From: Octopus sinensis
Taxonomy: Eukaryota
Assembly (NCBI RefSeq): GCF_006345805.1
Contig: NW_021835960.1
Location: 62,001-126,000 of the forward strand
Length of the DNA: 64,000 bases
Direction of reading: 5' to 3'
Made by a program: the position numbers and the translations under genes
Shown here: positions 1 to 64,000 of the stretch, piece by piece
Layout of the letters: each line of letters begins with the position of its first letter
How positions within the stretch are numbered: the first letter of the stretch is position 1
The notes under the pieces: model-generated
What the model saw: the letters and a program-made list of their open reading frames with translations, nothing else
Database searches by the model: none
Told to the model about the DNA's origin: nothing

Positions 1-190
1 GTATTTCGTCTACCGTTACGTTCGGAGTTCAAATTCTACCGAGGTCAACTTTGCCTTTCATCCTTTTGGGGTCGATAAATTAAGTACCAATTACGCACTG
101 GGGTCAATGTAATCGACTTAATCCATTTGTTAGTCCTTGTTTGTCCCCTCTGTGTGTAGCCCCTTGTGGGTAGTAAAGAAATAGGTATTT
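1..190 (+). mobile_element. tRNA-headed SINE family B, cut by the window edge
   Basis: gagttcaaatt B-box, then ctttgcctttcatcctttyggggtcgataaattaagtacca core; near-identical copies at 21133 and 59680. Confidence 0.85.
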
Positions 191-490
191 CTTCTCATTC
201 TTTACATTGTAAGATTGCCTGCAACAGCAGTAGTGTCAAGCTGTACCAGCCCTTGCCTTTCCTTTGAATGTTCTTTAGGTGAGGTGGCATGGAGGGAGGA
301 GATACTTGTTGCATGAGCAACTGCAGGTCTTCTATAAAATAGAAAAAGGCCTTGACAAGACCTGCACACTGATAGAGAGTGGGGACATTTTAGGTCCAGA
401 TATATGGTGAACACTGGTCAGCAGAGGTATTGAATATGATCCTATATCTCCACTGTGTTTTCAATAGACTCTAGGATATATCTCTTTCAT

Positions 491-811
491 CTCTTTTACA
501 AGTTTCAGTCATTAGACTGTGGCCATGCTGGGGCATAGCCTTGAATTTTTTTTTGTTTTTTTAGTTGAATGAAATGACCCTTGTACATGTTTATTTTTTA
601 TGAAAGTTTTGTACTTATTTTATCGGTCTCTTTGCTGAACTGCTAAGTTATGGGTATGTGGACACACACCAACACCAGTTATCAAGCAGTGGTGGGGGAC
701 AAAGTCACATAGGCACACACAGCAGGACTGAACCCTGAGCCATGTGCTCAGGAAGCAAATTTCACACACACGCACACTCTCACACATGCATGCACACACA
801 CACACTTTCAC

Positions 812-849
<38 letters not shown>

Positions 850-1079
850 ACATGCACACACACTCTCATACACATGCACATATGCCCACACACACACTCT
901 CTCACACACATGCACACACATACACGACAGGCTTCTTTCAGCTTCTATCTACCAAATCCACTCACAACGCTTTGGTCAGCCCGAGGTTATAGAAAAAGAC
1001 ACTTGCCCAAGGTGCCACACAGTGGCACTAAACCCGGAGCCATGTGGTCAGGAAGCAAACTTCTTACTGCACAGTCACG
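491..1079 (-). mobile_element. SINE family A (OR2/CORE-like) with expanded (CA)n
   Basis: Reverse complement of the head ggctgtgtggtaag..gggttcagtccc plus the CORE-like gtggcaccttgggcaagt. Confidence 0.85.
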
Positions 1080-1707
1080 TGAGATTTAGTTGCTGTTTCT
1101 AGTAGGTTGATCAACCCGCTTTGAGGCTCTTTTACCTAATAGTATATTCTGTTTATAAATAGTGCAGAAAATTTGAAGGTATACAAAAACAAGGCAACGC
1201 TGTGTTAGTAGCACACACTGAATATTCATACCTGTTTAAAATGGTTTCAATATCCAGTCTCTGTATATGGGTATCCCATGTGTGTGCGTGACTGAGTATG
1301 TGAAGGATATCCAATCTCCAACTTGTAATTTAATTCAGCTAGAGGTGCTGTGTGCAATTTTCGTTTGTCTGATTAGTTTCTTACTTATTTGTAACAGCCT
1401 AGGTGTGTGCAATTGTAGTCTTGAATGAATATTAAATAGCTGCTGTTTGCATTATTTGAACGAGGTGTTCACAAGTGCAGATGGAGTAGGAAGGAGATGG
1501 AGAGATAAATTTCGCACTTGCTACAGCAGAAGCACAACACAATCATTAATTAGGTAGACCTAAATTTAGTAGTAATATGCAAATATAATGAAGGAATCGC
1601 TATATAGCTGGTTGAATTATTATAAATAGCAGCCAGATTTCTCTCAAATCAACCTGTACTGTCATATAAAAAAAAAGAAAGAAAAAAAAAAGATATTGGT
1701 ATACAAA

Positions 1708-2080
1708 TAGCTGTGTAGTAAGAAATTTGTTTCCCAACTATATGGTTCTGGGTTCAGTCCCACTGTGTGGCATTTTGAGCAAGTGTCTTCTAATATAGCC
1801 CCAGGCCAACCAATGCCTTGTGAATGGATTTGGTTGTTAGAAACTGAAAGAAGCCTCTCATGTATGTTTATATCTATCTGTGTATGTTTGTGTTTGCCCC
1901 TCACTACTGGTGTTGGTTTGTTTATGTCCTTGTGACTTAGTGGTTCAACAAAAAAGACCGTTACAACTGAGTACCAAGCTTTTAAAAAAATACAAGAAGT
2001 ATTGGAGCTTGTTCAGCTAAACCCTTCAAGGCAGTGCCCCAGTGTCGCTACTATCCAGTGACTGAAACAAATAAAAATAA
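1708..2080 (+). mobile_element. SINE family A
   Basis: Head, CORE-like segment and gactgaaacaa tail. Confidence 0.8.
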
Positions 2081-2339
2081 ATATATATTTGATAATGCGG
2101 TGCCCCAGCATGGCCACAGCTCGTGAGCTGAAACTAGATAAAATGAAAAAATGAATGAAATGCAATGTGAAATAAATTATGTATATAAAGGCAGGGCCCT
2201 TTTGATTATTAATTGGCAGAAGTGTGACTCAAGTGCTGAGAGTTACATGCATTGATAAGTGTCAATACTCAAAATTCTCATCCCTTGAGTCACTCTGTAA
2301 CTTTGGCCAGTTAATAATATATATATGTATATATACATG

Positions 2340-2510
2340 CATGCATATGCATACTCTGTAAAGTGGCTGGCATTAGGAAGGGCATCCATCTGTAGAAACT
2401 ATGCCAAAGCTGACACTGGAGCTCAATGCAGTCTTGCAGCTTACTGGATCCTGTCAAACTGTCCAATCCATGCCAGCATAGAAAACAGATGTTAACTGAT
2501 AATGATGGTG
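2340..2510 (+). mobile_element. RTE-type LINE 3' UTR fragment
   Basis: ttaggaagggcatcc motif and (GAT)n-like tail; same motif follows the RTE ORF remnant at 36320-36815. Confidence 0.7.
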
Positions 2511-3929
2511 GTGTTGCTGGTGGTGATGTCATCAGTGTCAGCAGCGGTGGCATCGTCGATGACGATGATATTCTTTCAGTTCTATTTTCTTGTTTGTATG
2601 ACCAAACCCGTATTTTTTATCATAGATCTGGTGAGTCAAGTCTAACAATGGGACTAAAAGACAATAACAACAACTAACATTCTCACAAGCCAGTAAGGAA
2701 ACACCTACAGAGTTGTTTGGCTTCCAAGAAATAGCTGTCAACTTTTCCTCAAACAACACTGTTCTGGACATAAAATGCCAAAAAGGAAGATAACATGCTA
2801 ATGTCAAGAAGGCCTGTTGGATAATAAAATAAATGTAAGTGAATTTCAGAAGGTATAATTTACCCAACAGTTAACTGGACTCTTAGACTAAACTGGTTAT
2901 ACCACTTAAGGTACCTTGGATCTGGGGTACCATCACTATCTAGAAGGATTGCAAAGCAGACTGTAGAACAGAATATGGCAACAGAAGAGTATCCAGGTGT
3001 CATGGTCTGGAAACAGCCTGGCTCCCTTAGAGGGTAAGAAATTAAGGGCTGAAACACTTGCATGAGGAGAAACACTTCTTTTCTGAGGATCTTCCGCTGC
3101 TCAGCTCTCGCTAGAGTTTCTTACTACTAAAGAAGCTATTTATTGCAACTTGCCTCTGTTGTAACTGGTATTAAAATCTACAGACATATGGAAACAAAGT
3201 GGATAGTGAAGAGAGATACTGCATAACAGAACATGCAGTATGGTCTGTAGGTGTGACATGTTTAGAGCTTTGGATCTGTATGTTGTGCCTAGTTAATCAG
3301 CCAACAACCTACTGTTGGCACAAATCTATTCAATCAGGCTGATTTAGAACTACGCTACAAAGACCACTATTTCTCAATGACTGATCTATAGTTGTAAATC
3401 ATAAAAGCTGTGAATAGCAAGCTATCGATGATGTACCATTATAAAGTGTATATGTAAATCATATTATGGGCAGTGTCCAACCATGATCTTCATGTCATAA
3501 TTTTCATGCATGTGGTCTTCTTGGACCCTTCATAAAATGTTAGGGTATGAGTTTTACGGAAATTTGGCTTCCATTTCTGACAGATTGAACAACCAAGTGA
3601 CACTCATAGTGACATCAGCACTCGATATTGCAGGGTAGTGAAATACTCATGAATTATGCAGTACTACCAGCTGTAGCAGGTAATACTCCTTGTTATTTAT
3701 TTACAGCTAGGTTGACTGGGCTATTTGAGAATCAAACACATTTGCTATGGACAGTGTAGTACTTATGATGACAAGATATGAACCGTGCACTCTTCAATTT
3801 GCAGCTTGGTCCAGTTTTTCATTTCAGCTGTCAGTGGTTGGATACTAATTTATTTATTTATTTTTTTGTTGAAACATTATTATTCCTAAATCTCTCAGCA
3901 AGAGATATTCAGTAGCAGTACTTTAAAGT

Positions 3930-4166
3930 AAAGGTTATTTGCCAACCTAATATGGCAGTCCCACTTGGGACGGATGCTCCTGTTGTTTAGCCCCAGGAGA
4001 CATCATCTCCGGCTGGCTAAACAGGAGTGCTAAACTCCCCTTTTCGAAAATATAAGGACTGAGATTGTGTATCGTATAGCCAGCTGGAGACGATGTCTCC
4101 TGGGGCTAAACTACAGTAGCATTTGTTCCAACTGGGACTGCCACATCAGGTTGGTAAATAACCTTT
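3930..4166. mobile_element. Foldback/MITE with about 90 bp imperfect inverted arms
   Basis: 3930-4019 is the reverse complement of 4077-4166 (aaggttatttgccaacc ... ggttggtaaataacctt). Confidence 0.85.
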
Positions 4167-4199
4167 TTTTTTTGTTGAGATAGACTTAAATCTAACATT

Positions 4200-4420
4200 G
4201 GATTAATAATTCTTACTTAATATAGGCTCAAGGCCTGAAATTTGGATGAAGTGGGTGGTTGATTAGATTAACCCTTGTACTTAACTGGTACTTGTTTTAT
4301 CAATTCCTGAAAGGATGAAAGTCAAAATCAGCCTCAGTAACATTTGAACTCAGAATGTAAAGCTTGAAGAAAAGCTGCTAAATACATTATCTGGCATATT
4401 AATGATTCTACCAGCTTGCT
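4200..4420 (-). mobile_element. SINE family B, degraded
   Basis: aaggatgaaa..tttgaactcagaatgtaaag matches the reverse family B core. Confidence 0.65.
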
Positions 4421-4646
4421 GCACTAGCATTGGTTTAATAATAAATATTGTTTTGCAATTATAACTCATCTACTGTAATTCTGCAGTCTACTCTTACCTT
4501 AATATCTGTCCTGTGGAAGAAGCAAATTATATGCAAACAAAAATTCTCTTTCCACACATATTAATTCAATATTAAAACTTGAGTAAATTTAACAGAACCT
4601 CAATGATTTATTTTTGTTTTTTTATATATACCCTTACCCCTTTACC

Positions 4647-5006
4647 CTTTTACTTGTTTCAGTCATGTGACTGTGGCCTTGCTGGAGCACCACCTTTAGT
4701 CGAGCAAATCAACCCCAGGACTTATTCTTTGTAAACCTAGTACTTATTCTATCAGTCTCTTTTGCCAAACCACTAAGTTGGTTGTCAAACGATGTTAGGG
4801 GAACAAACACAGACCCACAAATATATACACACACATATATACATATATACGACGAGCTTCTTTCAGTTTCCGTCTACCAAATCCACTCAGAAGGCTTTGG
4901 TCAGCCTGAGGCTATAGTAGAAGACACTTGCTCAAGGTGCCACACAGTGGGACTGAACCCGAAACCATGTAGTTCGTAAGCAAGCTACTTACCACACAAC
5001 CACTGC
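4647..5006 (-). mobile_element. SINE family A, full length
   Basis: High similarity to the other family A copies. Confidence 0.9.
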
Positions 5007-5303
5007 TACTCCCACACACATTTTCTTGTGTGTGTGTGTGTGTACATATGCATGTGTAGTTATATGCATCTGCATATACATATGTACATCTATGTGTATG
5101 TATGTATACATTATTTTCATATATGCATGCATGTGTGTTGAACTTTTACCTTTTTAAGGCTAACAAGCTTTCATCAAACTGAAACTTTGCAGTCACTGTC
5201 AACCCTCTTTCAGTAAAAAGTTAAATAAACATGAATTCTACTAAAAGTATTGCAATTCCTCAGTTTAATGTTAAATTGTTTTGATGTATAACTTCACCAT
5301 AAA

Positions 5304-5356
<53 letters not shown>

Positions 5357-8258
5357 TTTGGAAATGTAAGTTACTTAAAGCATTTACCTTCCTTTTCCCT
5401 CATTATAATCCCTCTCATTTCTTGTTTTCCTGCTTCCACTCTTGTTTATTCTCTCACGTTGTTTTCCTTTCACTTTCTGTCTCCCTTATTGATTCTCTTT
5501 GTATCCCCTAACATACACTCCTCAAAGATGTATTGCGCACACTCTCTGTCTATTGTTCTATTTACAATGGTAAAACCTTAGAAAAAAAGACATTATTATC
5601 TATATTGATTCATGAAATTTAATTCTGGGGTGATTAAGCTAGGGCTGCACGTAGGGAAAATGTTTTACTCTGCTTAATTAATTATAGTTTTAAATAGAAA
5701 AGATCCATGTACGTTTTCTATAACCTGGTTGAATATAAAATGTTTATTCATTATCATTTACCTTCACAATGTAATATCTTGTGTTTCAAGCATAGCTTCA
5801 TAGAAACTTAATGAATCAACAAAACTCAAGGAAAAATATTTGAACTCTGGTTAAAACAACTATTTTAAAATAAAATTACACTGATTTTTATTTCTGTCAA
5901 CTTAATTAAAGCATACTGCCTGTTCTAATGTGTAATTATAACATGTAACACGTTGTTGAGAGGAAAGCTGTGTAAGATTTATTTTGGAGTTGGTGATATA
6001 AGATATGCACTGTTGTTCATGATTATGTATGGCTTTTACTGGTATGATCTTTGATTGAAGATTTCACTTTGAATGAAGTGTTAAATCCTAAAATTTATTA
6101 AAAATTGTTAAGTTTATGAAATTGTCTTGCAAGATTCCTGATGTGAAATCATGTGTTGAAACAGATACAGTTATATTTCGGAAGTAGACATGTGGGGTGA
6201 AAGAGTCACTGAAGAGGTTACAGGTGTGTGACAAAAGATTTCCAGACAATTGATATAAAAAAAATTAAGGAGAATAATAAATGAGCGAAGAACAAATATA
6301 CATAGTGCATATGTTTATTTGGCATGAAATAAAAAAAATGATCATCTCAAAATATAACACTTACTAAAAATTCCTTTTCACTAAATATAACAGAATAGAC
6401 ACTTTACGAATTATATATGTAATATAATATTGGTTTCTGAGCAGTGTTAAATTTTTTGCAGTCACAAAGGATTTTCCTCCTTGTTTCATTTTTACTGCAT
6501 TTTATCTTTTTTTATTTACATCTTTAGTGTTGAGTTTAATGACTCATAGGAAAAACCTTGAATCATCATATGTGTTTATTGAAGTCAGAGAGTAATTTAT
6601 AAAACAGAATTTTCCATCCCACATATTTTACAATCAATGCTATTGATAAAAGAGCAATTTTCCAAACACACACACACATACATACATATATATATATATA
6701 CACACACACACATATATACATATATATACACACAGACACAAGCGTTTGTGTGTTATCCCACTTGCAAACTTAGAAAGTCAGTTCTTTGGGAAAATTGTAT
6801 CTGATATATTTCACAAATGTTTTGCACCAAATTTCTGTATGACATCCTGTTTAGTAGGTTTTTCAATAAAATCTTTCAAAAGTGTCAGGAAATAACAAAA
6901 CAATATAGTTTCTTTATATTTCCAATAATAACACCGGAAAAAAATAATTGGGTCAATTGAAAATCAGTTTTTTTCAATGCAAGTGTTCTCTATTGTATGC
7001 ACGTAAGATCAAGTGTGTAATGTGTATCCAGTACTGAATGCTGTCTTGCATAGGGAAAATTTTAACCACCGTTGTTTCAGTCTTTTGAAGATGAAATAAT
7101 AATTGCAAATGTAAACAAAATATATGCATATATTTTGATATATTTTGTTTATATACAAGGTCATCTTGTATATAAACACAATATCTTATATACATGATCA
7201 TTGTTATGTCCTGTCCTTCCTCCTTTCACTTTCCTTTATTCTCCCCCATTGTCTTTTTCTCTAATTTTCCCACCTCACTCCTTTTTGTGTTACCTGTGTG
7301 ATTTGCTCTCTGAAATAAAGGAGAGGGAGCAGATATGGAAAGAAAAGAGTGTGACAGACTGTCTTTTAGATTTAAAAAAAAAAAGGTAGTGACAAATATG
7401 CAGGATAAAACAAATCAATTCAGATATTGATAAGGTTCCCAGTGATTCATTGAAGGAGTAGGGGTGAGACTCTTTCTTTTTCATACATAAGATATGTATA
7501 TAGGTCTGTATCTCTGTATGGTTGTGCGTTGTTGGTAATATATTGATAAATGATAAAAATCTACGTATGTTTGTGTGTGAAGATATCTATCGACATGTAT
7601 ATAAGAAGTAGAGATATAGAAGTAGAGATTTAGTTTATCTCTTCTTTGTGCCTGAGAGTAACTATATGTCAGTCTCATAAGCCAAGCACTGATATCAGTT
7701 TGGTTGACATTACCGAATGATAAATTCAAATGACATAAAAATTGTGCGTACATCGGTGACATAGTGGATAGCAACATTGTACTTGATAAATGTTCCTAAT
7801 TCAAATCCAGTCTGAAACCATGACTGGAACCAGAAATAAAACACTTGATGATTGTTTATTTGAGGATAATCCTGCACCCTACCTTTCTCATTGCTGCTGG
7901 AGATTATTAAGGCCTGTGAAACATTACTATTTTAGAGTCATTGTCTCAGAGTTATGATATTGCTGTTTCTTATAAAAGCCATGAACTTCTGAAGCATTTA
8001 CCTGATGTGAACTCATTTCTTTTCATCTACTCTATTCACATATCTTTGTTCATATATTTTATCACATCCTTCCTTCCTTCTGTTTTATAAAATGAGAAGG
8101 AGAACCTCTATGTGATCATCTGATCTGCAAGAAATAACAACCAAATCTCCATAGAATCATACCTCTGATATTTATACCTGAAGAAAGAAGAAAACATTCA
8201 GTATTGTAGCCTTTGATACATTGTCTGACAAGGAAAAAAAAAGAAAGAGGATTGTCAT

Positions 8259-8610
8259 AGGCTCAGGTGAGGCTGTGTGGTAAGAAGTTTGTTTCTCAAC
8301 CACATGGTTCTGGGTTCAGTTCCACCTTGTGGCACCTTGAGCAAGTACCTTCTATTATACCCCTAGGCCAACCAAAGCCTTGTGATTGGATTTGGTAGAT
8401 GGAAACTGAAAGAAGTCCATCATATATGTGTGTTTGTCCACCACCACCACCACCACTTGACAACTGGTGTTGGTTTGTTTACATCCCTGTAACTTAGTGG
8501 TTTACAATCACATAAAAAAAATTAATTACTGGAACCAATTTCTTTGACTAAATCCTTCAAGGTGGTGCTCCAGCATGGCTTCACTCTAATGACTGAAACA
8601 AGTAAAAGAA
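8259..8610 (+). mobile_element. SINE family A
   Basis: Head, core and tail present. Confidence 0.8.
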
Positions 8611-9046
8611 CAAACGAATTAGCTGGAATGTGGCCTGCCATCACAGATCTGCCTACTCTGCCTAATCAGCAACAACAATGATAGCAACTATCTTTTGCCC
8701 CTAGGTATGTCATCTCTATCTATCTAAATCCATTTCATGCACCCCAAATTATTTTTCAAACCCTTGATAAACATTTTAATGCTAGATGAATTTAGCCATT
8801 GAGAGTTCAGTTAAGAATATAGGCTTCGGCAACATACACTAATCTGGAACTGGCTCAAAATGCCAATCTCTCAGTTTTTTCATCTCATCATCCCAGCTTC
8901 CACACGTTAAGCCCTTAGCTTGAAGAAAGCTTAAAATTAATGTTGAGCTCAAAGATTTCCTCTTTGAATTATTGATTATGAAATGATTTTCATATTTCAA
9001 ATCCTGCCAAGGTCAACTTTGCCTTTATTCCCTCTGGGGTTTTTTT

Positions 9047-9432
9047 CTTTTACTTGTTTCAGTCATTTGACTGTGGCCATGTTGGAGCACTGCCTTTAGT
9101 CAAGCAAATCGACCCCAGGACTTATTCTTTGTAAGCCTAGTACTTATTCTATCGGTCTCTTTTGCCGAACCACTAAGTTACAGGGACGTAAACACACCAG
9201 CATTGGTTGTCAAGCGATGTTAGGGGCACAAACACAGACACACAAACACACACACACACATATATACACATATATACGACCGGCTTCTTTCAGTTTCCAT
9301 CTACCAAATTCACTCACAAGGCTTTGGTCAGCCCGAGGCTGTAGTAGAAGACACTTGCCCAAGGTGCTACACAGTGAGACCGAACCCAGAACCATGTGGT
9401 TGGTGAGCAAGCTACTTACCACACAGCCATGC
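9047..9432 (-). mobile_element. SINE family A, full length
   Basis: Near-consensus copy. Confidence 0.9.
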
Positions 9433-9669
9433 AGTCTTCCACACTTATCAATCCTCTTCATGTATAGGTGATCAGTGTCTGCACATGGATGATGTTAGGA
9501 GCTTTCTTGACTTCCTGTCCATCTCCTTTAGCTCCTCCTCTGTCTACTTCAGGATTGCAGTGCCATACCGAACTACTGTGAATGCACGTGAGCTTATTGC
9601 CGAAATTAAAGTTTTTGGCATTTAGCTTTGAAGCCAATATTTTTCTCACTTGCCTCAGATACTCTCTTT

Positions 9670-9672
<3 letters not shown>
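9431..9672 (-). mobile_element. R4/Dong-like non-LTR retrotransposon RT fragment, frameshifted
   Basis: Joining frames gives EYLRQVRKILASKLNAKN..SAISSRAFTVVRYGTAILK*TEEELKEMDRKSRKLLT...RGLISVEDC, typical of the late RT region of R4-clade elements. Abuts (ATT)n at 9672-9720. Confidence 0.75.
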
Positions 9673-9721
<49 letters not shown>

Positions 9722-11645
9722 CCCTCACACAATATTTCTGGCCTTGTGCCTACATTAGAAATACTTATCATCATCAGCATCATCATTTTTTATTACAAGA
9801 TTGGTACATGATAGAATTGGTGGAGCACAAAAACACCTTGTAATATTTAAGTAGCTTTGTTTTCTGACTTCACTTTTCATTCTTCTGGAGTTGATAAGAT
9901 AAGTACCAATCACGTATGGTTTAAACTACTGTGGCTTCTCCAAAAATCTGTGGCATTGTGCCAATTTTAGAAAATGTCATCATCATCTTCATGATCACCA
10001 TTAGTATGAAGATGTTTTTTTTTATTCTCCCTTCAGAACATGTTTTACTCAAGTTTAACCAAATGATATTTTCTTTTGAATACTTGTAAAAAGAACTATA
10101 ATTGCCTATGGAAAACCTGTCTTTGATGCCCATGGGCAGATAATTGAAAGGAAAAAGAGGTTTCTTTCACAAAATTAAAATTTTATTTATACACCTTGAT
10201 ATTGGCTGGTCGTAGGTATCGACTGGTTATAGGCATCAACTGGTTATTGATATTGGCTGGTTATAAGTACTGACTAGTTATGGGAATTGCTTTTCGTACT
10301 TTTTAGCCTCAGTTTCCTATGATCATATCAAACCAGTGATAGCACATGGCCTAGTGATTAGGCTGTTTGCCCTATGATTATAATGTTGTGGGCTCAATTC
10401 CTGGATTGGTCGACATATTGTGTCCTTAAGCTAGGAATTTCATTTCAAATTACTGTAGCCTACCTTGCAGAAACGAAATGAGTACCAGCTAGGTGCTAAT
10501 ACAACCCTGCCACCAGCTGTCACATTCTCAACGTTTTGCTGTGTCATGGCAAAAAACATTCCACAATGTGTTTTTTTTTTACTGTGTTTAAAGAAGGCAG
10601 AGTTTGATTTGAGGGAGATTTGGTTGCTGTGTCTATTGGTTTGAGTGGCCATGTATCAGCTACTTAATTGGTTCCTATTCAATAGCTGTAATGAATGACA
10701 TGAGCATTTAAACCAAAAATGTTGTATAGAATGACATATAGTTATCTCAGCACAGTGTATGGTATTTTCACAAATAAATCTTACTGCTGACATTTATTCC
10801 AAGGACTTTGTGCATATATATATATATATATATATATTCTGTTTTTTAAATGACTTAGTTTTCTTGCGCTCTTTTTATATTTAGCAAATGTGAATTGGAT
10901 GTGATTTAGTTAAATAACTAACTATTCTTACTCTGATAATGTTATCAACCTGATGTTTGAAGCATAGCTTAGCAAAATGTCCTCACATAAAATTATAGCA
11001 GCCGGTTTTAATTTAAAAATGAATAGTTTAAACCAAAAGTTTTGTAATGATAAAACCATGGGCAGTCTCAGAGCAGTGGATGGTGTAAATATTGGAGTAT
11101 CAGATGCTCAAGAGAGATGCCTAGCTGTATCTCTTCTGGTGCTTTTTCATTTTGAGTTTTTGTCAAGCTGACTTAATCCATTTCTCAGTTTTAAAACCCA
11201 CCATAGAAAAGGATTGATATTAAATCAAGGAAACACTAAGATAGTCTGTTGCAGAGTGAAACATCTTTTATGGTAAGAGCAACAAGGCTAGTTCTAATAG
11301 TGGTTTTGGTAGTTCGCTTATAAGTTGTTGTTTAATCTCTAGACCATTCTTGATTAAGCAAACCTATAACGAAAGACATTCTAGCTGTGACAATCCCATA
11401 TTTTACTCAGGTATAATATATGAAGAACCACATTATCCAATCTATCCTATTTTTATAAAATATGATCTGGTGTGATTTGAGGAAGACTTGCTGTTATTTC
11501 TTACAGGTCAATTGATGGCATAGACATTGTGGTATTACAAGTAACAGCTGTAGTGGTTATGTTATTGTAGTTGATCAAAGGCATGCCAGACATGACCACC
11601 CAATCTTCTGTTTGGGATAGTGTACCTATCATTATCTTTTTTTTT

Positions 11646-11798
11646 ACTTTTTACTTGTTTCAGGACTTATTCTTTGTAAACCTAGTACTTATCCTATCGG
11701 TCACTTTTTGCTGAACCACTAAGTTACGGGGACGTAAACACACCACCAGCATCGGTTGTCAAGCAATGTTGGGGGGATAAACACAGACACAAACATAT

Positions 11799-11897
<99 letters not shown>

Positions 11898-12070
11898 CAA
11901 ATATACGACGGGCTTCTTTCAGTTTCCGTCTACCAAATCCACTCACAAGGTTTTGTTTGGCCTGAGGCTATAGTAGAAGACACTTGCCCAAGGTGCCACG
12001 CCGTGGAACTGAACCCGGAACCATATGGTTGGTACGCAAGTTACTTATCACACAGCCACTCCTGCGCCTA
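11646..12070 (-). mobile_element. SINE family A with long (TA)n and an internal deletion
   Basis: Sequence similarity; the tail is shortened at caggacttatt. Confidence 0.85.
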
Positions 12071-12639
12071 TAATCTAATGTACATTTTTTTAAGATGTTA
12101 GGCTGTGATTTGAGGAAGGTTTAGATGCTATTTCTACGAAGTCAAGTGAGCATGTAGAAGATCTCTTGATGGTGTTGTTTGCTATAAGTTGTTGTTTAAC
12201 TTGCAGCTCAGCCTTGATTGAGCAGACAAAAGATGGTCACAAGTACTCTGACTATGACCATCCTGTCTTTTACTCAGACATAGTGTGTGCAAAACTCCAT
12301 TATCTAATGTCTCCATTCTTGTTGGTTTTTTTTTTATAACATGACATTGTGTAATTTTAGAGATATTTAGCTGCTATGTCTAGCAGGTTGGGTGGTATTG
12401 TTAGTTGTGCTCTTTAGCCCTGTTTGAAGATATTTATGAACAAAATCGTTTTACTATGACCACTCCTCACCCCTTTTTTTACCGTTTCATGCATCCATCC
12501 CTTTTAAGATGTCAGAGTATGACTTAAGGAAGATTTTGCTACTATTTCTAGCAGATTGAATGACCACCTAGAGAAACTCTCAATCGTTTGGTGATGTTAT
12601 AAAGGGCTAGCTACTGCAGTAATGGTTGGGTCACTAGTA

Positions 12640-13790
12640 GTAGTAGTAGTAGTAGTTGTGTGAGGCTGAAAAAACAACTGCATTAGGGATATTGTTCATT
12701 GTAGTAATAAAGGAATAGTAGGGGATATTATGATGGCGTTGATGGTGGTGGTGGTGGTAGTGATGGTGTTGATGAGTCAGCCTTGTGTTAATACTCTGTT
12801 GTGTTGATGATGATGATGAGGATGAGGATGATGATGATGATGAGTCAGCGTTGGTAATGCTGCGTACTGTGGTTGATGATGATGGTTGTGATGTTTATGA
12901 TGGTGTTGATAATGATGGTGTTGATGATGATGATGGTTGATGATGATGATGATGAATCAAGTTTGGTAATGTTGTGTGCTGTTGTTGTTGATGATGACAG
13001 TGGTGATGATGATGATGATGATGATGAATCAACTTCGATGATGTGTGCTGTTGTTGTTGATGATGACGATGGTGTTGGTCATGATGATGACGATGGTGTT
13101 GGTCATGATGATGACGATGGTGTTGGTCATGATGATGACGATGACGATGATGATGATGATGATGGTGGTGGCGGTGTTGGTTGTGAGGATAGTGATGATT
13201 GTGATTATGATGATGATGATGACAATGATGGTTGTGCAGATAGTGCTGATGATGATGATGATGATGGCAAGAATGGTGTTATTGATGATGATGATGATGA
13301 TGATGATGATGACGACGACAATGTCGGTTATGAAGATAGTGATGATGAGGGGTCATTCAGTTCTGTTTCTTGCAAAAGGAAAACGTATGGGATTTATTTA
13401 TTCATTTACTTTATTTGGGGTTTTTTTTTTTTGGGGGGGGGGGTTTGTTTGTTTTTTGTTTGCATTTTGTATTACTTACTCATTCATTCATTCATTTATT
13501 TATTTATTTATTTATTTTGCGGAAAAAAGCAACTGTTGCTTGATATGTTGTTGTTGTTGTTACTGTTGTTACTTGAGATGGCGGCAGTTGTTGGACTTGT
13601 TCCTGCTGCTGCTGCTACTGCTGTTGTTGTTGCTGCTGCTGCTGCAGTTGCTGCTGCAGTTGTTGCTGCTGCAGTTGTTGCTGCTGCAGTTGTTGTTGTT
13701 GTTTGTGATTGGATGACATTGTTGCAACGATGCTGGCTGTGTTGTTGTTGATAACTGCAATCCTTTTATTGATTTGAGTGGCCCTGTTGT
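12640..13790. repeat. Compound trinucleotide microsatellite, (GAT)n/(GTT)n/(GCT)n
   Basis: Direct inspection; includes three copies of the 24-bp unit ggtgttggtcatgatgatgacgat. Confidence 0.95.
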
Positions 13791-13941
13791 TGTTCTTGTT
13801 GCCTATTGGGATAGGTAGGTGCTAAGTGGCATTAGCAGTGGAGGGGGGGGGGGGGTTAGCAGCCTGGCTGTGGCTTACATGTTGATAGAAACTTCTCTCT
13901 CACTCTCTTTCTAACCCTTTACTCTCTCTCTCTCTCTCTCT

Positions 13942-14969
13942 TTGTCCCTCTCTCCCTCTCTCTACTACTCAGTCTACTCCCTCCCTTCCTCCTTCCTCTC
14001 TCTCTACTACTCATTCTACTCCCTCCCTTCCTCCTTCCTCTCTCTCTACTACTCATTCTACACCCTCCCTTCCTCCTTCCTCTCTCTCGATTACTCATTC
14101 TACTCCTCCTTCCTCCTTCCTCTCTCTCTACTACTCATTCTACCCTCCCCTTCCTCCTTCCTCTCTCTCTACAACTCATTCTACTCCCTCCCTTCCTCCT
14201 TCCTCTCTCTCTACTACTCATTTTACTCCCTCCCTTCCTCCTGCCTTTCTCTCTACTACTCAGTCTACACCCTCCCTTCTTCCTTCCTCTCTCTCTACTA
14301 CTCATTCTACTCCCTTCCTCTTTCCTCTCTCTTTCTCTACTACTCATTCTACTCCCTCCCTTCATCTCTCTCTATTACTCATTCTACTCCCCTTCCACCA
14401 TCCTCTCTACTACTCATTTTACTCCCTCCCTTCCTCCTGCCTTTCTCTCTACTACTCAGTCTACTCCCTCCCTTCCTCCTTCTCTCTCTGTTTACTACTC
14501 ATTCTACTCCCTCCCTTCCTCCTTCCTCTCTCTACTACTCATTCTACTCCCTCCCTTCCTCCTTCCTCTCTCTCTACTACTCATTCTACACCCTCCCTTC
14601 CTCCTTCCTCTCTCTCTCTCTCTACAACTCATTCTACACCCTCCCTTCCTCCTTCCTCTCTCTCTACTACTCAGTCTACACCCTCCCTTCTTCCTTCCTC
14701 TCTCTCTACTACTCATTCTACTCCCTTCCTCTTTCCTCTCTCTTTCTCTACTACTCATTCTACTCCCTCCCTTCATATCTCTCTACTCATTCTACTCCCC
14801 TTCTACCATCCTCTCTGCTACTCATTTTACTCCCTCCCTTCCTCCTGCCTTTCTCTCTACTACTCAGTCTACTCCCTCCCTTCCTCCTTCTCTCTCTGTT
14901 TACTACTCATTCTACTCCCTCCCTTCCTCCTTCCTCTCTCTACTACTCATTCTACTCCCTCCCTTCCTC
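13942..14969. repeat. Pyrimidine-rich minisatellite (unit about 36-40 bp) with higher-order duplication
   Basis: Unit ctctctctactactcattctactccctcccttcctccttc; the run of variant units at about 14250-14560 recurs at about 14665-14969. Confidence 0.95.
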
Positions 14970-15185
14970 AGAAAAAAAACAAAAAAAACAAAACAAATTG
15001 GTATTAGTTGCATAAATAATAGAAATGATAGTGGTGAATGTGGTGAAGCTGTGGCATTAATGCTGTGTTTATATGGTGGTGGTGACAACTGCAGTGGTGG
15101 TGTGGAATTAATGGTGTATGAATGTGATAGTTCTGTGGTGGTATCAATAATTACATGTATGTATGTATGTATGTATGTATGTATA

Positions 15186-15412
15186 CTCTTTTACTTGTTT
15201 CAATCATTTGACTGCGGCCATGCTGGAGCACCGCCTTTAGTTGAGAAAATCGACCCCAGGACTTATTCTTCGGAAGCCTAGTACTTATTCTATTGGTCAC
15301 TTTTGGCGAACTGCTAAGTTACGGGGACGTAAACACACCACCATCGGTTATCATGCGATGATGGGGGGACAAACACAGACACACAAACATATACACACGG
15401 ACACACACACAT

Positions 15413-15449
<37 letters not shown>

Positions 15450-15608
15450 TATATGATGGGCTTCTTTCAGTTTCCGTCTACCAGATCCACTCACAAGGCT
15501 TTGGTCGGTCCTAGGCTATAGCAGAAAACATTTGCCCAAGGTGCCACGCAGTGGGAATGAACCCAGAACCATGTGGTTGGTAAGCAAGCTACTTACCACA
15601 CAGCCACT
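15186..15608 (-). mobile_element. SINE family A, full length
   Basis: Near-consensus copy. Confidence 0.9.
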
Positions 15609-16017
15609 ATGTATGTATGTGTATATGTATGTATGTAGGATTCATGTATGTATGCGTATGCATATGTATGTGTGTATGTATGAATATGTACATGTATGTG
15701 TATATGTATGTATGTGCGTAACTGTGTGTGCTTGCATGCCTCTGTGTGGGTGTGGGGGTGTGTGTGCTTGTATGCTTCTATGTGATGTGTGTGTGTGTGT
15801 GTGTGCATGTGCGTGATGTTGAATAAAGAGAGCAGTAATGAAAATTAACTGACATAACTAGAAAATGAATCTCATATTGCTTATCTCAGGAAGTCAAGGA
15901 GGTTTTGTCCATTTTACTATATTTATATATGTTTCTGTATGTGTGTTTGTGTTATATTTGTGTGTGAGTGTATGTATGTATATGTGTGTGTGTGTGTGTA
16001 TATATAAATATATATAT

Positions 16018-16427
16018 GGGCGTAGAAGTGGCTGTGTAGTAAGTAGCTTGCTTACAAAACACATGGTTTCGGGTTCAGTCCCACTGCGTGGTACCTTGGG
16101 CAAGTGTCTTCTACTATAGCCTCGGGCCAACCAAAGCCTTGTGAGTGGATTTGGTAGACGGAAACTGAAAAAAAGCTCGTGATATATATGTATATATATA
16201 CATGTATGTGTGTGTGTGTATATGTTTGTGTGTTTGTGTTGGTCCCCCCAACATCGCTTGACAACCGATGCTGGTGTGGTTACGTCCCTGTAACTTAGTG
16301 GTTTGACAAAAGAGGCCGATAGAATAAGTACTAGGCTTACAAAGAATAACTCCTGGGATCAATTTGCTCGACTAAAGGCGGTGCTCCAGCATGGCCACAG
16401 TCACATGACTGAAACAAGTAAAAGAGA

Positions 16428-16428
<1 letters not shown>
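16018..16428 (+). mobile_element. SINE family A, full length
   Basis: Near-consensus copy. Confidence 0.9.
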
Positions 16429-16469
<41 letters not shown>

Positions 16470-17193
16470 TGTGTGTGTCTGTATCTGTGTAAATTCCTCT
16501 CTGAGTAAGTCTAGGTACTATTATGGAGTGTGTGATCTGAAATGATTACCACTGTCAGTTCTACAGGGCTGCCTAAACCTTGTACAGTTCGCCTTGTTAT
16601 GTCGACAATGTTCCTAGTGTCTTGCAGGGTTATGCTAAGCTTGTTTTGATAACTGAAGAAAGAACTGCATTAAAGAGTACATATTGAGCACTTCAACCCT
16701 GCCCCACCCCCTGCACCCTGCACCCGCCTCTGGCACCTGCCAGCCTCTGTACCTCTCCCCTTATGTCTTTTAATGGCCGCCCTCCCTGCTGCCTTATTTA
16801 TATACCTATGTTCCCTTTCTCTGCACCATCTGAATTCCTTCTTTATTCTTTCCATGTTCAGTAGTTATCTTTTGTTTTTGCTACATGTGTGCGTGTGTGT
16901 GTGTGTGTATTTATACAATCATAGATATAAATGTATACATATATACATAGTTACACACATACATATAAATATACACATATATACTCATACATATATATAT
17001 ATATATATATACACATGCATACACACGCATTTATATTTGTTTGTGTGTATGTGTGTGTATTTATATATACATACATGCGTGTGTATGCATGTGTATATAT
17101 ATATACACATGCATACACACGCATTTATATTTGTTTGTGTGTGTATTTATATATACATACATAGATATAAATATACACATATATACATATAGT

Positions 17194-17356
17194 AGGCGTA
17201 GGCATGGTTGTGTGCTAAGTACCTTGCTTACCAACCACATGGAACCGGGTTCAGTCCTGCTGTGTGGTACCTTTGACAAATGTCTTCTACTATCGCCTTG
17301 GGCTGACCAAAGCCTTGTAAGTGGATTTGGTAGATGGTAACTGAAAGAAGCCCGCC

Positions 17357-17421
<65 letters not shown>

Positions 17422-17644
17422 TATATGTGTGAGTGTATATGTTTGTGTGTCTGTGTCTGTCCCACCGCTATCATTTGACAACCAATGCTGGTGTGTTTGT
17501 GTCTCCGTAACTTAGCAGTTCAGCAAAAGAGACCGATTGAATAAATACTGGGCTTACAAAGAGTAAGTCGTGGGGTCGATTTGTTCGACTAAAGGCAATG
17601 CTCCTGCATGGCTGCAGTCAAATGACTGAAACAAATAAAAGAAT
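17194..17644 (+). mobile_element. SINE family A with (TA)n
   Basis: aggcgtaggcatggttgtgtg head through the gactgaaacaaataaaag tail. Confidence 0.88.
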
Positions 17645-18849
17645 ATAGTTACACACACACACACATACACACATACACAACACATACACACAGATATTTA
17701 TATTTGTTTTTAATAAAGTGTTGCTCCTTATACCCAATGCTGGTTCTATACTGTCTGTCTTACCGTTTCTCTTATTCCTCACTTTCTCTTACTCTCTCAC
17801 TCTCTCAATACTTGTGGATGGTAATGGTAGAAGCAGGACATTCTCTTTCATCCTGCACTGTTACTTATATTGCTCAGGTTCCCTAAGGTACCATCTCTTC
17901 TCTATCATTGATTGCCTTTTTTTTTTCTGGTCTCATTCCCACTTTTGCCTTCACCCAAACACACACCCACCACCACTCATTCTTAATTTTTTTTTTTTTT
18001 GCCTTTCATCCTCCTCCGTCCTCTACAATTCCTTACTTTTCTTCCCTACTGACAAATATCTATTCTTTTGAGTGGTTTTTTTTTTCTTTCTTTCTTTTCC
18101 TTTTGAGTTTCGGGTTTTCTTAAGGGAAAACAAGTATGAACGAGAAAGAAAAGGAAAGAAAAGGAATGAAAGTAAAACCATTGAAATCATGGTTTTAAAT
18201 TATCAGCCATTGATTTTGTTATGAATGGAAGTTAATTGTGTTGAAATATCAGCCATGTCTTAACTTTTGAATATATCATTCTTTTGAATGATATATTTTC
18301 CTCCACTGAGATTCATATTTATATCATTGTTATCCAATTACCAGTTACATCATTCAGCGTTGTACATGCCTATAACTGTAGCTGTATTGTATTTTATAAA
18401 TTGTTGCATTCGGTGCTCTTCTATTGACTACATATGTTTATTTTGATGGTTTTACTTTTTACTGTCACATGTTACCTCTCTGTACTGAATAACAGCTGTC
18501 AACCAGGATCTTTACACTTTATTTGTACTAGATGAAGGAGTTTGCTTTGGGGTATCTCTTTCATTGGAAGAATGCTATCTATTTTCAGAATGTCTGATCA
18601 CAGCTTGACAACTCAGGTTGTGAGAAGTGGTCATATGTGTGGCATAGTGCTTAAGAAGTCCACTTTGAAATCATGTGGTCTTGCGTTCAGTTCTACAGCA
18701 TGGCATCTTGGGCAAGCAAATTTATGTGTCTTTACCATACTCTCAGGTTTACTCATGCTGTGTGAATGAAAATGGGTAGCAGGAAACTGTGTGGAAGCCT
18801 GTTGGGTGGGATGTAAAAGCACCTGTGCAGTTCTATGTAAAAGTACCCA

Positions 18850-19040
18850 CATGGTGCCAACGTAATGACACCCAGCACATTTTGTAAAGTGGTTGGTGTT
18901 AGGAAGGGCATCCAGCCACAGAAACCATACCAAATCAGACTGGAGTCTAGTGTAGCTCTCCAGCTTGCCAGCTCTGGTCAAACTGTCCAACCCATGCCAG
19001 CATGGACAACAGATGTTAAACGATCATGATGATGATGATG
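18850..19040 (+). mobile_element. RTE LINE 3' UTR fragment
   Basis: ggttggtgttaggaagggcatccagcc ... (GAT)n tail. Confidence 0.8.
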
Positions 19041-20640
19041 GTGCATGTTAATTTAATTATTAGACTATTAAAAATTGATTAACCGCATGCTTCAGGTTCA
19101 GCCACACTGTTTCGTAAGTGTCTTCTACAAATAGCCCTGAGCCAACCAATGCCTTGTAAGTGAATTTGGTAAAAGCAACTGTGTGGACACCTATTATATA
19201 TGGCAATGTGGTTGTCAGTAGAAAGCCGATCATCAAAATCTAAAGGAAGCTGTAGTATGCACAGCAAGCAACACAGCTTCTGTCATCTACCATCTAACTT
19301 TTCTGGTTATTAACCAACCTTGTATTTACTACCATCTCGTGCATTCCATTAGAAATTTGTCCATAGAGAGCCATATTCACTAGAGACAGAATACCCCAGT
19401 GTTTGGTCGTAAGATTGTGATTTCAATTTCTCGACCAGGCAATGACATTGTGTTCTTGAGCAAAATACTCCATTTTACATTACCCCAATCCACTCACCTG
19501 GTAAAAATGAGTAATCTTGTAATGGACCAACTTCCATCCAGGGAGAAATATATACACCAGGGAAACCTGGAAACTGGTGCTATGCTCCTTACAGAGTAAT
19601 GTGGACTAGCCAGCCATAGGGAAAGAAGATAAATGTTATCCAGTATTTGTGTGTTAGGTGTCCTACATTATAAAATCTCTCACACAGCCATTCTCTCAAA
19701 TATCTTTTGTACACAAACAATGCCAAGCACAAAGTAATCAGTTTAACTGGGAAATGGAATCCCAATTAGCTACTCTTAATTGTTATGCTACTGCATAATG
19801 TGTGCTTGAAACTCCAATAAAGAGCAAGCAGCCCTATTGCTTAAGTAGCCAACTTTGGAAACAGACTCAAATTCACTTCCAATTAATGATTATATCCTTT
19901 TGTTCAATGTCACCGTTTCTTTCCCACGTAGGGAACTGAATTATTGCTGCAAATATCTGTATATTTAATGTATCAAATGTAACAGCATTGTTTTGTTGTT
20001 GTTGTTTTTTTCTTTTTTTTTTTTCATAGTTGCCTGTTATTGACATATTCAAATGTGGCATAAAGGTGACGCTTATTTTCAGATAAGGAAACTGGGCCAA
20101 ACATGGCAACAGGTTTTATTTATTTATTTATTCGTTTATTTATTTATTTATTCTATTTATGATTTTTATGGGGCTCAAATGCAAGAAACAAAACCAACCA
20201 AACAAACAAAACAAAAAACCCCTGCTAGAAAGGAGTCCAGAGTGACACCAATGTATGTACTGTTCATTTGTGTGTATAAATAGCTTGTGTTCAAATAGTT
20301 TGGCTGCAAATGATATATATTGACTCTGCAGCTTTAGCACCCCATCCCCCCTCCTCTCTTTCTGCACCCTCCTCTGCTACCTTTTCTTCTTCCTCTTCAT
20401 CTGTTTCTTCTGCTTCCTCCTTCCTCCTTTCTTATCTCCTTTGCTTCTCCACCTCTTCCTTTGCTCCTAGTTCCCTTGTTCCTCTTCCTATTCTGCTTCA
20501 TCTTCTTCTGGCTCTGTTTCCTTCTCTTCCCCCTCCTCCTCCTGCCTCTCTGTGCTTTCTCCTCCCCCCCCCATCCCTGTTGTCATCACCACTACCGCCT
20601 CCAATAAGAAGTCTGAAACCAACAAGGAAGCCAACTAGAC

Positions 20641-21006
20641 CAGTAGTTCTCAACAAGAGTCCATATGACCCCTGGGGGTCCATATAAGGGTTTGGGCAGG
20701 GTTCACACTAGAAAATAGTAAATTGGGGATCCTCAATAGTATTTTAAGGGTCCACGAAAATAGTTGATTTTTATGTATTTATTGCAAAAAAAAGAAAACA
20801 AAAGAAAAAGAAAAACAACAGCTTGGTTCCTTTCTCTAATATTTTACATAGTTCATCCTACACAAATTAACATGTGAAAAACAAAGTAGGAATTTTAAAA
20901 TAAGTATCTATACAACTAGTTATTAAACATCAAATGGCTATGGGGTCTACCTGAATAAAATAGTAATCAAAGGGATCCATAGGTAAAAAATAGTTGAGAA
21001 CCACTG
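20641..21006. mobile_element. hAT (Charlie-type) non-autonomous element
   Basis: TIRs CAGTAGTTCTCAAC / GTTGAGAACCACTG; 8-bp flanks aactagac / cactagac (7 of 8 match) fit a TSD. Confidence 0.88.
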
Positions 21007-21132
21007 CACTAGACTGTTGCTTGACCTCATAGAAATTATGATGACCGGCTAATGCTACATTGTATTATGTAGTATCAGATAAATGACACCTTAAAATAAA
21101 AAATAAAAGGTGGAATGGTTTAATCCAAAACT

Positions 21133-21367
21133 AAGGCGGCGAGCTGACAGAATCGTTAGCACGTCGGGCGAAATGCTCATCAGTATTTCATCTGTCGCTG
21201 CGTTCTGAGTTCAAATTCCGCCGAGGTCGACTTTGCCTTTCATCCTTTCGGGGTCGATTAAATAAGTACCAGTTACGCACTGGGGTCGATATGATCGACT
21301 TAATCCGTTTGTCCGTCCTTGTTTGTCCTCTCTTTGTTTGGCCCCTTGTGGGTAGTAAAGAAATAGG
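21133..21367 (+). mobile_element. SINE family B, full length
   Basis: aaggcggcgagctgacagaatcgttagcac head, B-box and core; CpGs retained. Confidence 0.9.
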
Positions 21368-22291
21368 TTGTAATCCAATGGTTTTTGTCATATGTCTATC
21401 CAATCAAGACCAACTTACCTTAAACAACAAGTCTTGTTTCTTGAGGTTGACTGGGTTGAACTGGTGTGCAATCCAGTAATACTACTGCGATATCTTCTCT
21501 CAATCCAGTGTTATCTTAGCTTTTGAGAATCTACTATGCTGAGATATGACCCCCTTCACTTCCTCCTATCTCTTTCATTGGCCTTCTTTTCCCTATTACA
21601 AACAGCTTTCTCAGTAATAGCTCATTTTTCTTTTTTTTTTTTTTTTACCTAGCAGGATTTATCCATTCACACTGCATATAATCAAGTAGATGACACAAAT
21701 CTCATTTCTGTCTGGCATCCACGTTATTTCATATAATCCTCCAAGTTTCACAAATGTCATGTTTAGGTGATATGTGTAGCAGTTACCAAATGCAACAGTA
21801 TAATTATAGCTTGCAGATTGTGGCATAGTGGAGAAGTAACAAGGAGAAGCTGAGAAAGGCTGCTTGTTACAAAGTTAAAGAAATGACAAATTGGGAATTG
21901 ACATAAGAGGTTTTAATAAACTGTTACAAAGTCTCACAACAGTGATGAATTGTTTTCAGTTTTGATGGAGAATCTCTTGTGGGCTGGCACTAAGTTGATG
22001 TGAAACTTGTGCAAGGTTGCCATTGATGAAAAGTTAACCGTCTGTTAATGCAGAGTAAAAAGAGAAAGGAATGTATATATATATATACATTAATTGAAAT
22101 GTACAGTTTTTATATATCCATTATGACCTATCTTACCAATCATTTTTGTTAAGGATTCAATGGAGTGCTAAGTTACAGTCTGATTATGTAACCCTGCACT
22201 CTTCAGAGACAGCTGTTATGGAATGAAATATGGTGACTGCTCTTCATTGTTGGAGGTGAATAGACACATCCAGTTTGTGATATATATATAT

Positions 22292-22390
22292 AGATAGATC
22301 AGACTGGGCCTGGTGCAGCCTTCTGCTTCCCAGACCCCAGTTGAACTGTCCCCCATGCTAGCATGGAAAGCGGACGCTAAATGATGATGA

Positions 22391-22455
<65 letters not shown>

Positions 22456-22639
22456 CATGGAGTGGTCTACACTCATGGAGTGGTCTACACTCACGGAGTG
22501 GTTGGCGTTAGGAAGGGCATCCAGCCGTAGAAACATTGCCAGATCAAACTGGGCCTGGTGCAGCCTTCTGGCTTCCCCGACCCCAGTTGAACCGTCCAAC
22601 TAGCATGGAAAGCGGACGCTAAACGATGATGATGATGAT

Positions 22640-22640
<1 letters not shown>
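22292..22640 (+). mobile_element. Two tandem RTE 3' UTR fragments with (GAT)n(TA)n tails
   Basis: ctgggcctggtgcagccttctg...agcatggaaagcggacgctaaa occurs twice. Confidence 0.85.
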
Positions 22641-22674
<34 letters not shown>

Positions 22675-24382
22675 GGGAAAGAGTTCTCTGAAAGTTGTAG
22701 AAGAAGGAGAATGTTTCCTTACAGGTAACTTGAATTTACAGCTGCCCTAAGGTTGCATGACATCATTGACAGTGGAAGCAAATAGATTTATCTGGATTGA
22801 TCTCTTGTCTCATCTTAGATGGTGGTGAATCTGACAGGTTGAACTTCATAAATTCTAAGTGCAATTCCAAGAACAATGGGAACTGACATGGAGATCGATT
22901 CTTGGTTATGAGAATCTAGTGTGTATCTCTAACACAAATATGCAGCCTCATTCCTTTTAGAGGAGAGAGAGGGGGAGTGGGGGGGCATTCTTTTTTTGGC
23001 CTGTAGAGGTAACAGCATCTTCTGCTCTGTGTGTACTCTAGTTCAGAGATGGAATGTAGCTTTCTGAAAAAAGTACAGCATTGAAATTTAAATCGTTATA
23101 TTGGAATATTTTTGTTGATTTAAGTTGTTTAAAGCCTACGTTTTCAGATACTTGTGAATTTTTTTGGAAACATCTATTTAGATTTCTTTATCTATATTTA
23201 TAATTACTTCTTTGCACATAATTACAACTGTGTTGAAAGCAGAAATCTGTAAAAAAAAATTTCCAAAAAATAAGACCAAACAAAAACCTTACTATTTTTA
23301 AACTTAGGAGTGCTTATTCAAAACTCTAACATTTAATAATATTCGTTAAAGTTTTTATGAACAAGTGCATTTTATAAAGTAATAGCTTTCCATTATTAAC
23401 ATTTTTTCTGAAATGCATTTTTGTCAGATGGCAGCTGTTTCCCCACCCTCATTCCAGCTACTCTATTTTCACTATAACCACCACAAGCATTAAGTATTAT
23501 TGTGAAATCAAGTTAGCACTGCGTGTTGAGATATATTACAATGGTGATCATCTCATCTTTAATTTTTTTCTTTTTGACTTAGAGTACCTTGGACTACATT
23601 GTCCAATTTATTGGTGTTTTTTTTTTTTGTTTTTTAAGATATTAAGGTGTAGTTTGAGGGAGATTTGGCTGCTATTTCTTCTACAGCAAAACTCCTTCAT
23701 TGGCAAGAGTAATCCTCCCTCCCATCTCTGTCTCTTCCTTCCTGCTTGTCTCTCTTTCTATCTATCTATTATCTATCTATCTATGTATGTGTGTGATGTG
23801 TGTGTGTGTGCACTGTATATATATATATATATACACATATATATTTACTCATTCATTCATTCATTCATTGGTGATAAATATATGAGGATATACATAATAT
23901 ATGCATGATATGGTACAACTAATTCTAAAACTTAACATTCCAGAAGGCAATATTTGCCATAGTTTGGGTGGTAAAATCATTGAAAGTTTATTTGAAGATT
24001 AAGAGCTAGCATGTGTGTGCATGTGTGTGTGTGTGTGTAGTGCGTGTGTAAAAATGAATAAAATTAAATACATTTTGATTGCATTTGGAAGATAAACCAC
24101 TTTAAATATAATGGCCAATAGCAAACACTGGAGTGCTACAGTAACCTGATACCATTTAGTTATTTGCCAATATCAGAAAAAGAATTTTTATGCTGAGAGG
24201 TGTTATTTATTTTTTTTTACTATTTTGTTTCTCATGTGATTCTACGCTTGGGCAATAGTTCCCTAACAGACGTGAAGGTGTGAGTTCAATCCTATTTTTA
24301 GCTATTGTGGGTTCACCGTAGATGAATGATACAAACATGACAAATGTTGTTAAGCTATAGCTAACCTACAGCATCACACATA

Positions 24383-24767
24383 TCTTTATATATAAAAAGA
24401 AGTTGTGTGTCTGTCTCCTACGATTTAGATTCCTAACTACTCCCACATTTTGCGGTGCAGTTTAACCAAAACCGGGTATCTTATAGTCATGATTCATATC
24501 GAGCCCTTCTGGGTATTAGCGCACGTTACAATGATTCTACGATTTAAAAAAAAAATTACCATAATTTTTTCCATTTTAATGCATTTTTTTCGCTATTATA
24601 TAAGGGAATTAACTCTCTAAAAATGTCTACAATGAGTCAACAATTAAAAAAAAAATTTACCATCATTTTTTTCCCATTTTTAATGCATTTTTTGGCTATA
24701 ACTCTCTAAAAATGCTTATATAGTTATTTCCCTTACAAACCCGAGCAACACCGGGCGATACTGCTAG
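24383..24767 (+). mobile_element. Non-autonomous Helitron
   Basis: Starts A|TCTTTATATATAAAA, ends CTAG|T; subterminal hairpin CCCGagcaacacCGGG (24740-24755); no TSD. Confidence 0.8.
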
Positions 24768-24840
24768 TGGTTTATAAGCAGTGCTAGATGTACTCAAAGT
24801 ATGTAACTGAAATGACATAAGTGAAATTCGAAGTTTGAAA

Positions 24841-25506
24841 CCCTTTAACATTCAAATTATTCTGTCAGAAGTAATGCTTATTTATTCTTATTGTTTTGAA
24901 ATTAATCATGCATTAACTTGTAGCCTTGAGATTTTGATGAGGTAACTGTTAATCTATTATAAAAATCCATGTGCAAGTACATCAGCTGTTGTGATCGATA
25001 CTACGCGTACACGAGAAAAATGGATGTGCAGTTTGCGCAAAAAAAGACGGCTTCCATTTTTTGTTGTTTTTGTACTGCTTAAAGGCACGTTTCTTTCCTG
25101 CCAAGCTTACTGTTTAAACCATGTTTGTGTTCTCCCAGTCAACAGCCTTATCATTACTGGTACTTTAAACTCTTCAGTTGCATATTTGTGTGAATAAAAT
25201 CGTTTTTCTTTGGAATAGAAAAAAAGTGTATCTTTTTTCTTCTTTTTTCTTTTGTGGGTGTCTCAAATTTAGGGTATATCAGTGTTTCTCAAAGGGGAGG
25301 CCTATGGGACGGTCGGACAAGTTGTTTTGAGAAAATTTGGTTTAAATGCCTGACAACTCAGCACCGTCCATTCGACGGGGGGGGGGCGTTTTTCACGATT
25401 TTATTAATATTGTAGGGTTGGCGTGAAGAGCCAGACACAGCCAGTTTGAACATAAGAAACAGGTAGAAAATTTTGGCTGGATATGGCTGGTTTAAATGCT
25501 AACAGG
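24841..25506. mobile_element. piggyBac-like MITE interrupted by an insert of about 445 bp
   Basis: 24841-24960 and 25410-25506 together match the reverse complement of the intact copies at 40437 and 50986. Confidence 0.7.
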
Positions 25507-27074
25507 TTGAAGGTTTATGCATTTATTGATCTGTTTTCAGTTTATTTGGGACATTTTGCTAGTTTTATTATCAAGTATATTATCATTAAATAGATTTTTT
25601 TTTTCTTTTGAAAATGCTTTCTAAATTGATTAGAAAATTTTATTGTCTCACTGATAGAATTATGCAATCTAGCAGTTTAAATTATCTACTTACAATTGCT
25701 AGTTTCTATTTTCTAAATGACACATGCAAATGTTACAAAGCATGTTACTGCGGGCCCTACTTAGAGAATTATCAGTGGGGCCCACCACTCTACAAAAGCT
25801 GAAGATTGATGTTTTATGCTTTGTGTAGTATGCCAGTTCCAGCCAAAAAGTATTGAGGGTTTGAGGCTACACCATTGGGCAAAAAGATATACTGAAAATT
25901 CTTCATAACATCCTTTCCTTGAATGTGTGCACAGAGTCTTCTCTTGGCATGAGACCCACTCTTGGTGCAGGACCCAATTTGAACAAATCTGTGATTGGCT
26001 TACAACCAGCCCTGTGTATGTGTGTGTACATCTTTTATGTCTTAACTTTTACTTGTTTCAATCATTGACTGTGGCTGTACTGGGGTGCCACCTTGAATGG
26101 GTTTAGTCAAACAAATTGATTCCAGTACCTTTTTTTTTTTTAGTATTTATTCTATTGGTCTCTTTCCACAAACCCCTATATCACAAGGACATAAAGAAAC
26201 CAACACTGGTTGTGAAGCAGTTGTGCTCTGACAAACACACACAGGTATATGGTGTGCTTCACACAGTTTCATCACATGGATTCACTCACAAGGGATAGTT
26301 GACTCAAGGCTATATAACTTCTACCTTTTATGCGTTTCATTCATTAGACTGTGACCATGCTAGAGCACTACTTTGATTTTAGTTGTATGAATTTACCCTA
26401 CTACTTATTTCGAACCACATGTTTTGAGGTTCAGTCCTACTGTGTGGCACCTTGTTATTGGATTTAAAAGACAGAAATTGTACCAAAACAGGCAAAATGG
26501 AACCTGGGCAGCTCCTGTCAAACTGTCCAACCCATGGAGAAGGGACATTAAATGATGATGATGATGAGATATTTGTATGTGTGTGTGAGTTTCTGTATGT
26601 TTGTGTCTCCTTGATTTCACATCATGTGATTGTTGTAAATGAATGTCATTCATTCCCAAAAATCTGCAAAATCATGTCTGGCCATGGGAAAATATTTACA
26701 TTGCTTTGAAACAGGTCGGATTAGTAATGGGAAGCGCATTCATTTGTAGAACATTTGCCTCAATAAACTCTGTCTGACCCATGCAATATGGGAAAATGGA
26801 CTTAAAGACAATTATAATCACAGTGATATATGTCTGTCTGTCTGTAGGTAGGCAGGCAGGCTCATACATAATTCTTTGGTTAAAAACTTTACTTCACAAA
26901 CATGTGGTTTTGGGTTCAGTGCCACCATGTGACACTGGGCCAACTGATGTCAAATACAATAAGTTCATTGTTATTATCATAAAGAAGTCACTAGCCCAGG
27001 GTGCCATGCAGTGGTTATTTGAACTCCAAATCACATGTTGCAAATTGAACTTCTAACCTCACAGCCATATCAGG

Positions 27075-27133
27075 ACCTCTCTCTCTCTCTCTCCTCTCTC
27101 TCTCTTCTCTCTCCTCTCTCTATCTCTCTCTCT

Positions 27134-27169
<36 letters not shown>

Positions 27170-27232
27170 ATCTCTCCTCTCTCTCTCTTCTCTCTCTTCT
27201 CTCTCTTCTCCTCTCTCTCTCTCTCTCTCTCC
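27075..27232. repeat. (CT)n microsatellite, interrupted
   Basis: Direct inspection. Confidence 0.95.
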
Positions 27233-30200
27233 ATATATATTATACATGTATGTGGTGCTTGAGTAGCTAAAGCTATAATGTAAAGTATGAGAAATCATGG
27301 TGAGTTAGTTAAAGGCTAATTTAATTAAGGTAGTTAAACTGTGAGATAAAATAGATACAGGTGTGGAAAGATTCTAAATTAGGGTGCAGCTGAAAGATGT
27401 AATTAAAGGAGAAAAAAACATTCATTTAAGAAAAACATTCTTTTTTTAGTATTTCAATATTGCACTACAATTGTGGAAACATGCTGTTTTATGAGTTATT
27501 GAATTTTAGATAAAAATGTGTTATCCTTATTGATTATTATTCATTAATAAATTTATTTATATATATTTTTTGCAAAAATTATCTGCTTGATCATTTCTAG
27601 ATTTTAAACCCCCATAGGGGTTTGAAAATCTTGATACAGCACTTAAATTGTTATGTGCCCCCCCCCCCTCACAGCAACCCAAAGATATTCCAGATGTGAT
27701 TCATCACCACCACTCCAGAAGTGTATTTAGTACATTAGGGAATATATTAATTATTTTTCTTAGATGCTAACATGTAATTTGAGGGAGATTTGGCTGCTAT
27801 TTCTAGTAAGTCTAATGACCATGTAGAGTCTTCTGGCTTGACTGCACCTGCATAATAAGAGAGGATTTTATTCAGTCTGCTGCTTATACAGTGCTTTACT
27901 ATTTATATCTGTTTCACATCTCCCACATTATTTATAAACCTAGGATACTGTCATTTAAACAAGTCATGTATTGTATAAAGCTGTATACAAGAATCCTATT
28001 AAGACGTTCTGTATTATTTTAGTACTTGGATTTGGTTCCTTATGTTCTGAATTCCAGTTCTTCTTTGATCAATCTTTTCTTTCATCTTTCTGAAGTTGAT
28101 AAAAGTAAAGTTCCATTTAAATGTTGGAGTCAGTCGTATCGACTACCCACTTCCCCTCAAAATCATTGGCCTTGTGCCTAAATCAGAAACCATTATTTTA
28201 GTATTTAGTGGTCATATTTATCCAGCCATCAATCCATCCATCCATACATTGGGTCATCCAACTAACCAAACATCCAGCCATCCCTCCTACACTTCACTTA
28301 TCTATCTATCAGGTTAATCAGCCAGGTATATGCTTAAGATTTAATACACAGTCATGTGGTTCCAGCTTTGGTCCCATGGCTCCACACCATAAGCAAGTAC
28401 CCTCTATGATGGCCTCTGGCTGACAAATGCCTTTATACATAAAATTTGGTTGAGAGAAATTATACAAGGGCCCATTGTATGTATGTATGTGTCTATTTAT
28501 ATATGTGTATATCAATTTGGTATAGACAAAACTGGTATGTCACACAAGAAATACTTTGTAGTATTCATGTCCAACTAAAAACTTGAAACAATGTCTTACT
28601 TTTCATTTCTTACGGAAAGAAAAGATAAAATAATATCAGAGTACTGAAGTCAATATAAATGACTTAGAAAGATTTTTTAGATATCATTCATGGCAGTACC
28701 CCTGCATGGCAGCTATCCAATGACTGAAACCAATGAAAAAATTGTAGAAAACCATAATTTAAAAGTGTAATTGCACATTTTGAATTCTGAATTGTGTAAT
28801 CAAGAAAATAAAGATGTAGAGATAAAGAGCAAAAATGAAAAATAAAAGGCTAATGTATTTCAGACAGAATAATATTACAAAGAGAGTATTCTACCATTCC
28901 TTATTCGAATTTGCAAATTATATCAAGGGATTAAGATTTTATCCCAGTGTTGCATTATTTAGGTAATGATTTGCTTGAGAAATTTGAAAATGGTGTGTTA
29001 TGTTTAAAAATTTGAAGTCCAATGGGAATCCAATAGAATGTTGCTAATTACGTTGTTACATCTATTTTTTAAAAAATTAATTTTATATCAAATTCAGTGA
29101 ACAATAACATCCTTAGCTGATGGTTTCCAGATAGCCCCTTCCCGACTGTGAGAGTGGCAAGGAGTGATTATGTAACTTGGACAAAGTAAATACCACAAGA
29201 GCTATTTTTGTTCAGATGCCTCAGGTATGGCTGTCAGTTTAAGAAGTTGACTCCCAAGCCAAATGGTTTTAGAGTCAGTCCCACTGCACAGCACCTTGAG
29301 CAAGTGCCACACAATATTTTTAATCAAGCATTACCATCGAACAAGCAGTGCTGCTAATTTCCAATCTTCCACGAAAGCATATCTAATTATGGGTAAAGTA
29401 CTATTTGGAAACAGGTGAGAGTTGGTCACAAGAAGGGCATCTGCCCATAGAAATTTACTTCAGCCATTTCCATTTGATACATGCAAGCACAAATGATGGT
29501 GATGATGATGATGGCTTGTGTTTCTGGTTAAACAAAAACTGATGGAATACAGTCTGCCTAAAGTTTATTTTCTGAGTTCAAAGTCTTATTTGGATTAACC
29601 TCACACTTTACCACTCTGACAACATAAATAGCAGTAATATACTGAGGTACATTCAACCGGCTATACCTATCTGCTATAAATTTCTGGCTTTGTGACAATG
29701 TTGAGAAATCAATATTCTGCAAGTAATGCAGTCAGCATGTGAACAAAGAGATATAGTGGAATTCCAGCTATGTGCACAAATAATCAATATTGCGAGTGCA
29801 TGAAATGCTTCGGTGAAACTGGATGTAAACAGCAAGAAGGTTATTAAATGTTGCAATGGGTCAGTGGAGCTAATAAATAAGTTCCTTTTCCCTAAGTAAC
29901 TAGAGCTTAGAAGTGTAGGTAAAGTATTAGCTGTGGTGGCTGAAAAAAAAGATGTAGGAGCTTTCCGTCTCTATTGATCTAGGGCGAAAGTGAAGGAGAA
30001 GGAAAAAAAGAGAGACAGAAAGAGTGTGTATGTGAGTGTGTGTGTTTATGTATAAAGTTAGATTATATGATCCATCAGTCTGAACTTTAATATTACATAA
30101 CAATGAGCCTTGGACAATGAAAGCCAAGCATTCCATGTAACGGGAGAATATGATCTATTGAATGTGTAATAAGCTTAGGAGAGGAAAGGGGATGGTTTGG

Positions 30201-31719
30201 ATATTTTAAAATATTTTTTCTCTTTTTTTTTTTAATCACATTTCATGAACAATAGCATTGTTAGTTATAGGTTTCCAACAGGCCAATCACTGGTTCACTG
30301 CAGTTTTTGATGGCAAAAGTGACAAGGCAGCATCATCTGTTTCAACTCAAGCAGAACAAATACCTCTAGGTATTTTTGTTCAAAAGCACTTGTTTATTGG
30401 TTTTCTTGCCAATATATATAATAATAATAATAATAATAAACATTGTGTACAGTGCTCAGGTGCACTACAACTCATCTAAAGTGCATATATAATCAGGTGT
30501 AGTTTCGACGGATTTCGGAAAGCATGAGGGCCTTAACACTATGTATACCAATTTTCTTTCTTGACCACACAGCCCCAATTTTTCTCAATCTCCTTTTGGA
30601 GAGGTTAACAGAGGTTATGTGAAGGCACATGACTCACTGATTACAGCATCGGGCTCACAATCATGAGGTAATGAGTTTGATTCCTGGACTATGTATATAT
30701 CTTATATATTAGACATTTATGGATTTATATATATATATATATGTGTGTGTGTGATTATTACCATTAAATAGATGCAGGAGTGGCTGTGTGGTAAGTAGCT
30801 TGCTTCCCAACCACATGGTTCCAGGTTCATTCCTACTGTGTGGCACCTTGTGAGTGGATTTGGTAGACGGAAACTGAAAGAAGCCCGTCGTATATATGTA
30901 TATATATATGTACATAGATGTGCAAACACATAAACAGACTGATGCTGGTTGTCAATTGGTGGTGGTGGCAGGACAAACACAGACACAAAAACACACATAC
31001 ATGTATGTATCTATACTCACACACACACTCACATGATGGATTTTCACATAGTTTCCATTTACTATATTCACTCAAAAAGTTTTGATTGACATGGGACTAT
31101 AGTAGAAACACTTACCCATGGTGCTGCAAAGTGGGACTGAACCCATAATCACGTGATCGCAAAGCAAACTTCTTAACTACACAACCATGCTTTATAAAAT
31201 ATGAAAGAAAAAAAAAAAGTTTCCTAAGCTGGTGATTGAGAGTCATATAATCAAAGATGTAGAAAGCAGCTAGACTCAGAACTTATATTCTGAGATTAAT
31301 AAGCTTCAAACACAACACAGCTTAGAAGCTACTGCATAGATCTAATATGCTAATGCAAGCAAGCTTCATTTAAACTTATGGTGGCTGTTGTTTGTTTGTT
31401 TCTATGTATGTTTGTATGTACGTATAAACTTACTTGGAAATGGATGTGTGGCATTCAATTAAATAATCTAAATAATATATATATATTTATATATATATAT
31501 ACATATCCATATACACACACACACACATATATATATATGCATATATGGGTGTGTGTGTGTGTGTGTATATATTTTTATATATATATATATTTTTGCCTGC
31601 TCGCTTAGCCAGCGGGGTGGCGTCATTCGAAGGCTAAAACAATGCTAACGCATTGTGACCAGCGATGTGTAACAACATCTGATGGTCTAGTCGGTCATGT
31701 GATCACGTGATATATATAT

Positions 31720-31905
31720 ATTTTAGCTCCTACACGCATTTTTTTCTCTCCTTGTTTCTTTTCTGTGTATCTTTCTGTCGAAGAGCATACGCTCGAAACG
31801 TAAAAGACTTGTTTTATTTCTATTCCTGAGCGCCATACTAATACAATTGTTTGTTTGTACTCCACCTGCCTTCGTGTTTTGTTTATTTTCGTAAACCTTC
31901 CCGTT
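31720..31905 (+). mobile_element. Penelope-like terminal fragment with a minimal hammerhead-like motif
   Basis: tctttctgtCGAAGAGcatacgctCGAAACGTAaaaga at 31770-31808; homologous copy on the opposite strand at 36910-37075; both next to (TA)n. Confidence 0.55.
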
Positions 31906-32026
31906 ATATATAGGTGTATATGTATATGTGTGTGTATGTATGTATATGTATGTATGTGTATATGTATGTGTATATATATTTATGTATGTATGTATATATA
32001 TATATATATATATGTATATGTATGTA

Positions 32027-32078
<52 letters not shown>

Positions 32079-32266
32079 GAGAGAGATACTTTGATGCACT
32101 ATTATATAAGACAAATGGATTAAATGGATAGAATAAGTACTAGGCTTCCAAAGAATAAGTCCTGGAGTCGATTTGCTCGACTAAAGGCGGTGCTCCAGCG
32201 TGGACACAGTCAAATAACTGAAACAAGTAAAAGAGTAAAGAGTATATATTACGGAGATGTACTTGC

Positions 32267-32580
32267 ATGGCAAGTGACCTGATCTGAGATCGTGTGTTGA
32301 AACAAAAACAGTTGCAGTGTGGAAGGTGTTTGTAAGCCATTTAAAAACACACAAAAACTGTTAGATTCACTTCAACGTTTAAATATAATTTGTCAAAATA
32401 TTTTTGTCATTTTAAGACTGCAACCTGATCACTGACAAAATTCCGTGCTACATTTTATCAGTGATCAGGTTGCGGTCTCAAAGCAACGAAAATATTTTGG
32501 CAAATTAAATTTAAATGTTGAAGTGCATCTAACGGTTTTTGTGTGTTTTTAAATGGCTTAGAAACACCTATCACGCTTCC
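32267..32580. mobile_element. Palindromic (foldback) repeat element
   Basis: About 32320-32445 is inverted relative to about 32457-32578; same family as 63409-63726. Confidence 0.85.
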
Positions 32581-33287
32581 TTCATTTTTCCATCTACTAA
32601 ATCACTCACAAAACCACGGTTGAGAAATAAGCTTCTCCACTGCACAAATACACTTTGTGCTTATCAATGACAACAATATTTAATTTTTTATATTTCTGTT
32701 TTCTTCAAAGTGGAAAATATATTGGTGTGTGTTTTACCACTCTTCTGCCAAAGTAACAGAGAGTGAGATTTATTTCTCATTCACCTAATGATTTTTAGAA
32801 CAGAACTAAACTTCAGTTTTATGAACTTTTGCCAGTGGTGTATGAAAAGAAGATGAAAAAAAATAAATAAAAAGAGAGAGAGAGAAAGAAATTTCTTCCT
32901 TTTAACTTACAGAATAAATTTATCTTAATTTTAGTTTAAATGTGTTGAACATTTTAGACATAGTTAAAATGAAATAAATCTTTAACTACCATCTTAAGAT
33001 GGGTAGTTAAATGAGATTTACTGAAAAAAAAATTGTTACTGTAATTTTTATGATCTAGCCTTTGGAATAATCTACTTTTACATTAGATATTCTGATAAGA
33101 TTCTCAGAAACTCTGTGTTAATATGACATAAATTGCTTATGTAATATTTATGCTATGGCTTTTGGAACTTACCACTTTTACATTAGATATCTTTAAAAAT
33201 TGTCAGAATCATCTGCATAAACATTACACACATGAAGAACTCTGGAATATATATATACATATATATATGGGTGTGTGTATGTATGTA

Positions 33288-33321
<34 letters not shown>

Positions 33322-33528
33322 TTTTACTTTTATTCTTTTGTTTTGGTCATTTGACTGTGGCCATGCTGGAGCACCACCTTAAAGTGTGTTAGTTGAAGAA
33401 ATCAACCTCTGGACTTATTCTTTGTTAGCCTAGTACTTATTCTCTCATTCACTTTTGCCGAACCGCTAAGTTACAGAGACATAAACACACCAGCATCGGT
33501 TGTCAAGCAATGGCAGGGGTCAAACACA

Positions 33529-33625
<97 letters not shown>

Positions 33626-33810
33626 GCATGCACACACAGAAATATATGCACATATATATACAATGGGCTTCTTCTAGTTTCCATCTACCAAATCCACTCA
33701 CAAGGCATTGGTTGGCCCAAGGCTATAGTAGAAGATACTTGTCCAAGGTGCTATGCAGTGGGACTGAACCCGGAACCATGTGGTTGGGAAGCAAGCTTCC
33801 TACCACACAA
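33322..33810 (-). mobile_element. SINE family A with long (CA)n
   Basis: Sequence similarity. Confidence 0.88.
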
Positions 33811-34164
33811 CCACAAATTATTTTGGTTGATTTAGTCTCTTGCAACTCTGAGTTTCGCCTTTGGTTACACAGAGTCTTCAGGCAAGTCATGACTGAAGAA
33901 TTGATGGAATATATACATATATAGACTGATTCAATCAAAATAAAGATATTGATTTCAAATTTTAGCATAAGGCCAGAAATGTTGGGGGAGGGGTTATTCA
34001 ATTACATTGACTCCAGTACTCAGCTGGTACTTATTGTATTTACCTTGAAATACAATAAGCATGCTAATGAATCTACCCACCCCCACTGTCCCCAAAATAA
34101 AAATATTGTTAATCTCTACTATAGTGTCAAGTATTCTTTCTTTTTACAGTCAACACTAAATGGA

Positions 34165-34199
<35 letters not shown>

Positions 34200-35869
34200 C
34201 ATTGAAAAGACAGCTGTATTGAAAATGCATTCATGAAACGTCTGCTTTATATTCTAAATATATCGTTATCTCATTTCCCAACACTAATACAATTTGTTAC
34301 AATCAAACACCAATTAAGATGTTCTACAAGTGTCACACTTTAAGAGAAAAAAACCCATAAAAACATGCACTATACAAACATTTGGGTTTGTTTTAAACAA
34401 TAGATATTTGTCTAGAAATAACAGTGTGTAAAGTTTCCAGTTTTAAAATTCACAATAGCACACATTTTTGAGCTTTCATTTTCTATTTAACTCAACAATC
34501 AAACCAAATAAATATATAACAACTGTATATATTAGAGGTGTCTCAATCTCATCTCTCCTTTTTTATAAAATTAATGACATTATATAAAATATTAATTTCT
34601 TTATATTTCCTAACGGTCTTTTAGTTCTTGAAAGACTGGTAGAGATAGGGGTGGTTCAGTGAATAAATATTTGATTTCTTACATTGGCACAAAACCTCAT
34701 CCTTGGGCAATTTTTATAGACAATGATATCAAACTCTTGTACATTATCTTACCAACCTCAGAAATATGGAAGTCTGTGTCATGCTGTATCTTCCTGAAAA
34801 CTGTGTTAAGTGTATGCATATCTGTGGAGTGAGGGGTCAGGCACTTGCATGTTAATTTCATGGGAGGAATGTTCTGTTGATCAGATCATCTGGAACCCAC
34901 ATTGTCGTAACTGACTGAGTACCAGCTTGTGAACATGACTGTGGTGAGTGCAGAATTTCACATGTGTGAGCACTCATATGTATGATATATGGTTTGTATA
35001 TTGTAAACGATTTGCTGATGTCCATAAGTGAATAATTTTTGACTTTGAAAAAAAGAACGGAATGTAACAATCATTATTTGTATTAATGGGGGGTCTCAAT
35101 GAGAGTTTGAATTATTTGGTATTATGGTAATGTTTATTTACTTTTATTTTTTATTTTCATTTTTTCCACATTTCTGTTTATAATTACAGAAAAATATGTC
35201 GGCTCACTTGTTAATATTTCATGACCAGCATCAAATTAATAACTTTGTTTTTTTTTTTTTTTGCATATTTATTTGTTTTTGTTTTTTAAAGGATGGTATA
35301 TAGATAAGTAGCACGGGTTAGATAGCTGGGTTTGCTGATTTGTAATTGTTATTTTAATTTGCCCAGCACTTAAATAATGAGAAAAGCAGTGAGAAACAGA
35401 CGTGTTAATAGTATGGCGATTTCATTTTAAATGTAGAATTTATCAGTGGAATGTGGAGAAACTATCAATTGAAAGGAGAACTCAAGTGGAGAGAGTAACA
35501 ATTGGCATTCTAAGCATTTGCTTGTGTTGTATCACTCCCTAGTTAAAACCAGTGCACAGCTCAAAAATATCATAGAGAATTAATTAACTGCTTTTGATTC
35601 CAACCTGCCAGACACTGGCTTTAGGTTTTGGATACAAAATTGTCTGTTTTAATATGTTCTTTTATCTTTTATTTTTTACTTGTTCTAGTCATTGGAATGC
35701 AGCCAAGCTGGGGCATTGCCTTGAAGGGTTTAGTCAACTAAATTGAGCAGTTAATTTTTTTAAGCTTGGTACTTATTTTGGTTTCTTCTTTCTGAACCAC
35801 TAAATTATGGGGATGTAACAAACCAACATCGGTTATCAAGCAGTTGTAGGGGACAAACACAAGCACATG

Positions 35870-35900
<31 letters not shown>

Positions 35901-36319
35901 AAGTTTTTGTATGTGGAAGATACACAGGAGCCATAAAAGCTACAGACACCTGGGAAATTGATTTTCTCTAATGCTGTAGAGGCTCTTTAGAGGTAGTGGA
36001 TAATTTCTGCTACCTAGGAGACCTAATTAGCTGTGTGGAAGTGTAATTGCTAGAATAAGAATAGGATAGAGAAAATTCAGAGAGCCTGTACTTCCTCTGT
36101 TGGCATCCAAAGATCTCTCTCTCTCTCTCTCTCTCTCCAAGTGAAAGGAAGATTGTATGATGCATGTGTACAAACAACGATACTACATGGTAGTGAGACA
36201 TGGGCCTTAAATGCAGAAGATATACAAAACTAAAGAGGAATGAAGCTAGTATATTCTGCTTCATGTGCAGTGTAAGTATACATGTGCAACAGAGCACTAG
36301 TGTATTGAGAGAGAAGTAA

Positions 36320-36815
36320 AGCATAAGAGGAATTAGTTGCAGTGTGCAAGAGAGAAGACTGCACTGGTTAGATCATGTGACATGTATGAATATAGACAGT
36401 TGCATTATACAAGTGCCTATCACTTAAAGTGGATGGAACTTGTGGAAGAGGAAGACCCAGGAGGACATGGGACAAAGTATTGAAGGTCAATTTCAAGACA
36501 TTGAGCCTTACGAAGGAGATGACAAAAGACTGAGTTATCTGGCACATTGCTGTACTCAAGAAGACCTGTCTACCACAGCAGAAGTGATACTGGTGCTGGA
36601 ACCACATATAAAGCACTTGTGTTGGTGTCTTGTAAAAGGTACTGGTGCTGGTGCCACACACAAAAGCACCCAGTTCATTCTATAAAGTGGTCAACGTTAG
36701 GAAGGATATCCAACTGCAGAAACCAAGCCAGAACTGACAATAGAGCATAGAGCATTTCCCAGCATTAGCAGCTCCCATTGAACCATAGAAAACAGACATT
36801 AAATGATGATGATGG
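36320..36815 (+). mobile_element. RTE-clade LINE 3' end (degraded ORF C-terminus plus 3' UTR)
   Basis: Joined frames give SVQERRLHWLDHVTCM..KCLSLKVDGTCGRGRPRRTWDKVLKVNFKTLSLTKEMTKD*VIWHIAVLKKT, the RLxWxGHV...GRGRPxxTW signature; then the ttaggaagg motif and a (GAT)n tail. Confidence 0.88.
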
Positions 36816-36822
36816 CGATATA

Positions 36823-36890
<68 letters not shown>

Positions 36891-36909
36891 TATAGAAAAA
36901 AACAAAAGA

Positions 36910-37075
36910 TGAAGATGGGTGTGTAAACAACAAACAGATATATTAGTTTAACGCTCGGGAAGTTAGAAAGTCTTTTACATTTTGAGCCTACGCTCTTCGA
37001 TAGAAAGGAACACAGAAATAAGCAGAAAGGGAAAATAGAAGAAAGGTTTATTGGCTAGCGATCTATCATGGCGAG
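36910..37075 (-). mobile_element. Penelope-like terminal fragment, second copy
   Basis: Reverse complement reads ctttctatcgaagagcgtaggctcaaaatgtaaaagact. Confidence 0.5.
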
Positions 37076-38291
37076 TATATGTGTGTGTGTGTGTAGATAA
37101 ATTTTGAGTTAGAGATTATGCAACCATCTAGGGGATAAATGTATCCGTAGTCACTACTGGTGTATTACCTCACTATGTATAGGCCTTGTAATGACAGGTT
37201 AACAGTAGTTAGTAATTTAAATGGTAAACCGTAGTTTAACATACTCAGATAAGAAAAGAAATGGAGCAACAATTAACAATTAGAAGTTGATCATTGGTAT
37301 TAAAAGGTCATAGATTAATTGTAGTTAAAAAACATTTACTACTGTTTCAGTTTGTTATTTTTGAAGTGAATTTGGGATTCGAACTCACAACATCACAGTC
37401 GTAAGTTCGATGCTCTAACCACTAAGCCATGAAATAAAGTACACAAAAATATAAAACTATCACAAGAGAGAGCTAATGAAATTATTCATGCATAAGTCCT
37501 GATTTATCTAAAATTAATTGCCTGTTAGCAACATAAAGTCTTGAGAGTTTTGGGTTTGTGTGTGTAAATATATGTAAATATATATATATTTATATATGTA
37601 CATATGTGTAAATGTGTGTGTGTGTGTGTAAGTCATTGAAATGATTTTTTAAAAATAAGATTGTATGATTATTTTTTAAAAGTATTAAACTCAAATTTAT
37701 TGATAAAATGTATAATATATTTTTTAAAATTTTTACATCTACATTATACTTTGATCTTTTGGATTACTTATTGTAATCAAGCGTTTTGTTCCTCGCAGTG
37801 ATATATTCACAGACTGGATTCAAATATAAAGATTTATTTATAAAATGCAATACCGTACTTTCCCACATATACATACTCCTGTGACCTACTGGAGAAGAGT
37901 ATGATTATCTTTGGTTTGCAAATAAAGGTTCCAAGTTTAAATCCAGTCTGGGACTATGTATACAACTAGTAATAAAGCACATGATAATGATTAGTTATCA
38001 AACTGCTCAAAGCTTAAATGTAAATATCAAATGTTTTTCATTTCCAAAGATGATATTAATAGTCTATGAAAATACAGTCTTATTTATCTTGTCTGTGTTA
38101 TGGCCGTAAAACCAAAAATACGTAACAACCTTTATGTGTGCTTTATGATTTTGTTAATATTTATTTCATGCTTTCAGACTTTGGTGATATTTATTTTTAA
38201 AAATGTAAAGTAAATATTGATTTTTATATATTAGCATAATTTAATAATTTATTTCAAATGCTAATTTACTTTATTATTCTATTATAGGAAA

Positions 38292-38498
38292 ATGGGTATT
38301 GCAAATGACCTCCAAGGGAGGTCATCACATGAGGCCCTCATTCGCCTCTTGGATGAAGAACTTAGCCTTATGGAGACCATGAAAAAGTGTATGGCCATTC
38401 GAGTTGAAGGTGACCGGAAATATGTAGATATGCTCTCTAACTTTCTACAAGCTGCTCAGAAAATTGGAACAGTGGAATTTCAAACATCAATATATCGA
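38292..38498 (+). CDS. FER: Fer/Fes tyrosine kinase, coding exon 1 (F-BAR/FCH N-terminus)
   Basis: MGIANDLQGRSSHEALIRLLDEELSLMETMKKCMAIRVEGDRKYVDMLSNFL aligns without gaps to the recalled vertebrate FER N-terminus ([40 protein letters not shown]). Acceptor ttctattatag ends at 38287; donor CGA|gtaagt at 38499; 207 nt, phase 0. Confidence 0.95.
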
Positions 38499-38623
38499 GT
38501 AAGTAACTAATTCTTTTAAAATATCTTAAACCTTTGTTTTTATGATTAACTTTTTCTATTTAAAACATAAAAATAGAATGACATTTTTTAAAGACATTTA
38601 TATAAGTTTTCTATTAACTGGAA

Positions 38624-38945
38624 CTCTGTCAGTTGTAATGACCAGTGTTCCAGATAACCTGATTAATGGAACAGCCTGCTTGTGAAATTAACATGCAAGT
38701 GGCTGAGCACTCCACAGACACATGTACTCTTATTGTAGTTCTCAGGAAGATTCAGCATGATACAGAGTGTGACAAGGCTGGCCCTTTGGAATACAGGTAC
38801 AATTCATTTTTGCCATCTGTGTGGACTGGAGCAACATGAAGTAAAGTGTCTTGCTCAAGGACAGAATGCGTTGCTGGTAATTGAACTCATGACCTTGCAA
38901 TCATGAGCCAAATACCCTAGCCACTATGCTACACACCCACCTTCA
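38624..38945 (-). mobile_element. tRNA-headed SINE family C, tail type 2
   Basis: Reverse of the head tggctagggtatt..gagttcaattacc and core gtccttgagcaagacactttacttcatgttgctccagtcc. Confidence 0.75.
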
Positions 38946-38989
38946 CACATAAGTTCTCTACTGTAGTAAGGGCCAAATTAGTAATTAAA

Positions 38990-39235
38990 TAGTCATGTGA
39001 TCACATGAATGACCAGACTATCAGATGTTATACATCGCTAGTCACAATGCACTTTTGCATCAGTTTATCCTAAGCAAGCAGGCCAACATTTCCCCTTGAT
39101 CAAAAGGGGGGAACTGGTGCAATGTGAAACGAAGTGTTTCATTCAAGAACTCAAAGTGCTACCTAGTCTGGGAATTGAACCTATGATCTAAGAATCATGA
39201 GTGCAAGAGCCTAACCACTAAGCCATGCACCTTCA
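38990..39235 (-). mobile_element. SINE family C, tail type 3
   Basis: Same head and core, different tail (cacaatgc..tgatcacatg); this tail also occurs at about 31600-31710. Confidence 0.7.
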
Positions 39236-39374
39236 TTATATAATACAAACCGATAATATTTGGGATGAGACAGAGGTGATTTGAGAGTGATTCAACTGAG
39301 TACACTCTTTCCCTTAAAACAATCTTGCTTTATGCCTTGCTAAAATATATAAATATTAGGTTCATGTCATTGTC

Positions 39375-39660
39375 ATAATCATCGTTTAACATCCTCCTTC
39401 CATGCTGGCATGGGTTGGACAGTTTGACAGGAGCTGGCCAGGCAGGAGCCTGCGCCATGCTTCTGTGTCTGTTTTGATATGTTTTTTTTTTATGGCTGGA
39501 TGCCCTTCCCAACACCAACCACTCTGCAGAGTGAGCTGAGTGCTTTTTACGTGGCACTCACACAAGCAAGGTCAGTTTTGGCAAGGTTTTTACAGTTGGG
39601 TGCCCTTCCAAAGGCCAACCACTTTACAAGTGTGGACTGGATGCTTTTTAAGTGGCACCA
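39375..39660 (-). mobile_element. RTE 3' UTR fragment
   Basis: catcgtttaacatcc..ggatgcccttcccaacaccaacc. Confidence 0.8.
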
Positions 39661-40436
39661 TGTATAGCTGTGTAATTAATAGGCTTACTTTGCAGCTACA
39701 TGTTTTTGGGGCTTGGATCCTACTTCATGGCTCCTTAGGTATGAGTTTTTTACTGGAGCCTCAGGATGACCAACACCTTATCAATGAAATTTGGTTGACA
39801 GAAAATGTGAAGGCTTGTTTGCGCATGTGTGTGTGTGCGCACATGCATGCATATGTGTGTGTGTATGTGTGCATGTTTGTGTGTGAGTATATATATATCT
39901 ATGTCTCTGTTTGTCTATACCTATGTAAAATAGAAAATCAAGTTGCAACCTTTCTTGCTAATTGGTTACTTAACCATTCAATGAGCAAGGATCAATAAAA
40001 TAAGTGGCAGACTATATACTGGGATTCAATGTGATTGACTAAAAAACTCTTGAATGTGATATTCCAACATGGCTGCAGTCCTCTGCCTGAAACCTCTATA
40101 AAACTAAAAGAAAATTAAAGTGACAGAGGTATGGTAGAAATGGTAGAACTCAGGAATGAATTATTACTTCAAGTATATAGTTTCTGATTTCAAATCCCAG
40201 GGACAAACTTTGCTCTTTGATTTCTCCTGGATTGTGAAAAAAAGTAACACTCATATAATGTGGTTAATATGCCTTCTTTACAAATCTTTCTCATATTGTA
40301 CCATGATAAGAAATGAACATTTGTGTATAACTTTAAGCAGTTGGATGATGAGAGGCTCATAGAAATAGTTATGTTTTTATGTATATATTTTAAACAAATT
40401 CACTTGGGTTATTAGATATAAAAAAAAAACATTTAA

Positions 40437-40655
40437 CACTTTAGTGTTTAAACTGGCCAAATCAGGCACTTGTTCTACCTTGTTTTATGTTCAGACCAGC
40501 TCAATTTGACCTCTCACACTTATCCTACAATGTCATTCTAAAAGTAAACAATCCCATCACCAAATCTCAAATATGTGAGATAATGCCTGATTAGTTCAAA
40601 ACACATGTGAATACATAAGCATTACATTTGTCAGAGTAATCTGAATGCTAAAGGG
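40437..40655. mobile_element. piggyBac-like MITE
   Basis: ttaa|cactttag ... ctaaaggg|taaa; homologous to 50986-51205. Confidence 0.7.
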
Positions 40656-42167
40656 TAAAAATGTTCATAAGCTTTAAACTCAAGTTTTGTTTGAAGTTTG
40701 TAATTTTAATTATACAAGAATTATTTTTAAAGTTTTTCATTGAATTAGATAAACAAAAGTACAGCTTGATAATGATGCATTGCAGATAATGATAACATTG
40801 CCATTTATGTGTCGTACTTAATGCTGTTGACAGGCCAGTTGCTGCAGTATTTGTCCTGAGATAACTTCTCTTATGGACATACTGTGTTGAAAACAAAAAA
40901 TATTGAAGGGGAATGAAAATTAACCCCAGCAGGAACACCAGATTCATTTTGGCCTTTTGGGGCTTTTTCAATGCATTATAATTGCAGTCAGCCACTTGCT
41001 TGGATAAGAATTTGTTGCCTCTGATATAAATAAAAAATTAAATAAAGTATTCACTGATGTTGTGAATTGACCACCCAGCTGATTTACAATTGAGGCAGTT
41101 ATTTGTTTTTCTCTTTTTCTTTTTTTTTTTAACTGTGTGTTTACGAAGTACAGAAGGTAATTTTATACTATATTCTCTTTTGTGAAGTTATTAAAATTTG
41201 AAGCACAAATGTTACAGTTAGTAATATGATGTTGAAATGCTTAAAAAACAAAACAATGTAACAATACGATTTTAACTATTAATACAGTCTTATGTTTCAC
41301 TAGCCGGAAAAAACTACCTGAATACATTTCAGTTGTAATTGGCAAATGTTGTAGAATGGCAGTAAGCTTACTAAATTAAGTCCAAGCCATAACCTAGATT
41401 CACTCGCTGGTTGTTAGGAATACAGCTTACATGCTGAAGCAAGCTGATGCTGATTAATCCAAATGCATTTTCATACTCAGATTTCATTGCTTGACATCTT
41501 GGAGTGCAACTTCCCTGGACTGATAAACAGGAAGCCCTTATTTTGAACTTGACTTTGTGCAGTGTACTAGTGTAGTACATTGTATATGAGATTTATGTGT
41601 CTTATACTAGAATCATATATGAAGGTTAGCCTAGTTTTCAATGTCCCCCTCTTTTCTAGTTCATTTGAACAGTCTGTAATTAATAATTCATTAATGCTAA
41701 GGTGGCGAGCTGACAGTCATTAGCATGCCAAGCAAATACGTAGCAACATTTGTACATTTTTAACTTCTGGGTTCACATTCCGCCAAGGTTGACTTTGCCT
41801 TTCATCCTTTGGAGGTCAATGAAATAAATACCAGTTGAATACTGGGGTCAGTGTAATAAATACCAGTTGAATACTGGGGTCAATGTAATAAATTACCGCA
41901 CCCCTGAAATTGTTAGCCTTGCATTAGAAATTGAAGCTGATAATTCGTTAAAGCTTTCCGTCCACATCTCACATTAATTTACCCTTCCCACACCCCAAGA
42001 ACCAAACTACATCTCATTGTAAACTATGCTTATCTCACCCCCTTCCCCCTTGTTCCTGCAGCCCAATTCCATCTTGTCATCTCTCTCTGTCTCTTGTCTC
42101 CCCACTTGCCAAACTGTATCATTGCTATCTTGCTGCTTGCCACACACCCCTCAACTTACTCACCCCA

Positions 42168-42249
<82 letters not shown>

Positions 42250-42266
<17 letters not shown>

Positions 42267-42480
42267 TTGTGTGTCTGTTTGTTCCCCTAGCATTGCTTGA
42301 CAACCGATGCTGGTGTGTTTACGTCCCCGTCACTTAGCAGTTCGGCAAAAAGAGGCCGATAGAATAAGTACTGGGCTTACAAAAAGAATAAGTCCCGGGG
42401 TCGAGTTGCTTGACTAAAGGCGGTGCTCCAGCATGCCCGCAGGTCAAATGACTGAAACAAGTAAAAGAGAAAGTAAAGAG
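42250..42480 (+). mobile_element. SINE family A, 3' half
   Basis: cttgacaaccgatgctggtgtgtttacgtcccc through the tail. Confidence 0.85.
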
Positions 42481-42514
<34 letters not shown>

Positions 42515-43825
42515 AATATTATTAGAGACAAAACCACTATTTTTTTACTATAAAATTGGATTTAATCCTAAATCTGATTTTTTCCCTGTAAATTGGATTT
42601 ATTCCCTAATATTTATTATTATATATATATATATATATATATATACATACACACACACACACACACCTGTGTTCACTACTCACTGCATTCCCTTCCCTTC
42701 TATCTGCCTCTCTCCTTTTGCACTCTTTTGAGCTCTCTGCACACTCACCCAGTCTAGTCCTCTTTACCACTTCACTTACATTCACCTCCCTATTTTCCTG
42801 TACCTTGAGGGTACACCCAGGGCCGTTGCTAAGCCCCTGCAACCCCTGCAGTTGCAGGGAGCCTCTGCAGTTGAGCCCCATGTTAAGATCAAAGTACGTA
42901 GATTAGTCATCTATTTATTTTGGTTAAGATGTTGAACAAGAATTAAACTATCTATAGTGACTGAAAATTTCCAAAAATAAAATAGTAATACATTGTACCT
43001 GCAAAAGTTCTTGTAAAAATATTACCTTGTACAACAAACATGTACCAGACTTTGTGGATTGTCTATGATATCTACTGAACACAAACTTAGCTTTCAGCTT
43101 GATTATTCTGAACTGATCAATGATTTCGCTGAGCGAAAAGTGAACTGTGTTTGTCTTTGAAAGTTGCCTGGATTATAAAGGTGCTCTTTTATTCATATCT
43201 GAAAGTTTTATTTGCTGAAATTTGTCATAGACCTAACTAAATTTAACTTGTGCTTTTAAAGATATTATTTTGGATAATGTGAAGTATGAAGGGATGGGGG
43301 CCTCGAAACAAAATGTTGTAGGGGGCTTCTAAAAGTCATGCAACAGAACTGGGTACACCCTGACATATTTTCACGACCATCGACTCTAACTCTCTGTCTG
43401 TCTCTGTCTCTCTCTCTCTCCTCCAACTGGGATAGCCATGTATCTCCCCTGCAGCATGACACCTTATTTTTGTTCTTCTTTCATAGTTTAACCTCTTGTC
43501 ACTTGACACAAAGCTACCTTCCTTAATACTACTTCCTCACTCATTTGAGGAGTCTGTGTCTTGCAAGATTTGGTGAGCTTGCTGATGTTGGAGCCATGTA
43601 AAGTACACCCGGTACACTCTGTAATGTGGTTTGTGTTAAGAAGAGCATTTGACACTAGAATCCTTGCCAAAGCTGACAGTTGAGTTTGGTACAGTCCTCT
43701 GGCTTTCCAGCTCCTGTCAAATTTTCCAACCCATGCCAACGTGGAAAACAGACATCACAATAGTGAAGATGCTTTATACTATAGAAAGTTGCTATAATTT
43801 GTAAATAAAAGTTCATATTCATATA

Positions 43826-44167
43826 AAAGGGTAAAGACCCCCTTGAGTGAAGAATGACTATGGGATTGGGATTACACCTAGAAAGTTCCCCTCCGAGGCA
43901 CAAATCGAGGCAGGGTTGTTTTTATAGAAGACCAGCAGTTGCCCATGCATACCAGCCTCCCCTCTCCACACCACCAATGTTATGCAAGGGAAAGGCAAAG
44001 GCTGATAAAGCTTGGCACATGGCAACTCATTTCTACAGCTGAGTGAACTGGAACAACATGAAATGAAGTGTCTTGCTCAAAAATACAACACACTGCCCAG
44101 TCCAGGAATTGAACTCACTACCTCATGTTTGTGAGCCTGACACCCTAACCACTGAGCCATGCACCCT
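43826..44167 (-). mobile_element. SINE family C, tail type 1
   Basis: Head and core as in family C; this tail is also seen in + orientation at about 226-420. Confidence 0.8.
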
Positions 44168-44673
44168 CAAGATAACAAGGAGAATAACAGCTTCAGCTAT
44201 TATTGTAGTTAACATAGTATATTACCAGTGTAGCGCATTGCATACAAAAGTTAAAGCCAAATAGAAAATTCCCTCCTTGCATTTTGTTAGTATCTTCTAT
44301 GGTAAGCTCTACATCAAATGATTCTCTGTTATTTATGTTGTAACCCCGAGTGCAATGATTCATGTAACCTCTGATATTTATGTGTTCGTTTACAAAACTT
44401 TATGCTTCATCTGATGGGGCGGGTGGAGTGGAAACCTGTTAGCTTCTTTATCCGAACAAAATAGCGAGAAAGAGAGAGAGAGAGATAGATAAGTAGATAG
44501 AAACCTTGCTTAATTCAAAGGGGAAAATGGCATTTTCTCTTGAACAAAAAAGAAGCAAAAAGTGGGGGAGTATATTATTTAAACTTATACAGATGTTATT
44601 TCAAAAGCAACAGAAGCAGTACTCAAATATCATTGAAATAACCTAACAGTTCCCAATAGAGATTTATTAAACT

Positions 44674-44840
44674 AGGTGTAGTCATGGCTGTGTGGTTAAG
44701 ATGTTTGCTTCCCAACCACATGGTTTTAGGCTCGATCCCACTGTGTGGAAACCTAGGCAAGTGTCTTCAAATATAACCCTGGGCTAATCAAAGACTTGTG
44801 AGTTGGATTTGGTTGAAAGAAACTGAAAGAAGCTTGTCTT
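44674..44840 (+). mobile_element. SINE family A, 5' half
   Basis: Head and CORE-like segment. Confidence 0.85.
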
Positions 44841-44852
44841 ATATAATGTATA

Positions 44853-45264
44853 CTCTTTTACTTGTTTCAGTCATTTGACTGCGGCCATGCTGGTGCACAG
44901 CCTTTAGTCGAGCAAATCGACCCCAGGGTTTATTCTTTTTAAGCCTAGTACTTATTCTATCGGTCTCTTTTTGCTGAACCGCTATGTTATGGGGTCGTAA
45001 ACACACCAGCATCAGTTGTCAAGTGATGGTAAGAGGGGGGGACAAACAGACACACAAACATATACACACACATACATAGATATATATATATATACATATA
45101 TACGATGGGCTTCTTTCAGTTTCCATCTACCAAATCCACTCACAAGGCTTTGGTCGGCCTGAGGCTATAGTAGAAGGCTTGCCCAAGGTGCCACAGAGTG
45201 GGACTGAACCCGGAACTATGTGGTTGGTAAGCTAGCTACTTACCACACAGCCACTCCTGCACCT
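44853..45264 (-). mobile_element. SINE family A, full length
   Basis: Near-consensus copy. Confidence 0.9.
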
Positions 45265-46321
45265 ATACTGTATATATATATATATATATATTTAATGTAT
45301 ATAATATGTATATATTTGTGTATGTGTGTGAGAGTGTGTGCATGTTTGTGTTTCCTTGTCTTGACATAATCCAATAGTCAGAAATGAGTGTCACTGTTTT
45401 ACAGGCAGTGTCAACCAGTTCTAATATTCTACGGAAAGATCTCTGGTCATGGGGAAATATCACTTTGCTTGGAAATAGATGAGGGCTTGGCATCGAGAGA
45501 AGAGCCTGAACATAGTAAAATTGCCTCAATAAACTCTGTCTCACCCATGCAAACATGGAAAAGTGGATGTTAAGGGGGAAATGATGATGACGACATGGGG
45601 GAAATGATGACGATGACAACAACGATGATAGGGCAGAGGAGAACAACAACTTTGAAGTTTCAGAGATTAAAGAAACTACATAATGAACTCATTTAGAAAT
45701 TGAGTACACAAATATTCTGGCAATATTGTGTCTGAGTGAATAAGGGAGCCTTTATGTGAACTCTGAATATGCTAGAAACAACAGCCAAATCTCCTATAAA
45801 TTACACCTTGTCATTTTGGAAAAAAATGGAAGATATGTTGGTTAATGTAATCTGAAAGACACTATAATTGAAAGTAAGATAGCTGGTCATGGCTGGAACA
45901 CATTTAATCATAGATTTGTTTGACCAATGTTGACCTACAGCTTCAGCTCAGATGCTGTTGTCGATACTGTAGCATGATTTACCATTTGTATCATCCACAG
46001 TGTTATGTTTGAGTTGTGTTACAATATACACACTGAACACGACATGGTTGGTGTTATTTCTGCTTTTGATTGTGTGAACATTCATGAAAATGTTTGGTGG
46101 ACAGGGACCCCTTTTCTTCATCAGTTGTTGGTTAGCCCCAGGTCAGTTCTGACTGAGCAAACCTATAATGAAAAGCATTGCTATCATGATCATCCTGTCC
46201 CCTTCTCTGGCATTACTTTTCTGTGATTAAATCATCCAATGTTTTCCATCTTTTTAGGTGGACATGGTGTAACTTGAGGGGAGATTTGGCTACTATTTCT
46301 TGTCAGTTGAGCAACTACATA

Positions 46322-46388
<67 letters not shown>

Positions 46389-47305
46389 GTATATGTGTGT
46401 GTATGTATATATGTATGTATCTATATGTATATATGTGTGTGTGTATGTATATGTATATATGTATATTTATGTATATGTGTATGTATTTGGGCCCACAATC
46501 GCCTATATTATTGATTCTGTTATTATCATTTTTAATTGTTACACTAGATAATAATAGAGTCAATAATATCTTTGCTAGTATTTTCTCCTGAATTATTTGC
46601 TTCGTATTGATATATATAGATATACGTATGTATATATTTATATATCTGTGTGTGTGTATATATATATTTATATATATATATCTTTAGCCAGGCAGGTACC
46701 GTAATCGCTCTCAGGTATACTCCAGGTTTTGGTTTACTGCATCAAGTGGTAACAGACATCAGTGATAGCTTAGTATGAGCAATCCTGCTGTAATTCTTCT
46801 GATAGGTAACTTCGGGTTCATTTTGCTGGGTTATGAATATTATCAGGAGTGCAAATTTCAAACAACTACAAAAAATACGGAGACTGGTCCATCTTTAAAG
46901 TTTTCTTTTAATATTCCAGTTGGTCATACAGTATAGTTAGTTGGTTGTACTTATACTGTATGACCAACTTTGAAAATCAACCAGCCTGCATATTCTTTGT
47001 AGTTCATTGATGTTGAAACACACCTGTTGTTATGTCCTGTTATTATTTTTATTGTATTTGTGTTACATTGTCCGTTTTTATCTGTCCTTGCTTTTGTATA
47101 CATTCGTTGCTTTCTTCCAAGGAATCTAATGCTCTTAGCTTAGTTTTTCCTTGGGGCTAGCCAGATTGGAGCAATCTCGAGTATGATTAGCCAAAATTGC
47201 AAAGATAATCTGGTACTCGACTGAGGAAAGAAAACTTCGAATGACCCGTCCTTGTTTTCTTTGTATCATCTATCTGGATATTTTGTTGTCCCGTTTTTGT
47301 ATCAC

Positions 47306-47472
47306 CTAACTGTCCAGATGTTTTGCATTCTTGTCCCATTTTTGTAGCACCTAACTGTCCAGATGTTTTGCATTCTTGTCCCATTTTTGTAGCACCTAAC
47401 TGCCCAGATGTTTTGCATTCTTGTCCCATTTTTGTAGCACCTAACTACCCAGATGTTTTGCATTCTTGTCCC

Positions 47473-47478
<6 letters not shown>
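47306..47478. repeat. 45-bp tandem repeat, about 3.8 copies
   Basis: ctaactgyccagatgttttgcattcttgtcccatttttgtagcac. Confidence 0.95.
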
Positions 47479-47511
<33 letters not shown>

Positions 47512-48056
47512 CACTGAAAAAGTAGATAAATTGGTATTTATTCTGTTTGAGTTTCACATAGACTTGCTTGTTGTTCTCACCATTGGAAATGGAGTTAATC
47601 AGTAATTAACCTGTTGGAAATCAATGAACAACAGCACTATTGTTCATAAAATTCATGATGTAAAAATAAATAAATAAATAAATAACCAACACAGATTGTA
47701 TTGTAGTCATTTCTTGAAATAAATCTCAATAAGTGCGATGTTATGATGTGCTTCATATCTGTTAATTCTTCATATATATCCAACGTGTGCATGTGTGTGT
47801 ATATGGGGTAGGGGTGGGGGAATGATAGTGGAAGAGTGATTTAAATAATATTGGTACTGCAAGCAGAAAAAGGATTATCAACTGCCAGTATGCAGATTAT
47901 TGACAAACGTTCAAAATATTGCTGTTGATTGTCTCATTTGCAATAACACAATGTTAAATTACCATAATGCTTTGTGGATTAATTCATTGGAACTTGTGTC
48001 TGAATAATAACCTTCTAACAGGATTAGTTCTAACAACAATAGTTATGTTAGTACTG

Positions 48057-48280
48057 TACGAGAGAGTGCAAAAAAGTTCCTGGCTTTGGATAAAAGAAAA
48101 TACAGGTAGATCAGTTAATTATGATCCTATTCAACATATTCCCCTCTCAGATTCACACACTTATTGCAGTGGCCCTTCAGTTTTTCTAAGCCCTGTAATA
48201 GAACTTGGAAGGTTGGGCCTCCAACCAGGCCTTTCGCAATACCCTTAAAATCAGGATCTTTTCAGCACACACCCCTTATA
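48057..48280. mobile_element. Tc1/mariner-type MITE
   Basis: TA|CGAGAGAGTGCAAAAAAGTTCCTGGCTTT ... degenerate inverse TIR ending cccctta|TA; second copy at 53418. Confidence 0.8.
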
Positions 48281-48674
48281 TATTCAAATCTAGGATTACT
48301 ATCGTTTTATAATTCTAAGATATTCAATGCAATAACTGTTCTAATTTTTGGAGGGTGGTGGGATGTCTTCATATGTTTTAAGGTTTTGGAATCTTTGCTT
48401 AAACAATCTGCTAGACTTGTAACCCAAATAGTCAATAGAATGTTAGGAATAATGGTGGCAGCAATAGGAACTTTTTCCCCTGCATGATATCGCCTTACCC
48501 ATTCCAGTTGTAACTTCTTAATAGGTAGGTAACTGTGTGGCTACATGGACAGCAGCTGTTTTGTGTTATAAGCAATATATTACAATTCTTTTGGGGCTAT
48601 TAATCTCATCTTCGAATGAGGTTAATATTTTAATATTTTTTCTTCTTTCCATTTTGTGCTTAGGTGGCTCATAA

Positions 48675-48746
<72 letters not shown>

Positions 48747-49607
48747 AGTTGCCTTTCAATGATTGTTGTTTGCACTTGGTTCTATCCATCCTTTTCTAGG
48801 TTAGGAACCATTGCCCCTGCAAAATGTTGTGGATTCCTCTGAAGTTTCTGTAATCAGAAGCTATTTTCCAGGGTCAGGTGATTAGATTAGCCCAATGTCC
48901 AACTTTCAAGAGCTGAAAAGGAATTGGTTTTTTTGTCAAGGTCTTCTACCATGTGCAAGACTGTGTCCATCATGCCCTGGTCCCAAGGGAATGCCTACAA
49001 TGATGTGGTGTGGAGGTTTAACTACAAAGTTCACCCCCACACACACAAATTTAGGGATGCACTGACCACTCTAAACTAGGCCCTCTTAGCTGAACTTTTT
49101 TATATTTACATCTACAATACTTTGTTTTGTATTGCTTTAGACTATTACTGTTTCAAAGAGATCAAACTTTTATTGACTTTCCTAGTTCCAGGGTGTATTG
49201 AGGGAGCATAGCATGTAATTTCCTGTGGCCCCACACATTCCATATTTAAAGACTGGTAATCAACACCGAAAGTAAATGGACACACTCATCGATTTTGTAA
49301 TTCACTCAATACTTACAACTAGTTAGCTGTACCTGATCATGAAACCTATTTACAGTTATATGAAAGGAGTAAATAAGTAATAACAGCAAAAGATTTGCAA
49401 ATCAATAAAAGGCTGAAAAATCAAAATTATTGAAGTGTGAGTCAGCCTTGCACTTGTAACAGAACTCATACAGCAACACCAGATTGGATGCCAGTGCTGA
49501 TTTTTAACTTGGACACTAGTCTTCTAGAGTCAGATGATTATGGCACTTAAGTTGAGGCGCAAGAATATAGTATGGTATTATCCATACAATTTCAAATAAA
49601 GTGATTA

Positions 49608-49849
49608 TAATCAAAATAAGCAACAAGGATATCCAGAGGTAATGCAGTGCGATCATTTCATGTGACTCCATTTAATTGAACAATGCAAACATTGTGTCCT
49701 TCAAATTTAATTAAATTCTGTTTTTTGTGCAGCTGAAGATTGGTCTACATTTTAAATTGATGTAATGTTTACATTGTTCAATTAAATGGAGTCACATGAA
49801 ACGATTGTACTGTATTACGTCTGGATATCCTTGTTGCTTATTTTGATTA
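49608..49849. mobile_element. Foldback/MITE with about 85 bp inverted arms
   Basis: 49608-49693 is the reverse complement of 49764-49849, with few mismatches. Confidence 0.88.
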
Positions 49850-49954
49850 CACACATACACACATATATATATATATATATATAGGGAGAGAGAGAGAGAG
49901 AGAGATTTGTGCGTGCTTGTGTGAATATATACATACATATATATATATATATAT

Positions 49955-50370
49955 CATCATCATCGTTTAACGTCCGTTTTCCATCCTGGCATGGGTTGGA
50001 CAGTTTGACTGAGGACTAGCAAGCCAGCAGGCTGCACTAGGCACTAATCTGACATGGCACGGTTTCTACAGCAGGATGCTCTTCCTAACATTAACCACTC
50101 CGAGAGTGTAGTGGGTGCTTTTTACGTGCTACTTGCATGGGAGTTAGTAAGGTGGCACTGGCATCAACAACATTTGGATGGTGCTTTTTACATGCCACCG
50201 GCTTCGACCCATGCTTGAATGGTGCTTATTATGTACCACCAGCACAGGTGCCAGTCAGGTGGCACTGGCATTGACCACGACTACAATTTCACTTGACTCA
50301 ACAAGTCTTCTCAAGCACAGGGTGTCGCCCAGCAATTCAAGGGTACTTTTAAACGGGCTGGTTATGTGAC
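49955..50370 (-). mobile_element. RTE 3' UTR fragment
   Basis: catcatcatcgtttaacgtccgttttccat..ggatgctcttcctaac. Confidence 0.8.
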
Positions 50371-50381
50371 ACTGGTGTGTG

Positions 50382-50419
<38 letters not shown>

Positions 50420-50985
50420 TCTGCACCACTGGATACTCCTGAACCAGTTTTTGTGTGTCCCATAAGAGGAGTCAATGCTAGATGTGTCAAAACAATTGTT
50501 GTGATTAATAATATATTCTCGTATATTCCATCTTCTGTCTTTCATTTGTTTTATATATATATATATGTGTGTAATCATTGTCTCAACATCCATTTTTTCA
50601 TCTTGCCTGGGTAGATGAAATTTATTGAGACAGATTTTCTATGGCCAGGTGACCTTTCTGTCACTACTCTTCACCTGTTTCCAAGCAAGGTAATATTACC
50701 CCATGTCCAGGCTTGTTTTCACAGAATATCAGAAATGAATGACATTTATTCACAGCAATTATATGATGTCAGGACAAGGAGAGAGAGACACGCACACACA
50801 TACAACAGGCTTCTTTCAGTTTCCGTCTACCATATCCATTCACAAGGCTTTGGTGAGTCTGGAGCTATTATAGAAGACACTTGTCTAAGGTGCCATGCAG
50901 TGGGACTGAACCAGAGACCATGTAGACAAGCAGCATACTTCTAAACCACACCACACCACCATGTTTTTATGTATATTTTCTTTAG

Positions 50986-51205
50986 CCCTTTAGCATTGAA
51001 ACTGACCATATCTGGCCAAAATATTCTTTCTGTTTTACCTTTAAAACAGCAAGATCTATCGTCTTATACCTATCCTACAACGACATCTTAAAAATAAACA
51101 ATCACATCATTGAAACAGCAAATCTATGAGATAATGCATAATCAGTTCAAAAGAATGCAAATAAATAAGCATTATATTTGACTATGTAATCTGAATACCA
51201 AAGGG
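50986..51205. mobile_element. piggyBac-like MITE
   Basis: ttag|CCCTTTAGCATT ... ATACCAAAGGG|ttaa. Confidence 0.75.
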
Positions 51206-51625
51206 TTAAGAGACGTAATTAATTTTATCAACTCCATTACTTAATTGGGAGTTTATTTTATTGACATTAGAAGAATGAAAAGCAAAATTTTTGTTGGTAG
51301 GATTTAAACTCAGAAAGTTACTGCTTACCCCAAGGTATTTTTGATGTTCTAGTTTTCCTGCCAATTCATCATCATTGAAATATTAAAACATTTTTCATCT
51401 CTGAAGATGAGATTAATAGCCTGAAATATTTATAATTGTATTAACAATAACTTATTATCTCAGGCATTTAGATATTTTATCAAGCAGTATTTGTTCTTTT
51501 ATCTCTATTTACCTTCCTCCACCTCATGTGCTTTTGTTATTTCTGATCTCTTTTTTATCTTATTTTATTATTTTATGTTTTTACCCTTTTCTATATAAAT
51601 TATGCTGCCAACTTTATATTTCCAG

Positions 51626-51799
51626 GCATGGAACTGTATTATTGAAGAAACAGAAAAACTTGTAAATCATGTCCGAAAAAATGTCGATGAACTCAGCTCA
51701 AAAACATTAAAAGCTTTGGGAAATTTGATACTCGAGAAGAAATCAGCTAAGAAGTCTTACATAGAAGAAAGGATCTATCTTGATGAAGAATTACTGAAG
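51626..51799 (+). CDS. FER: Fer/Fes kinase, coding exon 2 (F-BAR)
   Basis: ttatatttccag|GCA TGG ... CTG AAG|gtaaat. Encodes AWNCIIEETEKLVNHVRKNVDELSSKTLKALGNLILEKKSAKKSYIEERIYLDEELLK, which resembles FER [23 protein letters not shown]...KKSY...EAEMIK. 174 nt, phase 0/0. Confidence 0.93.
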
Positions 51800-52008
51800 G
51801 TAAATTTCTAATCATTAGAGTGTTTTTTAAATATTCTACAATTTTGATTTCTAAATTTGACATCAATTTGAGGATGGGATATCTTTTAATGTGGTGGTGT
51901 CCCTCTTGATCAATGTAAACCCCATCTGTTTTTGTTTATTTGGTGGGTTGTAACTTGTCCTTTCATATTGTTCTCATGTCTTGGACTCTTGTGGCCAATA
52001 AAAGAAAC

Positions 52009-52053
<45 letters not shown>

Positions 52054-52202
52054 CATTATTATTGTCATTATTATTATTATTATGAGAGAGAGCAACATAT
52101 GTTATCAAAGTGACCCTGGGGTACAAATGTACAAAGCCCAATATACTCATCATGACTATCCGTCTGTTAAGGGTACACTAGGCACATGCATCCCAACCAT
52201 GT

Positions 52203-52575
52203 GTTCACTGCAAAATCCTTGAGGGTAGTAATATTTTTGCCTTCAACGACTGGCTCAGGATGATGTTCATACAATTAAGCAGGAGTGCTTATTTTGTAGT
52301 GTTTACATGTTTTCCAATGTAAATACTGTCCTATCCTATCATGGTGATGTTTGCATTTGTTTGATGTCAGAACAGGACATTCCGAGAGCAGATGGTCTAT
52401 TGTTTTATCAAATTTATCACACAGTCTGCATTTATGGTCAGAACCATTTTGAAGAACGTTAGCTTGTAGCTGCCGCCAATATGAAACCTTCAGTCTCTGC
52501 TTTCAGTCCTGAGCTTCTCAGCCACTGATGGGTTGTTGCTTGGTCTACATCAGCATTTTGGCTTTGAGGTATATA
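52203..52575 (-). mobile_element. R4/Dong-like non-LTR fragment with CCHC zinc knuckle
   Basis: QNADVDQATTHQWLRSSGLKAETEGFILAA / KCRLCDKFDKTIDHLLSECPVLTS..HHDRIGQYLHWKTCKHYKI..YEHHPEPVVEGK, the region just before the RLE domain of R4-clade elements. Confidence 0.85.
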
Positions 52576-52600
52576 CCCACCACCGCCACCACCACCAGTG

Positions 52601-52835
52601 GAGGCACGTGGCTTAGTGGTTAGGGTGTCAGCATCATGATCGTAAGATTGTGGTTTCGATTCCTGGATCGGACAACACATTGTGTTCTTGAGCAAAACAC
52701 TTCATTTCACGTTGCTCCAGTCCACTCAGCTGGCAAAAATGAGTAACGCAGTGATGGACTGGCATCTCGTCCAGCTGGGGAACACATACACCATAGAAAC
52801 CGGGCCCATGAGCTTGGCTAGGCTTTAAAAGGGCG
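52601..52835 (+). mobile_element. SINE family C, tail type 4
   Basis: gaggcacgtggcttagtggttagggtgtc (A-box) .. ggtttcgattcc (B-box) .. gttcttgagcaaaacac core. Confidence 0.85.
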
Positions 52836-52840
52836 TAATA

Positions 52841-53060
52841 AAGGCAGCAAGCTGACAGAATTGTTAGCACACCGGGCAAAATACTTAGCAGCATTTAGTC
52901 CTTTTATGTTCTGAGTTCAAATTCCACCAAGGTCAACTTTGCCTTTCATCCTTTCAAGGTTGATAAAGTAAGTACTAGTTGAGTACTGGGGTTAATGTTA
53001 TTGATTTTTCCCCCTCCTCTGAGCTTGCTGACCATGTGCCTATGGTAGAAAGGATTATTA
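52841..53060 (+). mobile_element. SINE family B
   Basis: Head and core similarity. Confidence 0.8.
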
Positions 53061-53417
53061 TTATTATCATCATCATCATTATCATCATTATTATTATTAT
53101 TAAAAGTGGTGTGCTGGCAGGATCGTTAGCACCCTGGGCAAAATGCTTACATTAGCAACTGCTACTGCTTTTGTTATCACAATATTATCAATTTTGAAGG
53201 GAGGAGTTAGTTGATACCAACGACCCTAGAACTTGACTAGTATTCTATTTTATCAACCCTAAAAAGATGAAAGGCAAAGTTAACTTCAGTGAGATTTGAA
53301 CTCAGAACATAATGAGCAGTTAGAATGGTTAGAACTTTTAAATTTTTCTTTAGACCCTATCAGGATTCAGCTTTGCCTTTCATTGTACCAGTTTAGTACT
53401 GATCTGATCTAACCACC

Positions 53418-53638
53418 TACAAGTGGGCTCTGGAAAGTTCCTGGCTTTGGGTAAAAGAAAATACAAGAGGATCAGTTAACTATGATTTTATTCAACATAT
53501 TCCCCTCTCAGATTCACACACTCATTGCAGTGATCCTTTAGTTTTTCTAAGCCCTGTAAAAGAACTTGGAAGGTTGGACCTCCAACCAGGCCTTTTGCAA
53601 TACCCTCAAAAGCAGGAATTTTTCAGCAAACCCTCATA
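53418..53638. mobile_element. Tc1/mariner-type MITE, second copy
   Basis: Homologous to 48057-48280; TA at both ends. Confidence 0.8.
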
Positions 53639-54043
53639 CATTCTCCCACTAAATATGTGGCCTTGTACCTATATTAGAAATCATTATTTTATACTGTTAG
53701 ATTTATTATCAAATTTAGCCTTTCATACTTCAGATATTGTTATTGTGCTACCAAGTAAATCTAATGCTGTGGTAGTACAAGCTTCCTCTTTATTTTTTTC
53801 TGTCAAAACTAATACAATTGATTTACTCTATAGAGTAATTATAGCTTGGAAAAAAAATCCTGCTGCTTGGTGTATCAATAAATAATTAATATACCTCTGA
53901 AAAATCCTAGCATACAATGATGGTTGCAATTGATTAACAGAATTATGTTCTACACATGATTAGCTTTCCTCTTCAGGCACAAACAATACTTCAGACCCCC
54001 ATCAATGGCAAACTCTCTTCAAAGCTCACTTGGGACCCACTAT

Positions 54044-54225
54044 CTATCTGGTTGGGTGACTTGCCTGGACCAACACAATTCTTCCATGCCAGTCCTCTTT
54101 TGCAGTCTTCATATCCCTAACTTGATATCCTCCGTCTTCCACAAGTTGACTGATACTTGCTCTTCTTGGTCTGCCAATAATACTTGTATGTCCATGCATG
54201 AGTTTTCAGAGAAGGAGATTACTGG
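54044..54225 (-). mobile_element. Degraded RTE-like ORF C-terminus
   Basis: SNLLL*KLMHGHTSIIGRPRRASISQLVEDGGYQVRDMKTAKEDWHGRIVLVQAS resembles the RTE pattern LLW.P.HG...GRP...DQL..D...AM.DR..W. Confidence 0.6.
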
Positions 54226-55431
54226 AGAAGGAGAAGGAAATGACCACTGAGAACCACAATGCAGTATCACTGCTCCCATATTTGGTACAGTGCTGCTGCT
54301 ACATCCACAGATATTCTGGACTACATCAAAGGAAAAGCCGCTTGAATTTTTGGTATGAAAACCATCACCAGCACATTCCAGCCTCCGGCCCACAAATATG
54401 TTGTCTCCTCTGTTGTTTTTATCATTACTGTAGTGGCCTCTTCTCCCCAGATTTAGCTGGCTTTGTGACACCTCCATTCAGACACTCTCAACTCATTCAT
54501 CCATCTTTTTTCTTATCCTTAATATTGTGTTCACCTTTCTCCCCTTGCAGACCCTGCAATAAACAGCATGTCCTGTCTATCCTCATCAGAATGTTGTTCC
54601 TATGGAATTCTCACAATACTCGTGTTTTTGCTGCATTTGTCTGCTTGTAACTGTTCAAGAAGAACCTTCACTGCATCAATCTCAATGGTTTTGGAAGCCT
54701 GTGTATGCCATGGGTCCAGCTACTTGTTCAAAATCAATTCAATTGTATTAATAAAATAAAAATCTAACTTTCTGTTGTAATAAGGAACCCACAATATCAA
54801 GGACTTAGAGATTGAGAAGAAAAATTCTGTGGACCCCACTTGATATTGAAGATGTTAATAATAATAATGATATAATACTCTTTAGCTTTATCTCTTGTTT
54901 TAATCATTGAACTGTGGCCATGCTGGAGCACTACTGTGAAGGATTTAAACAACAAATTGACCACAGTACTTATTTTTTATTAAGACTAGTACTTATTCTA
55001 TCAGTCTTTTTTGCCAAACTGCTAAGTTATAGGGATGCAAACCCATAAATAAACCACCATTTGATTGAGTAAAATTATTGTATTACTTCCATTACTGTAA
55101 TATATGTTTCAATATTGATCATGGATATTGAAATTCAAAGTATACAATATTTGTAAAAGTTTGGATGGTCATAGCTGGTATGCTTTTTATCATAGATCTG
55201 CTCTCTTACTTCGGTCATAGGACTAAGCAGTCATTACACAGAATTTTTTTTCAACAACAAACCTTATTTTATCTGATAGCTACCAAAACTCCTCTAATAT
55301 TTTCTAGTACAGGATTGTACTGGAGAGTGCTGTAGCTATTAAAATAGGATGCTTCTTGATTTCAGAATACTTTCATCCTCTTTAATATGTACTTTAGCAC
55401 TTAGTATACCATTGTTAATATTAGTGTTCCA

Positions 55432-55870
55432 CTAAGGGCACAGCTGGTAGAATTGTGAGCATGCCAGACAATATGCTAATGGCATTTCATCCATCTTTTA
55501 CGTTCTGAGTTCAAATTCTGCCAAGGTTGACTTTGCCTTTCATCCTTTTGGGGTCAATAAAATAAGTACCAGTTGAGCACTGGTGTTGATGTAATCGATT
55601 TACCCACTTCCTTGAAATTGCTGGCCTTGTGCCGAAATTTGAAATAATATTAGTACTACTCAAGGCAGTGAGCTGGCAGAGTTGTTAGCATGCTGGGCAA
55701 AACTCCTTATCAGCATTTCACCCATCTTTATGTTCTGAGTTCAAGATCCACCAAGGTCAACTTTGCCTTTCTCCCTTTCAGGGTTGATAGTGTAAGTACC
55801 AGTTGAGCACTGGTGGTTGATGTAATCGACTTAGTCCCTCCCCTGAAAGTACTGATCTTGTGCCAAAAGC
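55432..55870 (+). mobile_element. Two tandem SINE family B copies
   Basis: Heads at about 55432 and 55661, each followed by the core. Confidence 0.8.
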
Positions 55871-56201
55871 ATTATTAGTGTTCCTCTTATATTCAAACTG
55901 GTATTTAGGACTGGTAAATCTAATAGTTGCTGTGTGGCTAAGATGCTTGGCATAAAGCTAAAAGGTCACAGATTCATCATGCTCTGTTATTTTTTACTTG
56001 TTTCAGTCATTGGGCTATGGCCAGCTGGCACACCCTAGCATTAATTTTTTTTTTTTTTCAAAGTCTGGTAGTTATTGTATCAGTCTCTTTTGTCAAACCA
56101 ATAAAGTTACAAGAATGTAAACAACAAAACAACACCAGTTGTCAAGCATTGGTGGGGGACAAACATAACCATGCATGCATGCACACACACATGCCTACAT
56201 G

Positions 56202-56252
<51 letters not shown>

Positions 56253-57663
56253 GTATGTATGTATTAATATATACATATATATGCGATGTGTTTCCACTCA
56301 ATTTTTCTATACTCTATTCACTCACAATATATAGTAGAAGACACTTGTCCAAGGTGCTGCAGTGAGATTGAACCCAAAACTATATGATTGCAAAGTGGGA
56401 TTCTTAACCATCCCCCGCCCCCACACTACCCATGCACATTGTACTTTGTGTATCTTTGCGAAAATTATATTACTCCTCCTCCTCCTCCTCCTCATCATCA
56501 TCATCATCATTTTTACATTCCACTTTTCCATGCTGACTTGGGTTGGTTGTTTCTTCTTCAACACTGCATCTCACCAATTGTTTATATGCTTTCCTCATCA
56601 TCTATTCTATGATGTTCAATGTTCCAAGATCAGCTTCCACCACCGATGTCCAATGTCATCATTAGTAATCCTCCCTCACAGTCTCCATCTGCATAGATCT
56701 CCTGTCACTTCTTTATCCAAGTCTCATTATCCATCTATATATCACATCATATATCACATATAAAATTTGCCCTGTTTATAATTATACCGTATGTTACGTA
56801 TATATTATTATCATACCCTGATACTGTGTGAACTAAGATCCCTGTGTGAACTAAGATCCCTGGTATTTATAGTGTTAAACACTTTTGCTATGCAAATTAG
56901 GGACTCTTTCATAGAATAACTGCTACATTTGTTGAGTATATAAACAGTTTGGCTGCTTGTTTCTCTGGAGATTATCAAGGCATTGGCTGAGGCTGTAGTA
57001 AAAAAATACTTGGCCAAGGTAATGCACACTAAGCCTGGACCTGAAACCATGTGTGGTTGTAAGCCAAATGTCTTAACCACACAGCCATACTTACTCTGTC
57101 AGTGTACTTCAAATATGTATCTTCTCATCAGTGAGGCTCAGCCTTTTAAATTTGAACTGTTTCTAACTTGGCTTACCTCTAATATTTTTCTCTTTTCTGT
57201 TTTTTTCTCTTTTTCTGACAAATGAACTAACAATAATACCTCAGGCTAATAAGAAAGCCTTTATGTCGTTCAGCCTGCTAGAATGAAATCTCTATCAAAT
57301 TTACTGCTAGAATGAAATCTCTATCAAATTTCACCCTACCACCTTTAATAAAGAAAAGATGCATTAGATATTTTGCTCTAGATATGTGAAGACCTGCAGA
57401 ATGAAAAAATACTTTTCTTGAAAACCGTAAGGGCTGGCAATGGGTAGGGCATCGAGATATAGAATACTGATTCAATGAGTCTCTCACAGCCCATGCCAGG
57501 AAAGAAAAACTGGATTTTAAAATGATGATGATGGTGACAATGGTGATAATGTTATTTTTTTTAAATGGTTTATTTCAACATGGAAACCTTGTTGCTATAT
57601 TTCCCATCTTCCTTTTTTTTTCTCACCTGATTTTCTCATTTTTTTCTTTGACTCTTTTTGTAG

Positions 57664-57760
57664 ATCCAAGATGATGTGAACAAACAGGAAAATGACTACA
57701 CAAGAGTACTTGATAAGTTCAAAGTTGACAAAGCCAGATACGATGATTTATGTGCAAAAG
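57664..57760 (+). CDS. FER: Fer/Fes kinase, coding exon 3 (F-BAR)
   Basis: Long pyrimidine tract, tag|ATC CAA ... GCA AAA G|gtaagt. Encodes IQDDVNKQENDYTRVLDKFKVDKARYDDLCAK plus one G. 97 nt, phase 0/1. Confidence 0.88.
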
Positions 57761-57859
57761 GTAAGTTTAATTTCTTTTGTTATGTATGCTTGATGTTTTC
57801 CCTTAATGAAACTACAGACAAAATCATTGAAATTATAAAAATATTTCTTCTAGCCTTAA

Positions 57860-58080
57860 CCCTTTTGTTACCAACCCGGCTGAAACCAGCTCAGGCTCTT
57901 TAATACAGATGTCTTGTTTTCATGAGTTTTGAATTAAAATCTTCCACCAAACCTTAGTCACAATTTATGTTCCTAACACTAGCTGAATGATAAATAAGTT
58001 ACTTTACTAAATTCTTTGTTATATTTAAAGTAACTGAAAGAAACACAGAGCATCTCAAAATAAATACAGTAACAAAAGGA
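57860..58080. mobile_element. piggyBac-like MITE with TTAA TSD
   Basis: TTAA|CCCTTTTGTTAC ... GTAACAAAAGGA|TTAA. Confidence 0.85.
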
Positions 58081-58639
58081 TTAATTACTAAGTATCCTTT
58101 TATGTAGTTAGGTTGGTTGGTTGGTTGGTTGGTTGGTTGGTTACTAAGGGGTAAATGACAAAACGTTGGTAACAATGTAATAAAGTCTCTTAACTTACGT
58201 TCAGTCTGCTTGTGGATGAGAGGCCTGTTGATAACAACAGATGATTTAGAGAAATCTACACTTTTTATGACATACATATGTGTTATTTGCAGCACCTACT
58301 TTGACACTATAATAACAAATTTATATGCATCCGTTCAGGGTTTTTTTATTATTATTTTAAACGTAACTTAGCCAGAGGAAGAAGGATGGCCCTATCCTAA
58401 TGTCTTTTCAAAAACTCTGAGACTGCTGGGAGGAAGGAAGAGAGGAAAGGAAGAAGTTGTCTCAGATAAGACACCTGGTTGAAATTTTTTCAACTGTATG
58501 CTTCATGGAAAGGTTTCATGAGCTAGATAGAAGTTTTGATGAAGACCTTCGACATGGTTGAACAACCAATCCCAACTAGTTGGGATTCACAGTGCAGGTT
58601 GTACTATTCATCCTTTCAGTTGCTAAATACAAAATGTGG

Positions 58640-58855
58640 CTTGCAAGGCCTCCACTCAAGTGATTTTTCCTGCATTACTGTCTCACCTTAGTATGCCAAT
58701 CTGTCACAAAGTTACCCATTTTCAGGTGAGTGGACAGGAGCAATGTGAAGTAAGGTGTTTTATGCAAGAACATAATGTATAGCTGGTCTGGGAACCAAAA
58801 CCAAGATCTCGTGACTGTGAGTGCAACACCTTGGCCATTAGGCCACGTGTCTTCA
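58640..58855 (-). mobile_element. SINE family C, degraded
   Basis: tgagtggacaggagcaatgtgaag..ccattaggccacgtg matches the reverse family C core and head. Confidence 0.65.
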
Positions 58856-59059
58856 TAAGTTTTAAACTAGATGACAAATTAAATCTACCAATGAAAAAGA
58901 GGGAAATCCTTCTGATGAGGTTTCCACACCATTTCCATCTGCTAAATTTCACTTAGAAGGTTTTGATGAATACAAGGTTATGGTAGAAGATATTTGCCCA
59001 AAGTACCGTACAGAAGGATTGAATCAGAAACCATGTAATTGGAAGCAACTATGCCTTGC

Positions 59060-59433
59060 CTCATCATCATCATCATCACCATCATCGTTTAACTTCCGTT
59101 TTCCATGCTGGCATGGGTTGGACGGTTCAACTGGGGTCTGGGAAGCCAGGAGGCTGCACCAGGCTCCAATCTGATCTGGCAGTGTTTCTACAGCTGGATG
59201 CCCTTCCTAACGCCAACCACTACGAGAGTGTAGTGGGCGCTTTTTACATGCCACTGGCATAGGGGCCAGAGGTGGCTGGCATTGACCACATTTGGATGGT
59301 ACTTTTACATGCCTCCGGCACAGGAGCCAGATGGGGCTGGCATCGACCACGTTTGGATGGTGCTTTTACATGCCACCAGCACAGGAGCCAGTCAAGGCGG
59401 TGCTGGCATCAGCCACGTTTGGATGGTGCTTTT
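59060..59433 (-). mobile_element. RTE 3' UTR fragment with internal imperfect repeats of about 60 bp
   Basis: ggatgcccttcctaacgccaacc; gcatcgaccacgtttggatggtgctttt occurs three times. Confidence 0.85.
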
Positions 59434-59679
59434 TGGTGGGGAGTAGGAGAGGGATGGTTATTTTCCCCATCTTCACAGATGTGCTCAAATCTCATCAAGA
59501 TTTCTGTTGTTTCTAGTCTTGCTGATGGCACGACAACCTCCATAGTACAGGTAACACAATAAAATGCATCCAGAAAACCCTGTAAAGTGTTTGGTGTTAG
59601 AAAGAGCATCGAGCTATAGAATCCGTATGCAAGCAAAATGTAGTCCTCTGACTCTATTAGATGGGCAGTAACTTCAAAT

Positions 59680-59912
59680 AAGGCGACGAGCTAGCAGAAA
59701 CGTTAGCACAATGGGCGAAATGTTTAGTGGTATTTCATCTGTCTTTACGTTCTGAGTTCAAATTCCGCTGAGGTCGACTTTGACTTTCATCCTTTCAGGG
59801 TCGATTAGATAAGTACCAGTTATGCACTGGGGTCGATATAATCGACTTAATCCGTTTGTCTGTCCTTGTTTGTCCTCTCTGTGTAGCCCCTTGTGGGCAG
59901 TAAAGAAATAAG
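59680..59912 (+). mobile_element. SINE family B, full length
   Basis: Near-identical to 21133-21367. Confidence 0.9.
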
Positions 59913-60099
59913 TAACTCCAAATAACTGACTCAGATTGTGACAACCTGCCTAAATCATACCAGTTTGAAAAATGTGCGTAAGCATGGTGGTGGTGGTGGT
60001 GGCGGTGGCAGGTAGATATATTCAACTTAACAAATTTACTACATAGTTACTGAATATATTTTGAAATGAACCAGCATATTTAAATTCTAGCATCTTTTA

Positions 60100-60920
60100 T
60101 CTTTTACTTCATTTAACTACGACCATGCTAGGGCACTACCTTGAATAATTTCTAGTTTAATGAATTGACTCCAATACTTATTATTTTTTTTTTAGACCTG
60201 GTACTTATTCAACTGGTCTCTTTTACTGAACTGCTAAGTTACGAGGACATAAACACACCAACACCTGTTGCCCAGTGGTGCAGGGTGACAAAGACAAAGA
60301 CAAAGACACGCTTGCACACACGCATATATCTGTATATACAATGAGCATCTTTCAGTTTCTCTACCAAATGCACTCACAAGATTTTGGCCAGCCTGAGGCT
60401 ATATTGAAAGATACTTGCCCAAGGTGCCATGCAATGGGAGTGAACTCAAAGCCATGTGGCTGGGAAGGAAACTTCTTACCACACAGCCATGTCTGCACAT
60501 ACTCTTTACTTGTTTCAGTCTTTTGACTGCGGCCGTGCTGGAGCACCGCCTTTTTTAGTTGAGCAAATCGACCCCAGGACTTATTCTTTGGAAGCCTAGT
60601 ACTTATTCTATCGGTCGATTTTGCCAAACCGCTAAGTTACGGGGAAGTAAACTTACCAACATCAGTTGTCAAGTGATTTTGGGGGAACAAACACAGAGAC
60701 ACAAACACATACATACATACACACGCACACACACACACACACCCATATATATATACTTATATACAACGGGCTTCTTTCAGTTTCCGTCTACCAAATCCAC
60801 TCACAAGGCTTTGGTCGGCCGGAGGCTATAGTAGGAGACACTTCCCCAAGGTGCCACGCAGTGGGACTGAACCCGGAACCATGTGATTCGTAAGCAAGCA
60901 ATTTGCCACACAGCCACTCT
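60100..60920 (-). mobile_element. Two tandem SINE family A copies (60100-60498, 60501-60920)
   Basis: Sequence similarity. Confidence 0.88.
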
Positions 60921-61004
60921 TACACCAACTTTAATTCAATTTTTTTTTTTTAAATATCTAAATTTTTAATTTAATTTCTTAACTCCACTCCTCTTTGTTT
61001 ACAG

Positions 61005-61192
61005 GAAAATAAAAAAATTGAAGATGCTAAGTCGCACTACCTTCGAACAACATCCAAACTGCACAAACTACACAATGAATATATCATTGCAATTAAAGTA
61101 GCTTCATTACACCAGAACGATTATCTTGTCAAACTTCTCCCTTCATTTCTGACACACCATGAAGAAACACACATTGGTCTCACCGAAGGATG
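61005..61192 (+). CDS. FER: Fer/Fes kinase, coding exon 4 (F-BAR); 5' boundary or phase uncertain
   Basis: ctctttgtttacag|GAA AAT ... GGA TG|gtaaga. Encodes ENKKIEDAKSHYLRTTSKLHKLHNEYIIAIKVASLHQNDYLVKLLPSFLTHHEETHIGLTEG, matching FER [23 protein letters not shown]...LHQNQY...LP. Translated by hand; absent from the ORF track. Confidence 0.9.
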
Positions 61193-61299
61193 GTAAGATT
61201 CTGTTCTTTAAGCAATCTAATTTATTTAAATACATTATTACCTCTCTTGTATGATATCTTTAGGTAGTATCATATGGCATATACTACTATTAGATATTC

Positions 61300-61714
61300 G
61301 GATCTTTTCGGTTTGAACGGCAGTTTTTTCTAGCGGTGTCATATGAAATTGTCACCCATAATTATGACCCTAGTATTGATCTATTGCATTTCAATCTGTT
61401 TTAGGGTAGGGTTAGAGGTGGGGGGAAGGGTATCTTTTTTTTCTTCACAAATGTAAATAAACCCAATCTGTTTCTTAAACAAGGGACATATTCATACGGC
61501 ACAGAATGTTTTTTACCTCAACAGACATCAGTGATTGGTTGAAATTGCAGAAATTGAAGAAAAAAAAACAAATATCTTTCAAACTATAGAATTTTCTCAA
61601 TAAAGCCAAGAGAAAAAAATGTTTTGTAAACACATTCTACCAGTATACGAAGTTTAAAATTTTTTAGTTACCGAGAAATTATGTTAAAAACTGCCGTTCA
61701 AACCAAAAAGATCC
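61300..61714. mobile_element. Unclassified TIR element
   Basis: GGATCTTTTCGGTTTGAACGGCAGTTTTT ... AAAAACTGCCGTTCAAACCAAAAAGATCC, about 29 bp with one mismatch. Confidence 0.85.
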
Positions 61715-62012
61715 AGATATTCTGTAGGTAACATTGCTACTTTGCATTGTAATGTGTGACGATATTACTATTTAGTATCATGCATGATGTTATAACATTG
61801 CTGTTTTTTATTATAATATGACATAATAGTCTGATATCATAATTTGATAACATTACTATTTAGTATTACATGATAGCCTTACTTTTTTTTTTTTTTTTTT
61901 TATAAAGCATAAGTATTCAATATAGTAATACGTGAACATTTATCTTTGGAATTATTACATGGTATGATTATTGTTTGGTATTATACTGTGATAGCATGAC
62001 TATTAGGTTCTA

Positions 62013-62369
62013 TAATATGTGATAATATTTATTATATGTGATAATATTTGTTCTTATAGTATGGGATAGCATTAATATGTGATAATATCTGTTCTTACAA
62101 TATGGGATAGCATTAATATGTGATAATATTTGTTACAATATGGGATAGCATTAATATGTGATAATATTTGTTCTCACAATATGGGATAGCATTATTATGT
62201 GATAATATTTGTTCTTATAATATGGGATAGCATTAATGTGATAATATTTGTTCTTACAATATGGAATAGCATAAATATATGATAATATTTGTTCTTACAA
62301 TATGGGATAGCATTAGTATGTGATAATATTTGTTATTATAATATAGAATAGCATTAATATTTGATATTA
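62013..62369. repeat. Minisatellite, unit about 41 bp, about 8 copies
   Basis: aatatgtgataatatttgttcttacaatatgggatagcatt. Confidence 0.92.
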
Positions 62370-62379
62370 TATTCTAGAG

Positions 62380-62610
62380 TAAGGCAGCAGGCTGGTAGGG
62401 TTGTTGCCGTGTCAGAAAAAGTGCTTAGCGGCATTACTTCTGACATTGCGTTCTGAGTTCAAATGCTGCTAGGGTCTACTTTGTCTTTCTTCATTCCAGA
62501 TTGATAAAATAAGTACCAGTTGGGTAGGTATTGGGGTGTTGATGTAATCAACTTATCCTCTCCTCCTAAATTGCTGGCCTTGTGCTAAAATTTGAAACTG
62601 CGATTATATT
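62380..62610 (+). mobile_element. SINE family B, degraded
   Basis: aaggcagcaggctgg head; ttctgagttcaaat B-box; gataaaataagtaccag core. Confidence 0.75.
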
Positions 62611-63408
62611 CTAAAGTAGGTTTAGAAAGGTGTTTTGGGGTAGTGTTTTTGTTGTTTAGCCCTAGGTCAGTCTTACTATGTTCTTTTTACATTTGAAACG
62701 CGTGGATATGGTTTAAAGAAGACTTAGTTGCTATTTCCAGCAGACTGACCAGCCATTATAGGGGCTATCAGTTGGTTTATATTGATGTTTAATCAATCTT
62801 GAATAAGCAGGCCTTTGATCAAAGTCACTTTAGCCATGACCATCCTGTCTTTCCCCATATTCAAAGAACCCAGGATCACAAGGTCCAATGTATCTCTATT
62901 TTTTTAAAACGCTGGAGTGTAATTTAAGGGAGATATGATTGCTATTTCTAGCAGGTTGAGCCACCACATAGAAGCTTCCTCATTACTATCAGATGTTGTA
63001 TAATAAGACAGAATCATTGGTAACACAATTATTTTAAAGCACTATTTTAGTTGTTGAGTAGACTCAATGATTACAAACTCATATCACAGATTTATGTCTA
63101 ACACTTGTGGACAGGTTTACAAAATCAAAAAACGACACCACGCCCATGACCTTCAGAAACTTTTTTTCACACTCAGAATTAGTGAACCATAGAATAAACT
63201 ACCTGCATTAGTTATTAACTGTTGAGACACTACAACCTTCAAAACTTCCATGCTTCCTGAAATTCCCCAACAGTACTCCTGATTCCTCCCACCCCATCCC
63301 TATTTCTTCTTTTTTTTTTGTTAAAGGCTTCTTCACTGTTCACTTCCTGTGCATATTCTATGTACTGTTCATGTAGTTTTGGTTACTTTTTCTGATGTGT
63401 TGTAGTGC

Positions 63409-63726
63409 ACATCGGTACTGTATGTAGTAAGTCTATTATTATTATGGACGGTGTTTGTAAGCCATTTAAGAAACACACAAAAGCCATTCGATTCACTTCA
63501 ACATTTAAGTTTAATTTGTCAAAATATTTTCAGTGTTTCTTAAATGACTTACAAACACCTTCCATAATAATAATAATAATAGACTTACTACATACAGTAC
63601 CCATGTACCCAGAACGGCTTTTGTGTGTTTCTTAAATGGCTTACAAACACCTTCCACGCTGCAATTGTTTTCGTTTCAGCACACGATCTCAGATCAAATC
63701 ACTTGCTATGCAAGTACATCTCCGTA
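63409..63726 (-). mobile_element. Foldback-family element with a local inverted duplication
   Basis: 63620-63726 is the reverse complement of about 32267-32370; 63414-63476 is inverted relative to 63533-63602. Confidence 0.82.
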
Positions 63727-64000
63727 TTATTATTATTATTTGGTAGTAATAAAAATAAATGTAATATAAATGTGGAAAGGAAAAAAGAGAAATGAGAAAA
63801 TCTGTGTGCTGTTCTACAGGTGTCGTGGTAACAATGGAGGAAGGAAATAGGTACTCAGGGATGTGGCTTTCTTTTACAGAGGAGTGGGGTGGGTAAAAAT
63901 GTTGGAAATGCACAAAAAGAATAATGCACAGCAGCAAAATCTTTGCATGTGTGTGGTGTACTCTAGTTGGCATGAGTGAGTATGTGTATGAACAAAACAG

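What the first reader, a model, noticed from the sequence alone, without database searches (positions are those of the whole stretch)
57664..61192. Fer exon 3 to exon 4 reading-frame mismatch: assembly indel, microexon or unusual acceptor
Seen: exon 3 ends AAA G|gtaagt (phase 1). The only strong acceptor (tttacag, 61004) opens the FER-homologous frame in phase 0 (GAA AAT AAA AAA ATT GAA GAT). Direct splicing gives GGA AAA TAA, truncating the F-BAR domain, yet downstream exon 4 is intact and conserved. Inferred explanations: (a) one extra A in the A4 run at 61006-61009, giving G-N-K-K-I; this is the simplest; (b) an unseen 3n+2 nt microexon; the best candidates I saw are weak and repeat-derived (tag|TACAG|gtaaca 59546-59550; cag|AT|gtgctc 59479-59480); (c) a weak aag acceptor at 61023; (d) speculative: A-to-I editing of A61008 creates an AG. 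Exon 4 would then start at 61009 and be 184 nt, the vertebrate length as I recall it, reading D-K-K-I-E-D-A-K against G-K-E-T-E-K-A-K without a gap. Editing-created acceptors are known (ADAR2 auto-editing), and coleoid cephalopods edit heavily.
Basis: partly seen in the sequence, partly recalled or inferred. Interest (0 to 1): 0.7.

Follow-up and report, generated by a model that had tools for sequence, protein, structure and literature searches.

The report
Fer frameshift is an assembly error
The broken reading frame between two exons of the octopus Fer kinase gene comes from two adenines missing in this copy of the sequence, which lies on a redundant, error-rich scaffold, so it is almost certainly an assembly artefact and not unusual splicing or RNA editing.

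Summary
Exon 3 (57664-57760) ends in phase 1. The only good acceptor (cag, 61002-61004) opens the Fer frame in phase 0. Direct splicing reads GGA AAA TAA.

The cause is ordinary. The window is Octopus sinensis scaffold C12431 (179 kb), which aligns end to end inside scaffold C8903 (768 kb) of the same assembly, so it is an uncollapsed haplotig. The sister copy and the Illumina-polished O. vulgaris genome both read cag|GAAAAATAAAAAAAATTG (A5-T-A8, exon of 190 nt). The window reads A4-T-A7 (188 nt), one A short in each run.

With 190 nt the same donor and acceptor join in frame: AK-GKIKKIED-AK. This matches the O. bimaculoides proteins, Argonauta (GKVKKIED, 190 nt, intron only 289 nt) and squid-type mRNA contigs.

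The two scaffolds differ by about as many indels (231) as substitutions (234), mostly 1-bp run-length changes. That is a long-read consensus-error pattern.

The microexon, the aag acceptor and the editing-made acceptor are all contradicted by the orthologues. RefSeq models on this scaffold start at an out-of-frame ATG (57692) because of the error. A real heterozygous null allele cannot be excluded without reads (about 5-10%).

The parts
38292..38498 (+). Fer coding exon 1 (ATG at 38292; 207 nt, ends phase 0, CGA|gtaagt)
   Evidence: tblastn with human FER. Boundaries read. Identical to the N-terminus of P0002/P0013.
51626..51799 (+). Fer coding exon 2 (174 nt, phase 0 to 0)
57664..57760 (+). 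Fer coding exon 3 (97 nt, phase 0 to 1; ends GCA AAA G)
   Evidence: Identical in C8903 and O. vulgaris, and also 97 nt in Argonauta.
57692..57694 (+). Out-of-frame ATG inside exon 3. The RefSeq models on this scaffold use it as their start codon to get round the frameshift (MTTQEYLISSKLTKPDTMIYVQK|ENKKIED...).
   Evidence: Translating 57692-57760 + 61005-61192 reproduces the N-termini of P0009-P0012 and P0016 exactly.
57761..61004 (+). Intron 3 (3244 nt): canonical gtaagt donor, polypyrimidine tract and cag acceptor. It contains a high-copy dispersed repeat at about 60780-60925.
   Evidence: Donor and acceptor are conserved in C8903, O. vulgaris and Argonauta.
61005..61192 (+). Fer coding exon 4 as assembled here: 188 nt. 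It is 190 nt in the sister scaffold, O. vulgaris and Argonauta (phase 1 to 2).
61006..61009 (+). A4 run, which is A5 in the sister scaffold C8903 and in O. vulgaris (first missing A)
61011..61017 (+). A7 run, which is A8 in the sister scaffold C8903 and in O. vulgaris (second missing A)

Best explanation
The window lies on a redundant alternative-haplotype scaffold (haplotig) of the PacBio-based Octopus sinensis assembly. In Fer coding exon 4 the consensus is one A short in each of two adjacent homopolymers: A5-T-A8 was written as A4-T-A7. With the 190-nt exon the phase-1 junction reads G|GA AAA ATA AAA AAA ATT GAA GAT, giving AKGKIKKIEDAK and an intact F-BAR domain. No microexon, alternative acceptor or RNA editing is involved.

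Shown: the 2-nt shortfall, the in-frame sister copy, the in-frame orthologues, the haplotig status, and the indel excess across the scaffold.

Inferred: that the shortfall is a consensus error and not a true allele.
For: 1. Identity of the assembly. G000 has 2,719,151,902 bp in 13,516 scaffolds. These are the published figures for the O. sinensis PacBio+Hi-C assembly of Li et al. 2020 (PMC10700109 Table 1). In that table 14% of its bases are outside chromosome-scale scaffolds, and duplicated BUSCOs are 5.2% against 0.4-0.5% in O. vulgaris and O. bimaculoides.

2. Haplotig status. Exon 4 occurs exactly twice in the genome, on C12431 (the window) and on C8903. The whole of C12431 (179,357 bp) aligns collinearly with C8903:176,978-357,780 at 98-99.5% identity.

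3. The difference itself. C8903 reads cag|GAAAAATAAAAAAAATTG. Within the exon and its splice sites the only difference from the window is the two As.

4. Independent assemblies. O. vulgaris (ONT assembly polished with Illumina reads and run through purge_dups) has the identical A5-T-A8. Argonauta hians has GGAAAGTGAAGAAAATTG. All three exons are 190 nt and splice in frame from a 97-nt exon 3.

5. Proteins and mRNAs. The O. bimaculoides and O. vulgaris proteins read GKIKKIED. Squid-type mRNA contigs from four RNA-seq runs read GKMNKKLED or GKLNKKLED without interruption.

6. Error signature.
- Window versus C8903: 234 substitutions against 231 indel events, 144 of them 1 bp.
- At the left end of C12431: 3 substitutions against 15 indels.
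- Three of 9 runs of length 8 and 9 of 232 runs of length 5 differ between the scaffolds.
- Polarised with O. vulgaris, the ratio of 1-bp indels to substitutions is 0.046 on the species branch. It is 0.15 and 0.34 on the two scaffolds' private branches.
- Private indels include single bases stuck inside CA/TA/TG dinucleotide repeats.

7. Same protein downstream. The models from the two scaffolds are identical over the last 800 residues, so this is not a decaying paralogue.
Against: - No reads could be examined, so a genuine A4-T-A7 allele on one haplotype is not excluded.
- The two scaffolds are real, distinct haplotypes: 41-50 private substitutions each against O. vulgaris over 26 kb. Some of their indel differences must therefore be real.
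- Two separate 1-bp changes within 10 nt is a coincidence under either model, roughly 0.33 x 0.04 from the run-length census if independent. The error model needs correlated consensus failure in a 14-nt A-rich stretch. That is plausible but was not shown here.
- The rest of the coding sequence carries no other frameshift. This is fewer than the non-coding indel density would predict.
Confidence: 0.9

Rival explanations
1. Real heterozygous frameshift allele. The sequenced octopus truly carries A4-T-A7 on one haplotype, a Fer null or hypomorphic allele whose transcripts are truncated or degraded. The other haplotype (C8903) supplies functional Fer.
For: C12431 and C8903 are genuinely different haplotypes: balanced private substitutions against O. 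vulgaris, plus private structural differences such as a (TC)25 insertion and 5-21-nt indels. Long A-runs are natural slippage hot spots.
Against: - It needs two independent 1-bp deletions 6 nt apart on one haplotype. No single contiguous deletion converts A5-T-A8 to A4-T-A7.
- The assembly-wide 1-bp indel excess (3-7 times the interspecies ratio, and an indel:substitution ratio near 1) means most such differences are errors.
- The gene is otherwise identical at protein level over 800 residues and is highly conserved across coleoids.
- A loss-of-function allele in any one given gene is rare a priori.
Confidence: 0.07
2. The genomic sequence is correct and the frame is restored at the RNA level. 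The candidate mechanisms are a 3n+2 microexon in intron 3, use of the weak aag acceptor at 61023, or A-to-I editing of A61008 creating an AG acceptor so that exon 4 starts at 61009.
For: The aag|AT acceptor at 61022-61023 does restore the frame. The microexon candidates exist as sequence. Coleoids edit RNA heavily, and editing-made acceptors are known from ADAR2 pre-mRNA (general knowledge, not tested here).
Against: - An in-frame copy using the canonical acceptor exists in the same genome and in O. vulgaris, so nothing needs rescuing.
- All octopod proteins and squid-type mRNAs contain the residues G-K-(I/V/M/L) that these mechanisms would remove. The K-G-K motif is conserved out to the gastropod Pomacea.
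- Argonauta intron 3 is 289 nt and has no counterpart of the repeat-derived microexon candidates.
- RefSeq models on this scaffold join 57760 directly to 61005.
Confidence: 0.01
3. C12431 carries a recently duplicated Fer paralogue that is starting to decay into a pseudogene, and is not an allelic haplotig.
For: The assembly holds two copies, and NCBI annotated them as two genes.
Against: - The whole 179-kb scaffold, not only the gene, is nested collinearly in C8903 at 98-99.5% identity.
- Its divergence from C8903 is symmetrical with respect to O. vulgaris and within the heterozygosity range.
- The look-ups returned one contig each for the O. vulgaris and O. bimaculoides Fer proteins.
- The proteins are identical over 800 residues.
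- The assembly has ten-fold more duplicated BUSCOs than purged octopus assemblies.
Confidence: 0.02

Closest known systems
Homopolymer-length consensus errors in long-read (PacBio CLR / ONT) assemblies that create apparent frameshifts
   Same: Both differences are -1 in A-runs (A5->A4, A8->A7). The surrounding scaffold shows an indel:substitution ratio near 1, run-length differences that rise with run length, and stray single bases inside dinucleotide repeats. Independent polished assemblies carry the in-frame lengths.
   Different: Nothing in the sequence departs from this pattern. The read-level proof is the only thing missing.
Haplotypic duplication (uncollapsed haplotigs) in primary assemblies of heterozygous genomes, the problem purge_dups addresses
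   Same: A 179-kb scaffold lies nested end to end in a 768-kb scaffold at 98-99.5% identity. Both are outside the chromosome-scale scaffolds. The assembly has 5.2% duplicated BUSCOs.
   Different: Read depth, the usual criterion, could not be checked.
Editing-created 3' splice site (ADAR2/ADARB1 auto-editing, AA->AI)
   Same: Only a formal resemblance: an AA dinucleotide (61007-61008) a few nucleotides into the exon would give an in-frame acceptor if read as AG.
   Different: The frame problem it was meant to solve does not exist in the sister haplotype or in related species. The residues upstream of the proposed site are conserved in proteins and mRNAs. No editing data or dsRNA partner was examined.
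FER/FES (Fps) family of F-BAR-SH2 non-receptor tyrosine kinases
   Same: The gene is the octopus Fer orthologue. Full-length models from the sister scaffold and from O. bimaculoides carry FCH (PF00611), SH2 (PF00017) and tyrosine-kinase (PF07714) domains. Exons 1, 2 and 4 match human FER by tblastn.
   Different: Molluscan proteins have 2-3 more residues than vertebrate FER between the two conserved A-K dipeptides at this junction.

Membership tests
Assembly artefact: homopolymer indel on an uncollapsed haplotig | A second, collinear copy of the whole scaffold exists in the same assembly | tested here: met
   C12431:1-179357 aligns to C8903:176978-357780. The window aligns to C8903 at about 239169-303996 with 97.8-99.3% identity.
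Assembly artefact: homopolymer indel on an uncollapsed haplotig | The frame-breaking difference is confined to homopolymer length | tested here: met
   A4-T-A7 against A5-T-A8. The exon and its splice sites are otherwise identical.
Assembly artefact: homopolymer indel on an uncollapsed haplotig | Independent assemblies or species and transcripts support the in-frame length | tested here: met
   O. vulgaris has an identical 190-nt exon and Argonauta a 190-nt exon. O. bimaculoides proteins read GKIKKIED. Squid-type mRNA contigs are in frame.
Assembly artefact: homopolymer indel on an uncollapsed haplotig | The scaffold shows a general excess of small indels over substitutions | tested here: met
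   231 indel events against 234 substitutions over 64 kb, and 15 against 3 at the left end. The private 1-bp-indel:substitution ratio is 0.15-0.34 against 0.046 on the O. vulgaris branch.
Assembly artefact: homopolymer indel on an uncollapsed haplotig | Accurate reads from the same individual show the longer runs only | not testable with these tools
   No read data are reachable. Records of the window's own genome are withheld from the look-up tools.
Microexon between exons 3 and 4 | Orthologous mRNAs or proteins contain extra residues at the junction, and a conserved small exon lies in the intron | tested here: not met
   A direct exon 3-exon 4 join is in frame in C8903, O. vulgaris and Argonauta. 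The Argonauta intron is 289 nt.
Alternative aag acceptor at 61023 | The mature protein lacks the residues encoded by 61005-61023 | tested here: not met
   GK(I/V)KKIED or GK(M/L)NKKLED is present in all coleoid proteins and mRNAs.
Editing-created 3' splice site (ADAR2-type) | The exon begins just after an edited AA, so the mature mRNA lacks the sequence upstream of it | tested here: not met
   The G-K-I residues upstream of 61009 are conserved, and the canonical acceptor is in frame in the sister copy. Editing itself was not measurable.
FER/FES F-BAR tyrosine kinase | N-terminal FCH/F-BAR, central SH2 and C-terminal tyrosine-kinase domains | tested here: met
   Precomputed Pfam hits PF00611, PF00017 and PF07714 on P0002-P0004. 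The truncated models from this scaffold (P0009-P0011) lack PF00611.

The most novel reading that the evidence does not exclude
The A4-T-A7 sequence is a genuine allele. The sequenced Octopus sinensis would then be heterozygous for a double-slippage frameshift in the F-BAR region of Fer, tolerated in one copy or partly rescued by the in-frame aag acceptor at 61023, which would delete GKIKKIE.
Probability: 0.07. Interest if true: 0.2.

Novelty: not a real feature. Interest (0 to 1): 0.05.

Why it matters
The biological significance is small. Octopus Fer has an ordinary phase-1 GT-AG junction here, and nothing points to recoding, editing-dependent splicing or a microexon.

The practical significance is modest.

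- The error has spread into public databases. There are at least five N-terminally truncated, partly out-of-frame RefSeq proteins: XP_029657363.2 ('HCK-like'), XP_029657365.2, XP_036355998.1 and two further isoforms.
- The haplotig also makes Fer look duplicated in O. sinensis.
- The measured indel excess, about one 1-bp discrepancy per 440 bp between the two scaffolds, is a warning for anyone calling RNA-editing sites, frameshifts or gene duplications on the unplaced scaffolds of this assembly.

Tried and rejected
1. Protein search with the 221-aa N-terminus, looking for short transcript-derived fragments. It found only a squid-type genomic exon-1 fragment (P0001).

2. An 88-aa junction query, looking for short Logan fragments from octopus RNA-seq or WGS. 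There were no candidates at all, so no transcript-level or read-level evidence from O. sinensis itself was obtained.

3. Look-up of the O. bimaculoides loci (P0004, P0003) to read their DNA. They are not on record, so O. bimaculoides contributes protein evidence only.

4. A test of whether the window scaffold is simply the worse copy. It is not: polarised by O. vulgaris, C8903 carries at least as many private indels (31 against 19; 12 against 6 one-bp indels in clean columns). The argument therefore rests on the assembly-wide error rate, not on this scaffold being uniquely bad.

5. A single-event explanation for A5-T-A8 -> A4-T-A7. None exists: every contiguous 2-nt deletion gives A3-T-A8, A5-T-A6 or A12.

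6. Programmed or transcriptional slippage on the A-run. I considered it and dropped it, because the in-frame sister copy removes any need for it.

7. tRNA and Rfam scans of the window found nothing. The long ORFs at 12.8-15.3 kb are tandem repeats with no Pfam match.
Full report
**What is in the window**

- Fer coding exon 1 runs 38292-38498 (207 nt, phase 0).
- Exon 2 runs 51626-51799 (174 nt, phase 0).
- Exon 3 runs 57664-57760 (97 nt) and ends GCA AAA G|gtaagt, in phase 1.
- Exon 4 follows ctcctctttgtttacag| at 61005 and ends GGA TG|gtaaga at 61192 (188 nt).

The Fer-homologous frame of exon 4 (…ATT GAA GAT GCT AAG TCG CAC TAC…) is in phase 0 from 61005. A direct join therefore reads GGA AAA TAA. 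Within 40 nt the only other AG that restores the frame is 61022-61023.

**What the orthologues say**

I padded the window-encoded N-terminus to full length and searched with residues 1-221. This returned full-length Fer proteins from O. bimaculoides, O. sinensis and Argonauta hians, two squid-type transcript-derived proteins, and the gastropod Pomacea.

- Every Octopus protein with an intact N-terminus reads …DDLCAK-GKIKKIED-AKSHY….
- Argonauta reads GKVKKIED.
- The squid-type proteins read GKMNKKLED and GKLNKKLED.
- Pomacea reads GKGGSKVDD.

GKIKKIED back-translates onto the window only if the sequence is G|GA AAA ATA AAA AAA ATT GAA GAT. That is A5-T-A8 where the window has A4-T-A7.

A second set of O. 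sinensis RefSeq models (P0009-P0012, P0016) begins MTTQEYLISSKLTKPDTMIYVQK-ENKKIED…. Translating window 57692-57760 + 61005-61192 reproduces that N-terminus exactly. So the annotation pipeline met the same frameshift on this very scaffold. It worked round the problem by starting at an out-of-frame ATG inside exon 3, and most of the F-BAR domain was lost. These models lack PF00611, which the full-length ones have.

**Where the window comes from**

The window's genome has 2,719,151,902 bp in 13,516 scaffolds. These are the published statistics of the O. sinensis PacBio+Hi-C assembly of Li et al. 2020 (PMC10700109, Table 1).

The window is C12431:62001-126000, and C12431 is 179,357 bp long. Exon 4 occurs exactly twice in the genome. 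The second copy is on C8903 (768,376 bp) and is 2 nt longer. These two lengths are the contig lengths recorded for the truncated and the full-length RefSeq models respectively.

The window aligns collinearly with C8903 at 97.8-99.3% identity. The first and last 10 kb of C12431 align to C8903:176,978-186,997 and 347,482-357,780. The whole scaffold is therefore nested in the larger one.

The same paper reports, for this assembly, 14% of bases outside chromosome-scale scaffolds and 5.2% duplicated BUSCOs. The figure for O. vulgaris and O. bimaculoides is 0.4-0.5%. C12431 is an uncollapsed haplotig.

**The difference itself**

- Over 3.2 kb around exon 4 the two scaffolds differ by one substitution and seven small run-length or microsatellite indels.
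- Within the exon and both splice sites the only difference is cag|GAAAA-TAAAAAAA-TTG (window) against cag|GAAAAATAAAAAAAATTG (C8903).
- The O. vulgaris chromosome assembly (ONT, polished with Illumina reads, run through purge_dups) is identical to C8903 here.
- Argonauta hians has gcag|GGAAAGTGAAGAAAATTG, in which the runs are broken by synonymous or conservative changes.
- In all three the exons are 97 and 190 nt, and the direct join is in frame.
- The Argonauta intron is 289 nt, which leaves neither room nor need for a conserved microexon.
- Squid-type mRNA contigs from three RNA-seq runs read GCG AAA GGT AAG ATG AAT AAG AAA CTC GAA GAC without interruption. A fourth run gives the second squid-type protein.

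**Error or allele?**

The scaffolds are true haplotypes. Polarised with O. vulgaris over 26 kb, each carries a similar number of private substitutions: 50 and 44 overall, or 41 and 35 in cleanly aligned columns.

Their indel load, however, is far above what divergence predicts.

- Over the 64-kb window there are 231 indel events against 234 substitutions. Of these, 144 are 1 bp and 106 of those are run-length changes.
- At the left end of C12431 there are 15 indels against 3 substitutions.
- The ratio of 1-bp indels to substitutions is 0.046 on the O. vulgaris branch. It is 0.15 and 0.34 on the two private branches.
- Private indels include single bases inserted inside CA, TA and TG dinucleotide repeats, and GG->G or CCC->CC changes. 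These are characteristic of incompletely polished long-read consensus, not of slippage polymorphism.
- A third of the runs of length 8 (3 of 9), 16% of the runs of length 7, and 4% of the runs of length 5 differ between the scaffolds.

The protein models from the two scaffolds are identical over the remaining 800 residues. No single contiguous deletion converts A5-T-A8 into A4-T-A7, so a real allele would need two independent slippage events 6 nt apart in a conserved coding exon.

Taken together, I put about 0.9 on a consensus error. I put about 0.07 on a real heterozygous frameshift allele, and the small remainder on a paralogue or RNA-level rescue. Only reads can close the gap, and the tools here do not reach any.

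**Verdict**

It is wrong in direction, number and resulting peptide.
- The microexon, aag-acceptor and editing-made-acceptor ideas are contradicted by the sister haplotype, three other species and squid-type mRNAs.
- The feature is not biological.
- Its practical residue is a set of truncated, mis-started and mis-named RefSeq Fer models, an apparent Fer duplication in O. sinensis, and a caution about small-indel accuracy on unplaced scaffolds of this assembly.

Noticed in passing
window 57692-57760 + 61005 onward (C12431): Five RefSeq O. sinensis proteins from this scaffold start at an out-of-frame ATG in exon 3. They are XP_029657363.2 'HCK-like isoform X1', XP_029657365.2, XP_036355998.1 and two further isoforms (P0010, P0011). 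Their first 23 residues are translated in the wrong frame, and they lack the FCH/F-BAR Pfam hit. They are artefactual duplicates of the full-length gene LOC115229080 on C8903.
   Followed up: yes
whole scaffold C12431 (window = 62001-126000) vs C8903:176978-357780: The 179-kb scaffold is nested end to end in a 768-kb scaffold of the same assembly. Neither lies on a chromosome-scale scaffold, so Fer is both unplaced and apparently duplicated in this assembly.
   Followed up: yes
positions on C8903 matching window ~42233, 46341, 56214 and 56229: The sister scaffold has single extra bases inside TA, TG and CA dinucleotide repeats (e.g. CACACACAACACAC) that neither the window nor O. vulgaris has. 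This is a raw long-read error signature, so the in-frame scaffold is no cleaner overall.
   Followed up: partly
window 48679-48728, 45724, 45580, 48880: There are private structural differences in the window haplotype relative to both C8903 and O. vulgaris: a 50-nt (TC)25 insertion, a 21-nt deletion, loss of three ATG repeat units, and a 5-nt GATTA duplication. These look like real haplotype variation rather than consensus error.
   Followed up: no
window 60780-60925 (intron 3, ends ~80 nt before the exon 4 acceptor): This is a high-copy dispersed repeat. There were 4803 first-look candidates in the genome, and the 38 best copies elsewhere in the genome were 93-96% identical, spread across many chromosomes. 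It looks SINE-like. ARAGORN and Rfam do not call it a tRNA.
   Followed up: partly
window 12805-15000: A (TGA)n microsatellite (12805-13312), a (CTG)n tract, and a 42-nt CT-rich minisatellite of about 25 copies (13947-14969) keep all three + frames open for up to 473 codons. These long ORFs are repeat artefacts with no Pfam match.
   Followed up: partly
window 38270-38295: The start codon (38292) lies 4 nt after a good acceptor (ttattctattatag|gaaaATG).
   Followed up: no
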